Below, in pieces: positions 1 to 64,000 of a stretch of 64,000 nucleotides of DNA. The translations under genes and the position numbers were made by a program. The notes beneath the pieces are model-generated. The model did not search any database, was not told the DNA's origin, and saw nothing but the letters and a program-made list of their open reading frames with translations. Source of the stretch: an uncultured bacterium (GTDB lineage: Bacteria > Patescibacteriota > Minisyncoccia > Phycocordibacterales > PALSA-1337); assembly GCA_903839725.1 (NCBI GenBank), contig CAIMDG010000002.1:305117-369116 (forward strand), given 5' to 3'. Every line of letters begins with the position of its first letter. Positions within the stretch are counted from its first letter, which is position 1.

Positions 1-129
1 TTGAATCAGATAGAGAAGGGAAGCAGGTCTGTTATTCACTTCTTACGTCACGATTCAATACCGATCTTAAAAATTTTATTTGTAGAAATAAGTTTAATAA
101 TAAGTAGTAGCTCAATAATTACAACAATT

Positions 130-459
130 ATGTCAAAAGTTATAAATATCAATGCAGATAAGTTTGAAAGTGAAGTAATACAATCCAAAGTTCCAGTTTT
201 GGTAGATTTTTGGGCACCTTGGTGCAGACCGTGCCAAATGATGGGACCAATTCTCGATGAAGTTGCAAAGGATCTTGGTGAAAAGGTTAAGGTTGTAAAA
301 GTAGATGTCGATGATCACAGCAATATAGCTTTAGCGCAGATGTTCCAGATCATGAGTATTCCAAGTATGAAGATATTTAAGAATAGTTCTGTAGTAGAAG
401 AATATGTTGGAATGAGGTCAAAGGAGCAGTTGGTGGAGGGACTTACAAAGAGTATGTAG
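130..459 (+). CDS. trxA: thioredoxin
   Basis: Thioredoxin-fold signature VLVDFWAPWCRPCQMMGP (CxxC, non-canonical WCRPC), about 110 aa. ORF-track frame trimmed to first ATG at 130. Confidence 0.8.
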   Translation: MSKVININADKFESEVIQSKVPVLVDFWAPWCRPCQMMGPILDEVAKDLGEKVKVVKVDVDDHSNIALAQMFQIMSIPSMKIFKNSSVVEEYVGMRSKEQLVEGLTKSM

Positions 460-617
460 TTATAATAACGTTTTGATAGGCACCCAGATAATGAATAAAA
501 GGTTAGAAGGAACTCATTTGACATGTTAATATTTTCATGATAACGTCGCACAAGGCCAGCATACGAGTGTGTTTGGTCTTTGCAATAAAAAATAGTTAAC
601 AAAACAACGGAGTATTT

Positions 618-989
618 ATGAGCGATGTTGGAAAATTATTTGCGGTCAATCCCGTGCCATTCAAGCAACCATTTCTGGTTTTGCAGATGACGCCCACTCG
701 GACTACCGAAGGCGAGTGGATGGTGGATGTGGGCGGTAAAATAAATATGTATCTTACGCCACGTAAAGATACACCACCAAAGTCTGAAGTTTCTGATCTA
801 GTGTTGGAAACCACACCTCTTCTGAAGGAGCTGTGTCGTGAGCTGAAGCGGCAAGGTTATCCAGTCTATGCCGTTCGGACATACAAAGGAAGCGGCGGGC
901 CGGGTTATATTTTGCGCCACGGAGCTTTCTTCAAACGCATGGAAGCGGGACGGGATGTTCCAGAACTTCCTACGTGGATGGATGAGTGA
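618..989 (+). CDS. hypothetical protein (locally GC-rich)
   Basis: 123-aa ORF, no recognisable motif. Codon composition is more GC-rich than neighbours. Confidence 0.45.
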   Translation: MSDVGKLFAVNPVPFKQPFLVLQMTPTRTTEGEWMVDVGGKINMYLTPRKDTPPKSEVSDLVLETTPLLKELCRELKRQGYPVYAVRTYKGSGGPGYILRHGAFFKRMEAGRDVPELPTWMDE

Positions 990-1012
990 TCTATTTCAAC
1001 GAAAGGTATAAT

Positions 1013-1422
1013 ATGTTAAATGGAGTAGAATTCATTACTTTGGAAACTCTTTTGCGTAGTCCTCGTCTTATTGGGGGGGGCAGATAGAAGTTCAGGAGCA
1101 CGATACAATTTATCGTGGCCCGATCAAGAAAATTGACCTGAAAGGTGCAGACGTCTATTTTGATCTCGAATGGTGTGGATATTACGATATCGCAACAGAT
1201 GAGTGGACTGCGGCAGACCGACCCACAACTGTAATTTTGCAGAAAAATGGTTTGCGGATCGCTTGCAGGAAGGACCATCTTCGCTATGTGATTACGTCCG
1301 AAACTGGCCAATTCATTGTCGCCACCATTGATGTTCGGGATGGTTACAAATTAGACCCGAGCGAAGTCACTGACCTTGATCTCAACAACCTACCGAAACC
1401 CGAGGTTGTGACGCTCCCCTAA
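1013..1422 (+). pseudogene. hypothetical gene interrupted by frameshift at a G8 homopolymer (1073-1080)
   Basis: Frame 2 ORF from ATG 1013 stops at TAG 1085. Frame 1 is open from 1060 through 1422 (ORF-track piece 1237..1422). The two frames are joined by a 1-nt slip in GGGGGGGG. Confidence 0.45.
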
Positions 1423-1446
1423 GCCGAACAATCGTCTACGACAGTA

Positions 1447-1476
1447 AGCCCGCGGTACAACCGTCGGGCTTTTTTA
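1447..1476 (+). terminator. rho-independent terminator
   Basis: AGCCCGcggtacaaccgtCGGGCT hairpin followed by TTTTTTATTT. Confidence 0.6.
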
Positions 1477-1536
1477 TTTGAACAAATATTATTAACAATA
1501 AATCCACTCCAGCAGATTATTTGGTATACTTTCTAC

Positions 1537-1737
1537 ATGAAAAAGAATATTGGAACCATAGATAGGATAGTTCGAGTACTTATTGGCCTCGCATGTTTTA
1601 TTGGCGCATATGTTGTGGTCGGCGTCGTATTCAAGGTAATTTTGTTATTGATCGGTATTTTTGCTATGTATGAGGCTTTAGTAGGGTGGTGTGCTTTCTA
1701 CATGCTCATCGGTCGGAACACCTGTCCGATAGAATAA
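1537..1737 (+). CDS. DUF2892-family small membrane protein (YgaP-like TM domain)
   Basis: 66 aa. GTIDRIVRVLIG...two TM helices...GWCAFYMLIG..C pattern typical of DUF2892. Confidence 0.55.
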   Translation: MKKNIGTIDRIVRVLIGLACFIGAYVVVGVVFKVILLLIGIFAMYEALVGWCAFYMLIGRNTCPIE

Positions 1738-1761
1738 TTTCTTAAATCTAAATTACGTATT

Positions 1762-3240
1762 ATGAAAAAAGTCGCAATTATCGGTGCTGGTCCTGGAGGT
1801 TTGTCAGCCGCAATGATTCTTGCGCATAAGGGGTTTGATGTTTCAGTTTACGAATCCAAATCTCATATTGGTGGTAGAAATTCAGCTCTCAAAGTAGGGG
1901 ACTTCACTTTCGAACTTGGACCAACGTTTGTCATGCTCCCAAAAGCTTTTGAGGAAGCTTTTGCGTTGGCTGGTAGAGACATGAAAAAATACGTCGAACT
2001 CAAGGAGTTGTCAGAAATGTATCGACTTCACTATTCTGATGGAAGAAATTTCCATGTGTATTTTGATAAGCAAAAAATCGAACAAGAAATTGTGAGACTA
2101 TTTCCTGATGATGTGGGGGCGTACGCACGATTTATGGCTACTCAAAAGATAAAGTTTGACCGACTCTATAAGTGTCTTACGGTTCCATATATGAGACCTT
2201 ACAATTATTTACGCCTAAAATTGTTGAAAGCACTCTCGACGATGGATATTGGTAGGAGTGTTCATGATGTTCTTTCAAAATATTTCAAAAATGAAGATTT
2301 GAAAATCGCGATGAGTTTCCAAGCAAAATACCTCGGCATGTCACCATGGGATTGTCCGGGGGCTTTTACGATACTTTCATATATTGAGCACCAGTTCGGC
2401 ATATATCACCCAATGGGTGGGGTACATAAGATTTGTGAGGCTATGCAGAAAGTTGCCGTTGAAGATGGAGCAAAGATTTTCTTGAATAGTCACGTGAAGA
2501 AAATATTGAGTGCAGACGGCGTTGCTACAGGTATAGAGCTTGCTGACGGAACGGTTGTAGAAACGGATCATATCATTATGAACACCGACTTTGCTCACGG
2601 CATGCTCAATCTCTTTGCGCCAGAGGAACGTGGCAAATATACAGAAAAGAAATTGAATACGATGAAATATTCCTGTTCTACCTTTATGTTGTATCTCGGT
2701 TTGGACAAGACGTATGATATGCCTCACCACAATATCTTTTTCAGTGCTGATTACAAGAAAAACGTCGATCAAATATTCAAGGACAAAATAGTGCCAGAAG
2801 ATCCTTCTTTCTACATTCAGAATGCTTCGGTAACTGATCCAACTTTGGCACCAGCAGGTAAATCAGCTATCTATGTACTTGTACCAGCACCAAATCTTTC
2901 CGGTGCGTATATTGACTGGGAAGTTGAGAAAAAAGTTCTGAGAGACAAGGTGATCGCTCTCATCAAAGAACGAACAGAAATGAAAGATATAGAGGCCCAT
3001 ATTGAAGTTGAAAGAGTTATCACACCAGCAGAGTGGGAAAGTGGCATGTATGTTCACAATGGGGCAGTGTTCAATCTTGCGCATTCGCTTGATCAGATGC
3101 TCTACCTGCGTCCACACAATAGGCTCAATGGTTACAAGAATGTATATCTAGTTGGTGGAGGAACTCACCCCGGAAGTGGTTTGCCAACTATTGTAGAGTC
3201 GGGAAGAATTGCTGCGAATCTTATTGAAAATATAGTTTAA
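1762..3240 (+). CDS. phytoene desaturase (CrtI)-family FAD-dependent oxidoreductase
   Basis: N-terminal dinucleotide fold VAIIGAGPGGLSAA..YES. C-terminal GGGTHPGSGLPTIVESGRIAA typical of the CrtI family. 492 aa. Confidence 0.7.
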   Translation: MKKVAIIGAGPGGLSAAMILAHKGFDVSVYESKSHIGGRNSALKVGDFTFELGPTFVMLPKAFEEAFALAGRDMKKYVELKELSEMYRLHYSDGRNFHVYFDKQKIEQEIVRLFPDDVGAYARFMATQKIKFDRLYKCLTVPYMRPYNYLRLKLLKALSTMDIGRSVHDVLSKYFKNEDLKIAMSFQAKYLGMSPWDCPGAFTILSYIEHQFGIYHPMGGVHKICEAMQKVAVEDGAKIFLNSHVKKILSADGVATGIELADGTVVETDHIIMNTDFAHGMLNLFAPEERGKYTEKKLNTMKYSCSTFMLYLGLDKTYDMPHHNIFFSADYKKNVDQIFKDKIVPEDPSFYIQNASVTDPTLAPAGKSAIYVLVPAPNLSGAYIDWEVEKKVLRDKVIALIKERTEMKDIEAHIEVERVITPAEWESGMYVHNGAVFNLAHSLDQMLYLRPHNRLNGYKNVYLVGGGTHPGSGLPTIVESGRIAANLIENIV

Positions 3241-3253
3241 GTTAATTTTGTTG

Positions 3254-4012
3254 TCAGAAGAACAATAAAATCAACGCCAAAAGTAGAAGTCCAACATCAA
3301 CTCGTCTACGAACCTTTATAACAAGTGTATCTTTCTTGATATACAGTAGCCCCCATACTATAAACACTGAGCCGATTAATGTTAGGGGAGTAATTTCTAT
3401 AGCTAAAATACAACCGATAATAAGTGATGCAGCTGATGCAATACGAGCAAAAGTATCGCCGAGAATTATTGGTGTTGTCTTTTTATAACCAGTATCAACT
3501 GATGTGTCAGCAATGTCGTGTAGCGTTTCTCGGCCAAAGATTATTAAAGCGGTAGTGACGAATGGAATCAGAACGGTATCTATGTGTGCACCAAGCGTCA
3601 AAGGTATAAGTATCGGACTTGCTGATGTCACAGTAACAAGAGTTACAGATAAGAGTGGTACTCTGCGTGCTTCAGAATACAAAGCTCCAATGAGTGCCAT
3701 ACCAAGTAACAATAATCCCGTTGCCAATTGTTGAAACAAAAGTGTTGTAATCAATGCGCAACATATAACCCAGAACAATAGTAACCATGAAATGTACAAT
3801 TTTGGATTACTACTAGCAAAACTTTTACCTTTTCCTATGTCGTGTGATCTATCACGCCAATCATTTTGAAGCATCGTAACTGCAATTACAAAGAAAAGAG
3901 TTGTGAGGATCAAAGCATGTACAGATATACCAGAATGCTTAAATCCGATAATACCAAGTATTACAATGAGTATACATTCTGGTAAGCGGATAGATTGCAG
4001 TAAACCAATCAT
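3254..4012 (-). CDS. UbiA-family aromatic/isoprenoid prenyltransferase
   Basis: Polytopic membrane protein with NDWRDRSHD (NDxxDxxxD) and a second Asp-rich motif HDIADTSVD. Convergent with and 14 bp from the CrtI-like gene. Confidence 0.65.
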   Translation of the reverse strand: MIGLLQSIRLPECILIVILGIIGFKHSGISVHALILTTLFFVIAVTMLQNDWRDRSHDIGKGKSFASSNPKLYISWLLLFWVICCALITTLLFQQLATGLLLLGMALIGALYSEARRVPLLSVTLVTVTSASPILIPLTLGAHIDTVLIPFVTTALIIFGRETLHDIADTSVDTGYKKTTPIILGDTFARIASAASLIIGCILAIEITPLTLIGSVFIVWGLLYIKKDTLVIKVRRRVDVGLLLLALILLFF

Positions 4013-4115
4013 GTGTTATTTATAACATAATTTGGGATATGTGCAGTTTTTTCAGAATATTTTTTTGTTTTTATCAAAGTCTTGATGCAGTGTAGTGTTT
4101 GACTTTATATAATAT

Positions 4116-4814
4116 TTGTGGTATCCATTTATTAGTGAGAAGAGTTTTTCTCTTAGGCAGTCACTGGCCTATCAAAATATTCAGTCGTTCTCTGAAATAT
4201 ACTTTATGAAAATTAAAGAAATTGGTTTTGTTGCTGTTCGGAAGTCGTCGGTGTATGCGGGCAGTATGATCTATCGCCACACATTCCTTGCAGATGGTTT
4301 TGAACTCAAAGATAATGCGTTTACTGCTGTTCATTTAACTGAACAAGCCATGGGGGACCTCCTCGGAGGGTCAGTCATTCTTAGTTGCAAGACTCAAGAA
4401 GTCGGCGGACCTTCGCAGCTCATTATTCGTGAAGCCTTGGTTATTTTCACGCTTGAAATTAGTCACGACCCTGTTCAAGGACCCGCGGAAGATCCGTTAA
4501 AGTTTGCAGGAACAAGTCTATCGGAGTGCCTGAAAGAGTTGTCGTTGAATACCGAAGGCATTCAAATTGAAGCAAGAGAATGGGACCAGCTGATTTCCTT
4601 TGAATCCTCAATCATGGCCACTGAGATACTCAGTAAATTGAGAGAGAATGATAATCGGCCGACTCAAGGAGATGAACTCGTCATTCTTGCTGGACATATT
4701 ACGAGGTTAAACAAAAAACTCAAAAAAGCAGGATTTCTGTTCGAGATTCGATCTATTGAACCAGGAAAGAAGGGGATGTGGTCTCAACGATTCAGATTGG
4801 TTCGGACAGTATGA
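4116..4814 (+). CDS. hypothetical protein (probable start ATG 4207, MKIKEIGF...)
   Basis: Long ORF with no motif recognised. TGA stop. Terminator-like hairpin at 4838-4872. Confidence 0.45.
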   Translation: MWYPFISEKSFSLRQSLAYQNIQSFSEIYFMKIKEIGFVAVRKSSVYAGSMIYRHTFLADGFELKDNAFTAVHLTEQAMGDLLGGSVILSCKTQEVGGPSQLIIREALVIFTLEISHDPVQGPAEDPLKFAGTSLSECLKELSLNTEGIQIEAREWDQLISFESSIMATEILSKLRENDNRPTQGDELVILAGHITRLNKKLKKAGFLFEIRSIEPGKKGMWSQRFRLVRTV

Positions 4815-4931
4815 ATATCGATTTGTTGGTCAGTTTGCAAGCTCGAGGAACAATCCTCGGGCTTTTATATTTATTAAAATCTTGCAAAAGAATGAGGAAA
4901 GCGTATAGTTTTTGAAAAGGAGAACCTTACC

Positions 4932-5252
4932 ATGAATGAAGACACCATACTGGAGGACTCAGCGAGTTTTCTCGAACACATTTTAAAGTTTTATGGTCCA
5001 AAGCGATGCTACGAGGTCGCGGTTGATATTTTCAACTCGCCGTCAATTATCACAAAGAAGGTTTTTATGGATTATATCCTCAAGGATTATCCAAGTCTCA
5101 AAGAGGAAATCGAGACAGAGCTTGCTAGTCAAGAATTGCCGCTTACCGATGTATGTGCCATGGAATTGCTCCACATGGTCATGAGGCGTCACTCCCGACC
5201 AGTGTATTGTGGCCCATTCACGTCCACGATTAGTATTGAGGATGTTATATAG
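4932..5252 (+). CDS. hypothetical protein
   Basis: 106-aa ORF followed by strong terminator CACCACCcttcaaaaGGTGGTG-T7 at 5282-5318. Confidence 0.45.
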   Translation: MNEDTILEDSASFLEHILKFYGPKRCYEVAVDIFNSPSIITKKVFMDYILKDYPSLKEEIETELASQELPLTDVCAMELLHMVMRRHSRPVYCGPFTSTISIEDVI

Positions 5253-5441
5253 CATCACTTCATTATAGATGATGAATAACTTACGTATCACACACCACCC
5301 TTCAAAAGGTGGTGCTGTTTTTTGAACTGATGATTTAATTATCTGCTGAATTACAACGAAACGAAAAGAAGGTCATATTGTTGAATTACATAATCCTGAT
5401 CTGATCTTTAAATTGTGAAAATTGTTGAGGTGACTTCCTGT

Positions 5442-5458
5442 TTCTAACCTGATATGAT
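5442..5458 (+). promoter_or_regulatory. extended -10 promoter motif (TTCTAACCTGATATGAT); start codon 7 nt downstream, leaderless-type
   Basis: One of five or six copies of the ATTCtaAcCTGATATAcT motif. ATG of the SDR gene is at 5465. Confidence 0.5.
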
Positions 5459-5464
5459 TTTTAT

Positions 5465-6190
5465 ATGTTCAAAAATAAAGTCGCTCTTATAACAGGAGGA
5501 TCAAGTGGAATAGGAAAAGCCACGGCTATTATGTTTGCTGAGAACGGGGCAGATATCGTCATTACCTATAATAGTAATAAGAGCGGGGCAGAGGAGGTCG
5601 CTGCTGAGATTCAAAAGATAGGACGAAAGGTGTACGTCATCCAAGCGGATCTTTGTCAGGAAAAAGATGCAGAGGATGTTGTACTCTCTGCTGTTAAAGA
5701 ATTTGGAAAGATTGATATTTTGGTAAATAATGCAGGACGCTATGTTGATGGCGATGAATGGAATGGTGTGTCAGAAATCTGGATGAAGTCTCTTCGCCAA
5801 AATCTTTTATTGATGATGAATATTTCGAAATATGTTATTCCTGTTTTCAAAAAACAAAATAGTGGAGTCATGGTGAATGTCGCATCAAGACATGGCATCA
5901 AAGGGCACAGTGATGCTGTTTCTTATTCTGCAGCCAAAGCCGGGGTCATCAACTTAACAGGGGCATATTCAGATTTGCTCCAGCCATTTGGTCGCGCAAA
6001 CTCTGTCTCCCCATCAGCAACAAGAGCGGGTTACTGGCTCATTGCCCCAAAGGAAGAATTGGAACAAACGCTAGCTGATCGGCCAAATCATAAGTTGGTT
6101 GAACCAGAAACTGTGGCAAAAAAGATAGTCTATCTAGCTTCTGATGAGGCGAAGGATATCACTGGGCAGAATTTTCCGGTTACGGAATAA
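5465..6190 (+). CDS. SDR-family oxidoreductase (3-oxoacyl-ACP reductase-like)
   Basis: ALITGGSSGIGKA (TGxxxGIG), NNAG, YSAAK catalytic Tyr-Lys. Confidence 0.85.
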   Translation: MFKNKVALITGGSSGIGKATAIMFAENGADIVITYNSNKSGAEEVAAEIQKIGRKVYVIQADLCQEKDAEDVVLSAVKEFGKIDILVNNAGRYVDGDEWNGVSEIWMKSLRQNLLLMMNISKYVIPVFKKQNSGVMVNVASRHGIKGHSDAVSYSAAKAGVINLTGAYSDLLQPFGRANSVSPSATRAGYWLIAPKEELEQTLADRPNHKLVEPETVAKKIVYLASDEAKDITGQNFPVTE

Positions 6191-6306
6191 TCTTAGTAAA
6201 AGGTGCATAAAGGATAAGGTGAAGCATATGTTTGACATAATATACATATTATGATACGGTTTTTTATAGCAAACTATTAACAACAAAATAATATCCGCTC
6301 TGAAGA

Positions 6307-7131
6307 GTGGATTTAGAAGGGAATCAAGTGAAGAAACAGAAGAAAAAACATGCTCATCCTTTACGGACAGCTCTCATTATGGTGGTTATGGTTATCGGAA
6401 CAGTTTTATGGTTCAAATCGTCAAAAAATCCCGACATTATCGAACACTCCCATCAGGAACTCGAGGCGAGATATGATTATATTTTGCATCATGTTGTTCA
6501 GACAAATGTGCACCCATTGCTTAGGGCAGTGCATTTTAGTATCGGGAAGAACTTTGCGGCTTGTGGCACGATGATTTTGAAAAAAGATGGCACAGAGGCA
6601 TATATCGTTACAGCCAATCATTTGTTCTCGGAAACTCAACCTGGCTCCGATTATTATGATTACCATGTGCTGGGCACGAATGGTTTTACAACCAATGGTC
6701 ATATTTCTCGAGTCGTCCTTGATAGTTTTCGGAGTTCATCGTCAGTTGAAAGTATTCAGGATATTGCCACCTGTTACCCCGGTGAGGCGAATCTCATATC
6801 ACGCACCTCCAAGGTTATTGTTTCCGCCGAAAACCCTACTGGTCACACATTCACTGTAAATAAAACTCCTCCGTTTGAGGTAATTTCACTTACAACAGGG
6901 GAGCATCTTCAGATCGTTGGCGAGATTGTTAACACTGAGGGTAACGTCTTCTTTGCCATGTTGTATGAAAGTGTGAACGGCGAAAGTGGTAGTGGATTCT
7001 GGGATGGGGGTAATAGACTCCTTATTCTTTCAGGTAATATCACGATAAGCCCACAGACTCGGCGTGAACTTGGTATTCCTGACAAGTTTACATATATAAC
7101 AACGTGCAGCGCCGTCTCGATTCAATTTTGA
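6307..7131 (+). CDS. membrane-anchored divergent trypsin-like serine protease (putative)
   Basis: N-terminal TM helix. TANH (His), DIATC and GESGSGFW (Ser, cf. GDSGGP) in the order expected for the S1 fold. Weak. Confidence 0.35.
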   Translation: MDLEGNQVKKQKKKHAHPLRTALIMVVMVIGTVLWFKSSKNPDIIEHSHQELEARYDYILHHVVQTNVHPLLRAVHFSIGKNFAACGTMILKKDGTEAYIVTANHLFSETQPGSDYYDYHVLGTNGFTTNGHISRVVLDSFRSSSSVESIQDIATCYPGEANLISRTSKVIVSAENPTGHTFTVNKTPPFEVISLTTGEHLQIVGEIVNTEGNVFFAMLYESVNGESGSGFWDGGNRLLILSGNITISPQTRRELGIPDKFTYITTCSAVSIQF

Positions 7132-7590
7132 GTATCCGTAGTTTAGTCCATAAGCCCGTCGCAACTTGCGACGGGTCTTTATTTTTTAATTAGGTATAAT
7201 ATGAGTATTAATTAATCTCACAATATGGAAAACATAGAGACATCTATAATTGACGGTTCACACGAAGTAGGACGTGGACAAGATACCATTCCGGAATCTC
7301 AGGACTTTGAATACACACGTTCACCGTCGAAGTCTGAACATTTGAGTCCTTGGATTAAACCGATAGTAGCGTGCCTTGGTATTCCTGATGAATTTAGGTA
7401 GTTTCCGGGTGATGAACAGGTTGCCTTCGGTATTGGTGCCAGTAATGGGCGTTTACATGATGTTGATTATTATGGAGACCCTGCGGATCATGAGAAGCAA
7501 AATTTCAAAAATAATGGTCGAGGTTCATATGTTATATCATCAGTTGATGCACTCGATAAGTTTTCAAAAGAATTTAGAGATTGTACTGGG

Positions 7591-8055
7591 TTGGTTGTGG
7601 CTGGTAGACAAAAAAATGGTGAAGATATTTCATTCCTGAGTCACGAGGACCCGGTATTTTTTCTTGAAGATAAGAATAATACAAACTTATTTATACGCGA
7701 CCTCAGAGAGAGACTTATGGAAATAAAAAGAAATTCCACAGCAGGGACAATTGATGCGGTGATTTTTGGAGGTAATTATATTAGAAGCTCTTTCGGAGAT
7801 GAGTATATGAAAAATTACTTATTATCAATCAAATTGTTGTCTGCTGAAATTACCAATGTATTAGGATTTGAACCTGTAGTTATGACAGGCCCCAAATTAA
7901 TTGGTGGAAGGGATAATGTATTTTATGATAATAAAAACAGAAGGCTATATATAGAGAGACCAGAAGTTGGAGATCAATCATCCCAAAGTTATTTTCCAAA
8001 AGACTTAAATAATCAAAAGGATACCTGGAAAAGTGATTTTAGGGATAGATTTTAG
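7591..8055 (+). CDS. hypothetical protein (frame open from 7402; upstream in-frame ORF 7225..7398 separated only by TAG 7399-7401)
   Basis: ORF-track start is TTG at 7591. Frame 1 has no stop between 7402 and 8055. ATG 7225 opens the same frame 58 codons before a single TAG. Confidence 0.4.
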   Translation: MVVAGRQKNGEDISFLSHEDPVFFLEDKNNTNLFIRDLRERLMEIKRNSTAGTIDAVIFGGNYIRSSFGDEYMKNYLLSIKLLSAEITNVLGFEPVVMTGPKLIGGRDNVFYDNKNRRLYIERPEVGDQSSQSYFPKDLNNQKDTWKSDFRDRF

Positions 8056-8083
8056 TACATCACATATATAGTGGGGTACTTCG

Positions 8084-8102
8084 ATTCTCAACCTGATATA
8101 CT
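8084..8102 (+). promoter_or_regulatory. extended -10 promoter motif (ATTCTCAACCTGATATACT), ATG 7 nt downstream
   Basis: Copy of the recurring motif. pip start at 8109. Confidence 0.5.
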
Positions 8103-8108
8103 TCTTGT

Positions 8109-9050
8109 ATGAAAAAAGTTACACATATTAATACATCAGGTTTTCTTCAGGTGGATGGACACAGTATCTACTATGAGGATTGGGGTAATCCACAAGCAAC
8201 TCCTATCTTATTTTTTCATGGCGGTCCTGGTGGTGGTTGTGATGAAAAACAGAAACTTTTGTATGACCCCAAGAAACAACGTGTTATTTTTCATGATCAA
8301 CGTGGTAGCGGTAGAAGTACTCCATTTGCAAGTATTGTGAAAAATACAACTCAAGACTTGATCGCTGATGCAGAGCGCATTCTCGATATATTGGGAATAG
8401 ATACTGTTATGGTGACAGGTGGATCATGGGGATCTGCACTTTCACTTTTTTACGCTATTGCACATCCAGAAAGAGTTACAAAAATCTTGATAGGAGGTGT
8501 ATTCTTGGCACGACAATTTGAAATTGATTTCGTGAATGATGGGAGGTTGCAAGCGTTCTTTCCGGCGGAATGGAAACGATTTGTTTCTCTTGTTCCTGTA
8601 GAGCATCGAAATGGCGGGAATGAGATTATGAAATATTATGCAGACAAAATAGCATCTACTGATACAGTGGAGGCTCAAAAATATGCCGATGAATGGACAC
8701 TCTGGGAGATGACTCTGTGTTCAATCAACTATGATCCAAAAAAATTGGAAGAGGGTATCATGGGTGACAAGAATAATATTGCGATTGCTGTCATTGAGAC
8801 ACATTATTTCTTGAACAAATGTTTTGTTCCTGAAAATTATATTATCGATAACATTCACAAGATCAAACATATACCATGCATGATAGTTCAGGGTCGTTTC
8901 GATATGTGTACGCCACCTATTTCATCGTATGACCTTGCACAGGCATATGGTGGCAGATTGACCCTACGATGGGCCAATGGGGGACATATGACGACAGATG
9001 CGGATCTTGGGGCTCGTTTGGATACGGCGATCAAGGAGTTTCTAGTGTAA
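8109..9050 (+). CDS. pip: proline iminopeptidase (S33 alpha/beta hydrolase)
   Basis: FFHGGPGGG near the N-terminus and GGSWGSALSLFYA nucleophile elbow. 313 aa. Confidence 0.8.
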   Translation: MKKVTHINTSGFLQVDGHSIYYEDWGNPQATPILFFHGGPGGGCDEKQKLLYDPKKQRVIFHDQRGSGRSTPFASIVKNTTQDLIADAERILDILGIDTVMVTGGSWGSALSLFYAIAHPERVTKILIGGVFLARQFEIDFVNDGRLQAFFPAEWKRFVSLVPVEHRNGGNEIMKYYADKIASTDTVEAQKYADEWTLWEMTLCSINYDPKKLEEGIMGDKNNIAIAVIETHYFLNKCFVPENYIIDNIHKIKHIPCMIVQGRFDMCTPPISSYDLAQAYGGRLTLRWANGGHMTTDADLGARLDTAIKEFLV

Positions 9051-9184
9051 TGAATACCTGTAGTATACTTATCTATATGACAAGCTTAGAAGTATACCTT
9101 GTTGAAGCAGGTGCAAGACCTACTTCAATGGACGGGGGGGGTATTATAAAGTGAGACCTAGATTCTAATAGCGTAATTATTGAT

Positions 9185-9490
9185 ATGGAAAAAATACCGG
9201 AAAATAACTTCTTCGATTCAAGTACAAGAGAATTTCTCAAAAAGTATGGTCTACAAAAGATTCAGTATAGTTTTTTTGATAAGTTTAGATTTATCATTAC
9301 TGCTGGACTTGGTCTTATATCAGCTCTTGCGTGGGATGAAACACTCAGGGCAATTTTCAATGACTGGTTTCCTGAGATGAGTCATGGATTGAGTAGCCTA
9401 TTGTATGCGACGAGCTTAACAATTCTCGCAACTATCGTTGGTCTGGTGCTTGGTCTTATTTCCAAGAAATCAAAAAATAAGAAAGACTAG
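9185..9490 (+). CDS. small membrane protein (hypothetical)
   Basis: 101 aa with two TM helices. A G8 tract lies 45-50 nt upstream (9134-9141). Confidence 0.45.
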   Translation: MEKIPENNFFDSSTREFLKKYGLQKIQYSFFDKFRFIITAGLGLISALAWDETLRAIFNDWFPEMSHGLSSLLYATSLTILATIVGLVLGLISKKSKNKKD

Positions 9491-10470
9491 AAGTGGTCTC
9501 GTGCACGTACACCACTTTTTTCCATTATTTCAGTCACATCAGCACTCTCTGCTTTATTGAATTGATTGGTGAGCTTCTTTTCTCGGATTGAATGAGCGTC
9601 AAATTCAAGAGTTCCAGGGGTATCATAGAATGTATCCCATTCACGTGAAAAACTTGTACCATGAGTGACGGCATTCAACGCCGCTTCTCCGATATTGGCG
9701 ATAGCTGTTGTATATGAAGCAAGAGGGGATTGTTTGAATTGTTCAGCGTGACTAGCTTCGGCAAGAAATTGACTGTACATCCTCAAACCCAAATCTTCAG
9801 GTGCAAGGTAAATAGTATTATTGACACTATTGTAGTGTTCACGATGTTTCTCTTTGCTGAGCGTTAGTAGTAGTGAATCCTCAGGTTTTTGCCATCGTAT
9901 ATAGGGACTACCACATGCCTTTTCTGTTTTCCAGAGTTCTTCATGGATATGCTTCATAAATATTGGATTTTCAATTACCCAATTTTTGACGTAATTGTAT
10001 TTGTGTCGTAACTGGGAATCTTTTGGAAGTGTGGAAATATAATATTCTATTTGTTTCGTATCCCATTGATTGATTCCTTGCGGCGATGTTATTTTCTTTT
10101 TTTCACACCATTCTGTGATGATATATCGAGCAATATACGCCTTTTCACTTTCAGTAAAAGACTCTTTGCCTGAAAGGGTATTTAAAATATGTTCCGTCTC
10201 TTTGTCGTTGTGACTCCACTTAGAATCTTCTTCAGTTTTGGAAGTTTTATCACGGAATTCATACGCATGATGCATCGCACATGCGGCAATTGTTGCGGCC
10301 ACAGCAATCTGGAGAGATTTGAATAGTTTTTTCCAGGTGGCTGGAGTAACTTCTTTTTCCTGTGTTTGTGGAGTTATATCTAGATTGATAGCCGATTCGA
10401 AATTGGCTACAGTACGTCGTTCCACTGATTGCGGTGTTTCAGGAATTGCTTCGAATGATGATTTTTCCAT
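9487..10470 (-). CDS. single-pass membrane protein, candidate anti-sigma factor by position
   Basis: About 50-aa cytoplasmic N-terminus, TM helix LQIAVAATIAACAM, about 250-aa extracytoplasmic part. Last gene of the sigma-factor operon. Confidence 0.3.
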   Translation of the reverse strand: MEKSSFEAIPETPQSVERRTVANFESAINLDITPQTQEKEVTPATWKKLFKSLQIAVAATIAACAMHHAYEFRDKTSKTEEDSKWSHNDKETEHILNTLSGKESFTESEKAYIARYIITEWCEKKKITSPQGINQWDTKQIEYYISTLPKDSQLRHKYNYVKNWVIENPIFMKHIHEELWKTEKACGSPYIRWQKPEDSLLLTLSKEKHREHYNSVNNTIYLAPEDLGLRMYSQFLAEASHAEQFKQSPLASYTTAIANIGEAALNAVTHGTSFSREWDTFYDTPGTLEFDAHSIREKKLTNQFNKAESADVTEIMEKSGVRARDHF

Positions 10471-10502
10471 ACAAGCAATTATAGCAATATTGTGTGGTTT
10501 TG

Positions 10503-10640
10503 TTAGCTTCGAATCAATCGTACGAGTATCATAATTACTGCAATAACAATAAGGATATGAATAAACCCACCAATAGTGTATGACGTTACGATACCGAGTA
10601 ACCAGAGAACTATAAGTATGATTGCGATTGTTGTTAACAT
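10503..10640 (-). CDS. 45-aa membrane protein (lmo0937-like small protein family)
   Basis: MLTTIAIILIVLWLLGIVTSYTIGGFIHILIVIAVIMILVRLIRS. Below the ORF-track size cut-off. Sits between sigma and anti-sigma-like genes. Confidence 0.45.
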   Translation of the reverse strand: MLTTIAIILIVLWLLGIVTSYTIGGFIHILIVIAVIMILVRLIRS

Positions 10641-10663
10641 ATATGTGTATTAGTTTTTAATAA

Positions 10664-11242
10664 TTATGCAAGACGATACAATAGTTTGAGCTTTTCGAGA
10701 CCTCTGTGCACCTGCACAGCCATCGTATTTTTTGTTTGTCCGGTAATGAGGGACATTTCTCGTAGAGTGAGATCTTGAACATATCTCATCTTCATGACTT
10801 TTCGATATACTTCAGGAAGTTTTTGAATTAAAAGGATTGCAACTTTTCCATCAAGAGTATTGAATAACCTTTCTGAATCATCAACACTTGGCTCAAACCC
10901 ACTTTCGAGAAGGGTATCAAGTGATGTCATTTTATTCTTTCTTTTACGGTATTCATCTATGATGAGGTGATTGAGGAATGCCTTCATGGTATTTATTTTT
11001 CCACCTTTAACTAAATACACCCATGTCTTTATGAAAGTCTCTTGCACCATATCTTCGCCGAGCATATGGTCATCTAACTTAAAGAAGGCATGCGCATTGA
11101 GGCCTTTTTCGTAGTCGTGGTGTGCCACGGTTAGTATTGCTTGTCTTTCAGTTTTTAATTGGAGAGTGCTCATATATGTCACACACCTGCAGTGTTCGAC
11201 AATCTGAGTAGGTTGGTAGCAGGTGACACTATATATGTTCAA
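10664..11242 (-). CDS. ECF-type sigma-70 family RNA polymerase sigma factor (probable start at Met 11173)
   Basis: Region-2-like ETFIKTWVYL and region-4 HTH MRYVQDLTLREMSLITGQTKNTMAVQVHRGLEKLK. Confidence 0.7.
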   Translation of the reverse strand: MNIYSVTCYQPTQIVEHCRCVTYMSTLQLKTERQAILTVAHHDYEKGLNAHAFFKLDDHMLGEDMVQETFIKTWVYLVKGGKINTMKAFLNHLIIDEYRKRKNKMTSLDTLLESGFEPSVDDSERLFNTLDGKVAILLIQKLPEVYRKVMKMRYVQDLTLREMSLITGQTKNTMAVQVHRGLEKLKLLYRLA

Positions 11243-11434
11243 GATGTAGACGGATCATCTACTACTTTTGTTGTGCGTCATATACAAACATACGGCCAAC
11301 TAGACGTTGCTCCTGAAATTTTTTATTCAAGTGATGGTAAAGCTCACCTCAATCTCATAACATGCGGTGGTCTGTGGAATAAAGTTACCAAAAGATATCC
11401 AGATAGGATTGTGGTATTCACGGATAAGATATAA
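11159..11434 (+). pseudogene. sortase-like C-terminal fragment
   Basis: VAGDTIYV...TFVV...LNLITCGG...KRYPDRIVVF matches the sortase beta6-beta8 catalytic Cys (TLxTC) and Arg region. The N-terminal half with TM anchor is missing. The 5' end overlaps the sigma gene on the other strand. Confidence 0.4.
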
Positions 11435-11479
11435 TTTGAGCATTCGATATCTTCTCAAAAATTGATATACTCTGTATAC

Positions 11480-11914
11480 ATGAAAAATTTTCAAAGAGGA
11501 TTCGTGAGTTTATTTTTAACAGCGATAGTTGGCACCATGTTTTCGGTCGTATTGATTTCATTAGACACCGCACGCTCAAAAGGGCAGGATGCCCGGATAC
11601 GAGCAAATCTGAGTTCTTTGAGACCTTCAGCAGAGATGTATTACGACAAGAATAAGATGAATTACTCCGTGGCTCATTCGTGTGATGAAGGTATGTTCGC
11701 AAATGATACAAATTTTGTAGCGTTCATTACTGACTTAAAGACCAAGACAAAAACGAATCTTACTTGTTTTGCTGAGGCATCAACATATGCTGTTTCCGCA
11801 TCTCTGAGTACTCCAGGAGAATATGTGTGCGTAGATAGTACGGGGTTTGTAGGTGCAGGTGTAGCTACAGACGAAAATTCAAAAACTTTTTGTAAATCTA
11901 ATTTAACAAATTAA
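11480..11914 (+). CDS. type IV pilin-like protein
   Basis: MKNFQRGFVSLFLTAIVG hydrophobic N-terminal helix, then ARSKGQDARIRANLSSLRPSAEMYYDKN, the pattern of Gram-positive/CPR-type pilins. Lacks the canonical Glu5. Confidence 0.45.
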   Translation: MKNFQRGFVSLFLTAIVGTMFSVVLISLDTARSKGQDARIRANLSSLRPSAEMYYDKNKMNYSVAHSCDEGMFANDTNFVAFITDLKTKTKTNLTCFAEASTYAVSASLSTPGEYVCVDSTGFVGAGVATDENSKTFCKSNLTN

Positions 11915-12086
11915 ATTTTGTTTAGATTACGTTGTACACACATTGCATTCTCTGTGCATACTGTCATAATCAATACCAGTCAGAAATTATTTTTGTGCGC
12001 ACGCGCATGGTCGTCGAGGAAATAATTTTTTCTGTTTAAAAACATCTCACTATTTATATATGCAGTATGGTTTGCATATAACTCAC

Positions 12087-12179
12087 ATGAAAAAGAAAAT
12101 TGTAAAGAAGTCTCGCGTCACTAAAACAAAGAAAGCGGTAAAGAAGGTCAAGAAGGGTAAGGCGAAGAAATCTCGATAG
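12087..12179 (+). CDS. 30-aa lysine-rich basic peptide
   Basis: MKKKIVKKSRVTKTKKAVKKVKKGKAKKSR with a strong terminator immediately downstream. Not in the ORF track because of size. Confidence 0.3.
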   Translation: MKKKIVKKSRVTKTKKAVKKVKKGKAKKSR

Positions 12180-12182
12180 TTC

Positions 12183-12212
12183 AAAAAATCTCCCTTCGGG
12201 GAGATTTTTTAT
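12183..12212 (+). terminator. rho-independent terminator
   Basis: AAAAAATCTCCCttcgGGGAGATTTTTT. Confidence 0.7.
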
Positions 12213-12838
12213 GTTCTCAGTAAGGAGTATAGTTTCAATCCACTTATACAAATCAGTTGTATTACTATGTTTACGAGTATGAGACTTAGTGCAATAAGTC
12301 CAAGTTGTATCAATATGGGTGATTGTATGAAAAATGCGAGAATCACAATGATCCATACATTCTTGATATCCTGTATGGAGGGACCAATCATTGCTCCAAT
12401 GTTGAGGAATAGTATAACTACGACCCACATCTGCCATTCCCATGGTTTCATTTGAGTAAGAAGATCGAGTGGTCCTATGTATAAGTCACTCCATTGTCCA
12501 GTAAGTGTTGCTATTGAGAAGTGATCAGCGAGAAGAACGTGGTTAATAATATACAAAAAACAGAGTCCGCCAAAAATTGGCGCTGACGATATGAGGAAAT
12601 TTCCTATAAGGGGAAGCTTTGATTTACTGTGTAATACGTGAGGTTGTGAGGAAAATACACTGAATTCCTGTATGCGTGCTCCAGTGAGAATGCAGAGAAT
12701 AGCATGAGAACATTCGTGGACAAAAGCCCCGATGTAATACATGAAGTGAGTAAACTTATAATTCAAGTAACGCCAATTCAGCCAGTTACTTATATAACCA
12801 AAACTGACAACAAGGATGATGATCAGGCCAAAACTCAT
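12209..12838 (-). CDS. polytopic membrane protein with HExxH motif (putative intramembrane zinc metalloprotease)
   Basis: FVHECSHAILC inside a TM segment. 6-7 TM helices. Confidence 0.4.
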   Translation of the reverse strand: MSFGLIIILVVSFGYISNWLNWRYLNYKFTHFMYYIGAFVHECSHAILCILTGARIQEFSVFSSQPHVLHSKSKLPLIGNFLISSAPIFGGLCFLYIINHVLLADHFSIATLTGQWSDLYIGPLDLLTQMKPWEWQMWVVVILFLNIGAMIGPSIQDIKNVWIIVILAFFIQSPILIQLGLIALSLILVNIVIQLICISGLKLYSLLRT

Positions 12839-12886
12839 GTATCAGTAGAATATCATAAAAATATGAAACTATGTTAAAATACTGCC

Positions 12887-13225
12887 ATGGGAGAACAAGC
12901 AACATTGGTACTTATAATTATCGTAACAGGTATTGTTGCGATCTCCATCGGATATCTATATCTGTCTGCGAATATTTTTGTAAGTGCTCTCAAAAAACCA
13001 ATCAGACTCGTTTCACTCGGCATGTTCCTTATTGATCTAGGAGTGCTTCTTGTTGGTGTTGTCTCATATGAGACATATGAGGGAATGGATGTATCATTCC
13101 TCAATATTTCGTTATCTCAATATTTTTATATTCTTTATGTTGCGGGTTCTGTATTTGTGATTTTAGGTGCTCGCAAATTCTCGCATCGACCAGCTCAAAA
13201 TCAGCAACTGAGTTCTCAGTCATAG
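12887..13225 (+). CDS. membrane protein (hypothetical)
   Basis: 112 aa with three predicted TM helices. Confidence 0.4.
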   Translation: MGEQATLVLIIIVTGIVAISIGYLYLSANIFVSALKKPIRLVSLGMFLIDLGVLLVGVVSYETYEGMDVSFLNISLSQYFYILYVAGSVFVILGARKFSHRPAQNQQLSSQS

Positions 13226-13226
13226 T

Positions 13227-13670
13227 ATGAACATCTCTATTATTGCTGTTGGGAAAAATCGCAACTACATAAGCGAGGAAGCAGTGCTCGAATATTCGAC
13301 TCGTCTCCAACATTACACTTCTATCGAATGGGTTTTTATTCCTGGGTCAGACACAGAAGAAGAAGGGAGGTTGATCGTAAAAGCAATTCCTGAACAATCA
13401 TACGTTGTTCTCTTGGATGAAAAAGGAAGATCATTTTCATCACCTCAATTAGCTGATTTTATTCAGAAACGTTTGAATGAAAGTGTGAAGCGTCTCGTAT
13501 TTGTTATTGGGGGAGCGCATGGGTTTGATGAGAGAGTTATCAAAAGGGCCCAGTTTAGCTGGTCACTGTCATCTCTTACATTTCCACACGAATTGGTCAG
13601 GACTATTCTTGCAGAAGCACTCTACCGTGCCTTTACCATTATTCAGGGAGAAAAATATCATCACATATAG
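13227..13670 (+). CDS. rlmH: 23S rRNA (pseudouridine1915-N3)-methyltransferase RlmH (SPOUT)
   Basis: 147 aa. IIAVGK...LVFVIGGAHGF...LSSLTFPH, the YbeA/RlmH pattern. Confidence 0.8.
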   Translation: MNISIIAVGKNRNYISEEAVLEYSTRLQHYTSIEWVFIPGSDTEEEGRLIVKAIPEQSYVVLLDEKGRSFSSPQLADFIQKRLNESVKRLVFVIGGAHGFDERVIKRAQFSWSLSSLTFPHELVRTILAEALYRAFTIIQGEKYHHI

Positions 13671-13710
13671 CGTATCTCTATTAGATAGATGACCATGATA
13701 TAATATACAC

Positions 13711-14334
13711 ATGATCTCTATAAATACCCCCAATAATCTCGGAGTGAAGGTGTATCACTTCTTTCTATATCGTAGTATGTTGCCAGCACTTGTTTGTTTA
13801 TTTGCTGCTGGAGTACTTGCGGTTATGGGAAAATCCTTAAACAATTTGATTCTCGATATTCTATCTATGTTTGCGCCAGTCAATATACTGTCTCAGCAAC
13901 TCACCACAACTTTTGTTTCTAATAGTTTTTTTGCATTGATTGCTATAGCCATTATTATTGCAATGGTCGCTTTTACTAAGAGTACTTTGCAATACAGAAA
14001 TTTTTCGTTTACGCTCGAGGAATTCAATATCAAGATAAAACGAGGTGTTTTGTCGACCACTGAAATATCTGTACCGTATCGTCAACTTCAAGATGTGGTT
14101 ATTGCTCGAGATATCAACTATAAGATGTTTGGTCTTTCTCGTTTGGTTCTTAACACGTTGAAGGATGATGAGAGTGGTGACCACAAATCAAGCCAGATTG
14201 TTTTGGAACCGATTGACGCTATTCTTGCAGATGAAGCTCGTCAGATTCTTGAAAGTAAGATAGGTGTTCATGTTATTGAACGAACACGTGACATTCCTGT
14301 GCAGGGTAGCGTAAATCCGACACCTCACTTATAA
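13711..14334 (+). CDS. membrane protein with bacterial PH (YdbS/YdbT-like) domain
   Basis: Two TM helices then FTLEEFNIKIKRGVLSTTEISVPYRQLQDVVIARDINYKMFGLSRLVLNT. Confidence 0.5.
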   Translation: MISINTPNNLGVKVYHFFLYRSMLPALVCLFAAGVLAVMGKSLNNLILDILSMFAPVNILSQQLTTTFVSNSFFALIAIAIIIAMVAFTKSTLQYRNFSFTLEEFNIKIKRGVLSTTEISVPYRQLQDVVIARDINYKMFGLSRLVLNTLKDDESGDHKSSQIVLEPIDAILADEARQILESKIGVHVIERTRDIPVQGSVNPTPHL

Positions 14335-14344
14335 TAGGCACACT

Positions 14345-14995
14345 ATGAATATAAAAAGAATCATATTTTGGATAGCATTTATCGTTGTACTTGGACTTAT
14401 TGTATGGGGACTTATTGTGGCTATGAATAAGCCAGTTACCAAGCAACCCCGATTGGGCACACCTGCAGAGGTTGTTGCTACAGACCATGTCCGTGGTCCT
14501 GTAAATGCACCTGTTACCCTCATTGAGTATAGTGATTTTCAATGTCCTGCATGTAAGGCATATTACACAGTGGTTGAACAATTGTTTGCTTCCTCTACAA
14601 ATCTCCGTGTTGTGTATCGTAATTTTCCTCTCTATCCACTACCACACCCAAATTCAGTAATTGCTGCACAGGCTGCTGAGGCAGCTGGTAATCAAGGTAA
14701 GTTCTGGGAAATGCATGATCTCCTTTTCTCAAATCAGCTCACTTGGGCAGAACTTTCAAAAGAGAAGGCAATTGACACGTTCAAGGAGTATGCCACAACC
14801 TTGAAATTGGATATTTCAAAATACAATACTGATTTCAACAGTCTTGTAGTAAAAGCCAAGATAGAAGCAAGTCGCACAGAAGGAGAGAGTCTCGGTATCG
14901 GTGGAACGCCAACATTCTTCGTGAACGGTACAGCAATCGTTAGCCCCCAAGGATATGAACCATTTAAAAAAATTATTGACGAGGCCGCTCGCTAA
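14345..14995 (+). CDS. DsbA-family thiol:disulfide oxidoreductase (membrane-anchored)
   Basis: N-terminal TM helix. YSDFQCPACKAY CPxC motif in a thioredoxin fold. Confidence 0.8.
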   Translation: MNIKRIIFWIAFIVVLGLIVWGLIVAMNKPVTKQPRLGTPAEVVATDHVRGPVNAPVTLIEYSDFQCPACKAYYTVVEQLFASSTNLRVVYRNFPLYPLPHPNSVIAAQAAEAAGNQGKFWEMHDLLFSNQLTWAELSKEKAIDTFKEYATTLKLDISKYNTDFNSLVVKAKIEASRTEGESLGIGGTPTFFVNGTAIVSPQGYEPFKKIIDEAAR

Positions 14996-15440
14996 TGTCT
15001 CTACGGGCCTAGTGATAGCCGCACTGGTTGTTGCGCTACTCGGTTTTGCTGATGCCACATACCTAACAGTGGAACACTATCAGGGAGTAATACCTCCATG
15101 TACAACTGGAGGATGTGAAATTGTACTTACAAGTGCATTTTCTACAGTCATGGGTATTCCTGTTGCACTACTCGGCTCAATTTACTACCTTTTGATTTGT
15201 ATTGGTTTATTCGCGTATCTTGATACGAGGAAAACTGCAATATTGAGAACAACGATGTTTCTTCCTTGTCTCGGATTCATTGGTTCTCTCTGGTTCATAT
15301 ATCTTCAGGCATTTGTGATCAAGTCGTACTGTCAGTATTGTCTCGTGTCAGCGGGAATATCCACGCTCCTTACCATTGTTACCGTATTTATCATGATTAG
15401 ATATCATGATCGTCCAACATCATTCAATGAAAACATCTAA
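14955..15440 (+). CDS. vitamin K epoxide reductase (VKOR)-family protein, DsbB analogue
   Basis: Four TM helices with PPCTTGGCEIV and CQYC redox motifs. Overlaps the DsbA gene end. Confidence 0.7.
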   Translation: MNHLKKLLTRPLANVSTGLVIAALVVALLGFADATYLTVEHYQGVIPPCTTGGCEIVLTSAFSTVMGIPVALLGSIYYLLICIGLFAYLDTRKTAILRTTMFLPCLGFIGSLWFIYLQAFVIKSYCQYCLVSAGISTLLTIVTVFIMIRYHDRPTSFNENI

Positions 15441-16335
15441 TATTCAGATTACACAATCAAGTGAAGGCTATGAACTCATCGACTCTGGTGATGGTGAAAA
15501 ACTCGAGCGTTTTGGTGCAGTTGTACTTTCTCGACCAGATCCTCAGGCTTTATGGAAAAAAATGTTGCCTGAGAGTGAATGGAAAAAAGCACATGGTCAT
15601 TTTGGGAGAAGTGGTACACCTCTTCCAGGGAATGAAGAGCGGGGGAGTTGGACACTGAAGACCGATGTTCCAGCAAAATGGGAGATACCTTTTGGTGGGT
15701 TGAAACTATGGATCAAACCAACTGCATTCAAGCATACGGGTCTTTTTCCTGAGCAATCCAAGAATTGGGAGTGGATGGAGGGTAAAATTAAATCTCAAAA
15801 ATTACATCTTAAAAATGATGACATCGAAGTCCTCAACCTTTTTGGCTATACCGGTGGAGCATCACTCGCATGTGCGCAAGCTGGTGCGAAGGTTGTTCAT
15901 ATAGACAGTTCGAAAGCTGCCGTAAATTGGGCACGTGAAAATGCCGAGGCTTCAGGACTCAAGGATTTACCAATTCGTTGGATTATAGAAGATGCACGAT
16001 TGTTTGTTGAACGTGAAATAAAGCGAGGAAGGAAATATGATGCCATTCTCATGGATCCCCCAGCATTTGGTCATGGTCCAACTGCAGAATTGTGGAAAAT
16101 TGAAAATAACTTTTTGGAACTTATTGAAAATTGTATGAAATTGCTCAAAGATGCACCAGTATTCTTTTTGATCAATGGATATTCTGCCGGATATTCAGCA
16201 ATTGCGTATGAAAATAATTTACTTGAATTGAAAGAGAAGTATGGAGGTAGTATTGAAATAGGGGAGTTGGCTATCGAAGAAACCAAGAATAAGCGTTTGT
16301 TACCATCTGGTATTTTTGCAAGGTGGTCAGCTTAA
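15406..16335 (+). CDS. class I SAM-dependent (rRNA) methyltransferase, RlmI/RlmK-like
   Basis: LNLFGYTGGASLACAQAGAKVVHIDSS (motif I) and ILMDPPAFG (motif IV). Confidence 0.6.
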   Translation: MIVQHHSMKTSNIQITQSSEGYELIDSGDGEKLERFGAVVLSRPDPQALWKKMLPESEWKKAHGHFGRSGTPLPGNEERGSWTLKTDVPAKWEIPFGGLKLWIKPTAFKHTGLFPEQSKNWEWMEGKIKSQKLHLKNDDIEVLNLFGYTGGASLACAQAGAKVVHIDSSKAAVNWARENAEASGLKDLPIRWIIEDARLFVEREIKRGRKYDAILMDPPAFGHGPTAELWKIENNFLELIENCMKLLKDAPVFFLINGYSAGYSAIAYENNLLELKEKYGGSIEIGELAIEETKNKRLLPSGIFARWSA

Positions 16336-16351
16336 ATGCTATGCTCATCGT

Positions 16352-17188
16352 ATGTCAGCTACCCTTATAGACGGCCGAATTGTACGAGATATACGGATTG
16401 CAAACCTGAAAGAGCGTTTGGCGACATTGTCGTATATACCTACACTTGCGATTATTCAAGTTGGAGATAGGCCTGACTCAACAGCTTTTATTCGTGCCAA
16501 AAAGGCATTTGCGCTCAAGATTGGTTTCAAGGAAAATCACATTAAGGTTGATGAGGGTATTTCAGAGAAAGAGCTTATTGATATTGTGAAGAGTTGTAAT
16601 ATTGACCCTGCTATCCACGGCATCATTGTGCAACTACCATTACCATTGCACATAGAACGAGATGCAATCATTGACGCCATCGATCCGCGCAAAGATGCTG
16701 ATGGACTTACTGCTATCAATACCAAGCGTTGGCTTGAAGGTAGGGAAGATGCTGTTATGCCTGCAACAGCTCGAGGTATTAGAGAATTATTTCGCTATTA
16801 CAATATCGATTTGTTCGGTAAGCCGGTAACGGTCGTTGGTAGATCGATGCTCGTAGGTAAACCTATTGCTGCAATGTGCTTGAATGAGAATGCGACCGTA
16901 ACTGTCTGTCACAGTAAAACTCCACATTTGGTAGAAGAAACAACAAAAGCTGATATTTTGATTGTTGCTACAGGTAGGCCCGGACTCATTCAGGCCAAAC
17001 ACGTAAAGAGAGGTGCAGTTGTTATAGACGTAGGTATTACTCGTACAGCTGAGAATATATTGACAGGGGATGTTGATTTTGATTCTGTAAAAGATGTTGC
17101 TGGTGCGATATCTCCAGTACCTGGAGGTGTTGGACCGATGACTGTGTGTGCATTGTTTGAGAATCTTATTGATTTGTGTAAGCAATAA
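16352..17188 (+). CDS. folD: bifunctional methylenetetrahydrofolate dehydrogenase/cyclohydrolase
   Basis: ATLIDGR...VQLPLP...DGL...VVGRSMLVGKP...PGGVGPMTV. ORF-track frame 16316 trimmed to ATG 16352. Confidence 0.85.
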   Translation: MSATLIDGRIVRDIRIANLKERLATLSYIPTLAIIQVGDRPDSTAFIRAKKAFALKIGFKENHIKVDEGISEKELIDIVKSCNIDPAIHGIIVQLPLPLHIERDAIIDAIDPRKDADGLTAINTKRWLEGREDAVMPATARGIRELFRYYNIDLFGKPVTVVGRSMLVGKPIAAMCLNENATVTVCHSKTPHLVEETTKADILIVATGRPGLIQAKHVKRGAVVIDVGITRTAENILTGDVDFDSVKDVAGAISPVPGGVGPMTVCALFENLIDLCKQ

Positions 17189-17196
17189 TTTATTGT

Positions 17197-17499
17197 ATGA
17201 AGAATATAGAACAACAGCCATTTGATCCTATTGCACATGACAATGAGGTTCGTGCACAATTTGAGGAATACAACAAAAAAGAGCAGGAAAAATTAGCAAA
17301 GATTCAACGCATGTTTGCACTTGCAAGAGATGTCGGTTCGGACATGGCGGTAGTCGAGCAATTAAGAGAAATGCGATTTGAAACATGGCAAGATGCTCTT
17401 GATTTCAAGGCATTCTGTGAAGAGAATGATCTTCCTGTGAAACTTGTTGAACCACCTACGTGGGATAAGGATCAAATATACAGAGTATTTCCTGTATAA
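17197..17499 (+). CDS. hypothetical protein
   Basis: 100-aa acidic ORF with no motif. Confidence 0.4.
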   Translation: MKNIEQQPFDPIAHDNEVRAQFEEYNKKEQEKLAKIQRMFALARDVGSDMAVVEQLREMRFETWQDALDFKAFCEENDLPVKLVEPPTWDKDQIYRVFPV

Positions 17500-17555
17500 G
17501 TGTAATGTTTATCTGGTATACTTGAAGTGTTACTAATTAGTAATCTATTTTTATT

Positions 17556-18344
17556 ATGAATCAAAAAATTTGGAACATAGGTGCAGGAGTGGGAATACTC
17601 ATCATTGTGTTCCTTGCAATTATCTCTATCAAGGAAATAAAATCTATCGCATATGTTGGAAAGAGTGAACAAATCATAAACACTATTACTGTTTCAGGTA
17701 AGGCTGAGACAACCAAGAAGCCCAATATTGCAACATTCTCTTTCACGGTTACTGAAAATGCAAAAACAGTCACTGAGGCTCAAAGTAGTTCTGCAAAGAA
17801 AGTTGATGCTGCATTAAAAATGCTAAGTACATCAGGTATTGCCCAGAAAGATATAAAGACACTCTCATACAACATAAGTCCACATTATGAGTATCAGGCA
17901 GGTCTATGTTCAGGTCGCCCAAGTGTTTGTCGTCCAGGAAAGTCTGTATTGACTGGATATGATGTCAGTCAGTCAGTTCAGGTCAAGGTTCGTGATTTGA
18001 CCAAAGCAGGTACAATCTTTGGTTCTATTGGTGCACTTGGTATTCAGGACGTGAATAATCTCAGTTTCTCAATCGACAATATTGATGGAATTAAGGATCA
18101 GATTCGTGCGCAGGCCATCGTTGATGCCAAGGGCAATGCTGAGGTTCTCGCAAAACAACTCGGAGTCACTTTGGTACGTGTGAATAGTTTTTATGATTCG
18201 AGCGATCAGGGAAGCCCTATCGCATATGGTATGGGTGGTGGAGATATGATGAGTACAAAAGTTGCGTCTGTTGTGGCCCCATCTATTCCAGCAGGGGAGA
18301 ATAAGATAGTAAGTACGGTGAATATCACATACGAGATCAAGTAA
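17556..18344 (+). CDS. SIMPL (DUF541) domain protein
   Basis: N-terminal TM/signal, then the SIMPL pattern TVSGKAE...TFSFTV... Terminator 18365-18390. Confidence 0.55.
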   Translation: MNQKIWNIGAGVGILIIVFLAIISIKEIKSIAYVGKSEQIINTITVSGKAETTKKPNIATFSFTVTENAKTVTEAQSSSAKKVDAALKMLSTSGIAQKDIKTLSYNISPHYEYQAGLCSGRPSVCRPGKSVLTGYDVSQSVQVKVRDLTKAGTIFGSIGALGIQDVNNLSFSIDNIDGIKDQIRAQAIVDAKGNAEVLAKQLGVTLVRVNSFYDSSDQGSPIAYGMGGGDMMSTKVASVVAPSIPAGENKIVSTVNITYEIK

Positions 18345-18500
18345 ATATATAGAAAGAGAAACAAAAAACCGCTGTATGCGGTTTTTTGTTATTGAGCTAA
18401 CGTATAACTTACGTAAGTTGGAACATGATATTGCAATGTTACGAGCAACATAAAAACCCGATCTCATACGAGAGTCGGGCTGTCCGCAGGGTAGTGCAGG

Positions 18501-19079
18501 CTAACGAGTTGCTGGACGCAAGAAAAATCTTTCGATTTCAAGATCAGCTTTGACGTTCGCTCGATAATTTTCCATCGTAGTGGCTCGAGAACCTGCTGAT
18601 TTCGAAAGAAAAGCATTACGGGAATCGTGGTAGGCCTTCAAGAATGCCTCATCTGAAAACCACGGGTAATACTTTGTCAAAACCTGAGCAGCATTGTAGC
18701 CACGTCGGGTTAGAAAGATTCGTGCATTCATGAGGATTTGTTTCCGCAAAAACTGGCCGGTTTGGTCATTGGGCACTTTAACAATAAGCTTGTGGTCAGT
18801 TTCCTCCTCCGCCACCTCATAGTTGACCTTACCGTATACCATTTTTGAGTGCCGAACAAAGATGGCTTGTAGTCTTTTGTCGTCTGAAAAAATTTTACGT
18901 TGTTTCTTCGTGAGGATGCCGACGAGAAAAAATATACGCGCAACACAGTCAACAGTTGTCCATGTGCCAAAATCAATTTCCTCTACTTGTTCATCCGTGA
19001 CCTTTGACCGAAAAAATATGCTCAGAATAAAAAGGTCAAAAAACACATCTGGTGTAATTGCCATTCCTTTGGGTAACAT
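18501..19079 (-). CDS. hypothetical protein
   Basis: 192 aa with no secure motif. Apparently co-oriented with the NDT-like gene upstream. Confidence 0.4.
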   Translation of the reverse strand: MLPKGMAITPDVFFDLFILSIFFRSKVTDEQVEEIDFGTWTTVDCVARIFFLVGILTKKQRKIFSDDKRLQAIFVRHSKMVYGKVNYEVAEEETDHKLIVKVPNDQTGQFLRKQILMNARIFLTRRGYNAAQVLTKYYPWFSDEAFLKAYHDSRNAFLSKSAGSRATTMENYRANVKADLEIERFFLRPATR

Positions 19080-19186
19080 TGTTCCTTTCCTGAAATTCTT
19101 TTTCTTGCGTTATTGCAAGTTTACAAAGAATCTAAAATTTAGAATAAAATAACACCATAATATAAAAATGTCAAGTTGATGATGTG

Positions 19187-19597
19187 TTACAATTCAAACA
19201 CTGGTACTCCTGCAGCCTTACAATATTCAATTTCACTCCTTGTTCCTGCAGATTTCTCCCAATCGGGGAGGAGGTGACACGAGGTAATTTTTCCTGATTG
19301 TATGAGGGGCTTATAAAATACTTCGAATTTTGTTTTATAGTCAAAGGGTGCTTCACCGAGGACGTGATCGGTAATAGGGAGCTGGTTGAAGACCTTGAGA
19401 CCCTTCTTTTCAAGTTTGTCCTGAGCTTGTTCAAATAGTTTGAAGTTCTCTTCGGCAGGTCGAATAATGAACATTGGTCCCAGAACCATCGCCGCTCCTC
19501 CTTCTGGTATTGTTTCGAGGGCTCGTTTGAGTAAGTTACTATAGAAATCTTTTGTTTCTTCAGCTGTCCATTCACGCTTTGTTTTGATAGTTTCCAT
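19187..19597 (-). CDS. nucleoside 2-deoxyribosyltransferase-like (DUF4406-like) protein
   Basis: FIIRP...SAGTRSEIEYCKAAGVPV matches the NDT-fold G(S/T)xxE(I/L)GxAxAxGxPV motif. Confidence 0.4.
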   Translation of the reverse strand: METIKTKREWTAEETKDFYSNLLKRALETIPEGGAAMVLGPMFIIRPAEENFKLFEQAQDKLEKKGLKVFNQLPITDHVLGEAPFDYKTKFEVFYKPLIQSGKITSCHLLPDWEKSAGTRSEIEYCKAAGVPVFEL

Positions 19598-19669
19598 TGT
19601 GTCTTATATTTTAATTTAAAAAAGAAGTATTGTCACATGAGGCCTTTGTTGAGCCTCCTATATTCTCGA

Positions 19670-19699
19670 TTGACTTATAGATTCTAACCTGATATTATA
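19670..19699 (+). promoter_or_regulatory. sigma70-type promoter (TTGACT-18-TGATATTAT) for secE-nusG-rplK
   Basis: Consensus -35 and extended -10. Shares the ATTCTAACCTGATAT core with other promoters in the window. Confidence 0.55.
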
Positions 19700-19740
19700 G
19701 TTCCTGTAACTCCCCACAGGAGTTTTTTAATACAAAACCT

Positions 19741-19917
19741 ATGAGATTCACACAATACGTCAAAGATACACGCACCGAATTGACTCACGTCAACTGGCCT
19801 ACTCGCGAACAAACTATCAACTTCACTCTACTCGTTATCGGAGTTTCAGTGGCCACATCAGTATTACTTGGTTTGTCAGATTTCGTATTCTCAAAGCTTC
19901 TCACTCTTCTCTTCTAA
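19741..19917 (+). CDS. secE: preprotein translocase subunit SecE
   Basis: 58 aa, MRFTQYVKDTRTELTHVNWPTREQTINFTLLVIGVSVA..., single TM. Conserved position immediately upstream of nusG. Missed by the ORF track because of size. Confidence 0.65.
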   Translation: MRFTQYVKDTRTELTHVNWPTREQTINFTLLVIGVSVATSVLLGLSDFVFSKLLTLLF

Positions 19918-19937
19918 CCAATTAACTTTTATTTATT

Positions 19938-20483
19938 ATGACTAAACAACACACCACAGGTGAGCGTTCATGGTATGCCATTCATACCTATGCAGGCTAT
20001 GAAAATGCTGTTGCACGCAATTTGAAGCAACGTATTGAGTCTCTCGGCATGGAGGGTAAGATTTTCAATGTTATTGTGCCCACCGAAAAGAAGATCAAGG
20101 TCAAAGCAGGCAAGCGCGTTGAAGAGGAGGAGAAGATCTATCCTGGATATGTGCTCGTTGAAATGATTGTGACCGATGATTCATGGTATGTTGTTCGCAA
20201 CACTCCACGCGTTACCGGTTTCGTTGGTGCAGGAGTTTCCCCAGTCCCACTCGATGCAAAGGAAGTTGAATCACTCTTTGCTCGAATGAACAAGGGTAAC
20301 ACCGAACACACGATTGACCTTGGAATAGGGGATCTGGTCAAGGTGGCCGATGGTCCATTCAAGGACTTCGAGGGTAAGGTTTCAGAGGTTGATACACAGC
20401 GCGGTAAAGTAAAAGTCCTTGTCTCAATGTTCGGTCGTGAGACACCAGTAGAACTCGATTTTCTGCAGGTGAAGAAAGTGTAG
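19938..20483 (+). CDS. nusG: transcription termination/antitermination factor NusG
   Basis: WYAIHTYAGYENAV (NGN domain) and C-terminal KOW GDLVKVADGPFKDFEGKV. Confidence 0.9.
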   Translation: MTKQHTTGERSWYAIHTYAGYENAVARNLKQRIESLGMEGKIFNVIVPTEKKIKVKAGKRVEEEEKIYPGYVLVEMIVTDDSWYVVRNTPRVTGFVGAGVSPVPLDAKEVESLFARMNKGNTEHTIDLGIGDLVKVADGPFKDFEGKVSEVDTQRGKVKVLVSMFGRETPVELDFLQVKKV

Positions 20484-20488
20484 TGTCT

Positions 20489-20584
20489 CGATGCAAATAC
20501 GCAAATGTATGCGAATGACACGAATACATCGCACAGCTTCTTGGATTTATTCGCGTCATTCGTGTTCATTCGTAATTTGCATCG
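20489..20584. repeat. iteron-built palindromic element, copy A (between nusG and rplK)
   Basis: Arms GATGCAAATACGCAAATGTATGCGAATGACaCGAATA / TATTCGCGTCATTCGtgtTCATTcGtAATTTGCATCG around a variable centre. Each arm is made of tandem NNGCRAAT octamers. Copies also at 54351-54457 and 61309-61415. Confidence 0.7.
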
Positions 20585-20626
20585 GCACCTTGTATAAACC
20601 ATTAAGTTAGTATAATATCCATTATC

Positions 20627-21049
20627 ATGGCAAAAAAGATTGTAAAACAAGTAAAAGTTATCGCCCCTGCCGGAAAGGCAACCCCAGCTCCACCACTCGG
20701 TCCTACACTCGGTCAGGCCGGTGTTAACATTGGTGATTTCACCAAGAAGTTCAATGAAGCTACAAAGAACATGATGGGAGACATGATCCCTGTTCTTATT
20801 ACCGTCTATGAAGATCGTTCATATGATTTCGTACTCAAGACTCCTCCAACATCAAGTTTGATATTGAAGGCACTTAAGCTCGAAAAGGGTTCAGGTAAGC
20901 CAAATACTAACAAGGTTGGTACTCTCAACAAGGCTCAGCTCAAAGATATCGCAGAGAAGAAGATGCCTGACTTGAATGCTAACGATGTTGAAGCTGCAAT
21001 GAAAGTTGTTGCTGGTACAGCACGTCAGATGGGAGTAGATGTGAAGTAA
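20627..21049 (+). CDS. rplK: 50S ribosomal protein L11
   Basis: [47 protein letters not shown]. Confidence 0.92.
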
Positions 21050-21082
21050 TCTTAAATTTCAAATTTTAAATCTCAAAAATAA
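21050..21082 (+). repeat. A-rich AAATyTCAAA repeat, intergenic copy
   Basis: TCTTAAATTTCAAATTTTAAATCTCAAAAAT directly after the rplK stop. Same family as the four in-frame copies in ileS. Confidence 0.55.
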
Positions 21083-21106
21083 CACCGGAGACGGTGTTAT
21101 TTTTAT
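21083..21106 (+). terminator. rho-independent terminator after rplK
   Basis: AACACCGgagaCGGTGTT followed by ATTTTTAT. Confidence 0.65.
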
Positions 21107-21122
21107 GCGCTAAGAGTATTTA

Positions 21123-21362
21123 CTAGTACATCATTCTCGCAATTGCAATAATTGCGATAATTATCCAGACAATATTGAGGACACCAGATTGGTAATCTTT
21201 TTTATAAAATGAACCAATGACGATTCCTAGAGCACCTGAAATATTGAGGAATTGATACCAGATATTGGTGGTTTGTAATACAGAAAAACTTATCAATGCA
21301 TATGCAATCACTATGGCGATGACTCCATACCATTCATATATTTCTATTATTTTTGTTTTCAT
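21123..21362 (-). CDS. small membrane protein (hypothetical)
   Basis: 79 aa with two or three TM helices. Confidence 0.4.
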   Translation of the reverse strand: MKTKIIEIYEWYGVIAIVIAYALISFSVLQTTNIWYQFLNISGALGIVIGSFYKKDYQSGVLNIVWIIIAIIAIARMMY

Positions 21363-21380
21363 GTTTTATATTGTAACAGA

Positions 21381-21497
21381 GTAAGCACATACTACACAGA
21401 CTTTTAGGGACGCGGATATTTTTTTGCTGAAAAATTCCTAGTGCTCGCCTCAGTCAGGCTCGCAGTGTCCCTAAAAGTCTGTGTAGTATGTGCTTAC
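21381..21497. repeat. perfect 31-bp inverted repeat with 55-nt spacer
   Basis: GTAAGCACATACTACACAGACTTTTAGGGAC at 21381-21411 and its exact reverse complement at 21467-21497. Sits at the 3' end of the DHFR-like gene. Confidence 0.8.
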
Positions 21498-22006
21498 TTA
21501 ATAACCTTATATTCAACAAGCAATGTTCCACTCTCTGTTTTTTCTAGATTCACGAGTTCTAACTTATAGTCCAAAGTCTCTTTGAATAATCGGATACCAT
21601 TACCGAAGAGGGTAGGTTCGATAGTGAGGTACAAACTATCTACGAGTCCTGATTTCATGAACATAGTATAGATCTGAGAACCACCACAAATGGCTACTTC
21701 TTTAAAACCGCGAGTTTCTAATTCCTGGATAAGTTCAGTAGGTTCCTTGGTTGTCGTCTCAACACTTTCTGGCATATCTGGGAGTCTTTCAGGGGAGTAT
21801 ATGATATTGAGTCGATCCTTGAGTGCTCTACCACCGAATGTTTTCCACGTATTCTGGCCAGTAACTATAACTCCTGCACGTTTGGTCAGTTCCACGAAGC
21901 GCTTCTTGTCTTCTTTGCTCGTCCAGACCGTCGAAGGTGCCGAAGAATCTCTGGCGATGAAGCCGTCTACTGATAATGCTGCGATAATGAAGATTTTTAT
22001 ATTCAT
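21494..22006 (-). CDS. dihydrofolate reductase-family protein (RibD C-terminal domain type)
   Basis: MNIKIFIIAALSVDGFIA...GVIVTGQNTW...YLTIEP. ORF-track frame extends to 22081. Likely start is Met at 22006. Confidence 0.6.
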   Translation of the reverse strand: MNIKIFIIAALSVDGFIARDSSAPSTVWTSKEDKKRFVELTKRAGVIVTGQNTWKTFGGRALKDRLNIIYSPERLPDMPESVETTTKEPTELIQELETRGFKEVAICGGSQIYTMFMKSGLVDSLYLTIEPTLFGNGIRLFKETLDYKLELVNLEKTESGTLLVEYKVIK

Positions 22007-22054
22007 GTCAATATTGTACCATGTGTTTAATTGTGATAGTTTTAATGGACTATT

Positions 22055-22687
22055 ATGACAAGCAAAGGATTCACTACTCAAGGAGGTATATTTTCTTTCG
22101 GTTCAAATTTCGAAGACCGTTTTATTCCTGATTATAAGCGTCTCAAGAAAATCTCTGATCACTGCAAAGGTCTTGGACTCAAGGTTGTGTTGACTCAGGG
22201 TACATACGACATGGTTCACATTGGTCATGCTCGTTATTTCGAAGAAGCAAAAAAGCATGGTGACATCTTGGTTGTTGGAGTTGATAGTGACAAGAAGGTC
22301 CGTGACCGCAAAGGTCCAGATCGCCCCATCGTTCCTCAGAATGAGCGTTTGGAAATGGTAACTCATCTTCGTTCAGTAGATATTGTGACTCTCAAGGAGC
22401 ACAATATGCCTCAATGGCACCTGATTAAGTCCGTATCTCCAGATGTTCTCATTGTTACAAGAGAGACGGTTGATAAATATGGCAAAGAAAAGATGAAGGC
22501 TATGAAGAAATTCTGTGGACAAATAAAAATTCTCGAACCTCAGGCAGTCACCTCAACAAGTGCAAAGATCCGTCTTCTTCAAATAAAGATTGCAAAGAAG
22601 TTCGAAAGTGCACTTGCACCTAAGTTGGCGAATATGATGAATGAAGTATTGAGTCAGTCTGGACCAAAACATAAAAAATTAAAATAA
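22055..22687 (+). CDS. cytidylyltransferase-family nucleotidyltransferase (HxGH)
   Basis: GTYDMVHIGHARYFEEAKKHGDILVVGVDSD resembles the TagD/RfaE-II/RibL-type (H/T)xGH nucleotidyltransferase motif. Confidence 0.55.
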   Translation: MTSKGFTTQGGIFSFGSNFEDRFIPDYKRLKKISDHCKGLGLKVVLTQGTYDMVHIGHARYFEEAKKHGDILVVGVDSDKKVRDRKGPDRPIVPQNERLEMVTHLRSVDIVTLKEHNMPQWHLIKSVSPDVLIVTRETVDKYGKEKMKAMKKFCGQIKILEPQAVTSTSAKIRLLQIKIAKKFESALAPKLANMMNEVLSQSGPKHKKLK

Positions 22688-22688
22688 C

Positions 22689-23546
22689 ATGAAGCCTTCT
22701 GGCGCAAAAATAATTGTTGCCTATGTACCGGTATTACATGAAGGTTACATACGTTTTTTTAGTTCCCATACAGACGCCCAAAGACTTTTCTTATTGGGTC
22801 CAGAAATTATCAAAGATTTCAAGCCTCTTGTAAAAGATATACGGGCAATTTCGCCAGAGCTCATAAAAACAGCGATAGGTTCGTTGGGTTATTTCAAAGA
22901 AATTATTGTTACTAGTGCTTCAGAATTGGGGTCACTTAATGACAATGCTACACAGATTGTTATGCCAGATGAAGATGTTATGCATGAATTGCAAGCGAAG
23001 TATTTTCCTGAGGCAACAGTTACGTATCACTCGACTTTTCTTCGTTGGGATAAGCACAAATCTTTTGAACAAAAAGCAGTGGAAGCCGATCAACTGATTT
23101 CTAGCGCTGAATTTGATAAGAAAATGATAGGAGCCCTCAAGGACGAAGCGCAGAAGAGTAGTGACTTTTGGAGACAAATCGGTGCTGCGGTCATCAAGGA
23201 TGGAAAAGTTATTATGCAGGTACACAATTCGGCTGTTCCTGATGAACATATCCATTATACCGAGGGCGATCCGCGTTCAGATTTCAGCAAAGGAGTTAAT
23301 GTTGATTTCTCATTATTTTTCCATTGTGAGGCACAGCTTGTTGCACGAGCTGCCAAAGAGGGGGTCTCTCTCCAAGGTGCTGAGATGTACGTGACTACAT
23401 TCCCGTGTCCGACATGTGCAAAACTTGTAGCGTATTCTGGTATTAAAAAGATGTACTATGCTGATGGATATGGTGTTCTCGACGGGGAACGTGTACTCAA
23501 AAGTCAGGGAGTTGAGATTGTTTTTGTAAAGACTGATTCAAATTAA
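22689..23546 (+). CDS. CMP/dCMP deaminase-family protein with about 140-aa N-terminal extension
   Basis: HCEAQ and PCPTCA zinc-binding motifs of the cytidine/deoxycytidylate deaminase fold in the C-terminal half. Confidence 0.65.
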   Translation: MKPSGAKIIVAYVPVLHEGYIRFFSSHTDAQRLFLLGPEIIKDFKPLVKDIRAISPELIKTAIGSLGYFKEIIVTSASELGSLNDNATQIVMPDEDVMHELQAKYFPEATVTYHSTFLRWDKHKSFEQKAVEADQLISSAEFDKKMIGALKDEAQKSSDFWRQIGAAVIKDGKVIMQVHNSAVPDEHIHYTEGDPRSDFSKGVNVDFSLFFHCEAQLVARAAKEGVSLQGAEMYVTTFPCPTCAKLVAYSGIKKMYYADGYGVLDGERVLKSQGVEIVFVKTDSN

Positions 23547-23560
23547 GTGCAAAATAAAAA

Positions 23561-23590
23561 GCGGTTGCGCAGGGCAACCGCTTGATTTTT
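23561..23590. terminator. bidirectional rho-independent terminator
   Basis: AAAAAGCGGTTGCgcagGGCAACCGCTTGATTTTT between convergent genes. Confidence 0.65.
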
Positions 23591-23601
23591 GTGCGTGTCA
23601 T

Positions 23602-24201
23602 TCAAGACATGCGATCCTGGATGAGGGCCTGTTCTTCAAGGGGAAGAGCCTCAAATGGCGTGCCCGTCCGGATTTTTTCGTAAATGATGGCACGAGCCAC
23701 ACCAATAGCTTCTTCAGCCGGTGTCTTGCAGAAGGGTGATTCGACGCGGCCGGTTCCGTCAGGCACCATCATGTGAATGTGGAGATGGCGAATCGTTCCC
23801 GATGACATGGTCGCATCACCGTCACGCGAGAGAATACCACGGTAAGTGAAGTTGAACATCACGGGCAGTATATTCATGGCTACCCAGTATTCCAGTTGTT
23901 CCGCAGTCGTTAATTCCCGACTGTCCATCACGTGGCGTAACGGGATCAGCAGAAAATGGAGACGCGTAAATTTTTCTGGAGGACTGCAGTATTGGACCCG
24001 CCAATACTTCAATGAAGGAATTTCAACTGGCGTATTATATGTCCAATCGGGATTGCACAAAGCACAACGACCTGCCAATGCATCTTCAACAGCCTTGCAA
24101 TGCTGGCTGTATTTTCTGGACCGAGCGATGCACGCAAGCGTTACCGAATCGGTTATTCCTGGAATGATGAGAACACTGTTCTCTAACATGGTATGAAGCA
24201 C
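23602..24201 (-). CDS. HIT-superfamily protein (histidine triad)
   Basis: IRHLHIHMMVPDG (HxHxHxx) plus upstream Cys pair RCALCN. Confidence 0.55.
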   Translation of the reverse strand: MLHTMLENSVLIIPGITDSVTLACIARSRKYSQHCKAVEDALAGRCALCNPDWTYNTPVEIPSLKYWRVQYCSPPEKFTRLHFLLIPLRHVMDSRELTTAEQLEYWVAMNILPVMFNFTYRGILSRDGDATMSSGTIRHLHIHMMVPDGTGRVESPFCKTPAEEAIGVARAIIYEKIRTGTPFEALPLEEQALIQDRMS

Positions 24202-24302
24202 AAAGAGCCTTTCTTTTTTGGAGGACGTGATTGTCCATAGGTGAGTCTAGTCGCGCTTTGTGAACATGTCAACAGGCATGTTCAAGACTAAACAATATCT
24301 CC

Positions 24303-24779
24303 TTATTTACCGCCGGTATAGTTTTTGGGTTGACCTATCTTTACCTTGAATGATTCTGTCTCACTGAGAGCATCCAAATCAGGCTCTATCATGTGTGCGT
24401 GTATGTGAAGCACCGTACTCCCGTAATTTCCTTTCTCGGGATTACTGCCAAAACGAATAATAACACCACCGCCTATTATATTTCTTGCAATAGATATTTC
24501 TTTGAAAAGAGTCAGAAGTTCTGCGGCTGCTTCAGGTTCAAGTTCGTTGATGTGTTCGATGTGAGTCTTGTGGATAGCAAGTAACTGATGTTTTATTTTG
24601 GCATATGGCCATTGATTGTCTGTAATCAACCAGTATTTTCCTTCTTTGAGGATAGGATTTTTGTGATATTTCTCAAGATTTTCAGTACAAAATGGACAAT
24701 GGCCATTTTGCTGTATCTCTTTCATGACACGTTGCTGCTCTTCACTTCTCGTATTAACCATGTTTATGAATTTGCTCAT
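24303..24779 (-). CDS. HIT-superfamily protein with CPFC zinc motif (GalT/Ap4A-phosphorylase-like)
   Basis: GHCPFCTE ... VLHIHAHMIEPD. Confidence 0.55.
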   Translation of the reverse strand: MSKFINMVNTRSEEQQRVMKEIQQNGHCPFCTENLEKYHKNPILKEGKYWLITDNQWPYAKIKHQLLAIHKTHIEHINELEPEAAAELLTLFKEISIARNIIGGGVIIRFGSNPEKGNYGSTVLHIHAHMIEPDLDALSETESFKVKIGQPKNYTGGK

Positions 24780-24788
24780 GAAGGTGCA

Positions 24789-25700
24789 TTATATCGCAAC
24801 AGGGATACCTTTGATACCTGGGTGTGGGTTGTAGTCAGAAAGTGTAAAGTCGTCTTTTCTAAATTCAAAGAGATCTTTCTTGTCTGGATTGATCGTCATT
24901 GTTGGTAATGCGCGTGGTTCACGGCGAAGCATCTCTTCGACGGCCGGAACCTGATCTATATAGATGTGTGCATCAGAAAATGTGTGTATATATTCATACG
25001 CTTCTGTACCAGTAGCTGCTGCAATCGCCATAAGGAGAGCGGCATACTGAACCATGTTTGCGGGTACGCCAACAGGAACGTCCGCTGATCTCTGTATCAT
25101 GTGAAGTGTGAGCTTGTTATTCAATATTCTCAAGTGGATCCAACCGTGACAAGGTGCGACAACTACTTTTTGTTGTTTTCCAGTACCACGTATTGTGTAT
25201 TGAGGTATCCACGGAGTAATGAAATGTGTTCGGAGATGAGGAAATTCTTTCATCTGTTCAACAATATTTTTGAATTGGTTGTAGGTAGATCCTTCAGCAG
25301 TAGGGAAGTCATGAAAGGCTGCTCCGTATGAACCAGGTCCGAGATCTCCCGTTTCTAGCCCTCTCTTTTTACATTTTACTTCGGTGCCCCATGGAGCCCA
25401 CCATGAACATCCGAATTCCTCGAGCTTGTCGAGGGTACGTGCTCCATTCACGAAGGCAAGAATTTCTGCTATAGCTTGTTGCCAAATAGTTACTTTGAGC
25501 ATCTCTGATACCTTGGGAGCCATGTTGCGCTCGGTAATCATAGGGAATCCATTTTCTAATTTGAAATGGATCGAGCCCGGCCCCATGAGTGTTATTGCAT
25601 CGACTTCTTGTTGTGTATTGGTACGCACTCCTTCTTTGAGGATGCGGGCGAGTAAATCTCGGTACTGAGTATCTGGTGTTCTTTGTGTGTATGGTTTCAT
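24789..25700 (-). CDS. thyA: thymidylate synthase
   Basis: APCHGWIHL (catalytic Cys), QRSADVPVGVPANMVQYAALL (dUMP-binding Asn retained), C-terminal NPHPGIKGIPVAI. Confidence 0.92.
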   Translation of the reverse strand: MKPYTQRTPDTQYRDLLARILKEGVRTNTQQEVDAITLMGPGSIHFKLENGFPMITERNMAPKVSEMLKVTIWQQAIAEILAFVNGARTLDKLEEFGCSWWAPWGTEVKCKKRGLETGDLGPGSYGAAFHDFPTAEGSTYNQFKNIVEQMKEFPHLRTHFITPWIPQYTIRGTGKQQKVVVAPCHGWIHLRILNNKLTLHMIQRSADVPVGVPANMVQYAALLMAIAAATGTEAYEYIHTFSDAHIYIDQVPAVEEMLRREPRALPTMTINPDKKDLFEFRKDDFTLSDYNPHPGIKGIPVAI

Positions 25701-25780
25701 ACATGTATATTAGCTTATTTTTTTGTGTAGGTCAGCAGTGTCAGGATATTATTGTGTGGTATTATGAGACTATAAATTAT

Positions 25781-26203
25781 ATGAAGATTAATGTGAAAAA
25801 ACTTCATCCTGAAGCAAAATTGCCCGCATATGCTCATCCTGGTGATGCTGGTATGGATTTTTTTGCACTAGAAAAGACAACGATAGCCCCAAAAGAAAGA
25901 TTGATTGTAAAAACAGGAATTTCTATTGAGATACCTGAAGGATATGTTGGGTTGGTGTGGGATAAAAGTGGTATACCTCTAAAATATGGATTAAAAACTA
26001 TTGGTGGTGTGATTGATGCAGGATATCGTGGGGAAGTTGGGATCGGTCTTTTGAATACCAGTGATCAAGAATATATATTTGAAGCAGGTCATAAGATTGC
26101 CCAAATGCTCATCCAGAAAGTTGAACAAGTTGAATTGATTGAAGTTGCTGAACTTACCGAAACACAACGTGGTACAGGGGGATTTGGTAGTACAGGGAAG
26201 TAG
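25781..26203 (+). CDS. dut: dUTP diphosphatase
   Basis: AHPGDAGMDFFA, GLVWDKSG, ...RGTGGFGSTGK motif 5. ORF-track frame trimmed to ATG 25781. Confidence 0.85.
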   Translation: MKINVKKLHPEAKLPAYAHPGDAGMDFFALEKTTIAPKERLIVKTGISIEIPEGYVGLVWDKSGIPLKYGLKTIGGVIDAGYRGEVGIGLLNTSDQEYIFEAGHKIAQMLIQKVEQVELIEVAELTETQRGTGGFGSTGK

Positions 26204-26208
26204 TAATA

Positions 26209-26730
26209 TTGATAGCAGGCCGACCTCCTCGGCGCATAACTTACCGTAGTGCGCCGAGGATGGGTAGGGCAGTCCAGGCCGTGCTCGCCCTCCAGCGATC
26301 AGCGCCCGCAGGCGACGGAGGTAAGTTATGCGCGCGAGGAGGTCTTGAGTATGTTGACAGAATAAATTCAAAGGAGTACATTATGGCCTGCGGGATAAAT
26401 CGACAAAGAAATTACTATCATTGTCGGAAACACATAGTTGCGAGCACACTACGAGCATTCACATGCTGCGTGGTATCAGGGCAGGAAATGCCCTCGGTTA
26501 CTGAGGTGTCCATGTGTGTCCAGTCATTACTGGTTCGCAAATTGGGCATTCGAAGTTTCCTATCACTGACCAGACGTCACTTAACGTTCTTGCTTCGGAG
26601 GTTTACCTCCAACACCGTTATTCGCTGACAGGTCAGTGCTAATTTTCTCCGTGAAAGCGGGGATTGCTAAGGAAACCATAGGAAAGGGGCGTCGCACATG
26701 GCTGTGCGACGCCCTGATTTTTTTATGTTG
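26209..26730 (+). ncRNA. GC-rich ORF-free island: 24-bp-stem GC-rich hairpin (26222-26344) plus promoter-to-terminator unit (26354-26726), candidate structured RNA, identity unassigned
   Basis: Sharp GC rise in an AT-rich genome. All three + frames open, no minus-strand ORFs. TTGACA-17-TACATT at 26354-26382. Terminator GGGCGTCGCACAtggcTGTGCGACGCCC plus T7 at 26687-26726. Confidence 0.3.
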
Positions 26731-26870
26731 TACAGACTGGTTTTTGTTTTTGACGGTGATACTATGTGTACATGCTCGTCAATTATATGTTTAGTACATG
26801 GTCTAGTTTTATATAGTTTTTATATACGATATGCAGATGTTCTGTATGATTATTTCTAATTTTTAATCCC

Positions 26871-28064
26871 ATGAAAGATACTCAAATAAAAAAACTTATT
26901 GAAACAGAAAAGAAACGCCAGAAAAAAGTTATCAATCTGATTGCTTCAGAAAATTATGTTTCAAAAGATGTGCTCGAAGCTCTTGGTTCTGAACTTACGA
27001 ATAAGTATGCAGAAGGGTATCCTGGCAAGCGTTATTACGGAGGTAATGAAATTATTGATAAGATTGAATCTCTTTGTATTGAACGTGCACTCAAGTTATT
27101 CAAGCTTTCTCCACAGGAATGGCATGTGAATGCCCAGGCGCTTTCTGGCTCACCAGCAAACTTGGCTGTGTATACGGCACTTATTCCTCAAGGAGGAAAA
27201 ATTATGGGTATGTCTCTCGATCAGGGAGGTCACCTTACGCATGGTCACAAAGTTTCAGCTACAGGAAAATTCTGGTTACAAGTTCCATATGGTGTCGATA
27301 AGGACACTGAAGTCTTGAACTACAAACATCTTCACGATATTGCCATGAAGGAAAAGCCTGCAATTATCGTAGCGGGTTACACTGCATATCCACGTCGTAT
27401 CGATTGGGCAAAGCTTCGCGAAATTGCTACAGCCGCAGGAGCATTACTCATGGTTGATATGTCTCACATCTCTGGACTTGTTGCAGGTGGAGTATATCCA
27501 GCACCATTCCCATATGCGGATATTGTTACGACAACAACTCATAAGACACTTCGTGGACCTCGTTCAGCACTCATTTTTGCTCGTGTAGACGAACGTGATT
27601 TGGGTAAGAAGATAGATCGTGCTGTATTCCCTGGTCTTCAGGGTGGTCCTCATGAAAATCAAATTGCAGGAATTGCAATCACACTCAAAGAAGCAATGTC
27701 ACCAGCTTTCAAGAAATATGCGGCGCAGGTTGTGAAGAATGCTGCTGTGCTTGCAAGTGAACTCAATAATTATGGTTGGAAAATTATTTCAGGAGGGACA
27801 GATTCACATCTTGTCCTTGTTGATACATGGATGGGTGGGGCCAAGAATGAAAAGGGGGCAGGAGCAGTCACTGGTAAAGATGCATCTGATCGTCTCGAGA
27901 AGGCTGGTATTATTGTGAATAAAAATGCGATTCCATTTGATGCACGTCCACCGGCAGATCCATCAGGTATTCGTCTCGGTAGTGCCGCTGAAACAACTCG
28001 TGGTGCAAAAGAAAAAGATTTCAAAGCAATTGCAAAGAAAATCGACGCTATTTTGAGGAAGTAG
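26871..28064 (+). CDS. glyA: serine hydroxymethyltransferase
   Basis: NLIASENYVS..., PLP-lysine region VTTTTHKTLRGPR. 397 aa. Confidence 0.9.
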   Translation: MKDTQIKKLIETEKKRQKKVINLIASENYVSKDVLEALGSELTNKYAEGYPGKRYYGGNEIIDKIESLCIERALKLFKLSPQEWHVNAQALSGSPANLAVYTALIPQGGKIMGMSLDQGGHLTHGHKVSATGKFWLQVPYGVDKDTEVLNYKHLHDIAMKEKPAIIVAGYTAYPRRIDWAKLREIATAAGALLMVDMSHISGLVAGGVYPAPFPYADIVTTTTHKTLRGPRSALIFARVDERDLGKKIDRAVFPGLQGGPHENQIAGIAITLKEAMSPAFKKYAAQVVKNAAVLASELNNYGWKIISGGTDSHLVLVDTWMGGAKNEKGAGAVTGKDASDRLEKAGIIVNKNAIPFDARPPADPSGIRLGSAAETTRGAKEKDFKAIAKKIDAILRK

Positions 28065-28081
28065 ATATAGAGCTGGTGTTC

Positions 28082-28104
28082 TTGGATTCCGAATCTGATA
28101 TACT
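28082..28104 (+). promoter_or_regulatory. extended -10 promoter motif (GATTCCGAATCTGATATACT), ATG 7 nt downstream
   Basis: Copy of the recurring motif. Gene start 28111. Confidence 0.45.
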
Positions 28105-28110
28105 TTTGGT

Positions 28111-28797
28111 ATGTTAGTTTCTGTACATTACACGTATCTTCTCGCTTTGATACCTTTTGGAATCATTTGGATTCTTATTTTTCTCAAAAGAAAAGATCTT
28201 CGAAAGGAGATGTACACAATGAGTCTTATCATTGGTGTTTTGAGTGTAATCACTTCGTATTATTGGTGGACGGTAGATTGGTGGAAGCCTCTAACATTTA
28301 CAGGAACAAAAGTTGGTCTTGAAGATTTCTTGATGGGCTTTACGACGGGAGGTATTATGGCAAGCATATATGAAGTGATATTTAAACGAGGACTTTACAA
28401 AAGAAAATTGCATCACCATATAAGTGGGGGACTAACACTTCTATTCCTCCTTGCTCAAACAGTAATGTGGTTATTCTGGGGAGTTGGCCTTACGTCATTC
28501 TGGTCAGCGACTATTGCAATGATTATGGTCGCATTCATCATGATCTTTATTCGTAGAGATCTATTTTTGAGTGCTCTGTTGTCTGGGGTGCTCATGGCAA
28601 TTATTTCTTCTTTGTTCTATTACACGATTATCGTCATTTCTCCGGGCTGGATAGACCAGACATATCTTCATGGCCTAAGTGGTTTAAGACTTTTTGGTGT
28701 GCCTATTGAAGAATACGTCTTCTGGTTCTTGTCGGGAGTCATTTTCGGTCCTTTCTACGAATATTGGCAGGGTGAGAAATTCAAGAAATTGAAATAG
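28111..28797 (+). CDS. lycopene cyclase domain membrane protein (CrtYcd/CruF-like)
   Basis: Seven TM helices with the family's Pro-x-Glu-Glu motif in each half (VGLEDFLMGF, GVPIEEYVFWF). Confidence 0.45.
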   Translation: MLVSVHYTYLLALIPFGIIWILIFLKRKDLRKEMYTMSLIIGVLSVITSYYWWTVDWWKPLTFTGTKVGLEDFLMGFTTGGIMASIYEVIFKRGLYKRKLHHHISGGLTLLFLLAQTVMWLFWGVGLTSFWSATIAMIMVAFIMIFIRRDLFLSALLSGVLMAIISSLFYYTIIVISPGWIDQTYLHGLSGLRLFGVPIEEYVFWFLSGVIFGPFYEYWQGEKFKKLK

Positions 28798-28840
28798 TCT
28801 ATTTTAGTGATTTTCAGCCAATTTCTGCTACAATTGCTCC

Positions 28841-30589
28841 ATGAAAGAACAATTAGTCTCTTCACTCGAAAAAGCCCTTTCAACACTCGGTGTTGAGGCA
28901 AGTTTTGTGCGTCTTGAATATCCCGAGAATCCAGAACACGGTGACTATTCGAGCAATGTGGCAATGATGAATGCTAAGAAGCTCGGCGTGGCACCAAAGG
29001 TGCTTGCAGAAAAGATTGTTGCAGAATTTTCAAATAATAAACCTGATTTTATTGAATCGGTTAGCATTGCTGGTCCAGGATTTATCAATTTCAAATTGAC
29101 CACTTCTGCAGTTACTGCGAATACCTCATCTATCTTAAAACAAAAAGAAAATTTTGGTGTGCAAACTCTCGGTAAAGGTAAGACGATGCTTGTTGAATAT
29201 TCATCACCAAATATCGCAAAGCCTTTTACGGTCGGACATTTACGCTCAACTATTATCGGAGATTCAGTTGCGAACATTCTTGATATGCTCGGCTATACCG
29301 TTGTTCGTGACAATCATTTGGGTGATTGGGGGACACAATTTGGAAAATTGGTTGTTGCATTGGAAAAATGGGGAAGTATAGAGACGATCAAAAAGAGTAA
29401 AGAACCTATTAAAGACCTCGTTGAGTTGTATGTGAAATTCCACGATGAAGTTGAAGGTGCGCGTGAAGCGGGTGATGAAGTTACTGCAAATGATCTTGAA
29501 GAACAAGCACGTGGAGCATTTCAGACACTTGAATCAGATTTACTCAAAGGAAATATCAAGTCTGAATTAGTTTCGACATGGAAGACGTGCATCGAATTAT
29601 CGAAAAAAGAATTTGATATTGTATACAAAAAGCTTGGTGTGTCATTTGATCCAAAGAGGGGAGATACGGAACTTGGTGAAAGTTTTTATATTGATAAGTC
29701 ACAACCAGTTACGGAACAACTCAAAGCAAAGAACCTTTTGAAAGAAAGTGAAGGTGCACAAGTGGTTTTCTTTGAAGGGGAAAAATATCCTCCACTTATT
29801 GTCGAGAAGAGTAATGGTGCTTCTATTTACGCTACTCGCGATTTGGCGGCTGATTGGTATCGCAAGCAAATGTACGGCAAGAATGGAAATCTCACTATTG
29901 TGAATGAAGTTGGTTCAGAACAGACGTTATATTTCAGACAACTCTTTGAAACTGAGAAGATGTTGGGTTGGTTCAACGATGGTGAACGTGTGCATGTGTC
30001 TCATGGTTTGTACCGATTCAAGGATGGAAAAATGTCTACACGAAAGGGTAATGTCATCTGGCTCGATGATATCATCACCGAAGCTGAAACTCGTGCCGCA
30101 AAGATTAATGAACAAAGTGCTCATGATGTAGCGATTGCCGCTATCAAGTTCAATGATCTGAAGCGCGATTCTATTCAAGACATTGTGTTTGATTGGGATG
30201 AAATGATGAGTATGACAGGGGATTCGGGTCCATATCTTCAGTATTCATGTGTTCGCGCAGGAGCTGTCGTAGAAAAGGCTCGTGGACTCGGTATTGCAGG
30301 ATCACTTTCTGGTAAGAGACCAGAAGTTGCGGCACTCGAACAACTAGAGAGAAACCTCGTTCGATTCCCATACATGATTGCATTTGCTGGTGAATCATAT
30401 AAACCAAATATTATTGCAAATTATCTCATTACTACCGCAGCACTATTTAATGGTTTTTATGCTCAAACTATTATTGCTGATGCAGCGGATGAAACATCTG
30501 CCTACAAAGTCGCTGTTACCGAGGCGTTTGCCATTATTATGAAACAAGGTCTTCGCCTTCTTGGAATTACGATTCCAGAGAAGATGTAA
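28841..30589 (+). CDS. argS: arginine--tRNA ligase
   Basis: N-terminal Arg_tRNA_synt_N, SSPNIAKPFTVGHLRSTIIG (HIGH-class), DALR anticodon-binding domain. 582 aa. Confidence 0.92.
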   Translation: MKEQLVSSLEKALSTLGVEASFVRLEYPENPEHGDYSSNVAMMNAKKLGVAPKVLAEKIVAEFSNNKPDFIESVSIAGPGFINFKLTTSAVTANTSSILKQKENFGVQTLGKGKTMLVEYSSPNIAKPFTVGHLRSTIIGDSVANILDMLGYTVVRDNHLGDWGTQFGKLVVALEKWGSIETIKKSKEPIKDLVELYVKFHDEVEGAREAGDEVTANDLEEQARGAFQTLESDLLKGNIKSELVSTWKTCIELSKKEFDIVYKKLGVSFDPKRGDTELGESFYIDKSQPVTEQLKAKNLLKESEGAQVVFFEGEKYPPLIVEKSNGASIYATRDLAADWYRKQMYGKNGNLTIVNEVGSEQTLYFRQLFETEKMLGWFNDGERVHVSHGLYRFKDGKMSTRKGNVIWLDDIITEAETRAAKINEQSAHDVAIAAIKFNDLKRDSIQDIVFDWDEMMSMTGDSGPYLQYSCVRAGAVVEKARGLGIAGSLSGKRPEVAALEQLERNLVRFPYMIAFAGESYKPNIIANYLITTAALFNGFYAQTIIADAADETSAYKVAVTEAFAIIMKQGLRLLGITIPEKM

Positions 30590-30625
30590 ATTAGTAGAAT
30601 TGTCTACTGGGTAAGATTAATTTAT

Positions 30626-30988
30626 ATGAAAATATATATCTCACATGTAAAAGAATCCGATTTTCTTGATGGTCTTTATAAGCCTATAAAAGAATCAGAG
30701 TTATACAGTAAACATGAGTTCTTTTTTCCTCATGATTCAAATGAACTTGTAAATACTAAAGATATTATAAAAAACTCAGCACTTGTTATTGCTGAAGTTT
30801 CGCAACCAGCAACTGGTCAGGGTATTGAGCTCGGATGGGCAAATATACTTAATGTTCCAATTGTGTGCATATATAAAGATGGTTGCAAAATAGCAGGGTC
30901 ACTCAAATATATTTCTGATACATTTATTGTTTATTCAGATCAAACAGATTTGATTAAAAAACTTTCTGAGTATCTTAATAAGATTTAG
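30626..30988 (+). CDS. nucleoside 2-deoxyribosyltransferase-like protein
   Basis: MKIYISH...ATGQGIELGWANILNVPIVCIY fits the NDT-fold catalytic-Glu motif. Confidence 0.45.
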   Translation: MKIYISHVKESDFLDGLYKPIKESELYSKHEFFFPHDSNELVNTKDIIKNSALVIAEVSQPATGQGIELGWANILNVPIVCIYKDGCKIAGSLKYISDTFIVYSDQTDLIKKLSEYLNKI

Positions 30989-31031
30989 ACGCATTGAAAT
31001 AAGCCCTTAATTAGCGTAATCTGTATACATT

Positions 31032-34000
31032 ATGTCAGTAGAAATTCCAGACAAAAAACCAAAATCACCTAATGCGGAGCGTGAAGAACGTATTCTTTTG
31101 AGTTGGAAAGAAAAAGATATTTTCAATAAAACTCTAACTAAACCTGCACCCAAAGGGGAATTCGTTTTTTTTGAAGGTCCTCCAACTGCCAATGGTCGCC
31201 CCGGAATCCATCACCTCGAAGCGCGTGCATTCAAGGATGCAATACCTCGTTACAAAACGATGCAAGGTTTTTATGTGCGTCGCAAAGGAGGTTGGGATAC
31301 TCACGGTTTGCCCGTTGAACTCCAAGTAGAAAAAGAGCTTGGTCTCAAATCAAAAAAGGAAATCGAGAATTACGGTATCGCCGCATTCAATGATAAGTGT
31401 AAAGAAAGTGTTTGGAAATATGTCCATGAATGGGAAGACTTCACCAATCGCATGGGATACTGGGTTGATCTCAAGAATCCATACATCACCTATAAGTCTC
31501 AATATATTGAAGCAGTATGGAATGTCATCAAGACTGCAGATGATAAGAAGTTACTCTATAAAGACTACAAAGTAGTACCATGGTGTCCGCGTTGTGGAAC
31601 AGGATTATCTTCACATGAATTGGCACAAGGGTATGAAGAAGTAAAGGATTTGACGTTGTACGTTAAATTCAAAATTAAATCTCAAATTTCAAATCTCAAA
31701 AATGAAGCACAGGGAGATACATATTTTTTGGCATGGACAACAACACCGTGGACGCTTCCGGGAAATGTGGCATTGGCAGTAGGGAAGGATATTGAATATG
31801 TGAAGGTTAAAACAGGTGAATTACTTTCACCAGAAGCTTCTTCACCTAAAGGTGGTAAAGGTGTCGATATGGAAGCGGCATTTATTCGCGGTAATAATAA
31901 GGATGATATTTATTTAATTCTTGCAAAAGAGCGTTTGAGTGTACTCAAAGATGTTCAGCATGAAATTGTTGAAACAATAAAGGGCTCTGACCTTGTCGGA
32001 CTTTCCTATGAGCCACTATTCTCATTCTTGAAAGACAGCGTGACAGGGGAGCAGAAAGATAAACTTTCACATGCATTCAAAGTATATGCGGGTGATTTCG
32101 TCACCACAACCGACGGTACAGGTATTGTGCACATCGCCCCAATGTATGGACAAGACGATTTTGAGCTCGGTACAAAAAATAATTTGCCAAAATATCATCT
32201 CGTAAATGATGACGGCACGTTCAAAAAAGAATGTGGCTTTTTGGCTGGTAGATTCGTCAAAGAGAAAGATGCTAATGGTAAACCAACCTTGGATGTTGAT
32301 GTGGTTAATTATCTCAAAGAAAAAGGATTATTCTTTGCTCAAGAAAATTATAAGCATACATATCCTCATTGCTGGCGCTGTCATACACCACTTATCTATT
32401 TTGCACGTGATTCATGGTATATCCGCATGTCATCACTTCGAGATGAGCTCGTTAAACAAAATGAAGGTATTCATTGGGAACCTGAACATATCAAAGAAGG
32501 ACGTTTCGGTGAATGGCTCCGCGAAATCAAGGATTGGGCAATTTCACGTGAGCGTTATTGGGGAACACCATTGCCAATCTGGTCATGTGAAAAATGTCAT
32601 GCACGAAAAGTTGTTGGTTCAGTCGATGATCTCAAACGTCCTGCAAAGAATACGTATTATGTGATGAGACATGGTGAGTCGACAGGTAATATTGAAAGGG
32701 TTTTGAATAGTAGTATAACCGCGCAAGTTTCTCTTACTGATACTGGTAAAGAGCAAGTAAAAAAGTCCGCGCAAGCTTTGAGAAAGATATCATTTGACTA
32801 CATAATCGCTTCTCCTCTTGTGCGCACCCAAGAAACAGCACATATTGTAAAAAATGAACTCGGTCTTACTGATAGTCAGATGATTACGGATGAACGTCTA
32901 GTCGAACTCGGTCTTGGTCCATGGAATGGAAAACCTGTAGATGATTTTCTTGATGCGTATCCAGTCGCTAGTCGCTTTGAGAAGACTATTGAAGGTGTAG
33001 AATCGTATGTTGATCTCAAAAAACGCGTTGGCGGTTTTCTCTATGAGTGTGAGAAAAAATATGAGGGCAAAACTATTCTTATCGTTACTCATGGTTCTCC
33101 TGCTACATTACTTGTGGCTGTGACACAGGGAATGAATCATGAACAAACTATTTCCTACGAAGAAGAACATTTCCTCGGTAATGCTGAAGTTCGTCCTCTT
33201 CAATATACCGTTTTTCCACATAATACTGAGTATGAACTCGATCTCCACCGACCATTCATCGATGAGGTAACCTTTGCATGTTCGTGTGGAGGAGTAATGA
33301 AGCGTGCAAAAGAAGTTATGGACGTCTGGTTTGATTCTGGAGCTATGCCATTTGCGCAAGATCACGAGATGAAATCTCAAATCTCAAAAATCAAATCTCA
33401 AAACTTCTTTTCAAAATTATTCGGTAAGGAATCAAAGATGTTATATCCTGCCGATTTTATTTCAGAGGCAATTGACCAGACTCGTGGATGGTTCTATACA
33501 CTTCATGCTATTGGTGCAATCATGGGGAAGGGTAAGGCGTACAGGAATGTTATTTGTCTCGGACATATTCTCGATGCTGAGGGTAAGAAGATGTCCAAGT
33601 CTGTAGGTAATGTGGTGAATCCATGGGACATGATGGATCTTTACGGTGCTGATGCATTACGTTTTTGGATGTATTCGGTCAATCAGCCAGGTGACTCAAA
33701 GAATTTTGATCAAAAAACAGTTGATGAGGTGGTGAAGAAAGTATTTAACTTGGCTTCAAATGTTCTTTCGTTCTATAAGATGTACGAAGATACATCTCAA
33801 AAATCAAATCTCAAAAATCAAATCAAATCGCAAAACGTACTGGATCAATGGATCATCACACGATTGGATGAAGTTATTGAGACGGTCACAAAAGGACTTG
33901 ATGGGTATGTATTCTTGGAACCTACACGTACTATCCGTGATTTTATCGCTGATCTATCACAATGGTATCTTCGCCGTTCACGCGATAGATTCAAGGGTGA

Positions 34001-34619
34001 TGATGAAGCTGATAAACAAGCAGCACTAGAAACAACAAAGTATGTATTGATAACTTTGGCAAAAGTTATGGCACCATTCACACCGTTCTTTGCTGAATTT
34101 ATGTATACAGAAACTGGTGGTGAAAAGGAAAGTGTTCACCTCGAGGAGTGGCCAGAAGCAGGGAAGGTTGATGCGAAACTTATTGCCGACATGAATATTG
34201 TTCGAAGTCTTTCTTCGAAGGGTCTTGAGGCAAGAATGAAGGCAAAAATAAATGTGAGACAGCCACTCGCAAATCTTAAATCTCAAATTTCAAATCTCAA
34301 AGATTTAGCACCGGAACTTATTGATCTCATAAAGGATGAAGTAAATGTAAAAAATATCGTATTTGAAGGAGCACTTACAACTGAAGTCGAGTTGGATACA
34401 ACTATCACTCCAGAGCTCAAAGAAGAAGGTGATGTTCGTGAACTCATCCGTTCTATTCAAGATTTGAGAAAAGAAAAAGGTCTGTCTGTAGGAGATAAAG
34501 TATCTATTACTGTCCCAGAATCAAATCGTGCCTTGGTTGAAAAATATGGCCATGAAATCAAGAAGACAACAGGTCTCATCGATATCAAGGTCGGTGATAG
34601 CTTGAGTATCATCGCGTAA
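31032..34619 (+). CDS. ileS: isoleucine--tRNA ligase carrying an inserted histidine-phosphatase domain and four short in-frame repeat insertions
   Basis: Canonical IleRS blocks: PPTANGRPGIHH (HIGH), AWTTTPWTLPGN, WGTPLPIWSCEKCH, DLHRPFIDEV..CSCGG, DVWFDSG, QTRGWFYTL, KMSKSVGN. 1195 aa is about 150-250 aa longer than typical. Confidence 0.92.
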   Translation: MSVEIPDKKPKSPNAEREERILLSWKEKDIFNKTLTKPAPKGEFVFFEGPPTANGRPGIHHLEARAFKDAIPRYKTMQGFYVRRKGGWDTHGLPVELQVEKELGLKSKKEIENYGIAAFNDKCKESVWKYVHEWEDFTNRMGYWVDLKNPYITYKSQYIEAVWNVIKTADDKKLLYKDYKVVPWCPRCGTGLSSHELAQGYEEVKDLTLYVKFKIKSQISNLKNEAQGDTYFLAWTTTPWTLPGNVALAVGKDIEYVKVKTGELLSPEASSPKGGKGVDMEAAFIRGNNKDDIYLILAKERLSVLKDVQHEIVETIKGSDLVGLSYEPLFSFLKDSVTGEQKDKLSHAFKVYAGDFVTTTDGTGIVHIAPMYGQDDFELGTKNNLPKYHLVNDDGTFKKECGFLAGRFVKEKDANGKPTLDVDVVNYLKEKGLFFAQENYKHTYPHCWRCHTPLIYFARDSWYIRMSSLRDELVKQNEGIHWEPEHIKEGRFGEWLREIKDWAISRERYWGTPLPIWSCEKCHARKVVGSVDDLKRPAKNTYYVMRHGESTGNIERVLNSSITAQVSLTDTGKEQVKKSAQALRKISFDYIIASPLVRTQETAHIVKNELGLTDSQMITDERLVELGLGPWNGKPVDDFLDAYPVASRFEKTIEGVESYVDLKKRVGGFLYECEKKYEGKTILIVTHGSPATLLVAVTQGMNHEQTISYEEEHFLGNAEVRPLQYTVFPHNTEYELDLHRPFIDEVTFACSCGGVMKRAKEVMDVWFDSGAMPFAQDHEMKSQISKIKSQNFFSKLFGKESKMLYPADFISEAIDQTRGWFYTLHAIGAIMGKGKAYRNVICLGHILDAEGKKMSKSVGNVVNPWDMMDLYGADALRFWMYSVNQPGDSKNFDQKTVDEVVKKVFNLASNVLSFYKMYEDTSQKSNLKNQIKSQNVLDQWIITRLDEVIETVTKGLDGYVFLEPTRTIRDFIADLSQWYLRRSRDRFKGDDEADKQAALETTKYVLITLAKVMAPFTPFFAEFMYTETGGEKESVHLEEWPEAGKVDAKLIADMNIVRSLSSKGLEARMKAKINVRQPLANLKSQISNLKDLAPELIDLIKDEVNVKNIVFEGALTTEVELDTTITPELKEEGDVRELIRSIQDLRKEKGLSVGDKVSITVPESNRALVEKYGHEIKKTTGLIDIKVGDSLSIIA
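31677..31703 (+). repeat. in-frame A-rich repeat copy 1 in ileS (encodes KSQISNLKN)
   Basis: AAATCTCAAATTTCAAATCTCAAAAAT. Confidence 0.6.
32655..33239 (+). other. histidine phosphatase (phosphoglycerate-mutase superfamily, branch 1) domain embedded in IleRS
   Basis: YYVMRHGESTGN (RHG catalytic His), SPLVRTQETA, DERLVELGLGPWNG, ILIVTHGSP (second His). Flanked by IleRS residues ...DDLKRPAKNT and EYELDLHRPF... Confidence 0.75.
33372..33404 (+). repeat. in-frame A-rich repeat copy 2 in ileS (KSQISKIKSQN)
   Basis: AAATCTCAAATCTCAAAAATCAAATCTCAAAAC. Confidence 0.6.
33793..33836 (+). repeat. in-frame A-rich repeat copy 3 in ileS (SQKSNLKNQIKSQN)
   Basis: CATCTCAAAAATCAAATCTCAAAAATCAAATCAAATCGCAAAAC. 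Confidence 0.6.
34271..34302 (+). repeat. in-frame A-rich repeat copy 4 in ileS (NLKSQISNLKD)
   Basis: AAATCTTAAATCTCAAATTTCAAATCTCAAAG. Confidence 0.6.
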
Positions 34620-35243
34620 ATGCATCCGATTCATACAACTCCTGGTCTTATCATTCATTCACGTCCATATGGTGAAGCGGGGAAGTTGTTGTCGATATTT
34701 ACACGTGATTTTGGTCTTGTGCTCGCGAATGCACAAGGTATCCGACTAGAAAAATCAAAGTTGCGACCATTTATCCAAGATTATTCATTTGGTATTTTTT
34801 CGTTGGTAAAAGGAAAAGAGTTGTGGAGATTAACAAGCGCGCAGAGTGTCGCTACGAATCTACAAATAAATACGAATGCCATGCCTGCGCATGCAGGAAC
34901 AAATACATCGCAACCTCATCTAGAATTGTTTGCGCGACTCGCACTACTTCTCAAGAGACTGCTTCAAGGAGAAGAACCACATGCTGAACTATTTGATGTG
35001 ATTATGTTGTGTAAGGAATTTTTGCAGAACACCATTAATATATCTGATGAACAAGTAAAAACGCTTGAATCTTTGGTAGTTTTGCGCATGATGCATTCGC
35101 TCGGATACATAGGTAAGGATATATTACTGGATGAGCATATTCTCTCAAAAGTAATTTCACTTGAATTGATCGATCAGCTCACAGGGAAGCGCGTTGTCAT
35201 GAATCAGCATATAAATAAAGCTTTGAAGGAGTCACATTTGTAA
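34620..35243 (+). CDS. recO: DNA repair protein RecO
   Basis: N-terminal OB-fold pattern GLIIHSRPYGEAGKLLSIFTRDFGLV. Start overlaps ileS stop (TAAATG). Confidence 0.65.
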   Translation: MHPIHTTPGLIIHSRPYGEAGKLLSIFTRDFGLVLANAQGIRLEKSKLRPFIQDYSFGIFSLVKGKELWRLTSAQSVATNLQINTNAMPAHAGTNTSQPHLELFARLALLLKRLLQGEEPHAELFDVIMLCKEFLQNTINISDEQVKTLESLVVLRMMHSLGYIGKDILLDEHILSKVISLELIDQLTGKRVVMNQHINKALKESHL

Positions 35244-35255
35244 TTCTTGAAGCGA

Positions 35256-35369
35256 CTCATACACCCTGTGGTGCAAGAGACTCCGTGACGAGCAAATATA
35301 AGTGCCTGAAGAATTATATAATGAAACGATATCCCGCTGGGAAGTCTCTTGCACCACAGGGTGTATGAG
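35256..35369. repeat. perfect 27-bp inverted repeat with 60-nt spacer carrying a conserved 43-nt core
   Basis: CTCATACACCCTGTGGTGCAAGAGACT (35256-35282) and its exact reverse complement (35343-35369). Spacer core GTGCCTGAAGAATTATATAATGAAACGATATCCCGCTGGGAAG recurs at 53330-53371 with about 90% identity. Confidence 0.75.
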
Positions 35370-35409
35370 CCGCTTTCAAGGTTGACTGTTTCGTAGTAAA
35401 ATATAAGGG

Positions 35410-37347
35410 ATGTCATCAGATGATCGTAGTCGTATTGAAGAACTTAAAAAGTCACTGTATTCTCGTACAGCGCCTGATGTTCGTACGCGCCGCAAACTTC
35501 ATTTCTCAGACCAAGCCAATGAAGTCAAAAAAACATGGGGTGACACTGTTGATACCCCAGTAGAAGCACCTGCTCCTGGTCAACAATACGAAGGTCATTC
35601 AATGTCTTTTTTTACTAAAATACTTATTGGTTCGATTATATTTTGTGCCATTTCTGTTGGTATTGGCGCATATCTCTTTTTCAATGGGGCGAATCTTATT
35701 TCTGGAAATAATATAGAGATAACTATCAGTGGGCCAGTTTCTATTCCTGGTGGAGAGCCAGTATCATTCGATGTGAAGGCTGTAAATAAAAATAATATTG
35801 GACTTGAAGTTGTTGATATGACCGTTGATTTTCCAGAAGGAACTATTGACCCCAAGCATCCATCACAAGAATTAAAGACCTATAGTCAGCTTATTGGAGA
35901 TTTGGCTTCTGGAGGTACTGCGCATCAGAAAATTGAAGCAATTATATTTGGTGAAGAAAATATGCAGAAACAGATCAATGTGACTTTGACCTATCAAGTC
36001 AAAGGATCTTCAGCGCTGTTCACCAAGAAACAGTCATATGATGTTCTTATCAATTCATCACCAATCACTGCTAGTGTTTCAACATTGAGCGAAATAACAT
36101 CTGGGCAAGAGTTTGATATGAAAGTTGTGGTTAAATCAAATTCTCAGCAAATACTCAAAAATATTCTTTTGAAGGGAAGTTATCCTTTTGGATATACATT
36201 CATATCAGCAGATACACAACCACTTTCTGATAATGCGACATGGAAGATAGGGGATATACCATCAGGTGGAGAACGTACGATCACCATTCATGGCAAATTG
36301 GAGGGATCTGATGCCGATAATCGAATCTTTCACTTTGTTGTTGGTACACAAGGTTCAGGTGCTGCCAATGCTATGGGAACTCAATATGTGGCAACAGAAC
36401 AAAATATCACTATTCAGAAACCATTCGTTTCGTTGAATATATCCGTGAATAGTCAGTCGGGAATTGCGGATACTGTTGGACAATTCAATAAACCTCAGAA
36501 AGTAGATATTATGTGGACGAATAATCTTTCTGTGCCAATTTCAAATCTACAAATTATCGCTAAGCTCTCAGGTACCGCGTATGACAAGACAGCTGTACAA
36601 CCAGATGCTGGGTATTTCCGTTCTATTACTGATGATGTTGTGTGGAATCAACAGACAAATCCTGAACTTGAACTCGTAAATCCTGGTGATACAGGACACG
36701 TGCGATTGAATGTTGTTCCAAAAGATAGAAGTACTTCATCAAATCAAATTATAAATCCAATACTGACAGTCGTTGTGAGTGTACTTTCGGATCGTTCTCG
36801 GGAAAATAATGTTGCCGGTAATCTTTCTTCTGTTGCAACAAAAAACATCCGCCTACCAACAAAAACTTCTCTTACTGGTCGAATTGTACGTTCAGTAGGA
36901 CCATTCACGAATACAGGACCTATCCCACCAAAAGCGGAACAGCCAACAACATATACTGTTATATGGACGATCAATAATACCGTCAACGCAATTTCCAATA
37001 CTCAAGTTACTGCAACATTGCCCCCATATGTTACGTGGCTCGGTCAAGCTTCACCTACAACAGAACCTATTACCTTCGATCAAAATAGTGGACTTATAAC
37101 CTGGAATCCAGGATCTGTTCCTGCGTATGCCAACAATACAACACTTCGAAAAGAAGTAGCATTTCAGATTTCATTTTTACCAAATGTGAATCAAGTTAAC
37201 CAGTATCCCGTTTTGGTAAATCAGGTAGACCTCAAGGCGGTTGACGGGTTTACGGGTGTAAAATTGGAAAGTATTCAAGAAAGCCTCACAACTCGATTCA
37301 GTACAGATCCTACGTATAAATCAATTCAATCTGTGGTTGTAAAGTAG
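35410..37347 (+). CDS. large membrane-anchored extracytoplasmic protein (hypothetical)
   Basis: 645 aa. TM helix near residue 70, then a long beta-rich, T/S/N-rich domain. Confidence 0.5.
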   Translation: MSSDDRSRIEELKKSLYSRTAPDVRTRRKLHFSDQANEVKKTWGDTVDTPVEAPAPGQQYEGHSMSFFTKILIGSIIFCAISVGIGAYLFFNGANLISGNNIEITISGPVSIPGGEPVSFDVKAVNKNNIGLEVVDMTVDFPEGTIDPKHPSQELKTYSQLIGDLASGGTAHQKIEAIIFGEENMQKQINVTLTYQVKGSSALFTKKQSYDVLINSSPITASVSTLSEITSGQEFDMKVVVKSNSQQILKNILLKGSYPFGYTFISADTQPLSDNATWKIGDIPSGGERTITIHGKLEGSDADNRIFHFVVGTQGSGAANAMGTQYVATEQNITIQKPFVSLNISVNSQSGIADTVGQFNKPQKVDIMWTNNLSVPISNLQIIAKLSGTAYDKTAVQPDAGYFRSITDDVVWNQQTNPELELVNPGDTGHVRLNVVPKDRSTSSNQIINPILTVVVSVLSDRSRENNVAGNLSSVATKNIRLPTKTSLTGRIVRSVGPFTNTGPIPPKAEQPTTYTVIWTINNTVNAISNTQVTATLPPYVTWLGQASPTTEPITFDQNSGLITWNPGSVPAYANNTTLRKEVAFQISFLPNVNQVNQYPVLVNQVDLKAVDGFTGVKLESIQESLTTRFSTDPTYKSIQSVVVK

Positions 37348-37407
37348 ATATTGCGTGGGTATTATAGGAATATATCAAGGTATTTTTCTATTGCTAGGTA
37401 TAATAGC

Positions 37408-37435
37408 TTGACAAATCTACTATAGGTGCTATGGT
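37408..37435 (+). promoter_or_regulatory. sigma70-type promoter TTGACA-16-TATGGT driving the GC-rich RNA locus
   Basis: Consensus -35 hexamer. A second TATAAT lies at 37399. Confidence 0.4.
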
Positions 37436-37444
37436 TATTTTATG

Positions 37445-37947
37445 GCAGGGCACTCTTGACACCCCCTTCCGGTGTTCCTGCCGTTTTGAAAGCAGAAAAG
37501 TCGCCGTTTGGACGGTCCCACGGGTTCTGAAGCAGTCTCGTTGCTGTCTGCGCAGATACTACGTCGGTCCGCCCTTCATGGCGTTGCGAGTCCGGACAAA
37601 TCCACTGGATCATCCGGTTGTTCCATCTTCCTTGTTGTTCTGGTGAAAATCAGATGGGGAGGTGGACACAATTTCCGTCTCGGTTCTCATTGTGAAAGTC
37701 ACACGCACTCATACGTGGCAATTGCAATGAGGCCGAGGCGACCAATTTGTTCTTTACATACTTTGCGCGGGGACACTTTGCTCAGGTGTCTGTCGCTGCA
37801 TCAGTTCCCACGAACACGTGTATGCGCTCGATTCGTTCACATCGCTGCGTTGGCCACATTGTGTTTGTGGGAGCCCCTTTTGTTCAGACAACATTGTTGT
37901 TTGATACCCCCCCCCGTCGTTACCAAACGATGGGGTGTTTTTTATCT
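37445..37947 (+). ncRNA. GC-rich structured non-coding RNA candidate (about 500 nt), identity unassigned (possibly a reduced RNase P RNA or another large structured RNA)
   Basis: Abrupt GC-rich island with all three + frames open and none on the minus strand. Own promoter. Ends in CCCCGTCGTTaccaAACGATGGGG plus T6 terminator (37905-37947) containing a C9 tract. Possible P4-like GAAAAGUCGCCG (37496) ... GGCGAC (37737) pairing and GGUGAAAA (37646), but the P15 and other universal RNase P motifs were not found. Confidence 0.4.
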
Positions 37948-38002
37948 AGTAATTTACGCATGACAGGTTTTCATTTTTGAGGAACTTTCCGATTTTAAGC
38001 TT

Positions 38003-39400
38003 TTGATATACAATGCCTTTATGTCAAAAGCACCAGAAACAATGGAATTACTCATCTCCCTCGCCAAGCGCAGGGGTTTTATATATCAAGGTTCAGAAAT
38101 ATACGGTGGTCTCGCAGGCACATGGGACTACGGTCCACTTGGTGTAACGCTCAAGAATAATGTGAGAAAGATATGGTGGAAGCGTTTCGTCGATGATCGT
38201 GATGATATGTACGGCATTGATGCAGCTATTCTCATGAACCAACGCACATGGGAAGCTACTGGTCACGTAGCTAGTTTTGCTGACCCTCTTGTTGAAGATG
38301 TTAAAACCAAGAAGCGTTTTCGTGCGGATCATCTTCTCGAAGATGCAGGCATTGATACAAAAGGTCTTACGGTAGCCAAGATGAATGACCTCATCAAAGA
38401 GAAAAAAATCAAGAGTCCAGACGGTAACACTGTTGGTGATATACGTCAGTTCAATATGATGTTCAAAACGCACGTCGGTGCAAATGAAGATGCAGGATCA
38501 ATTTCATATCTTCGTCCAGAAACAGCACAAGGTATGTTTGTGAACTTCAAAAACATCATGGATTCATTCCATCCAAAGCTTCCGTTCGGTATGGCACAGA
38601 TAGGTAAGGCTTTCCGAAATGAGATTGCTCCTCGCGATTTTCTATTCCGTGCGCGTGAATTCGAGCAGATGGAAATAGAATATATGGTTGATCCAAAGAA
38701 GTGGGCTGAAACCTTCGATCATTTCAGAGAACAGGTGATAGCTTTTACCAAGGATGTTGGTCTTACTCAGTCAAAGGTCCATGAATTGGAAATTGCTGAT
38801 GCAGATCGTGCTTTCTATTCAAAGCGTACAATTGATTTTGAATTTGATTTTCCTTTTGGTCGCAAAGAGTTGTATGGTCTCGCGTATCGTACGGATTATG
38901 ACTTGAAGCAACACTCTGAATTCAGTAAGGTTGATTTGTCATATTTTGATGAGGAAACAAAAGAGCGATTTGTTCCGCACTGCATTGAACCTTCATTCGG
39001 TCTAGATCGAACTGTTCTTGCAGTCCTCACTGACGCATATACTGAGGATGAACTTGGGGGAGAGAAGCGTGTATATCTCAAACTTGCACCGTCAGTAGCG
39101 CCATACAAGGTTGCAGTATTTCCACTGCTCAAGAACAAACCTCAACTCGTAGAGAAAGCTCGTGACATATTCAAGACTATCAAGAAAGTTATTCCTGAAG
39201 TTATTTTTGATGATAACGGCAATATTGGTAAGCGTTACCGCAGACAAGATGAAATTGGTACACCATTCTGTGTAACTGTTGATTTTGACACTATCGAGAA
39301 AAACTCTGGTGTTACTGTCAGAAATCGTGATACTGGAGCACAGGAGAGAGTTGAAGAGAAGGATTTGATTGAATTCTTAAAGAAATCTATTGGACAGTAG
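38003..39400 (+). CDS. glyQS: glycine--tRNA ligase (alpha2 homodimeric class II type)
   Basis: LAKRRGFIYQGSEIYGGLAGTWDYGPLG, FRNEIAPRDFLFRAREFEQMEIEY (motif 2), C-terminal anticodon-binding domain. 465 aa. Confidence 0.9.
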   Translation: MIYNAFMSKAPETMELLISLAKRRGFIYQGSEIYGGLAGTWDYGPLGVTLKNNVRKIWWKRFVDDRDDMYGIDAAILMNQRTWEATGHVASFADPLVEDVKTKKRFRADHLLEDAGIDTKGLTVAKMNDLIKEKKIKSPDGNTVGDIRQFNMMFKTHVGANEDAGSISYLRPETAQGMFVNFKNIMDSFHPKLPFGMAQIGKAFRNEIAPRDFLFRAREFEQMEIEYMVDPKKWAETFDHFREQVIAFTKDVGLTQSKVHELEIADADRAFYSKRTIDFEFDFPFGRKELYGLAYRTDYDLKQHSEFSKVDLSYFDEETKERFVPHCIEPSFGLDRTVLAVLTDAYTEDELGGEKRVYLKLAPSVAPYKVAVFPLLKNKPQLVEKARDIFKTIKKVIPEVIFDDNGNIGKRYRRQDEIGTPFCVTVDFDTIEKNSGVTVRNRDTGAQERVEEKDLIEFLKKSIGQ

Positions 39401-40034
39401 TATGAAAATAAAAAAACTCTCTCATTGTTGTATGGTTGTCGACGTCAATAAAAGAAAGATCCTCATTGACCCTGGATTTTATAGTATCGAACAGCATGAC
39501 AAGCTCGATAATATTGATATTGTGCTTATTACTCATGAGCATACTGATCATTTCCATATAGAATCACTCAAAGGTTTGATCAAGCGTATTCCAGACGTAA
39601 CCATCATTACCAATGATGCAGTAGGTGATATTCTTGCTCAACAGGGTATTACACACCACATCATGAAGCATGGTGATGTACTTGATACAAAAGATATTCA
39701 TATTGAAGCCTACGGTGAAAAGCATGCTTCGATGCATTCATCCATACCTCAATCATCGAATGTCGGATTCTTTTTAGAACACCGTTTCTTTTTCCCGGGA
39801 GACGCCTTCACTGATCCTTTGAAAGAAATAGATATTCTTGCGTTGCCAGTAGCTGGTCCGTGGATGAAACTTTCTGAAGCTATTGATTACGCTTTGAAGC
39901 TGAAGCCAAGAATGGCATTTCCTGTTCATGATGGAGTTCGTATTCCTACACAACATATTCTTCCTGAGAAGATTTTGGGGGCAAATGGTATTGAATTCGT
40001 GAAGTTGGAAGAGGGGGGAGTTGTAGAGGTTTAG
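39390..40034 (+). CDS. MBL-fold metallo-hydrolase
   Basis: LITHEHTDHFH (HxHxDH) and downstream His/Asp ligands. Confidence 0.75.
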   Translation: MDSSMKIKKLSHCCMVVDVNKRKILIDPGFYSIEQHDKLDNIDIVLITHEHTDHFHIESLKGLIKRIPDVTIITNDAVGDILAQQGITHHIMKHGDVLDTKDIHIEAYGEKHASMHSSIPQSSNVGFFLEHRFFFPGDAFTDPLKEIDILALPVAGPWMKLSEAIDYALKLKPRMAFPVHDGVRIPTQHILPEKILGANGIEFVKLEEGGVVEV

Positions 40035-40048
40035 ACTTATATCAAACT

Positions 40049-40411
40049 ATGAAAATCGAGAATTCTAAATCACTCGAATTGGCGAAACAATCTCTTAGAA
40101 AAGAAGTTGAGATAGTATTTGATAGGCCGTTAGGAAGTAAGCATCCTAAGCACGGATTTATTTATGAGGTTAATTACGGGTATCTTGAAGGAGTGAAGTC
40201 TCCTGATGGGGAAGACTTGGATGCGTACTATCTTGGAATCGATAAGCCGCTTAAAAAAGCCAAAGGTATAGTTCGTGCAGTAATTCATAGATTAGACAAT
40301 GATGACGATAAACTCGTTGTTACCCCTGAGGCTGTTATGTTGTCTGATATTGAAATTGAAGAGGCTGTTAATTTTCAAGAACAATGGTTTACACATGAAA
40401 TTGTAAGATGA
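40049..40411 (+). CDS. short inorganic-pyrophosphatase-like protein
   Basis: EVNYGY, SPDGEDLDAYYLG, IHRLDNDDDKLVV resemble the family I PPase Asp cluster. Only 120 aa. TGA stop. Confidence 0.35.
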   Translation: MKIENSKSLELAKQSLRKEVEIVFDRPLGSKHPKHGFIYEVNYGYLEGVKSPDGEDLDAYYLGIDKPLKKAKGIVRAVIHRLDNDDDKLVVTPEAVMLSDIEIEEAVNFQEQWFTHEIVR

Positions 40412-40463
40412 TGACAATTCTATTACGCATGACACAATACTCATTCTCTGTTACATTTATCCT

Positions 40464-41732
40464 ATGAATATCAAAAAAACCACTCTTCCCAATGGCTTGC
40501 GTCTTGTCACAGTTCCCATGGCCGACAATCCAGCAGTCACGGTTCTTGTCATGGTTGAAGCCGGTTCAAAATATGAGACAAAAGATACCAATGGACTTTC
40601 ACATTTCTTGGAACACATGGTTTTCAAAGGTACAACCAAGCGTCCAAAAGCTATAGAAATTTCTCGTGAACTTGATTCTATTGGTGCGCACTTCAATGCA
40701 TTTACTGGTCAAGAATATACTGGTTACTATGCCAAGGTTGCTTCAAATCGTTTCGACCAAGCACTCGATATTGTCTCAGATATGTATGTTGATCCTACGT
40801 TCAATCCTACTGAAGCTGAAAAGGAGAAGGGAGTTATTATTGAAGAATTGCGCATGTATCAAGACTTGCCTCAGCATCAGGTTCAGGATGTCTTGAATGA
40901 TCTCGTGCATGGAGATCAACCTGCAGGTTGGAAAATTATCGGTACAGAATCAAATGTGCGTTCATTTACTCGTGAACAACTTTTGAAATATAGATCAGAA
41001 CATTATGTTGCTTCGGCGACTATTGTTATTATTGCAGGATCATTCGATGAAACCACTATTGAGACACAAGTCAGTAACGCATTCTCGTCTATATCTACTG
41101 GTACTGCAAAAACAAAAGTTACCGTGAATGAGTCACAGTCAGTCCCGCAGTGTAAGACCTTGTTCAAAGAAACAGATCAGACGCATATTGCATTCGCGGT
41201 GCGAACATTTCCTATCCTCGACCCTCGAGCACCAGTTATGAGTGTACTCTCAACTCTTCTCGGAGGAAGTATGAGTTCACGTCTCTTTGCAAGAATGCGT
41301 GAGGAACTTGGTATTTGTTATTACATTCACGCATCACATAGTCCATCTACTGATCATGGTGAATTAACTATATCTGCCGGAGCTGATAATTCTCGAGTTG
41401 AAGAGGCTGTGAAGGGAATTATCAGCGAATGTATCCGTCTCAAAAATGAATTGGTGTCTGATGCAGAGCTCAAGAAAGTGAAAGATTATTTGGCGGGTAG
41501 TACACTACTCGGTCTTGAAACATCAGATGCACGTGCGGAATTCTGTGGATATCAAGAGATTTTGAAACATACCATCCAAAATCCTGTAGATTTGATTGCA
41601 AAAATTCAAGCAGTTACTGCTGACCAGATCCAGAAGTTAGCCAAAGAAGTATTTATTGATGCGGGTCTTAACATGGCAGCTGTAGGGAAGTATAAAGATA
41701 GTGAGATATTCAAGAATTTGCTCCATTTTTAG
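40464..41732 (+). CDS. M16-family (pitrilysin/insulinase-type) zinc peptidase
   Basis: GLSHFLEHMVFKGT (HxxEH inverted zinc motif), 422 aa with two domains. Confidence 0.8.
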   Translation: MNIKKTTLPNGLRLVTVPMADNPAVTVLVMVEAGSKYETKDTNGLSHFLEHMVFKGTTKRPKAIEISRELDSIGAHFNAFTGQEYTGYYAKVASNRFDQALDIVSDMYVDPTFNPTEAEKEKGVIIEELRMYQDLPQHQVQDVLNDLVHGDQPAGWKIIGTESNVRSFTREQLLKYRSEHYVASATIVIIAGSFDETTIETQVSNAFSSISTGTAKTKVTVNESQSVPQCKTLFKETDQTHIAFAVRTFPILDPRAPVMSVLSTLLGGSMSSRLFARMREELGICYYIHASHSPSTDHGELTISAGADNSRVEEAVKGIISECIRLKNELVSDAELKKVKDYLAGSTLLGLETSDARAEFCGYQEILKHTIQNPVDLIAKIQAVTADQIQKLAKEVFIDAGLNMAAVGKYKDSEIFKNLLHF

Positions 41733-41781
41733 AATCACGTTATTTCTTAGACCTGTTCCATAATCGTGTTATAATGCCCTT

Positions 41782-42867
41782 ATGTCAGAATCTCCACGTA
41801 ATATATACATTAGTTTTAATACCGGCACCGTAATCAAGGTATTCGTTATCGCAATACTTATTGCTGTTCTGTATTACTTATTTGATATTGTCCTCGTATT
41901 GCTCGCTGCAATAGTTATTGCTTCAGCTATTGAGCCAATTGTTCGTCGTCTCAAGAGATATAAATTCCCACGTCTTCTTGCTGTGCTTATCGTATATATC
42001 GTAGTGGCTGCTATTCTCGCGGGAATATTCGTATTCTTCTTGCCAGTTGTTGCAAATGAAACCGTTAGTTTCATCCAGAATATACCACGTACGATATCGC
42101 TCGATGATTTGTGGAGTCCTATTCGTGATTTCGGATTCAATTTTGGCCCAACAACTTCATCAGCTGCGCTCTCGACTCATACGATTTCATTGTCTGAATT
42201 CGCAAATCAACTGCAGTCAGTGGTTACCGGAACAAGTGCTGGTGCAGTTCGTACGGCAAGTGTCTTCTTCGGAGGTTTCCTCTCATTCTTGCTCATTGTG
42301 GTTTTGTCGTTCTACCTCGCAGTGCAGGAAGAGGGAGTTGCTGACTTCTTGAGAATTATTACCCCAGTTACGAAACATGATTATATTATTGACCTCTGGA
42401 ATAGATCTCAGCGTAAAATTGGTTTCTGGCTTCAAGGTCAAGTTCTCCTTGGTGTTTTGATCGGTGTACTCGTATATCTCACCTTGTCAGTTATCGGTAT
42501 TCCGTATGCATTGCCGCTCGCATTATTTGCAGCAGTATTAGAAATTATTCCTGTGTTTGGTCCGATCATATCTTCTGTTCCTGCAATATTGGTTGCATTC
42601 AGTAGTGTCGGTGTCGGTACAGCACTCTTGCTTGTTGGTCTCTACATCATCATCTATCAGTTTGAAAGTCAGTTATTCTATCCATTGGTGGTCAAGAAGA
42701 TTGTCGGTATATCTCCGATCGTGGTTATTCTTGCGTTGGTTATTGGCGCGAAGCTTGCTGGTATTCTCGGTGCTATTATCGCCGTTCCACTTTCAGCAGC
42801 TCTCATGGAATATGTTCACGACATAGAAAAATCAAAGAAGGCTCAAAAGGACGAAATGACAGCGTAA
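41782..42867 (+). CDS. AI-2E family transporter (PerM/UPF0118)
   Basis: Eight TM helices, conserved EIIPVFGPII segment. Confidence 0.7.
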   Translation: MSESPRNIYISFNTGTVIKVFVIAILIAVLYYLFDIVLVLLAAIVIASAIEPIVRRLKRYKFPRLLAVLIVYIVVAAILAGIFVFFLPVVANETVSFIQNIPRTISLDDLWSPIRDFGFNFGPTTSSAALSTHTISLSEFANQLQSVVTGTSAGAVRTASVFFGGFLSFLLIVVLSFYLAVQEEGVADFLRIITPVTKHDYIIDLWNRSQRKIGFWLQGQVLLGVLIGVLVYLTLSVIGIPYALPLALFAAVLEIIPVFGPIISSVPAILVAFSSVGVGTALLLVGLYIIIYQFESQLFYPLVVKKIVGISPIVVILALVIGAKLAGILGAIIAVPLSAALMEYVHDIEKSKKAQKDEMTA

Positions 42868-42881
42868 TTACACATAGCCTC

Positions 42882-44318
42882 ATGAAACCTTTCTATATCA
42901 CGACGACTCTTCCGTATGTTAACGCTAAACCTCATATCGGTTTTGCTATGGAACTTATTCGTGCCGATGTGATCGCTCGTGCCAAGAAAATTAGTGGTCA
43001 GGAGGTATTTTTTAATACGGGTACTGACGAGCACGGCACCAAAATACATCGCAAAGCAAAAGAATTGAATATTGATACTCAGACATACGTTGATGGTGCC
43101 GCTCAGAAATTCAAGGATTTGATTTCGATGTTAGGTATTAGTCCAGATATCAATTTTATTCGCACAACTGACGTACATCATATTGTAGCTGCTCAGGCAT
43201 TTTGGCTCTTGGTAAAAAAGAATGGATTCATTTACAAGAAGAATTACTCTGTAAAGTATTGTGTTGGATGTGAGCTTGAAAAGACCGAATCAGAATTGGT
43301 TGAAGGACGTTGTCCATTGCACCCATTGACTGAACTTGAAATTATTCAAGAAGAAAATTATTTCTTTAAATTCAGTGAATTTCAAAAGCCACTTCTCGAA
43401 TTGTACAAGAATAATCCTGATTTTGTTTTTCCTCATTCTCGCTTGAATGAGATCCGTGCCTTCGTTGAGAGGGGACTTGAAGACTTTAGTATTTCTCGTT
43501 TGGCTACCAAGATGCCGTGGGGTGTTGCTGTTCCTGATGATGCAGATCATGTGATGTATGTGTGGTTCGATGCTCTGGTTGATTATATTTCAGCAATTGA
43601 TTGGCCTACTAAGCAGGATGTATTCAAGAAATGGTGGGTTGAAAGTGGAGGTGTGGTTCAATACTGTGGAAAGGATAATCTCCGTCAACAGGCTGCAATG
43701 TGGCAGGCAATGCTCATGGCTGCAGGTCTCACACCGTCAAAGGCTATTGTTGTTGACGGGTTCATTACAGGTGATGGTGGTATCAAAATGTCAAAGTCTC
43801 TTGGTAATACTATTGATCCAAAAGATTTGGTCAGTGAATACAGCGCTGATGCGGTTCGCTATTTCATGACCCGTGAATTGTCTCCATTTGAAGATAGTCC
43901 ATTCACGCCTGAGAAGTTCAAGGAAGCCTACAATGCAAATCTAGCCAATGGTATTGGTAATCTGACGTCACGTATCATGAAGATGGCTTCAACTCATATT
44001 TCTACACCAGTAAAAATATCAGCAAAACCATTTCCTGCAGAATATCATGCGTCTATAGAAGCTTATGATCTTCAGAAGGCGTCTGATGTTATTTGGAAAC
44101 ATATCACCGAACTCGATCAGCGTATTCAACAAGAGAAGCCATTTTCATTGGTCAAAGAGGATCTCGAAAAAGGAAAAGTGATCATCACCGAACTCGTTCA
44201 GGGTCTTTCGTGGGTTGCTGATATGCTCCGACCATTCATGCCGACAACATCTGAAGCTGTTCTTGCCTGTATCGCCAAGAATGAAATGCCAGCCACTCCG
44301 CTTTTCCTCAGAAAATAA
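42882..44318 (+). CDS. metG: methionine--tRNA ligase (minimal form)
   Basis: YITTTLPYVNAKPHIGFAMELIRADVIAR (HIGH-class), KMSKSLGN, zinc knuckle CVGCE...CPLH. Confidence 0.9.
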   Translation: MKPFYITTTLPYVNAKPHIGFAMELIRADVIARAKKISGQEVFFNTGTDEHGTKIHRKAKELNIDTQTYVDGAAQKFKDLISMLGISPDINFIRTTDVHHIVAAQAFWLLVKKNGFIYKKNYSVKYCVGCELEKTESELVEGRCPLHPLTELEIIQEENYFFKFSEFQKPLLELYKNNPDFVFPHSRLNEIRAFVERGLEDFSISRLATKMPWGVAVPDDADHVMYVWFDALVDYISAIDWPTKQDVFKKWWVESGGVVQYCGKDNLRQQAAMWQAMLMAAGLTPSKAIVVDGFITGDGGIKMSKSLGNTIDPKDLVSEYSADAVRYFMTRELSPFEDSPFTPEKFKEAYNANLANGIGNLTSRIMKMASTHISTPVKISAKPFPAEYHASIEAYDLQKASDVIWKHITELDQRIQQEKPFSLVKEDLEKGKVIITELVQGLSWVADMLRPFMPTTSEAVLACIAKNEMPATPLFLRK

Positions 44319-45155
44319 ATGAAGTACATAGATATACATGGTCATATCCAATTTGCCGCATATGACGCAGATCGGGATGCGGTCATTCAGCGTGCTCGAG
44401 ATGCGAGTGTTGGTATTATAAGTGTTGGTACTGATTTGGAATTATCTCGTAAAGCTATTCAACTCGCTGAACAGAATCAAGATATGTGGGCAATTGTAGG
44501 ACTTCATCCAGTCTATTGTGGTGAGTCTCACAATGATCCTCAAGAAACAGGGGACGAAGGTGATCATTCACGTCCTAAGCAAGAATTTAACTACGAAGCA
44601 TTTAAAAAACTTGCTGAGCATCCCAAGGTTGTTGCCATCGGTGAATGTGGTCTCGACTTTTTTCATTCACAGCCAGAAGATATTGCATTTCAACGTGAGG
44701 TATTTATTCAGCACATTAAACTCGCTAATGAAGTAGGGAAGCCCCTCATGCTTCATGTGAGAAATAGTAAAACCCTTACTGATCTCGGAAGTGCGTATCT
44801 CGAATCACTTAAGATTTTGAAAGAGCATGCCACGGTTAAAGCTAATTTCCACTTTTTTGCAGGCACACTTGAGGAAATGAAAGCTATTATTGATGCTGGG
44901 CATTATGTATCTTTCACTGGCGTTCTTTCTTTTGCAAAGAATTATGATGAATTGATCAAGACAGTTCCGATGAATCGAATTATGACTGAAACTGATTGTC
45001 CGTATGTTGCACCAGCTCCATATCGTGGAAAAAGGAATGAACCGAGTTATGTTACTGAAGTTGTGAAGGCTATTGCAAGAATTCGTGGGGAAGATGAGGA
45101 GGTTGTGGCGAAACAAGTGATGGAGAATGCGAGGGAGTTTTTTAAACTTGATTAG
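44319..45155 (+). CDS. tatD: TatD-family metal-dependent hydrolase
   Basis: YIDIHGH...AIGECGLDF...LMLHVRN...TETDCPYVAP. Terminator 45183-45208. Confidence 0.8.
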   Translation: MKYIDIHGHIQFAAYDADRDAVIQRARDASVGIISVGTDLELSRKAIQLAEQNQDMWAIVGLHPVYCGESHNDPQETGDEGDHSRPKQEFNYEAFKKLAEHPKVVAIGECGLDFFHSQPEDIAFQREVFIQHIKLANEVGKPLMLHVRNSKTLTDLGSAYLESLKILKEHATVKANFHFFAGTLEEMKAIIDAGHYVSFTGVLSFAKNYDELIKTVPMNRIMTETDCPYVAPAPYRGKRNEPSYVTEVVKAIARIRGEDEEVVAKQVMENAREFFKLD

Positions 45156-45339
45156 TAAATAGTATATGATCAGTGTGACTGTAAAAGCCCTAAGATAAGG
45201 GTTTTTATGTATATTGACATAAAGTACTATATTATGTTATAATACTCCTAAATCAGTTGAGGATGTCATTCTCCTCAAAATATAAACAATCGCCCATAAA
45301 CACTTGGGCACGAATGACGGATCGACAAGAGGATTGATT

Positions 45340-45690
45340 ATGAAGAATCTTTTAAAATGGATTATCGGAAACATCAGAATGGCTATTATTGTGATGTTGT
45401 TACTGGCTTGGCTGGTTGCCTTTCTTAAGATTGTGGTTGTGCCACTTTCGGGTCTGACGACGATGCTGTTTGTGTTGTTCTTTACCATCATGTCGTTTCA
45501 GGCAAGGTCGAGCGCAATATTTGCAACCGGCGGGTTGTTAATGTATCTCGCATCGTGGTTTGCTCTCGATGCGTATGGCCCATTTGTTGCATCATTTGTG
45601 TGCTCGATTGGCATATTCACGTGGTTTACCGGCTTCTACAAGACGGTTGTCGCAATACATAAAGCGGCAACGAGCCCTTCGGACATGTAA
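45340..45690 (+). CDS. small membrane protein (hypothetical)
   Basis: MKNLLKWIIGN... with three or four TM helices. ORF-track frame starts 45304. Confidence 0.4.
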   Translation: MKNLLKWIIGNIRMAIIVMLLLAWLVAFLKIVVVPLSGLTTMLFVLFFTIMSFQARSSAIFATGGLLMYLASWFALDAYGPFVASFVCSIGIFTWFTGFYKTVVAIHKAATSPSDM

Positions 45691-45800
45691 TCGCGGCCTC
45701 CGCAGAAATGACTTCCAAAGTCTCATCTGTGGGGGCCATTTCTTTTTATTGACATAATATTACGCATATTGTAGCCTTTTGTTTAAAGGAATAGTAACAA

Positions 45801-46187
45801 ATGAAAATACAAGATCCATTAGAAGCAATCCGTTTGGAATTGGAGGATGTCGCTTTCAAAAAGGCAAAAGCCGCAGGGCTCGCCACTGTCCGTGGTCAGG
45901 TTTGTTTGAATATCAAAATCAAACAGCAAGTATGTTCAACTCAAATTACTCCTGCGGAGTGGGAACGTCTTATTGGTCTGGATATTGGGCCCAAGGGGCG
46001 CAAGATGATCAAAGCCCTTCGGGATTCAAACAACCAACCTGTTAAGCTGTTCAGTTACTTCAAGGAATGGGAAGAAGTGGATACATTTTTGAATCATGTA
46101 AGATCATATAGCGCACCTCTCTACATCTCAACAAGTGACTCTTCGGTTGCGTGTGTCAAAAAAAGAATGGTCAGGACACGAGGTTGA
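45801..46187 (+). CDS. hypothetical protein
   Basis: 128-aa ORF. Terminator hairpin 46205-46250. Confidence 0.4.
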   Translation: MKIQDPLEAIRLELEDVAFKKAKAAGLATVRGQVCLNIKIKQQVCSTQITPAEWERLIGLDIGPKGRKMIKALRDSNNQPVKLFSYFKEWEEVDTFLNHVRSYSAPLYISTSDSSVACVKKRMVRTRG

Positions 46188-46280
46188 ACGGCACAAGCCT
46201 CGGTCAGACTGTAGATCTTATTCTACGGTCTTTTTTTATATAAAATCTTCACTCCATTTTTATTATTTTTTCATCAAATC

Positions 46281-46301
46281 TTCATTTCTACCTGATATAG
46301 T
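46281..46301 (+). promoter_or_regulatory. extended -10 promoter motif (TTCATTTCTACCTGATATAGT) for rpsF-ssb-rpsR
   Basis: Recurring motif. About 150-nt leader before rpsF. Confidence 0.45.
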
Positions 46302-46453
46302 AGCCTCACCTCTAACTCTTGCGGGAAGGGGACATTCATGGTAATCTCGTTCTACATTATAAGTAATCGCAGTAAGTCCCAAAAAGCCTTAAAAATAAGC
46401 CTATTGGGTCTCATTGGTTCATTCCACATGAGTCGCTGACTGCAAAACAAACT

Positions 46454-46957
46454 ATGAACGATATCATTAGTGATGACCGACAAGCGGTCTACGAGATAGG
46501 GTATCTCCTTGTTTCATCTGTGCCAGAAGAAAAAGTTTCTGCAGAGGTAGAAGCAGTGAGAGCTATTATTACCGGAGTAGGCTCTTCAGTTATTGCCGAA
46601 GAAGCACCTCACAAACAACAGCTCGCATATACTATGCGCAGAAAGACAGTTGCTGGATCATATGAGAAATATGACACAGCATACTTCGGTTGGATCAAAT
46701 TCGAAGTCGGGTCGGACAAGATCGAGGCTGTGAAGAAGGCAGTCGAGCTCCATCCTACAGTATTGCGTGCATTGCTCCTTTCGACAGTGCGTGAAAATAC
46801 ATATCTCGGCAAGCGTGCTCAGGCTATTGCAGCTGAATTCAACGCAAAGGAAATTATTCCAGATGCAGTTGTAGCAGATGCCAAGGAAGTTGTCGCCGCT
46901 CCCGCAACCATCGAAGAGATGGACAAGAGTATTGACGCAATGGTCAAAGAGGCATAG
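46454..46957 (+). CDS. rpsF: 30S ribosomal protein S6 (with terminal extensions)
   Basis: YEIGYLL...QQLAYTMRRK...GWIKFEV...PTVLRALLL matches the S6 fold pattern. Conserved rpsF-ssb-rpsR order. Confidence 0.7.
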   Translation: MNDIISDDRQAVYEIGYLLVSSVPEEKVSAEVEAVRAIITGVGSSVIAEEAPHKQQLAYTMRRKTVAGSYEKYDTAYFGWIKFEVGSDKIEAVKKAVELHPTVLRALLLSTVRENTYLGKRAQAIAAEFNAKEIIPDAVVADAKEVVAAPATIEEMDKSIDAMVKEA

Positions 46958-46960
46958 GAT

Positions 46961-47045
46961 TAAATTACAAATTAAAAATAACAAATCCAAAAATCAAGCA
47001 TCATAATATCAAAGATATGCAATTGTTTATTTTTGAGATTTGATA
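46961..47045. repeat. A-rich repeat family, forward copy then reverse-complement copy (rpsF-ssb intergenic)
   Basis: TAAATTACAAATTAAAAATAACAAATCCAAAAATCAAGC ... TTTTTGAGATTTGATATTTGAGTTTTGAATTTT. Confidence 0.45.
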
Positions 47046-47070
47046 TTTGAGTTTTGAATTTTATTACACT

Positions 47071-47523
47071 ATGTATCTCAACAAAGTCATTCTCATCGGT
47101 AACCTTACTCGCGATCCAGAACTCAAAGCTATTCCTTCGGGAACAAAAGTTTGTACCTTTAGTCTTGCTACCAACCGTGTCTACAAAGACAAAGATGGCA
47201 AGAAGCAGGAAATAGTCGAATATCACAATGTTGTTGTATTCGCACGTGTTGCAGAGCTCGTAGCTCAGTATCTTAAAAAAGGTTCACAGGCATATGTTGA
47301 AGGACGCCTTCAGACTCGTTCGTGGGAACAGAATGGAGAAAAGAAATATCGTACTGAGATTGTCGCTGAGACTGTTCAGTTCGGTAGTCGTCCAACAGGT
47401 GGAACATCTTCTTCACCAGCGAAAGCAGGGGACAAGCCTACTACAGGATCATCAGCACCAGCAGCTTCAGAATCTATTGAATATCCAACAGAAGAGATCA
47501 ATCCAGACGATATACCATTTTAA
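47071..47523 (+). CDS. ssb: single-stranded DNA-binding protein
   Basis: MYLNKVILIGNLTRDPELK...OB fold...acidic C-terminal tail DDIPF. Confidence 0.9.
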   Translation: MYLNKVILIGNLTRDPELKAIPSGTKVCTFSLATNRVYKDKDGKKQEIVEYHNVVVFARVAELVAQYLKKGSQAYVEGRLQTRSWEQNGEKKYRTEIVAETVQFGSRPTGGTSSSPAKAGDKPTTGSSAPAASESIEYPTEEINPDDIPF

Positions 47524-47541
47524 TTAATAATATTTACTATT

Positions 47542-47745
47542 ATGAAAAAACAGTGTTATTTTAGTCAGCAAAATATAAAGCACATCGATTATAAGGATAC
47601 AGAAATCCTCAAGAAATTTGTGAATCCTCACGGTCGTATGATTGCTCGCAAGCGTACAGGCATTTCTGCCAAGTACCAACGTCAGCTCGCTACTGCTATC
47701 AAGCGCGCACGATTCATGGGACTTCTTCCATTCGTTGCAAGATAG
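47542..47745 (+). CDS. rpsR: 30S ribosomal protein S18
   Basis: [50 protein letters not shown]. Confidence 0.88.
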
Positions 47746-47804
47746 TTTTGAACGTGTCATTCCCGCGCAGGCGGGAATCCAGAATCACCAACAGTAGATT
47801 CAAC

Positions 47805-47845
47805 ATTAGAAAAAACATAACCACCTAACTTAGGTGGTTATGTTT
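47805..47845. terminator. bidirectional rho-independent terminator
   Basis: AAAAAACATAACCACCTAAcTTAGGTGGTTATGTTTTTT between convergent rpsR and efp. Confidence 0.7.
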
Positions 47846-47908
47846 TTTCTATCTAGTTTTTACTTAATGAGACTCTGGATTCCGGCCTTCGCCGGAATGA
47901 CACACTGT

Positions 47909-48481
47909 TTACTTACCTACACGTTCGCGGTACTCACCAGTCTCAGTATTGATACGGATAACCTCACCTTCATTGATGAAGAGGGGAACACTGATGGTTG
48001 CACCAGTCTCCAAAACAACAGTCTTTTGACCACCTGTAGCGGTATCACCCTTCACATTTGGTGGAGCTTCTACAACCTTCAATTCTGCGGTAATAGGTAC
48101 TTTGAAGCCCATAGGCTGCTCTCGGAAGAGGAGCTGCTCTACGATCGTATTTGCCTTGAGAAAGCGTCCCTGAGGGCCTACCTGAGCTTCAGTAACCTTG
48201 AAACGCTTCGAAGGGTCTTCTGCCTCTGTAAACCACCATTCACCACGACTGGTATAGAGATATTTTACTTCACGAGATTCGATTTCAGCCTCTTCAACCT
48301 TTTCAGATACGTGGAATGAATATTCAGTCACTTTTCCTGTCATAAGGTTCTTCAATTTTGTAGCATTGACTGGTTTTCGCTGTTGCTTACGAAAGACGTG
48401 TGCAGATATGACTTCGTATGGTTGGCCATCGAGGACGATAAATTTCTTTTCGGTTACTTCACTGTATTCGAGGAGAGACAT
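47909..48481 (-). CDS. efp: elongation factor P
   Basis: KFIVLDGQPYEV...KPVNATKLKNLMTG...three OB-like domains. 190 aa. Confidence 0.9.
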   Translation of the reverse strand: MSLLEYSEVTEKKFIVLDGQPYEVISAHVFRKQQRKPVNATKLKNLMTGKVTEYSFHVSEKVEEAEIESREVKYLYTSRGEWWFTEAEDPSKRFKVTEAQVGPQGRFLKANTIVEQLLFREQPMGFKVPITAELKVVEAPPNVKGDTATGGQKTVVLETGATISVPLFINEGEVIRINTETGEYRERVGK

Positions 48482-48567
48482 AAGTAATATGGTTATTTTG
48501 TAAGTAGGGCTAGTCTAGCCGTTTTTGAGGTAAAAAGCAAAACCCCGCCGATGAGCAGGGTTTGTTG

Positions 48568-49098
48568 TTACAATTTGACGCACGCAACGTCGCGGTAGAA
48601 GTATTCTGGTTGCAATGCTTCTAGTTTTGGATACGCAGATTTACCCGTGAAGTAAATATATGGATACCAATTTAAAACATCTTGCAGTCTTGGATTTATT
48701 TCAGTTATCAAGCTGCCAATATATGTTACTGTGCCGTGAGTAGGGACAAGAATGTTATTTTCTGCCAGGAAGCAACTTTTTCTAAAAAGTCCCATCAGTC
48801 TTTTTAAGTTCTCCGTAGCAATTTCACGCAGTTTGAGTGCCTTCGCATTTTTTGCATGCGTGTAGATTTGTTCTTGTAATTTTTCAATGAGCTGAGAAGT
48901 CTTTTGAAGTTCGGTTAAACCGAGTGGATGAAATCCTTTTCGTCGTAGGTTGTCGAAGGCATCATCGTAACCAGGAAAAGGTTCGTATTCAATTCGAACA
49001 ACACATGTCTGGAAAGGGTCAAAATTACCAACTTCAGTAGAAAATATTTCTTGTCTCTCGGCTCCATCAATGTTGACTGTATTATTCGAAGTTTTCAT
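48568..49098 (-). CDS. hypothetical protein in the recX position
   Basis: 176 aa immediately downstream of recA. Sequence is not RecX-like. Confidence 0.4.
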   Translation of the reverse strand: MKTSNNTVNIDGAERQEIFSTEVGNFDPFQTCVVRIEYEPFPGYDDAFDNLRRKGFHPLGLTELQKTSQLIEKLQEQIYTHAKNAKALKLREIATENLKRLMGLFRKSCFLAENNILVPTHGTVTYIGSLITEINPRLQDVLNWYPYIYFTGKSAYPKLEALQPEYFYRDVACVKL

Positions 49099-49138
49099 AT
49101 CTGTTCTTATTTAATAGTATTAATAAGTACGTGTCAAT

Positions 49139-49175
49139 AAAAGCAAAACCCCGCCGATGAGGCGGGGAAATGCGG
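49139..49175 (-). terminator. rho-independent terminator (minus strand) after recA
   Basis: Minus-strand CCCCGCCtcatCGGCGGGG plus TTTTGCTTTT. The 23-nt AAAAGCAAAACCCCGCCGATGAG module is repeated at 48536. Confidence 0.55.
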
Positions 49176-49192
49176 GGGTTGAATTGTGTGGC

Positions 49193-50266
49193 CTATATCG
49201 CTTTTAACTTCTCTCTAATCTTCGCAAGAATCTCGTCTCTCACTGGGAGGTTTTCCTTCAAGAATTGTCTCGTCGCATCATAGCCACGACCCAACTTCAC
49301 CTCACCATATGAATATGAAGAACCTGACTTTGAAAGTAATTCCATCTTTTCACCAAGAGCGATGATTTCGCCTTCTTGAGAAATACCTTCGTTGTACATG
49401 AGGTCGAACTCTGTTTGCTTGAATGGGGCAGCGACCTTATTCTTGACGACTTTGACACGACAGCGACCACCCATGATCTCTTCACCTTTTTTGATCTGGG
49501 CAATACGACGGATATCAAGACGAACTGAGGCATAGAATTTGAGAGCCTTACCACCTGGGGTAGTCTCAGGATTGCCGAACATCACACCGATCTGCATACG
49601 GATCTGGTTGATGAAAATAACAACAGTCTTTGAACGTGCAACAATTGCAGTCAATTTGCGGAGTGCTTGTGACATGAGACGAGCTTGAGTTCCGACATGG
49701 TACGCACCCATGTCTCCCTCTATTTCAGCTTTCGGGGTGAGGGCAGCGACTGAGTCGATAACGACAACATCCATCTTGTTGGTACGAATAAGACTGTCGA
49801 CGATATCAAGTGCTTGTTCACCGTGGTCTGGTTGAGAAATAAGTAAATCATTTATTTTGACTCCAAGACGAGTTGCGTACTCTGGATCCATCGCATGTTC
49901 AGCATCAATGTATGCACACACACCACCGAGCTTCTGAGCTTCAGCGACGACGTGGAGGGCGAGAGTAGTCTTACCTGATGATTCAGGTCCAAATATTTCA
50001 ATAATACGACCACGAGGCATACCACCGATACCAAGTGCAGCATCGAGACCGATAGATCCGGTAGGGATAGCATTTACATTAACTTTAGGTTTTTCTCCGA
50101 GCTTCATGATCGAATCCTCACCGAACTTCGTACGAATTGCAGCAAGAGCATCTTTGATGCCTGTTTGGGAATGTGCACTGTTAGATTGTTTTGATGTTTC
50201 TGATTCTGTTTCAGTTAGAGCATCTTCTTCACTGACTTCTGGCTTTTTGTGTTTTTTGATTGCCAT
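49193..50266 (-). CDS. recA: recombinase RecA
   Basis: [36 protein letters not shown] (Walker A), [37 protein letters not shown]. Confidence 0.95.
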
Positions 50267-50345
50267 ATGTATATGGGTGATTAAGGCTTATAAGATTGGC
50301 AGACGCAGTACCAGTATACCAGAAATATATGGGTCAAGAGCAAAT

Positions 50346-50765
50346 TTATAGAGTTGAACTAGCAATAGTTGTCTTTTGAGTTGAAGTACTTATTTTGACA
50401 GGGAAATCAACACTACCCATGATGTGTAACACTGTCTCTACACTACGTCCGAACTGATCTTCTGCATGTAATGTGATGGTGTTTGAGCCAGGGAATACGG
50501 TTATTGTTTCCTTGAAATGAGCATCTTCGTCCATTGAAATAGGTTGACCATTTAATTTCAGTGCATTCACTCTGTCAGCACGTCCTTCGATACTTGTGAT
50601 GGAAGTTGAGACTGTAGAGTAATCCTGTGGTTGAAATATGGTTATAGAAGGTCCTCGAGTGTATTGAAGGGAACGGGATATTGCGTAGAGGACAATGATT
50701 AGTCCAACAACAAAAGCGATCCCTATTTTGATCAGTCGTAGTGAAGTTGTTCGGTTAAGTCCCAT
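50346..50765 (-). CDS. membrane-anchored hypothetical protein
   Basis: N-terminal TM helix and beta-rich ectodomain. Confidence 0.4.
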   Translation of the reverse strand: MGLNRTTSLRLIKIGIAFVVGLIIVLYAISRSLQYTRGPSITIFQPQDYSTVSTSITSIEGRADRVNALKLNGQPISMDEDAHFKETITVFPGSNTITLHAEDQFGRSVETVLHIMGSVDFPVKISTSTQKTTIASSTL

Positions 50766-50805
50766 AGTCTCAGTCTATAAAGTTAGTTACGTAAACACAA
50801 GGCGT

Positions 50806-50927
50806 GAATCATCGAAGGAGATGTGTACTCATTTTTTGCACAAGTTTGTAAACACTGCGGTACGCAATGTAATGTAAGTGTCTCTAAACTTGTATAGAAA
50901 ATGAGTACACATCTCCTTCGATGATTC
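50806..50927. repeat. perfect 30-bp inverted repeat with about 62-nt spacer
   Basis: GAATCATCGAAGGAGATGTGTACTCATTTT (50806-50835) and its exact reverse complement (50898-50927), at the 3' end of ftsK. Confidence 0.8.
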
Positions 50928-50954
50928 CGGTCACTAATATGTAGTAAGAATATT

Positions 50955-53228
50955 TTAGAGTTCAGACTCTTCCTGAACTGGTTCGCTCGGACCTTGCTGT
51001 TCTATTCCTGTACCAACACCACCGATGATGTCACGAGGCTTTGAACCATTTGCAGGACCGATGACACCATGACCTTCGAGTAAGTCCATAAGTTTTGCTG
51101 CACGAGAGTAGCCAATACCGAGTTTACGTTGCAAGAATGAGGTGGAAGCCTTGTTCGCTTCTATCACAGCTTCACGTGCTGGTTCATAGAGCTCATCTTC
51201 TTCATCGAGAGAGTCGCTACTATTCATCGCATCGAATGCTGCCATTGCGCCAGCTTCGGTAGGAGTGAGGTTGATTTCATTCATGATCTCATCTTTGTAT
51301 TCAGCCGCGAGATATTTCACAACGTCTTTCACTTCCTTTTCACTGATGTATGCAGATTGCAAACGCACAGGTTTTGACATTTCACCACCGAGGTAGAGCA
51401 TGTCTCCGGCTCCGAGAAGGTTTTCTGCACCTGGCTGATCGAGAATGGTACGAGAATCGATCTGTGATGATACTTGAAGAGCAACACGAGTAGGGATGTT
51501 TGCTTTGATAAGACCGGTAATAACATTCACACTCGGACGCTGAGTTGAGATGATGAGGTGAATACCGACGGCACGACTCATTTGAGCAAGACGAACGATA
51601 GCTGATTCCAATTCACGAGGATATGTCTGCATAATATCCGCCAATTCATCAATAACGATAACGATGTACGGCATTGTTTCAGGAAGCTTCACATCATCTG
51701 TTGGGCTGCCATCATTCTTCCATTTTTCAAGCGCTGGGGCCAAGATGTTCTTGTGATATGAATCAATATCACGAGCAGAATTCTGTTCGAGTATGTCATA
51801 ACGGCGACTCATCTCCTTGGCACCCCATTTGAGGGCAAGGATGGCCTTCTTGGGGTCAGTGATGACCGGTGTGAGCAGGTGAGGGGTTTTGTTGTAGAGT
51901 GTCAATTCAACACGCTTTGGGTCAATCATGATGAACTTAAGGTTCTCTGGGGAGTTGCGATACAAGAGAGAGGTAATGATGGCGTGAATGGTCACAGATT
52001 TTCCTGAACCAGTAGTACCGGCGATCAGCATGTGAGGAGCTTTGGCAAGATTGGCAAAATGAGCTTTTCCGGCGATGTCTTTTCCGAGAGAAGTGAGGAG
52101 TGGTTTTTCTGAACCCTGATAATCTTGTGAGGCAAGAAGGGTAGCGAGACCGACAGTAGTCTTTGAAGTGTTCGGTACTTCGATACCTACGAGTGACTTG
52201 CCAGGTATTGGAGCTTCGATACGAATAGGGTGAGCAGCGAGGGCAAGAGCAAGATTACTACTCAATCCGGTGATACGAGAAAGTTTAACTCCTTCAGCTG
52301 GTTTCAATGCATAACGAGTCACTGATGGACCAATCGATATCTCATCCATTTCAACGGTAACGCCGAAGTTTTGGAAAGTTCGTTTGATGATGTTTGCGTT
52401 GGCTTTGATATCTCCAGTTTCAGGTTTGCCACGATCCTTCTCAAGTAATGAAAGTGGGGGAGGGGTGAACGGTTTGAGATGAGGTACAACAACTGATGAT
52501 GCGAATGCACTTTCTTCAGCATCACTAAAATCAAGGGTGCCTTTTTTCTTTGCTTTTTCAGCTGCACGTTTCTTTTCTTCGGCAGCGACACGTTGTAGCT
52601 CGATCTGTTTTGCAGAGAGAGTCTCTGTTTCAGATGAAGCCATTCCCGCAACAGCTTTTTCGACTGCGGCTTCTTCGTATGCATCCATCTTTCCATCTTT
52701 AGCTTTAGGTATTTCTTTTTTGTCTTTCTTTAGTTTTTTCCAGATCGCAATATCGTCAAAAGTAAAATACAAATTGAACGTCATGATCACTGAGATGATG
52801 AGAAGTGCTACAAGGAGACATGTTGTCGCGGGAGTATCGAGCATCTTGATGAGAGGGACGGCGATCCATCGTCCAATAACTCCTCCTTCATTGTAGGAAG
52901 CGATGTGTATTGTGCCGAGACCAGCGATGAAGAAAAGTATTACACCGATAATTTTTGTTGCTTCAAGCTTCTTTTTAATTCCCTGCAAGAATGAGATACC
53001 GAGCATCAGGAAAACAACTGGTATAAGGAAATATCCGATACCAAATAATCGAGTAAAAAAGGTATATCCGTATGCCCCTATTGGTCCCGCTTTTCCGAAC
53101 GCAGCTAATAATGATAATAGTGTTAATAAAAATGAGAGAATTGCGAGAATTGCCTGAATCGTTTCATCGCGCATATTGTCCCAAAATCGCATTTTTTCTG
53201 TAATATCTAGATCTTTTTTCTTTGCCAT
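50955..53228 (-). CDS. ftsK: DNA translocase FtsK/SpoIIIE
   Basis: Four N-terminal TM helices, linker, motor domain with HMLIAGTTGSGKSV (Walker A), C-terminal gamma-domain winged helix. Confidence 0.9.
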   Translation of the reverse strand: MAKKKDLDITEKMRFWDNMRDETIQAILAILSFLLTLLSLLAAFGKAGPIGAYGYTFFTRLFGIGYFLIPVVFLMLGISFLQGIKKKLEATKIIGVILFFIAGLGTIHIASYNEGGVIGRWIAVPLIKMLDTPATTCLLVALLIISVIMTFNLYFTFDDIAIWKKLKKDKKEIPKAKDGKMDAYEEAAVEKAVAGMASSETETLSAKQIELQRVAAEEKKRAAEKAKKKGTLDFSDAEESAFASSVVVPHLKPFTPPPLSLLEKDRGKPETGDIKANANIIKRTFQNFGVTVEMDEISIGPSVTRYALKPAEGVKLSRITGLSSNLALALAAHPIRIEAPIPGKSLVGIEVPNTSKTTVGLATLLASQDYQGSEKPLLTSLGKDIAGKAHFANLAKAPHMLIAGTTGSGKSVTIHAIITSLLYRNSPENLKFIMIDPKRVELTLYNKTPHLLTPVITDPKKAILALKWGAKEMSRRYDILEQNSARDIDSYHKNILAPALEKWKNDGSPTDDVKLPETMPYIVIVIDELADIMQTYPRELESAIVRLAQMSRAVGIHLIISTQRPSVNVITGLIKANIPTRVALQVSSQIDSRTILDQPGAENLLGAGDMLYLGGEMSKPVRLQSAYISEKEVKDVVKYLAAEYKDEIMNEINLTPTEAGAMAAFDAMNSSDSLDEEDELYEPAREAVIEANKASTSFLQRKLGIGYSRAAKLMDLLEGHGVIGPANGSKPRDIIGGVGTGIEQQGPSEPVQEESEL

Positions 53229-53329
53229 TTATATATTATACAGCAAAGAGTGATTATAAATAAGAGCAATGTTTGAATCCGCCTCAGCAACACAGTCCTC
53301 ACCGAAACATCCGTTACGTTCTCGTATGA

Positions 53330-53371
53330 GTGCCTAAAGAATTAGATAATGAGACGATATCCCGCTGGGAG
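53330..53371. repeat. second copy of the conserved 43-nt core (GTGCCTAAAGAATTAGATAATGAGACGATATCCCGCTGGGAG)
   Basis: About 90% identical to 35302-35344. Lies in the divergent ftsK / 53552 promoter region. Confidence 0.6.
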
Positions 53372-53551
53372 TTGTTTCATCAGGGAGTGTATTGTGGAGG
53401 TGGTCCACACTCATGGCGTATTCGTAATAGCTTCTGCCACTTGATTCTTTATTCTATTGGACTATAATGGACACATTAGAGACAACATTAAGTCAGGTAT
53501 TTGTAAAAGACAATCAAAGACAAAGTTACTGATTCAAAAAGACAAAGTATT

Positions 53552-54331
53552 ATGGACAATAAAGACATACAAAATCCAAACTCATTCAATGATCCATTAA
53601 ACTGGAAATCACTAGGTTTTTTTAATGTCGAAGAGTATTTGATGTATGTGTTCAAAAAGACAGAGAAGATAACTTCTGCTCTCTATCTCGTCTCAGGCCT
53701 CCTCAAAGACGAAGAACCCCTCAAGTGGGAAATTCGTGATAAAGGTATCGATTTATTGTCTTCGTCTTTTATGGCATCGAGTGCAGTCCCTGGTGACAAG
53801 AATTCAGTTATTCAATCTCTCTTCACCGCGGCACTTGAAACACTTTCACTTCTCAATGTTGCTCGCATTTCTCACCTTATTTCTGACATGAACCATAACA
53901 TCTTGGTTCGTGAGATTGATCAAGTTGTAGTACTACTTAGAGATCGTCTCTCTGCCAATGCTGAGAGTGCGGGATATGTCCTTTCAGAAGGATTCTTTAA
54001 GACGCCAGATTTGTTCAGTAGTGGTTTCAAAAATCCTCAAGCAATCTCAAAGACAAATGTAGGAGATACGCATGGTCAGTCTGCTTCGTACAAGTCCGGT
54101 CACGCAAAGGTTTCTCAAGGACATGTTGATGTGCAAGTCAAAAAGACAAGTAGACAAGAAGCGATCGTGACAATCCTCAAAGGACAGTCGAATCTGACAA
54201 TCAAAGACTTCTCAAAAGTCATCAAAGACTGCAGTGAAAAGACCATTCAGCGTGAGTTGCTCGAATTGGTAGATAAGGGGGTTATCAAGAAGGAGGGGGA
54301 GAGGAGATGGAGTAGGTACTCTTTGAAGTAA
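53552..54331 (+). CDS. hypothetical protein with C-terminal winged-helix DNA-binding-like domain
   Basis: C-terminus TIKDFSKVIKDCSEKTIQRELLELVDKGVIKKEGERRWSRYSL is HTH-like. Confidence 0.4.
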   Translation: MDNKDIQNPNSFNDPLNWKSLGFFNVEEYLMYVFKKTEKITSALYLVSGLLKDEEPLKWEIRDKGIDLLSSSFMASSAVPGDKNSVIQSLFTAALETLSLLNVARISHLISDMNHNILVREIDQVVVLLRDRLSANAESAGYVLSEGFFKTPDLFSSGFKNPQAISKTNVGDTHGQSASYKSGHAKVSQGHVDVQVKKTSRQEAIVTILKGQSNLTIKDFSKVIKDCSEKTIQRELLELVDKGVIKKEGERRWSRYSLK

Positions 54332-54350
54332 GATTCGAGATATAAAGAAT

Positions 54351-54457
54351 CGATGCAAATCTGCAAATGATCGCGAATGACGCGAATGCGTCGCATCCTA
54401 CTCTAGATTCAAGTGAGTTTATTCGCGTCATTCGCATCCATTTGCGTATTTGCATCG
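54351..54457. repeat. iteron-built palindromic element, copy B
   Basis: CGATGCAAATCTGCAAATGATCGCGAATGACGCGAATG ... TTATTCGCGTCATTCGCATCCATTTGCGTATTTGCATCG. Confidence 0.7.
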
Positions 54458-54973
54458 CATATTTTGGGACTTCAATAAAAATAGGGTTTTTTCTTGACTT
54501 TTGACCCTAAATGGCTTAATATAGTCCTATTATCAATAGTAACTAAATAGAGCCATAATTTGCCTAAATCTCAGCATATTTGTGTTATCCACATGTCCTT
54601 TTGCCAGAGTGTGTAATTTCGCGTTATAATGCTTTGTATCGAGTGCGATTCTTGCCTACCCAGGTTCGAACTGCATTCGTCCCAGAGCAATAGTGCTTCG
54701 GGGAGTACGAACTTTGACAAATCAATAAAACGTCAAGTTCGATCGTTCATTATTGAATGATTGATTTCAGACATATTCGAAATATCTTTATTGATATGGA
54801 GATAGTTTGTTTTCAGTTTATCAATAATTTGTTTTGCCACAATATCTTGTATGTGCGTGTCGATACAACGTGCGTTCAAGGTGTGGAATTATTATTAGTA
54901 TTACAAAATTGCATTCATTCTCTATCTTTATTAGTAAACAGAGGACATGCATTAAATTACAAAAAAAATTCGT

Positions 54974-56752
54974 ATGAAAAAGATTTTTATCGCTTCAGGC
55001 GTTGCTCTCGTAGCTTTCGCTACAGTTGCTTCAGCAGCTACTTTCACAAGAAACCTTACAGTAGGTTCTTCAGGTGCTGATGTTACAGCTCTCCAGACAG
55101 CCCTCATCGCAGCTGGTGAATCAATCCCAGCAGGTGCTACAGGTTATTTCGGCTCACAGACACAAGCAGCAGTTAAGGCTTACCAAGTTGCTAAGGGTAT
55201 CGTAAATCCTGGTACAGGATTTGTTGGTCCTTTGACACTCGCCGTTTTGAACGGTGGTTCAGTTGCAACAGCTCCAGCAGGAGTATGTCCAACAGGATTC
55301 GTATGTACAGCAGTTGGTGGCGGAGCAGTTAACAACACAAATGGCGATGGCTCAATCACATTGAGTTCATCATCATATGTTTCATCAAGTCAGACATTGA
55401 AGAAGGGTGATATGGACAAGCCAATCATCTCAGCTACAGCACAAGCTACAGCTGGAAACGTTACAGTTTCTCGTTTCGATGTTCACTTTAACGCACGCCC
55501 ATGGTTGCTCTTCAGTGGCGTAACATTGAAGGATAGTACTGGAAAGGTTCTTGCTACAAAGCAACTTTCAAGTTTCTATGATGCTACAGAAGTTACTATT
55601 GGTCAGGATTACCTCGTCAGATTTGACAATGTCAACGCTGTCGTAACTCCAGGCACAATGACAACATTCGTAGTTACAGCAAACGTTCTCGCCGCAAGTG
55701 ACAAGATCACAGGCCAGACAGTTACTGTAAGTATCCCATCTGGTTCTATCAGAACAATCAACGGAAAGGGTTACACCGATTCTCTTGGTTACAACAGTGG
55801 AAACACAACTTCAGTTACTTTGTCTTCAACAGGTTCAGTAGGAGATCTTAATACTCGCATCAGTGCAAGTACACCAGATTCTCAGACATTCAACATCTCA
55901 ACATCAAACGTTACTACCGACCAAGTTCTCGGAGTATTCGATGTTAAGTTGCAAAATCAGTCTGGTATCCTCAACCAGTTGAGTATCAACATTGGCAACA
56001 GTGTTAGTGCAGCTACTTCAACTTTGTTCCAGAACGTACGTTTGTATGTTGATGGTACAGCAGTTGCAGGTGCTTACTCATTGGCAGCAGGTCAGCCTAC
56101 ATTCACAAACTTGAACATTCCTCTTACAGTAGATGTATGGAAGAGTTTGACAATCAAGGCCGATGTTCTTGCGAGAGCAACAGCTTTCTCAGCTTCATCA
56201 ACAATCATCGCTGATTCAGTTGTAGGTGTTGATAACAACTACAATACTATTACTTTGACAAATGCAAGTAATAGAACAGGTAACGATCTTACATATGTTC
56301 CAAACGCAGGTCTCTCGATCACAAACATCACACCAGCTAAGGGCAATGTAGTTACAGCTTCTAACTCAAGTGTATGGGGTGTTGCATATCCTTCTATCTC
56401 ATTCACAGTTGTGAATACAGGAAACAACCCTATCTACATCAGTAAGACTGCTGCTGTTGCAATTGCAACAACAACATCATCTGGTCCAAACGCTTCAACA
56501 ACAGTTTCATCTGTTACAGCTTCTGGTTCAGTTACTGGTGACACAACCGTTGCTTACATCGTTAACTCATCACGTACATTTACTTACAACTTCACAGTTG
56601 ATAACACAAATGGTACATCAGCAGCTAAGAAGATCTCTCTTACACAAATCAATTACGGCACAGGAGGTGCAGTTGATGGTACAGCAGCAGGTCAGACAGC
56701 AGAGTTGAACGTCAACTACGGTCTCACAAACGCATTCGTACAGATTCCATAA
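54974..56752 (+). CDS. secreted cell-surface protein: signal peptide, peptidoglycan-binding (PG_binding_1-like) domain, long Thr/Ser/Val-rich beta-repeat region
   Basis: MKKIFIASGVALVAFATVASA signal. GSSGADVTALQTAL...GYFGSQTQAAVKAYQ matches the PG-binding helical repeat. Codon usage is biased to GGT/GCT/ACA, suggesting high expression. Terminator 56800-56830. Confidence 0.55.
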   Translation: MKKIFIASGVALVAFATVASAATFTRNLTVGSSGADVTALQTALIAAGESIPAGATGYFGSQTQAAVKAYQVAKGIVNPGTGFVGPLTLAVLNGGSVATAPAGVCPTGFVCTAVGGGAVNNTNGDGSITLSSSSYVSSSQTLKKGDMDKPIISATAQATAGNVTVSRFDVHFNARPWLLFSGVTLKDSTGKVLATKQLSSFYDATEVTIGQDYLVRFDNVNAVVTPGTMTTFVVTANVLAASDKITGQTVTVSIPSGSIRTINGKGYTDSLGYNSGNTTSVTLSSTGSVGDLNTRISASTPDSQTFNISTSNVTTDQVLGVFDVKLQNQSGILNQLSINIGNSVSAATSTLFQNVRLYVDGTAVAGAYSLAAGQPTFTNLNIPLTVDVWKSLTIKADVLARATAFSASSTIIADSVVGVDNNYNTITLTNASNRTGNDLTYVPNAGLSITNITPAKGNVVTASNSSVWGVAYPSISFTVVNTGNNPIYISKTAAVAIATTTSSGPNASTTVSSVTASGSVTGDTTVAYIVNSSRTFTYNFTVDNTNGTSAAKKISLTQINYGTGGAVDGTAAGQTAELNVNYGLTNAFVQIP

Positions 56753-56877
56753 TAGTTGGAAACCTACGATATATAGTTCTAACCTTTGGTTAGTGTTATA
56801 TACAAAAGCCGCCGCAAGGCGGCTTTTGCGTTGGTTGAGTTTTGGTTAATACCTCATCGTGTCAGTAGATAACAAAT

Positions 56878-56918
56878 AAAAAACACCAGAAATCTCAGTT
56901 CTGGTGTTTTTTATTTGT
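56878..56918. terminator. bidirectional rho-independent terminator
   Basis: AAAAAACACCAGAAaTCTCAGTTCTGGTGTTTTTT. Confidence 0.65.
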
Positions 56919-56943
56919 GATAATAATGTGTCTTGTCGTTAGC

Positions 56944-57087
56944 GGCTCCGTATAATATTCAACGCTTTATCTTCTAATGTTGGACCATACTTTTGAACTA
57001 AATATATAGCAACAAACGTTCCGATGAGGATGGCTGTAAAACCGAGTACAAATTTGAAGAATGTTCTATCAAAGGGATTTACCATGT
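56944..57087 (-). CDS. 47-aa membrane peptide (hypothetical)
   Basis: MVNPFDRTFFKFVLGFTAILIGTFVAIYLVQKYGPTLEDKALNIIRS. Size below ORF-track cut-off. Confidence 0.25.
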
Positions 57088-57203
57088 GTGTATTATAGCA
57101 AATATTCTCATAAAAAAATTCATCAATATTTTATTCTTTTTTCACTGAATCTTCATTTCACTTTGATACGCTGAATTTATTATCAATCTAATGTAAATTC
57201 ATT

Positions 57204-60038
57204 ATGAAGTATGTACTAAAAGTGTGTGTAAAATTATCGATTATTATTTCAGCGTTGGTATGGGGGATTTCACATGTTGAAGCGTCTACAGTTGTGCCGA
57301 GTACGCCTATATTGAGCGGTGTAGAGTGGACCGCTTCGGGCAGTCCGTATATTATCGAAAAAAGTGTATACGTAGATCGAAGGGGTAGTCTGACTATCGG
57401 CCCTGGTGTTGAGGTGATGCTGGCGAGTTCGTCGTTGTCTGGAAGGATATATGATCGTCCCAATATATATGTAAACGGGTCTCTAACACTCAATGGAACT
57501 GCGGAGGCTCCAATTTCTATTCATGATGTAGCCGGTATCAATATTGATTTTGGATCACTGGATGCTAAGTACAGTGTTATGGATATGCCTTTGGGTGTAA
57601 ATGCGGTTTCTTCATGGATACATATTGCTTCAAGTACTGTTAAGAATGCTGAGCAGGGTGTTCAGGATATTAATAGTTATATTCAGATAACAAATTCACG
57701 GATAGAACATAATGGTATCGGTGTATATGCGATGCCTGTCGGAGGACCACCTCTGGCCGGGGATAGCAACTCAACTGAAGTTGGTGGTGTTGGAAATGCC
57801 TTTGAAAATAGTCCTATACTGCTGGCCTTGAATGGAACAAAAAATCCTGTTGGTGTTTTCATTTCGAGTTCTACACTAATTGATAATTCAGAGTACGCAA
57901 TCAAAAATGATGGAGCAAACACGGTGCATGCAACCTATAATTGGTGGGGGAGTTCCGATGGTCCAGTGACTGCCACTTCGAGTCTGTTGAATGGGCTTGT
58001 TGAATATGACCCTTGGATAAAGCATGAGAAAGCCTGTTGTTCTAGCGTGCTTTTCATTCCTGGAATTGAAGGTAGTCGTTTGTATTCCGTAACTCCTGCA
58101 CGAGGTACAACGGCTACAAGTACGCGCCGGGTATGGGAACCACACAATAACACTGATGTTGCAAAGTTGTACTTGAATAGTATGGGCTCAAGCACAGATA
58201 CTTCTATATATTCAGATGGACCTATTGATGTGGCATATGGACTTAAAAGTATATATGGTTCATTCATGAAATTTCTTGATACTCTCTCATCACGAAATAT
58301 CGTCACTGAATGGAAATCGTTTGGATATGATTGGAGAAAATCGATTCCAGACATAGTTGCAGGGAATGAGAAAAGAGCTACAACAACACAATCTTTGATC
58401 GGTCTTATTCAAACGATGGCCTCAAGTTCGAAGACTGGTCAGGTAACATTAGTCGCGCACAGTAATGGTGGTTTGGTGGCAAAATATCTCGTGAAAGTAC
58501 TTACGGACTTGGGCAAGAGTAATCTTATAGATTCTGTACTAGGAGTAGCGGTGCCCTATGTAGGTACACCTGAAGCGATTCCCGATCTACTTCATGGATA
58601 TAATCAATCAATTCTCAGTGGGTTAATTTTGAAAGATAGTACTGCACGTAGTCTGGCAGTGAATATGCCAAGCATATATTCGCTCCTACCGTCAGCGGCA
58701 TATTTTGCGAAGGTATTAAGTCCCTCAATTGCATTCGCAAGTACGACAACGACGGGAATAAATAATGGGAGTTATCCCAAGGAATTAAATTCTATTTCAG
58801 CACAAAATTCATTTATTGCAGACACAAATAATGTACGTAAAAATCCAGCAGCGTCAGATACGTCTGTGCCCATAAAAGGGAACCAATTACTTCTCGGTGC
58901 GGCCGGATTGCTCCATGGAATAATTGATTCATTTGTTTGGCCAGAATCTATATCTCACTGGTCAATTCTTGGATGGAATATTCCTACAATCAAAACAGTG
59001 TTCTATCAAAGTACTGATCGTTGCGCACTCGCTCTGGCACATAGAACATGCCCACCACGACTTCTGTACGGTGCTTCAACAACTGCAATGGGTGATGGTA
59101 CGGTCGTTGCACCAAGTGCAGCATATGATACGAGCTCAGTTGTCTCTATTGATTTGAATCGTGTCTCAAAGTTAGAAAATATGAATATTAGTCATGCAAA
59201 TATTCTTGAATCGTCGACAACTCAGAAACAAATAGAAGATATCATCACTCACAAACAGCCCAGTAACGGCCAGTCTTCTATTCCTGGAATTTCTTACGGT
59301 GAACCAGAATATACCAAGGAGCCAACATTTATCGTTGTTCATTCGCAAGGACTGGTCGGCTTGAATGTCTACGATTCGTCTGGTCATCATACCGGTGAAA
59401 TGCCTGTGCCCACTGAGGTGACTGATGATGTAGTAAAGGCGTACGAAGAGACTATTCCTGGAAGTCGATATGAACAACTGGGGGACCAGAATAGATCAAT
59501 ATATATTCCTGATATGAGCGGACGATATTCGATAGTTGCACAAGGTTCTGGCGTGGGTTCATTTGATCTCAGTATTGATCGTGTACAAGGGGACACCATC
59601 TTAGACACAACTCACTTTGATGCTATTCCCGTGACACCAACAACAGTTGCTTCAACTACTATTAGTACTGGTGATACTGGAGTGACTACTACATCATCTT
59701 TGGCATCGTCTACGACAGTACTCACTATCGATGTTTCTGGTGGCGGATCGAATGTGTTGGTAGTACCACCAAATGTACAACCAGATACAACAACGTATTT
59801 GGATATATTTAAGAAATATATTGATAGGATGGACAGTTCACATAAACATTCGAAAGATATTTACAGGAGGATAGAGCGTCTGCAGGAATTATGGAAGAAA
59901 GGTGGACGTATAGATATTCACAAAGGGAAAGAATACGCAGGAAATTGGATGCGTCATATAAGATCAGACAAAGGATTGTTAGAGAAAAAAGATCAAGTGA
60001 TTGACGATATTGATAGATTTATCAGTCAGTTTGAATAG
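57204..60038 (+). CDS. large secreted protein: right-handed beta-helix region followed by alpha/beta-hydrolase (lipase/PGAP1-like, GxSxG) domain
   Basis: Signal peptide. Repeated NxxxxN/HNGIGVYA beta-helix turns. VLFIPGIEGSRLY and LVAHSNGGLVAKYLV nucleophile elbow. Confidence 0.55.
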   Translation: MKYVLKVCVKLSIIISALVWGISHVEASTVVPSTPILSGVEWTASGSPYIIEKSVYVDRRGSLTIGPGVEVMLASSSLSGRIYDRPNIYVNGSLTLNGTAEAPISIHDVAGINIDFGSLDAKYSVMDMPLGVNAVSSWIHIASSTVKNAEQGVQDINSYIQITNSRIEHNGIGVYAMPVGGPPLAGDSNSTEVGGVGNAFENSPILLALNGTKNPVGVFISSSTLIDNSEYAIKNDGANTVHATYNWWGSSDGPVTATSSLLNGLVEYDPWIKHEKACCSSVLFIPGIEGSRLYSVTPARGTTATSTRRVWEPHNNTDVAKLYLNSMGSSTDTSIYSDGPIDVAYGLKSIYGSFMKFLDTLSSRNIVTEWKSFGYDWRKSIPDIVAGNEKRATTTQSLIGLIQTMASSSKTGQVTLVAHSNGGLVAKYLVKVLTDLGKSNLIDSVLGVAVPYVGTPEAIPDLLHGYNQSILSGLILKDSTARSLAVNMPSIYSLLPSAAYFAKVLSPSIAFASTTTTGINNGSYPKELNSISAQNSFIADTNNVRKNPAASDTSVPIKGNQLLLGAAGLLHGIIDSFVWPESISHWSILGWNIPTIKTVFYQSTDRCALALAHRTCPPRLLYGASTTAMGDGTVVAPSAAYDTSSVVSIDLNRVSKLENMNISHANILESSTTQKQIEDIITHKQPSNGQSSIPGISYGEPEYTKEPTFIVVHSQGLVGLNVYDSSGHHTGEMPVPTEVTDDVVKAYEETIPGSRYEQLGDQNRSIYIPDMSGRYSIVAQGSGVGSFDLSIDRVQGDTILDTTHFDAIPVTPTTVASTTISTGDTGVTTTSSLASSTTVLTIDVSGGGSNVLVVPPNVQPDTTTYLDIFKKYIDRMDSSHKHSKDIYRRIERLQELWKKGGRIDIHKGKEYAGNWMRHIRSDKGLLEKKDQVIDDIDRFISQFE

Positions 60039-60121
60039 AACGCTACGAATCTACGAATAACCTGCCTGCCCTGCATGCGCAGGCATGGCATGGCAGGCGT
60101 GAATACAACGGATAGGTATCC

Positions 60122-60160
60122 CAAACAAAAAACCGCCGAGATGGCGGTTTTTTGTTTGGG
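60122..60160. terminator. bidirectional rho-independent terminator
   Basis: CAAACAAAAAACCGCCgagaTGGCGGTTTTTTGTTTG, preceded by a GC-rich palindrome at 60060-60100. Confidence 0.7.
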
Positions 60161-60171
60161 GTGAAAGTGAA

Positions 60172-60564
60172 TTATTTGAACTCAACCTTTCCGCCTGCTG
60201 CTTCGATCTGCTTCTTCAAAGCTTCTGCATCTTCCTTCTTCATACCATCCTTGAGGAGAGTAGGAGCGGCATCAACGAGATCCTTTGCTTCCTTGAGACC
60301 AAGGGCAAGAACTTCCTTGACGATCTTGATAACAGCAATCTTTGTTGCACCTGATGATGCGAGGTGTACTGCAACAGTACTCTTCTCATCACCGGCTGCT
60401 GCTGCGGCTACTGGAGCGGCAACTGCTGTAGCTGCTGCTGAAACGCCGAATTTCTTCTCGAAGAGCTTAACGAGCTCATTCAAATCGAGGACCGACATAG
60501 TTTCAATCGCTTCAACGATTGATTTGAACTTTGCTGGAATTTCTACTGGTGTGTTATTTTCCAT
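60172..60564 (-). CDS. rplL: 50S ribosomal protein L7/L12
   Basis: [26 protein letters not shown], Ala-rich hinge, C-terminal [11 protein letters not shown]...GGKVEFK. Confidence 0.92.
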
Positions 60565-60583
60565 GTTTTTATAAATTAGTTAA

Positions 60584-61072
60584 TTATGCTTTCTTCTGTG
60601 CAATCTTATCGAGTGCGACAACCAATCCTTGGATAGGTGAGTTGATGACATTGACGAACATACCGTAGAGAGTTTGAACTGGAGGAATTGATGCGATAAC
60701 AGTCATTTCTTCTTTGTTCATGAACTTTCCTTCGAATACGCCGCCGACGATAGAAACCTGACCTTTGTATTTCTTTTCAAATTCGTACACGCCACGTGCA
60801 GGAGCAACGAGATCTACGCCATATGCGAGACCAAATTCTCCAACGAGAGCGGGTGCAGTACCTGTGTACTTCTTATTTGTTAATGCAATAGAGGTGAGGG
60901 TCTTCTTTGCAACGAAAAATCCAACCTTGTCTGCACGCAACTTGCGACGCATAACTGTTGAATCCGAAACCTTGAGTCCGTGGACGTTCACAAAGACGAG
61001 TGACTGAGCACCGCCCATGATCTTTTCCAATTTCTCAATGATCTCTTTTTTCTGAACTTTTGTTCGAGCCAT
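60584..61072 (-). CDS. rplJ: 50S ribosomal protein L10
   Basis: KKEIIEKLEKIMGGAQSLVFVNVHGLKVSDSTVMRRKLR. Confidence 0.9.
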   Translation of the reverse strand: MARTKVQKKEIIEKLEKIMGGAQSLVFVNVHGLKVSDSTVMRRKLRADKVGFFVAKKTLTSIALTNKKYTGTAPALVGEFGLAYGVDLVAPARGVYEFEKKYKGQVSIVGGVFEGKFMNKEEMTVIASIPPVQTLYGMFVNVINSPIQGLVVALDKIAQKKA

Positions 61073-61308
61073 ATGTTGTTAAATTACAAATTTCAAATAT
61101 CAATTTTCAAACCAGCATTTAGATGTGGTTTGTTTGAACATTGGAATTTGGTTTTTGATATTTCTAGTTGCCTTGGGCAACTGGTTCGACCTTTTATAGG
61201 CCTAATAGAGATGAATACCTCGGAAGGTCTTGTATCCTTATATAAGGATTGCCTTCTGTCTTAGAGCCTTGGGAACAATATTACATGAATTTTGATTAAA
61301 CGCAAATT

Positions 61309-61415
61309 GATGCAAATACGCGAATGTATGCGAATGACGCGAATAGAACGCACAGGAATCGAAAGTCGGATGCGACGTATTCGCGTCATTCGCATACATT
61401 TGCGTATTTACATCG
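61309..61415. repeat. iteron-built palindromic element, copy C (upstream of rplJ, divergent region)
   Basis: GATGCAAATACGCGAATGTATGCGAATGACGCGAATAG ... GTATTCGCGTCATTCGCATACATTTGCGTATTTACATCG. Confidence 0.7.
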
Positions 61416-61458
61416 CTATTTATTTGAAATAATTCTTTATAATGATAGACTACTTCCC

Positions 61459-62085
61459 ATGGACACTCTTACCGCATTATTTGGCAGCGAAACAAAAGTA
61501 AAATTGCTGCGATTATTTTTATTCAATCAAGGAACACCATTTCTCGTAAAAGAATTGGTAGAGAGAACGAAGTGCACATCAGGGTCGCTCAAGAAGGAAC
61601 TTTCTATGCTTGTAAAAGCTGATATCGTTCGTAAGAAAAATGTTTTAAAAGATATAGAGGTTATCAAGAACAAGAAAACAGTATTCAAGAAGCTCAAGGG
61701 GCCGGGTTTTATCTTGAACGACAAATTCCCGTATCTTGATTCGATCAAGAATCTTTTAACTGTTGCAAGTCTGAACGCCGATGATTCTTTGGCAAAGCGC
61801 TTCACCAATGCTGGTCGCGTGAAGTTATTCTTGGCAGCTGGTGTATTTATTCAGAACTGGGATTCACGCGTCGATCTTCTTATTGTCGGCGAAGAACTCA
61901 ATCTTCCTAAAATCGAATCAGTCATCAAGACTATCGAATCTGAAATTGGGAAGGAGATCGCGTATTCTGCATTTGAGACACAAGACTTCGAATATCGTCT
62001 TGGCATACATGATAGGTTGGTGCGGGATATTCTTGATTATCCGCATATAACATTGATCGATAGATTGGGAGTTGAACCACAATAA
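61459..62085 (+). CDS. hypothetical protein (ORF-track N-terminus 61324-61458 runs through the palindromic element and is probably not translated)
   Basis: Start taken as MDTLTALFGSETKVKLLRLF... Confidence 0.4.
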   Translation: MDTLTALFGSETKVKLLRLFLFNQGTPFLVKELVERTKCTSGSLKKELSMLVKADIVRKKNVLKDIEVIKNKKTVFKKLKGPGFILNDKFPYLDSIKNLLTVASLNADDSLAKRFTNAGRVKLFLAAGVFIQNWDSRVDLLIVGEELNLPKIESVIKTIESEIGKEIAYSAFETQDFEYRLGIHDRLVRDILDYPHITLIDRLGVEPQ

Positions 62086-62212
62086 TACAACAGCGAGGTA
62101 TATCCTCGCTGTTTTCGTGTCAGTTGAGTATCCACAGCTATACTTTTGCTTATTATATTCATGCTATAATTAGAGGTATTACAAGAAATAATTAATAGTT
62201 AACGTATATATT

Positions 62213-62908
62213 ATGAATACAGATTTTGGATTACAGAACTTGAATGACACATTCACTAGTGCATTTCTAGAAATGTGGCATGGTGTTGCTCGCGTGCTTC
62301 CTGCAGTTGTTATGGCACTCATCATCTTCATCGTAGGATGGATTGTTGCTGCTCTTATTGCAAAGCTCGTCGAAAGTATCATCAAGGCTTTGAAGGTAGA
62401 TGCTGCTCTCAAGAGTGCAGGTCTCGAAGATGTCGTAAAGCGCGCTGGTCACAATTTGAACTCTGGCCTTTTCGTAGGTACATTGGTTAAGTGGTTTGTG
62501 ATCGTTGTATCTTTGATGATGTCATTTAATATTCTTGGTCTTGCTCAAGTCAATGACTTCCTCCGCCAAGTAGCAGATTTCCTTCCAAAGGTTATCTTCG
62601 CTGTTCTCGTACTCATGGTTACTGTTGTTGTTGCAAGTGCATTGCAGAAGATCGTTGTTGCAAGTGCTCGCGCAGCAAATGTTAAATCAGCAGAACTCAT
62701 CGGTCGCGCTGCAAAGTGGGCCGTATGGATATTTGCAATTATCGTTGTCTTGGATTATCTCATCATGCCAGGTTTCGCACAGGGCATACTCACACCAGTT
62801 ATCTTTGGTCTCGCTCTTGCCTTTGGCCTTTCATTTGGTCTCGGTGGTAAGGAAACAGCACAAAGAATTATCGAGAAGACAGCACATCACGTTCTTGAAA
62901 AGGAATAG
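62213..62908 (+). CDS. membrane protein (mechanosensitive-channel-like TM-helix repeat family)
   Basis: Four or five TM helices with repeated amphipathic LxxxAxxVxxA segments. Terminator 62932-62968. Confidence 0.4.
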   Translation: MNTDFGLQNLNDTFTSAFLEMWHGVARVLPAVVMALIIFIVGWIVAALIAKLVESIIKALKVDAALKSAGLEDVVKRAGHNLNSGLFVGTLVKWFVIVVSLMMSFNILGLAQVNDFLRQVADFLPKVIFAVLVLMVTVVVASALQKIVVASARAANVKSAELIGRAAKWAVWIFAIIVVLDYLIMPGFAQGILTPVIFGLALAFGLSFGLGGKETAQRIIEKTAHHVLEKE

Positions 62909-62983
62909 TAGTCTCGTCTTTCGTATGTAAACAAAAAACAACTCTATAATACGAGTTGTTTTTTGTTGGTACGCTAATGTTAA

Positions 62984-63121
62984 AATTCCAAATAACAAGC
63001 ACCAAATGACAAATAAATTACAAACTACAAATTTCAACTTCTAAACCTTGTTAAATGGGTTTGGAAATTATGATTTTTGTATTGGTTATTATTTGTCATT
63101 TGGTGCTTGTTATTTGGAATT
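62984..63121. repeat. perfect 33-bp inverted repeat with 72-nt spacer
   Basis: AATTCCAAATAACAAGCACCAAATGACAAATAA (62984-63016) and its exact reverse complement (63089-63121). Confidence 0.8.
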
Positions 63122-63166
63122 TCTTGTCCACAGACTATCCACATGTAAGATAATAATAGAAAGGTA

Positions 63167-63194
63167 TTGACTTCTTTTCACATATCCGTATACT
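63167..63194 (+). promoter_or_regulatory. sigma70-type promoter TTGACT-16-TATACT upstream of the 23S rRNA leader
   Basis: Consensus hexamers. A short hairpin plus T-run (GCCGCTcaatgaaGCGGTTTTTT, 63271-63296) lies about 75 nt downstream. Confidence 0.45.
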
Positions 63195-63579
63195 TATCCT
63201 CACTACCGAATGAATACAAGAAATACCCAATCACAGCGGCCATAGCCACACCCCGTCATTGGAGTGTTAAGCATGCCGCTCAATGAAGCGGTTTTTTCTT
63301 TTCAGAACGACAGAAACTTTGAAAACCACATATACTCAATCAAGTAAGGTTTGTGTGTGATGAGTAATTGCACACAAACAAAACGTACACGTCTCTCCGC
63401 CAACCGGCGGAAAGGGATGTGTACGTCATCCGCATTCGTTCGGGTCGAATGAATGCGGGCAGTTCATACGCTGTGAAGTGTATGAGCGAAGTAATGTAGG
63501 TATTTCTCGAAAGAGAAAATAGCATTCTGATGCAAATCAGAGTGCAAGAAAACAAAATGCGGTTTTTAAATTTCCTAAT

Positions 63580-64000
63580 AGGAAATTAAGGGCGTATGGT
63601 GGATGCCTTGGCTTCATGGAGGCGATGAAAGACGCGGCGTGGCGGCGATACGCTTCGGGGAGGTGCCGAGCAACCTTTGATCCGAAGATGTCTGAATGGG
63701 GAAACCCCACCGAGTAAAACTTGGTGATCTAACACTTGATGTTAGAAGCGTACCCTGGGAAGTAAAACATTTCAGTACCAGGTGGAAAATAAACAAATAT
63801 GCATTCCGTGAGTAGCGGCGAGCGAAAGCGGAGATAGTCTAAACTTATTGTAGCAATACAATGAGGGTTGCAAGGTAGAGACGTACCATTTATGGTAGAG
63901 AAGTTACAAATCTTTTTATTAATCGAATGAGTTGGAAAGCTCAGCCCCAGAAGGTGATAGCCCTGTAAGTGAAAATAAAAAGACTTCTTTGTTTCTATTC
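63580..64000 (+). rRNA. rrl: 23S ribosomal RNA, 5' portion (continues beyond window)
   Basis: GGTGGATGCCTTGGC, GGCGATGAAAGACGCGG, GAATGGGGAAACCCC, AGTAGCGGCGAGCGAAAGCGGAG align with the universally conserved 23S 5' domain I. Confidence 0.92.

Follow-up and report, generated by a model that had tools for sequence, protein, structure and literature searches.

The locus examined here raises the question of why one short A-rich motif should recur in frame within a single essential gene. The window, the whole 64,000-nucleotide stretch of DNA analysed, comes from a Paceibacteria (Patescibacteria/CPR) bacterium and encodes, among other proteins, IleRS and RecA. A sequence-only reading had placed the motif at four positions in ileS and at several intergenic positions. 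It had proposed either a small mobile repeat resembling the Rickettsia palindromic elements (RPEs) or a protein or RNA recognition motif.

What recurs is a tandem heptanucleotide array, (AAATCTC/AAATTTC)3-5, and not a discrete element. At all sites, TRF reports a tandem period of 7 or 14, and three or more heptamers stand head to tail. AAAT is spaced with period 7 at five loci of the window and with period 5 at one; periods 6 and 8-11 are found at none, and period 7 is absent from shuffles. The 27-mer AAATCTCAAAWWTCAAATCTCAAAAAT matches without mismatch at 31677 and with one mismatch each at 33379, 33792, and 34278, all on the plus strand inside ileS. The other matches in the window are at 47029 on the minus strand (one mismatch), 21054 (two mismatches), and 15790 (three mismatches). 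At one mismatch or fewer, the 27-mer is therefore found at the four in-frame ileS sites and at one intergenic site, and dinucleotide shuffles gave no match. The four sites were thus correctly recognised. Of the start positions originally given, 33372 and 34271 mark the beginnings of arrays, and the best 27-mer matches lie at 33379 and 34278. The host gene and its arrays are as follows:

31032-34619, plus strand: ileS (IleRS, 1195 aa), open reading frame hosting four arrays.
31663-31703, plus strand: site 1 array, TTAAATTCAAAATTAAATCTCAAATTTCAAATCTCAAAAAT, encoding (KFK)IKSQISNLKN.
33370-33405, plus strand: site 2 array, AAATCTC AAATCTC AAAAATC AAATCTC AAAAC, preceded by DVWFDSGAMPFAQDH and encoding KSQISKIKSQN.
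33792-33835, plus strand: site 3 array, encoding TSQKSNLKNQIKSQN, in the linker from the catalytic to the anticodon-binding domain.
34269-34302, plus strand: site 4 array, encoding ANLKSQISNLK, at the junction of the anticodon-binding and C-terminal domains.

The ileS product contains an inserted histidine-phosphatase domain and matches the solved IleRS structures 8c8w and 1ile; the 120 homologues among the matches listed are IleRS with PF00133, PF08264, and PF00300. When 24 IleRS orthologues are aligned, each of the four sites lies in hypervariable columns, as expected from their earlier assignment to variable linkers. Site 1 lies in the linker from the Rossmann fold to the CP1 editing domain, begins at native KFKI seed codons, adds a net 9 aa relative to the closest orthologue and to 8c8w, and is predicted to be coil by DSSP assignment of a structure model. 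The site 2 loop is 14 aa longer than in 8c8w, 16 aa longer than in P0001, and equal in length to that of P0002, which has an AAGATCC array there. Site 3 has the same length as in 8c8w and in L002, which carries an orthologous AAATCTC-type array. It terminates in the conserved KSQN codons AAATCGCAAAAC, and the model places it in a coil with helices 894-918 and 936-957 on either side. Site 4 equals the closest orthologue in length, with KSQISN in place of SSTIPS, and has 26 identical nt in common with site 1. A conversion-tract test at site 4, which is a weak test, counted 9 differing positions over 22 nt, where the background is 21% (P = 0.02). The comparison with orthologues and mapping onto structures suggested by the sequence-only reading thus upholds its view of the arrays as insertions for half of the sites: by alignment, sites 1 and 2 are net insertions, and sites 3 and 4 equal-length refills of existing linkers.

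The encoded peptides are K-S-Q-I-S-N-L-K-like, as had been described. That they share a reading frame carries little weight: every 21 nt, an array of heptamers has run through each of the three phases. At site 2, the best match to the 27-mer is in phase 1. Orientation is more constrained. A pure forward array is free of stops in all three frames and its reverse complement has stops in all three, so stop codons explain the orientation of arrays within genes, as originally argued. Coding copies in the window span 27-44 nt (3-5 units), and the four in ileS contain 0-2 G and have a minimum free energy of 0.0 kcal/mol. The coding arrays therefore have no hairpin potential, and folding is limited to intergenic inverted pairs. 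About 10 arrays are present in 64 kb (~0.15 per kb), half of them in frame in genes. The concentration in one essential gene, which had been called striking, is real: four of the five coding copies lie within the 3.6-kb ileS (P ~ 1e-4, an estimate). The features elsewhere in the window are as follows:

15784-15816, plus strand: degenerate array of period 14, lying in frame within the gene for a SAM-dependent methyltransferase; encoded peptide KIKSQKLHLKN.
21048-21080, plus strand: array immediately 3' of the rplK (L11) stop codon.
46960-46994, plus strand: A/C-rich heptad arm AAATTAC AAATTAA AAATAAC AAATCCA, immediately 3' of the rpsF stop codon; 5' arm of the rpsF-ssb hairpin.
47029-47061, minus strand: reverse-oriented array (plus strand TTTGAGA TTTGATA TTTGAGT TTTGAAT); 3' arm of the rpsF-ssb hairpin.
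61079-61165, no strand assigned: weak hairpin (z -2.7) with heptad-like 5' arm AAATTAC AAATTTC AAATATC AATTTTC.
62983-63122, no strand assigned: near-perfect 140-nt hairpin with CAAAT every 7 nt in its arms, upstream of the 23S rRNA gene.

The partial copy noted in the methyltransferase gene is the 15790 match. Of the non-coding copies described as near-identical, the segments 61076-61110 and 63010-63050 are only heptad-like, and are arms of hairpins. The rplK-side array is followed by an intrinsic-terminator-like hairpin (21075-21104, -16.5 kcal/mol, z -5.1). The rpsF-ssb hairpin (46958-47065) has -24 kcal/mol and z -3.5, and its reverse-oriented array stops 10 nt short of the ssb ATG (47071). 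The hairpin at 61079-61165 adjoins the start codon (61072) of rplJ (L10). This gene is on the minus strand, and the A-rich arm is thus antisense to its leader. The hairpin at 62983-63122 (-68.8 kcal/mol, z -14.5; the 23S rRNA starts at 63576) resembles the arrays in style without being a copy of the 27-mer. None of the arrays overlaps an Rfam family.

Among short tandem repeats, period-7 arrays predominate in 84 related loci. The 1.39 Mb of Paceibacteria loci hold 157 of them, against 26 in shuffles. A TRF score of at least 50 is reached by 28 period-7 and 15 period-14 arrays, and by at most four for each of periods 8, 9, and 12. More than 20 different units are used in ileS, which accommodates 57 of 110 arrays. 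These recur at five positions (query residues 215-227, 785-787, 924-929, 1042-1046, and 1085-1089), and orthologues carry different heptamers at identical linkers. The concentration in ileS is accordingly explained by four or five linkers of unusual tolerance, which are hot spots for arrays across Paceibacteria; an array is also found in the ArgS gene of L003. At site 1, arrays extend the native KFK(I/V) codons and the unit tracks local codon choice (AGATTCA in L003, AAATTCG in L184, AAGTTTA in L194), with decayed versions in L134, L136, and L138. Two arrays have a unit in common (up to one mismatch) in 32% of pairs within a genome and 8.6% between genomes (permutation P = 0.0005). Together with the 26 nt of sites 1 and 4, this supports the suggestion of a repeat that acts at the DNA level and is copied, or made uniform, across coding and non-coding sites. 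The 23 kb syntenic region of the closest orthologue locus, L001, contains no arrays. Between L133 and L140, which are 92% identical in DNA, the site-3 and C-terminal arrays are entirely different, whereas strains or loci that are 99.7-100% identical have identical arrays with no copy-number polymorphism.

Simple-sequence repeats of this kind are already known in bacteria. The arrays share with the heptanucleotide long SSRs (STRR, TAACTGA, GGGAATC) a tandem unit, an excess of period 7, lineage-specific units, and both direct and inverted arrangements. Among bacterial SSRs, the heptameric class shows the strongest over-representation, for which polymerase slippage is the proposed cause (Mrazek 2007, cited in PMC4679880, PMC4692102). 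The STRR of Calothrix and Anabaena, GGGAATC of Xanthomonas, and GGGGAYT of Nostoc are likewise tandem 7-nt units with a period-7 excess and lineage-specific units, and form direct or inverted intergenic arrays capable of stem-loops, with slippage proposed (PMC4692102; Mrazek 2007, cited there). They are G-rich and essentially intergenic, whereas the window arrays are G-free and A-rich, lie half in frame in genes, and occur in CPR hosts. Phase-variation (contingency) SSRs, whose changing unit number turns a dispensable and usually surface-related gene on or off, are a poor match: the host genes here are essential or housekeeping (IleRS, ArgS in L003, and UvrA, identified by eye), and the arrays are in frame with 3-5 units.

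The proposal of a mobile element draws some support from other phyla. The same 24-mer occurs in at least 120 genomes or loci of at least six phyla among the matches listed (Planctomycetota, Verrucomicrobiota, Bacteroidota, Acidobacteriota, Patescibacteria, and Desulfobacterota). Some copies are in frame in conserved proteins, as sharply bounded AT-rich AAATCTC arrays inside genes of 59-69% GC genomes. Host proteins confirmed by Pfam are class I aaRS, RsmB, LysA, P-type ATPase, GH3, PolX, 6-phosphogluconolactonase, PSCyt2, and DnaE; UvrA has no Pfam match. Some genomes have several copies (JAEWKR01, on at least four contigs among the matches listed), and the length distribution of arrays has peaks at 25-27 and 31-34 nt. 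All of this, and the identity between sites 1 and 4, would suit a tiny element, RPE-like in effect, in which a ready-made (AAATYTC)n block of ~25-35 nt spreads horizontally and enters genes and spacers through a dedicated process (transposition, retro-insertion, or templated repeat synthesis). Such an element is nevertheless quite unlikely. Neither the flanks of 128 arrays nor codon-level comparison with orthologues revealed terminal inverted repeats, target-site duplications, or fixed ends, which also separates the arrays from MITEs and transposons. Lengths change in 7-nt steps up to 133 nt, arrays merge gradually into native codons, and related genomes have unrelated heptamers at the same sites. 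The cross-phylum loci, with 274 period-7 arrays, include ~125 other heptamer arrays of ~100 different units, and only 7 matches were found in 2.9 million viral contigs. The recurrence of the 24-mer is probably due for the most part to how little information a tandem repeat contains: with many heptamer units in use, it holds ~7-9 nt of independent information and, by estimate, could recur across 185,579 genomes without transfer. RPEs were reportedly described by Ogata et al. in 2000 as palindromic elements of 100-150 bp with a conserved consensus. They resemble the present arrays in being both intergenic and in frame in essential genes, where they add surface peptides and function is kept; in-frame presence at permissive surface positions of conserved genes was also seen here, including in other phyla. 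In contrast, the arrays are 25-45 nt of tandem heptamers (27-44 nt for coding copies in the window) without self-complementarity or a stable hairpin, and they grade into native codons. The RPE-like element of the sequence-only reading is therefore not sustained.

Its other suggestion, a recognition motif, is not favoured either. The heptads would form a cis-acting array bound by a protein reading 7 nt per subunit (a ribbon-helix-helix omega-type repressor, a cold-shock-domain protein, or ribosomal protein S1), with genic copies as tolerated extras; variants are an unstructured G-free translation leader and a DNA-uptake signal. For comparison, the omega-type operator is WATCACW, against AATCTCA in these arrays. 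About 20% of arrays lie within 80 nt of gene starts, compared with 8% of random positions; several abut an ATG, including those of rpsD, purE, hisF, and ppk. One orthologous intercistronic spacer holds the same array in two Verrucomicrobiota genera (L035 and L057), and the intergenic copies of the window adjoin rplK, rpsF/ssb, rplJ, and the 23S gene. However, exclusion from coding DNA alone would suffice for the enrichment, and neither orientation prevails near gene starts among 128 arrays of other phyla (25 versus 26 within 80 nt; 11 versus 12 within 20 nt). Unit sequences are also extremely diverse between lineages and even inside one genome, the closest relative lacks arrays in its syntenic region, and Rfam offers no overlap. 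Uptake sequences (USS/DUS of Pasteurellaceae and Neisseriaceae) are single 9-12-nt words conserved family-wide at ~1 per kb, a density above that of the arrays. They are similar in that copies within genes take preferred frames and permissive parts of the protein, and in having intergenic inverted pairs and lineage 'dialects', but a single core is not seen here, where many tandem units differ between relatives. A precedent is TAACTGA, whose arrays just 5' of start codons have S1, Csp, and CsrA as proposed binders (PMC4679880). Found in marine Beggiatoaceae, cyanobacteria, and some Bacteroidetes, they too have 2-6 units, a heptamer shared by distant phyla, positions often a few nt from start codons (including ribosomal-protein operons), one orientation stopped in three frames with the other readable, and few copies in ORFs (PMC4679880). 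The TAACTGA copies in ORFs are few and peripheral, most of them in hypothetical proteins, and upstream of genes TAACTGA has an orientation bias (PMC4679880). AAATYTC arrays, by contrast, occupy recurrent internal linkers of essential conserved enzymes and lack such a bias. On this evidence a recognition array is unlikely. Selection of the peptide itself, as K/S/Q/N-rich flexible or tRNA-contacting IleRS linkers with an incidental DNA repeat, is very improbable. The arrays are at domain junctions and differing units give similar K-x-Q-x-S-x-hydrophobic peptides (KSQISNL, KSQKSKV, KIQDSRF), a likeness explained by the AA...TC skeleton that the units share. Borg-element repeats, argued to be selected for creating disordered regions, are similarly fast-evolving, locally arisen tandem repeats that add low-complexity peptides, but their coding units have lengths divisible by 3 (PMC9879509). 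Here the unit is 7 nt and frame is kept only through total length; of the arrays in ileS, 39 are built on heptamers, 14 have a period divisible by 3, and 6 are of other kinds. It is the DNA that is identical, also in non-coding regions and in both orientations, and the peptide alters whenever the unit alters. Arrays cover only ~1.5 peptide periods, unrelated peptides (e.g., KGKRKKE or LESRI-type) fill the same sites, and the closest orthologue, presumably functional, has no array-type insert at sites 1 and 2.

The account that we consider probable is one of repeat mutation in this bacterial 7-nt 'long SSR' class: slippage or misalignment on seeds, short-patch copying, and selective filtering. 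Seeds would be A-rich stretches of genes or spacers that already have an approximate 7-nt periodicity, such as the K-F-K-I/V codons AAR-TTY-AAR-RTT at IleRS site 1 or, at site 3, the KSQN codons AAATCNCAAAAY. Slippage during replication or a transient misalignment would expand a seed and make it more regular, and short-patch templated events (gene conversion or template switching) would copy or homogenise arrays between sites of one genome; a recA gene is present in the window. Such copying is proposed to explain the few dominant units per genome and the identity of IleRS sites 1 and 4. This account leaves period 7 without a mechanistic reason. Against slippage, a single-unit step shifts the frame of an essential gene, and birth in frame needs other routes: steps of three units, templated changes that preserve length, or the arrival of an array formed elsewhere. 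Since AT-rich arrays in 59-69% GC genomes cannot stem from local seeds, some copying or insertion step is needed there.

Selection would then act only as a filter. Genic arrays would survive in the stop-free A-rich sense orientation, where the total length change is a multiple of 3, and in length-tolerant linkers, which in IleRS are domain junctions and surface positions. In intergenic DNA, both orientations would survive and inverted pairs would give rise to hairpins. The KSQISNLK-type peptides may be passengers, a short hydrophilic linker filling without a function of its own, and the arrays are best read as a by-product of repeat mutation rather than a new mobile element.

The A-rich motif of this ileS gene is a tandem repeat of a 7-nt unit, AAATCTC or AAATTTC (together AAATYTC), which Tandem Repeats Finder (TRF) resolves into three to five head-to-tail copies. 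The 27-mer AAATCTCAAAWWTCAAATCTCAAAAAT occurs on the plus strand of ileS at 31677 (no mismatch) and at 33379, 33792, and 34278 (one mismatch each), and elsewhere in the window at 47029 on the minus strand (one mismatch), 21054 (two), and 15790 (three). It is absent from dinucleotide-preserving shuffles, and the 10-mer AAATCTCAAA is found 11 times in the window versus 0.7 expected. AAAT recurs at an exact 7-nt spacing at five loci of the window, at period 5 at one, and at periods 6 and 8–11 at none; shuffles contain no AAAT at period 7. The shuffle, expected-count, and period tests rule out chance or low complexity as the source of the motif. The ileS copies reported by a sequence-only reading are thus real and nonrandom, and codon-level comparison showed the peptides it quoted to be correct.

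Three heptamers span 21 nt and encode KSQISNL. Because a heptamer array runs through all three codon phases, the earlier remark that the copies share a reading frame says little. The explanation offered for their orientation holds: a pure forward array is stop-free in every frame and its reverse complement has stops in all three, which accounts for the orientation of arrays inside genes. The coding arrays have a folding energy of zero, and a protein search with a 45-residue KSQISNL/KSQISNF repeat returned 19 small spurious ORFs and nothing else. The KSQISNL-type segments are best read as repeat-derived passengers and should not be annotated as functional motifs.

The ORF at 31032..34619 is assigned to IleRS by homologues, Pfam, and alignment to a solved structure. 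Its best homologues among the matches listed are Patescibacteria of the class Paceibacteria, near Taylorbacteria, and the top match is 77–80% identical overall and 81–97% in conserved segments. The arrays lie at four domain junctions:

31663..31703 (+), site 1, junction of the Rossmann fold to CP1
33370..33405 (+), site 2, junction after the CP core
33792..33835 (+), site 3, junction of the catalytic domain to the anticodon-binding domain
34269..34302 (+), site 4, junction of the anticodon-binding domain to the C-terminal domain

This placement rests on sequence alignment to the solved IleRS 8c8w in place of an AlphaFold2 model, which was built from a 24-sequence alignment (mean pLDDT 62.6, pTM 0.36), is too poor for surface exposure, and was used just for local coil at sites 1 and 3.

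All four sites fall in hypervariable, gap-rich columns of an alignment of 24 IleRS orthologues. In a codon-level comparison with the three nearest loci, site 1 adds 9 residues and site 2 adds 16 relative to the closest orthologue, P0001. Site 2 has the same length as in orthologue P0002, which carries an AAGATCC array there, and is similar to that of orthologue P0013, which bears an AAAAGTC array at that position. Site 3 equals P0002 in length, and an orthologous AAATCTC-type array is present in that protein. Site 4 has the exact length of the closest orthologue, with SSTIPS replaced by KSQISN. Relative to 8c8w, IleRS has 9 additional residues at site 1 and 14 at site 2, and the alignment is gap-free at sites 3 and 4. 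The proposal of four insertions therefore applies to sites 1 and 2 as net insertions; sites 3 and 4 are equal-length refills of existing linkers.

The arrays could also be joints of a mosaic gene. This reading was rejected, as the segments between arrays share P0001 as their closest relative (81–97% identity), the phosphatase insert excepted, and a comparison of the closest relative of each segment gave no evidence that arrays mark recombination boundaries. The insert is a complete histidine-phosphatase domain (PF00300) inside the catalytic core (window 32650–33222, residues ~540–730), common to all 120 of the 120 IleRS homologues among the matches listed. It is 44% identical to that of the closest orthologue versus 81–97% for the rest of IleRS, which may reflect either very fast divergence or a swap.

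Period-7 arrays are widespread in Paceibacteria. The P0013 locus (L003) holds nine in 23.6 kb, with units AAGATTC, AAAAGTC, and AAAGCTC (five of them in ileS and two in argS), and the ileS of another syntenic locus (L002) carries AAAGGAA, AAGATCC, and AAATCTC units. The syntenic locus of the closest relative has no period-7 array. The survey was extended to 80 further Paceibacteria ileS loci (results over 1.39 Mb), where no other short period is as enriched as 7 (157 arrays versus 26 in shuffles). At TRF scores ≥50, 28 arrays have period 7 and 15 have period 14, with at most 4 each for periods 8, 9, and 12. Of the 110 arrays with scores ≥36, 57 are in ileS, which accounts for 30% of this DNA. 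The ileS arrays cluster at query residues 215–227, 785–787, 924–929, 1042–1046, and 1085–1089, which correspond to the four sites noticed initially and one more, which has no array in the window; the units at these positions are of more than 20 kinds. The fifth linker (window ~34155–34175, IleRS residues 1042–1046) is a hot spot in L003, L146/L148, L147, and L162. Heptamer-based arrays in ileS number 39, versus 14 with a period divisible by 3. Notably, heptamer arrays have colonised these linkers again and again, although the enzyme is essential and a 7-nt unit does not fit the reading frame.

The conserved sequence at two of the sites suggests how arrays may arise. At site 1, the conserved K-F-K-I/V codons (AAR-TTY-AAR-RTT) constitute a 1.7-copy heptamer, and arrays in many lineages continue these codons, with local codon choice dictating the unit: AGATTCA in L003, AAATTCG in L184, AAATTCA/AAATCCA in L143, and AAGTTTA in L194. 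Point-mutated array remnants persist at site 1 in the related lineages L134, L136, and L138. The conserved KSQN codons of site 3 (AAATCGCAAAAC) form a similar seed for AAATCNC. Such a pattern is what a simple-sequence repeat (SSR) generated in place shows as it is born, expands, and decays. The arrays turn over fast: two loci that are 92% identical in DNA carry completely different arrays at site 3 and the C-terminus, and locus pairs that are 99.7–100% identical have identical arrays.

However, local slippage is not the whole explanation. Pairs of arrays share a unit (≤1 mismatch) in 32% of cases within a genome versus 8.6% between genomes (permutation P = 0.0005), and sites 1 and 4 of the window have 26 identical nucleotides in common, with unlike flanking seeds. 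Together, these observations call for some templated copying between sites. A conversion-tract test at site 4 was marginal (P = 0.02). The window encodes recA (49193–50266, minus strand) and an ftsK with a gamma domain (50955–53228, minus strand), which gives this reduced genome the means for homologous recombination.

Among the intergenic copies in the window, the array after rplK precedes a terminator-like hairpin, and in the rpsF/ssb spacer an A/C-rich array and a reverse-oriented array fold as a hairpin (−24 kcal/mol, z −3.5). Two further regions, at rplJ and the 23S promoter, had been described as near-identical copies and proved to be related in style instead. The start of minus-strand rplJ adjoins a weaker hairpin with a heptad-like arm (z −2.7), and 62983–63122, 450 nt upstream of the 23S rRNA gene, is a 140-nt near-perfect hairpin with an uninterrupted 34-bp stem (−68.8 kcal/mol, z −14.5) and CAAAT every 7 nt in its arms. 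Rfam searches of the window and of 18 array-rich loci gave no family overlapping an array, and no L10 leader was matched. A second dispersed repeat, a ~110-nt palindromic element with arms of GCGAATG/GCAAAT-type short units, has two intergenic copies that are 81% identical (54345–54465 and 61290–61415; hairpins of −53 and −64 kcal/mol, z −7.4 and −9.7). REP- or MITE-like elements are a better comparison for this repeat than for the heptamer arrays. In the surrounding gene order, nusG-rplK (19938–21049) is not followed by rplA, rplJ-rplL (60172–61072) lies 40 kb away on the other strand, and the 23S rRNA gene (63576–64000) has no 16S gene upstream within the window. The 64-kb window contains no tRNA genes.

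Beyond the clade, the exact 24-mer AAATCTCAAAWWTCAAATCTCAAA occurs at no fewer than 120 loci in GTDB species genomes. The host genomes among the matches listed span 31% to 69% GC and belong to Planctomycetota, Verrucomicrobiota, Bacteroidota, Acidobacteriota, Desulfobacterota, and several Patescibacteria. Many matches are in frame in conserved proteins (e.g., L005, L061, L063, L070, L100, and L119). Pfam-confirmed hosts are a class I aaRS, RsmB, LysA (in the isolate Pedobacter terrae), a P-type ATPase, GH3, PolX, 6-phosphogluconolactonase, PSCyt2, and DnaE; UvrA (L070) was identified by eye, with no Pfam match. Other arrays abut start codons. The cross-phylum loci also hold ~125 further period-7 arrays with ~100 other units.

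Several explanations of this distribution were weighed. A phage link was rejected, with 7 matches in viral contigs. Proximity to start codons might indicate a translation leader; however, the two orientations are equally frequent within 80 nt of gene starts (25 versus 26; 8% for random positions), which counts against a leader that depends on orientation and is as expected if arrays are simply kept out of coding DNA, and a general leader role was rejected. By an estimate rather than a computation, the independent information in a tandem 24-mer is limited to about 7–9 nt and array-rich genomes hold many arrays each, so that recurrence of one G-free unit, open in three frames, across 185,579 genomes does not on its own require horizontal transfer. 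Local slippage fails to account for AT-rich arrays with sharp boundaries in GC-rich genes, or for the presence of several copies in individual GC-rich genomes; both point to within-genome copying. A more far-reaching idea is that heptad arrays, far from being passive microsatellites, are made or acted on by a dedicated machinery that is widespread, either an enzyme for synthesising or pasting 7-nt repeats or a protein that reads heptads. They would then form a bacteria-wide micro-element landing repeatedly in the same protein linkers and in start-codon spacers in at least six phyla, with CPR IleRS as a recurrent landing pad and the process as a main source of unusual CPR protein insertions; we consider this quite improbable.

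Some cross-phylum arrays have distinctive surroundings. In an Akkermansiaceae MAG (L035, ~3395–3422, minus strand) and a Luteolibacter (L057, ~2107–2139, minus strand), two Verrucomicrobiota genera, an array forms the whole spacer between the same two genes (39 and 67 nt; coding flanks ~80% identical), which may reflect long conservation or a recurrent hot spot. In a Verrucomicrobia genome of 69% GC (L054, 1900–2350, minus strand), the array is a module of a ~137-nt higher-order tandem repeat otherwise made up of 8-nt arrays (GGCCGGAG, GAAAAGCT), and it is bordered by GCCGGC palindromes. In Verrucomicrobiaceae (L018, L046, L047, and L092), the array is followed by a conserved ~45-nt block (GCCGCAGGCTCTGGACTGCTGGGAGAATCACAGCTC), and in a Planctomycete MAG (L032, L033, and L111), it is preceded by a conserved GC hairpin (TTAACCGCGTGGGCAACGCCCCGCGCTTTGTATTTC). 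The conserved flanks indicate that these arrays belong to larger repeated units, which have no Rfam match.

Among the long SSRs of bacteria, heptameric ones show the strongest over-representation, and slippage related to the polymerase footprint has been proposed for them (Mrazek 2007, as cited in PMC4679880 and PMC4692102). Described families include STRR, GGGAATC in Xanthomonas, GGGGAYT in Nostoc, and TAACTGA in Beggiatoaceae, cyanobacteria, and Bacteroidetes. Similar to AAATYTC, TAACTGA arrays adjoin start codons, are found in distant phyla, and have one orientation closed in all three frames; copies of TAACTGA within ORFs are rare. In membership tests, AAATYTC arrays showed the tandem 7-nt structure, the excess of period 7, and the lineage-specific units in direct and inverted arrangement that mark the heptanucleotide SSR class, and lacked defining features of Rickettsia palindromic elements (RPEs), MITEs, uptake sequences, contingency loci, and codon-unit protein repeats. 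Accordingly, the initial proposal of an RPE-like small mobile element is unsupported, but its alternative wording as a recombinogenic repeat is borne out. Literature string searches did not find the AAATYTC family or its peptide described, nor did literature on CPR and tandem repeats yield a description of such arrays. They are an addition to the known class, new in being G-free and CPR-hosted.

These arrays provide a concrete DNA-level source for lineage-specific insertions in CPR proteins. In IleRS, frame-incompatible 7-nt repeats refill four or five linkers and outnumber codon-compatible repeats in ileS by ~3 to 1. The poorly understood heptameric SSR class is thereby extended to Patescibacteria, and AAATYTC also recurs within the reading frames of conserved enzymes across many phyla, among them enzymes of the isolates Pedobacter terrae, Chryseobacterium caseinilyticum, and Danxiaibacter flavus. 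With such cultivable carriers, the bacterial preference for 7-nt repeats, an old question, becomes testable.

Follow-up and report, generated by a model that had tools for sequence, protein, structure and literature searches.

What occupies the 674 nt between the stop codon of a gene for a 645-aa CLIPPER-like protein (37347) and the ATG of glyS (38021), and is it a gene in its own right? The window, that is, the whole 64,000-nt stretch of DNA that we analysed, was placed by its GlyRS relatives in Patescibacteria/Paceibacterota, near Taylorbacteria. The gene order IleRS, RecO, 645-aa protein, GlyRS is common to ~80 related genomes, in which the spacer 5′ of glyS is usually shorter than 170 nt and exceeds 240 nt in only 7 of 76 measurable loci; in ~70 of these 76 relatives the gap is below 170 nt and the element described here is absent from the glyS locus. 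Unrelated inserts also gather at this locus, for example the extra ORFs in the loci L085 and L097. As argued below, positions 37442-37943 of the + strand very probably represent a real non-coding structured RNA gene. The fuller reading, that it is a stand-alone ncRNA gene of ~500 nt, the member of an undescribed family of one Paceibacterota clade, with the build and mode of action that we propose from sequence comparison, has in our estimate a probability of roughly 0.6.

The GC content of the window is 0.50-0.535 over 37400-37900 and 0.37-0.42 on both flanks, which agrees with the abrupt rise that the initial annotation had placed across 37445-37947. Over the RNA gene itself (37442-37943, + strand) it is ~52% versus ~40% in the flanks; the gene is among the few stretches of the 64 kb with GC above 0.50 in 300-nt windows. 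The + strand is poor in A (18-20%) and, because of this, poor in stop codons: the three + frames contain 2, 5 and 2 stops and the three − frames 5, 7 and 5, with a longest + strand open stretch of 157 codons. The frames described in the initial annotation, all open on the + strand and none on the − strand, thus hold only approximately: the + strand has few stops without being fully open.

A consensus scan found a promoter at 37408-37435 of the + strand, formed by a −35 box TTGACA (37408-37413), a 16-nt spacer and an extended −10 element TGC-TATGGT (37427-37435). It matches the consensus at 10 of 12 positions, carries the TG extension and occurs once in the window, confirming the TTGACA-16-TATGGT promoter of the initial annotation. 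The boxes, TTGACAAAT...GGTGCTAT(GG/AA)T, do not vary among the four lineages that carry the element (see below), although the spacer around them is unalignable. The start of the RNA, at ~37442, is inferred from its distance of ~7 nt to the −10 box. At the other end (37907-37943, + strand), a terminator scan revealed a C9 run (37907-37915), an intrinsic terminator hairpin of 10 bp (CCCCGTCGTTACCAAACGATGGGG, 37912-37935) and a T6 tail (37938-37943), the strong 3′ hairpin with T6 and C9 that had been noticed before. The element closes with a hairpin and a U-run in every lineage, and the terminator sequences differ between lineages. Promoter and terminator, both present and both conserved in the four lineages, predict an independent unit: transcription would start at ~37442 from the RNA's own strong sigma-70-type promoter and end at ~37943 at its own intrinsic terminator, ~85 nt before the glyS ATG and on the same strand.

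Other samples yielded contigs of the same species with an identical element, except that L004 has C8 for C9. When an initial set of 85 loci, 5 from the same species and 80 GlyRS-syntenic genomes, was searched with blastn and nhmmer, only same-species copies came up. Three diverged homologues, all syntenic, were reached via contigs whose GlyRS and 645-aa protein are closely homologous to those of the window. The closest, L092 (= L093), whose upstream protein is 92% identical to that of the window, has a core identity of 87% (nhmmer 5e-72); L086, with a GlyRS 95% identical to the window's, has 72% (1e-42); and L094 (= L087 = L095), with a GlyRS identity of 86%, has 55% (3e-11). The core was found only in these four related lineages, which supports the ‘lineage-specific large ncRNA’ that the initial annotation had named among its candidates. 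The locus L006, with a GlyRS 92% identical to the window's, has an 80-nt spacer only, without the element, ending in GGTGTTTTTGTCTA...GTAAT like the tail of the window's terminator. Since the more distant L094 carries the element, L006 appears to have lost it; in lineages with a GlyRS identity of 81-82% the element is absent. By this comparison of loci the RNA gene is dispensable in nature, and its loss in L006 favours an accessory rather than a core role.

Several candidate relatives were examined and set aside. A scan of metagenomes with the motif TTGTTCCRTC-N20-50-GGAYACAATTTMCG gave one chance match, L091, and a composite-motif match in L039 was also due to chance, being antisense inside an IleRS coding sequence. 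Two viral scans gave nothing or chance matches. Two GC-rich or well-folding islands of the window considered as paralogues turned out to be a gene for a small membrane protein (45304-45690) and rplL on the − strand (60152-60574). The idea of a MITE or another insertion element was given up because of the absence of terminal inverted repeats and of a second copy, and because of the fixed locus.

The predicted minimum free energy (MFE) of the + strand RNA is −200.8 kcal/mol, as compared with −160.9 ± 5.5 for 100 dinucleotide shuffles (z = −7.3), a gain of ~40 kcal/mol that none of the 100 shuffles reached, consistent with the many complementary GC-rich segments that had been seen inside it. The reverse strand gave a z of −1.4 only, and two coding control stretches gave values of ~0 to +1. 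The asymmetry between the strands results from many G-U pairs, and therefore points to selection on RNA rather than to DNA palindromes. The homologues, too, fold much better than their shuffles (z = −8.4 for L092, −6.4 for L086 and −3.9 for L094). In the predicted folds the RNA is a chain of five or more local hairpins, without a helix closing the 5′ and 3′ ends.

The first ~170 nt (37442-37609, + strand) form a variable 5′ domain, in which the folds show two hairpins, the first at 37442-37484 and another that is long and branched, as well as a semi-conserved UUUGAAAG. This domain is replaceable: it is reduced to ~40 nt in L092, consists of ~200-240 nt of other sequence in L094 and L086, and is unalignable across lineages except for YCUNCCRUYUU-GAAAG. 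It is followed by a conserved 3′ core of 335 nt (37610-37945) with five hairpins (H1-H5), the terminator and two unpaired pyrimidine tracts.

Helix H1 (37616-37673, + strand; GGUUGUUCCAUCUUCC / GGGGAGGUGGACACAAU) has a variable tip and a shape that is alike in all four lineages; 92.2% of its cells in the alignment are paired versus 48-62% when the pairing is slid, and one double change from A-U to G-C was found, which is not beyond column shuffles. Comparison of the four lineages defined H2 (37676-37741, + strand) as an 18-bp stem with an internal loop (GAAA / AMUW) that is conserved and an apical stem that covaries. Here 92.9% of cells are paired (39-57% slid) and four pairs have changed on both sides, values that were reached by 6-18 of 500 shuffles. 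Helix H3 (37764-37800, + strand; UGCGCGGGGACACUU / AGGUGUCUGUCGCUGCA), taken from the folds, is the weakest, because its inner stem changes register in L086, while its outer stem is conserved. The four-lineage comparison also gave H4 (37804-37874, + strand), with a 17-bp outer stem and an inner GCGC/CGAU stem-loop; 93.9% of its cells are paired (22-56% slid), and two pairs have changed on both sides, again not beyond column shuffles. Hairpin H5 (37884-37904, + strand; UCAGACAAC-AUU-GUUGUUUGA), seen in alignment and folds, has a hairpin in its place in every lineage, of differing sequence (CGAUCA/UGAUCG in L086, CUUACCGA/UCGGUGAG in L094). Hairpins have persisted at H5, at the terminator and at the tips of H1 and H2 despite complete turnover of their sequence. 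Altogether, seven pairs of H1, H2 and H4 have changed on both sides, and since there are only four distinct sequences, we regard this covariation as suggestive, not decisive.

Between these helices lie the two unpaired tracts. The first is the pyrimidine-rich linker CCAAUUUGUUCUUUACAUACUU between H2 and H3 (37742-37763, + strand), which includes the invariant GUUCUUU (37749-37755). By folds and alignment, the linker is unpaired in the MFE and centroid structures of all lineages, and a stretch of it is among the longest invariant ones in the alignment. The second, CCCUUUUGU (37875-37883, + strand), precedes H5 and is likewise pyrimidine-rich and unpaired in all four lineages, where it reads CCCCUUUUGUUC, CCCCUUUUAUUC, CUCUUUCCUUC and UUUCCCCUUACC.

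Could such a stretch nevertheless be non-functional, a decaying fragment acquired horizontally or the remnant of a selfish insertion, GC-rich and folding by chance? Its sporadic distribution (L006 has lost it, and most relatives lack it at the locus) and the turnover of its 5′ domain would be consistent with this, as would the habit of the locus to gather unrelated inserts such as the extra ORFs of L085 and L097. However, promoter boxes, terminator, helix pairing and unpaired tracts have been kept at a core identity of only 55-87%, and the G-U-rich pairing on the + strand only argues for selection at the level of RNA. The stretch has no protein similarity, no match for it was found by blastn against phages and plasmids, and neither terminal repeats nor a second copy were found when sought. 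A non-functional origin therefore seems improbable to us, even though it is the explanation that fares best after that of a functional RNA gene.

Because the element immediately precedes an aminoacyl-tRNA synthetase gene, shares its strand and has an intrinsic terminator ~85 nt before the ATG, it might be suspected of controlling glyS in cis as a leader or attenuator, either T-box-like or some other riboswitch. Its terminator would then be opened by uncharged tRNA-Gly or a metabolite, and glyS would be expressed by read-through. T-boxes of glyQS are well known in Firmicutes. The organisation of glyS in the window, however, speaks for its separate expression. A putative glyS promoter (TGATATACAAT) and the start codon lie at 38004-38023 of the + strand, outside the RNA, and mark its 3′ boundary; the box stands 6-8 nt from the ATG and is conserved in relatives both with and without the RNA. 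No Shine-Dalgarno motif was found before glyS. This is general in the window: a TANNNT box ends 5-9 nt before the ATG in 22 of 35 ORFs of at least 200 aa (9% at random positions), and none of these 35 has a Shine-Dalgarno-like motif, so that genes seem to be expressed largely as leaderless mRNAs. Read-through from an upstream promoter would thus bury the glyS start codon, and the resulting mRNA would probably lack a usable start.

The RNA itself also differs from the glyQS T-box leader (RF00230), with which it shares the place upstream of the glycyl-tRNA synthetase gene, the strand and the intrinsic terminator at the end. At ~500 nt it is roughly twice as long, and it has no specifier loop, no T-box sequence (AGGGUGGNACCGCG-like) and no antiterminator; the UGGA of H1 is CGGA in L086. 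No match to a T-box or riboswitch model was obtained at E ≤ 10 in the window, nor in the homologues, and the terminators vary by lineage with no covarying alternative pairing. The promoter of glyS and the missing T-box features together make a cis-regulatory leader unlikely, somewhat more so than a non-functional fragment. Most likely, judging from the arrangement of these signals, the terminator of the RNA gene insulates two separate transcription units, the RNA unit lying just upstream of what would be a leaderless glyS unit.

Housekeeping RNAs, too, typically form GC-rich islands in AT-rich genomes, and the RNA could in principle be a highly divergent RNase P, tmRNA, 6S or SRP RNA. GAAAGUC-like strings at 37496 and 37690, and the enrichment of the 4-mers GAAA and AGTC in the elements of this locus, add to this likeness, which for bacterial RNase P RNA (RF00010/RF00011) includes the length of several hundred nt. 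A scan of the whole window with Rfam 15 at the gathering score, however, returned no family except the start of the 23S rRNA at 63576, and at E ≤ 1 nothing relevant. Between 37300 and 38100, even E ≤ 10 yielded only two chance look-alikes of the terminator (anti-hemB and NsiR1); the families without a match at this threshold include RNase P, tmRNA, 6S, SRP, T-box, OLE, ROOL, GOLLD, raiA and HEARO. Nothing relevant was found at E ≤ 5 in L086, L094, L097, L012, L013, L030 and L056. All these Rfam searches together matched only the two look-alikes and LSU rRNA, and a covariance-model match to a housekeeping RNA at E ≤ 10 was missing from the window and from seven related loci. ARAGORN detected neither tRNA nor tmRNA in the window, in agreement with the earlier failure to see tRNA-like or tmRNA features.

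The initial annotation had tentatively proposed features of RNase P RNA, and these did not hold. Its 3′ arm of a P4 helix, GGCGAC (37737-37743), pairs locally with 37676-37679 in each of the four lineages, where the two form the base of H2; the 5′ arm (37496-37507) lies in the dispensable 5′ domain, being absent from L092 and unalignable in L094; and the RNase P-like GGUGAAAA (37646) makes up the loop at the tip of H1, which is variable. No long-range P4 between CR-I (GGAAAGUCC) and CR-V (ACAGAA...) was found in the RNA gene. Unlike RNase P RNA, the RNA has neither P4 nor P1, and it is not universally kept at the locus, where the close relative L006 has deleted it. Its chain of local hairpins has no 5′-3′ closing helix of the kind seen in RNase P RNA and tmRNA; unlike tmRNA, it shows no tRNA-like domain with a tag reading frame, and its five or more separate hairpins differ from the rod-like helix of ~180 nt with a central bubble that characterizes 6S RNA (RF00013). 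We consider a divergent housekeeping RNA very improbable. The view that this is a structured RNA of a class that cannot be assigned was, in turn, upheld by the strand-specific fold, the conserved promoter and terminator, the helices in four lineages and the empty Rfam scan, which had been suggested as a check.

Finally, protein coding, either by a 151-codon ORF with a TTG start (37508-37963) or by a leaderless small ORF from the ATG at 37442, is suggested by a + strand frame open for 151-157 codons and by an ATG ~7 nt after the −10 box, as in the organism's leaderless genes, but is refuted for practical purposes: that ATG opens five codons only and is missing in L092, L086 and L094, the long frame is not preserved (the longest + frames there are 64, 106 and 125 codons), the indels measure 1, 2, 4 and 7 nt, the substitutions lack 3-periodicity, L004 has a 1-nt deletion within the ORF, and Pfam gave no match in any of four ORFs, so that the protein-coding signal named beforehand as a possible refutation of an RNA gene was looked for and was not there.

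How might a stand-alone RNA of this build act? It joins a fast-evolving, dispensable 5′ domain to the conserved 335-nt core, in which the five hairpins hold between them the invariant or near-invariant unpaired tracts GUUCUUU...UUUG and CCCUUUU. We propose that the RNA would work in trans: the rigid hairpins would stabilize it and serve as a scaffold, and its exposed pyrimidine tracts may pair with purine-rich RNA or bind a protein. The invariant GUUCUUU of the linker, predicted to be unpaired in all folds, is the candidate accessible tract. When the 64-kb window was scanned for duplexes with the linker, no site was better than those of shuffled linkers. The idea of an anti-Shine-Dalgarno mimic was dropped; since the organism has no Shine-Dalgarno motifs, this role is unlikely. 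We therefore hold a trans-acting mechanism via the single-stranded tracts as a tentative proposal, one that is rather more likely to be wrong in its particulars than right.

In seven loci (L012, L013, L030, L056, L096, L097 and L105) the same spacer is occupied by other structured elements that are rich in GC and have both a promoter and a terminator. The six compared with shuffles (L012, L013, L030, L056, L097 and L105) fold 17-42 kcal/mol better than these. No significant similarity of these elements to the window family was detected by blastn, nhmmer or covariance model. A covariance model of the linker, H3 and H4 (R1), of which H4 makes up the main part, was run over 795 kb and found only the four known lineages, with L030 at a non-significant E of 3.7. 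L030, L097 and L105 also fell short of significance with two profile HMMs, one for the core and one for the linker with H3. GTTCTTT, on the other hand, occurs in three of six same-locus elements (P = 0.0045 versus shuffles; 4 occurrences, 0.29 expected), and L105 has it as well. In every case it lies in or beside an unpaired tract; examples are GGTTCTTTTCATGATTTTGCGCGCG in L030, CCCCTTTGTTCTTTG...CATCTTTGGCGC in L105 and TTAGTTCTTTCTATATTT in L097. A covarying hairpin is common to L097 and L105. A common, fast-diverging origin of these elements and the window RNA is plausible on such sequence evidence. A bolder version, which we regard as speculative and less likely still than the trans-acting mechanism, is that the window RNA and the elements of L097, L105, L096, L030, L012, L013 and L056 constitute one ancient, very fast-evolving class of large ncRNAs specific to CPR, marked by hairpins and an exposed GUUCUUU...UUUG, with a role tied to leaderless expression free of Shine-Dalgarno motifs; such an RNA might, for example, be a component of a factor in translation, transcription or RNA turnover, or act as a sponge for one. 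If the distant same-locus elements should turn out to be related, the RNA would stand for a CPR-wide class.

A literature search found no paper on structured ncRNAs of Patescibacteria (CPR); the ncRNAs of this group, from which the window RNA comes, have barely been studied and are almost unexplored. With its promoter, ends, helices and putative functional tract defined, the RNA would make a clean and tractable candidate for study. Its fast turnover with hairpins kept, its replaceable 5′ module and its repeated loss suggest it as a model for the rise and decay of lineage-specific RNAs in reduced genomes.

Among known systems, the window RNA comes closest to large regulatory RNAs built of many hairpins, such as RNAIII of Staphylococcus aureus (514 nt). 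The two are alike in size, in having their own promoter and intrinsic terminator, in their restriction to a narrow lineage, and in stable local hairpins that display short conserved sequences in loops or unpaired stretches. They have, however, no sequence or covariance-model relationship, the window RNA encodes no peptide, and RNAIII directs C-rich loops against Shine-Dalgarno sites, of which the window's organism has essentially none. Orphan ncRNAs are numerous in bacteria, and in kind the RNA is an ordinary one. Like the large orphan RNAs OLE, raiA, ROOL, GOLLD and HEARO, it occupies a long intergenic region that is rich in GC within an AT-rich genome, has a secondary structure that is both extensive and conserved, and stands beside genes that do not reveal its function. 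It is in such GC-rich intergenic islands that the GC-IGR/DIMPL approach has found orphan structured ncRNAs (PMC8723152, PMC11109978). Compared with these five RNAs, the window RNA has no Rfam match, a much narrower spread and a much faster turnover, and is predicted to consist mostly of local hairpins rather than of multi-way junctions or pseudoknots; it is a new, narrowly distributed family of structured ncRNA.

The spacer upstream of glyS (the glycyl-tRNA synthetase gene, ATG at window 38021), which houses the RNA gene, is a hot spot for differing elements across lineages. In other lineages this spacer carries different, unalignable elements that are GC-rich, fold strongly and all have a promoter and a terminator of their own (loci L012, 3504-3995; L013, 3528-3995; L030, 3521-4001; L056, 3601-3998; L096, 4436-4685; L097, 4439-5050; and L105, 2749-3180). 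Several of them have in common the heptamer GTTCTTT, which is invariant in an unpaired linker of the RNA (window 37749-55). The glyS spacer of two lineages also holds an extra ORF of ~170 aa (L085, about 3392-3900; L097, 5229-5741), and no Pfam match was found for either ORF.

At L006, a locus of a close relative where the RNA gene is absent, GGTGTTTTTGTCTA...GTAAT is retained (1499-1577) and is similar to the terminator tail and downstream bases of the window. This stretch looks like a footprint left by deletion of the RNA gene. Within the window, a C9 run (37907-37915) lies immediately 5' of the terminator stem and overlaps it. The same-species sample L004 has C8 at this position; the run is polymorphic in length, or one of the assemblies is in error here.

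Most mRNAs of the source organism seem to be leaderless. A TANNNT box ends 5-9 nt before the ATG in 22 of the 35 window ORFs of at least 200 aa, as against 9% of random positions, and none of the 35 has a Shine-Dalgarno-like motif at -18 to -4. Examples of this type start at window 13711, 28111, 38021 (glyS) and 41782; minus-strand genes behave likewise.

The 23S rRNA gene, starting at window 63576, is preceded by protein-sized ORFs (61324-62085 and 62213-62908), with no 16S gene or tRNAs before it from 61324 onwards (window end, 64000), which suggests that the rRNA genes are unlinked in this organism. Weak, below-threshold Rfam matches to the plant miRNA precursors MIR2599 (62988-63116, + strand, within the 23S rRNA leader; E = 0.0025) and MIR821 (61294-61431, - strand; E = 0.005) are probably merely long hairpins.

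The isoleucyl-tRNA synthetase (IleRS; window 31032-34619, 1195 aa) belongs to a clade whose IleRS has, in precomputed Pfam lists, a His_Phos_1 (PF00300) match between tRNA-synt_1 segments. The match recurs in IleRS at L094 (1-1794), a locus with a homologue of the RNA, and at L097 (1-1879); as an inserted domain in IleRS, His_Phos_1 would be unusual.
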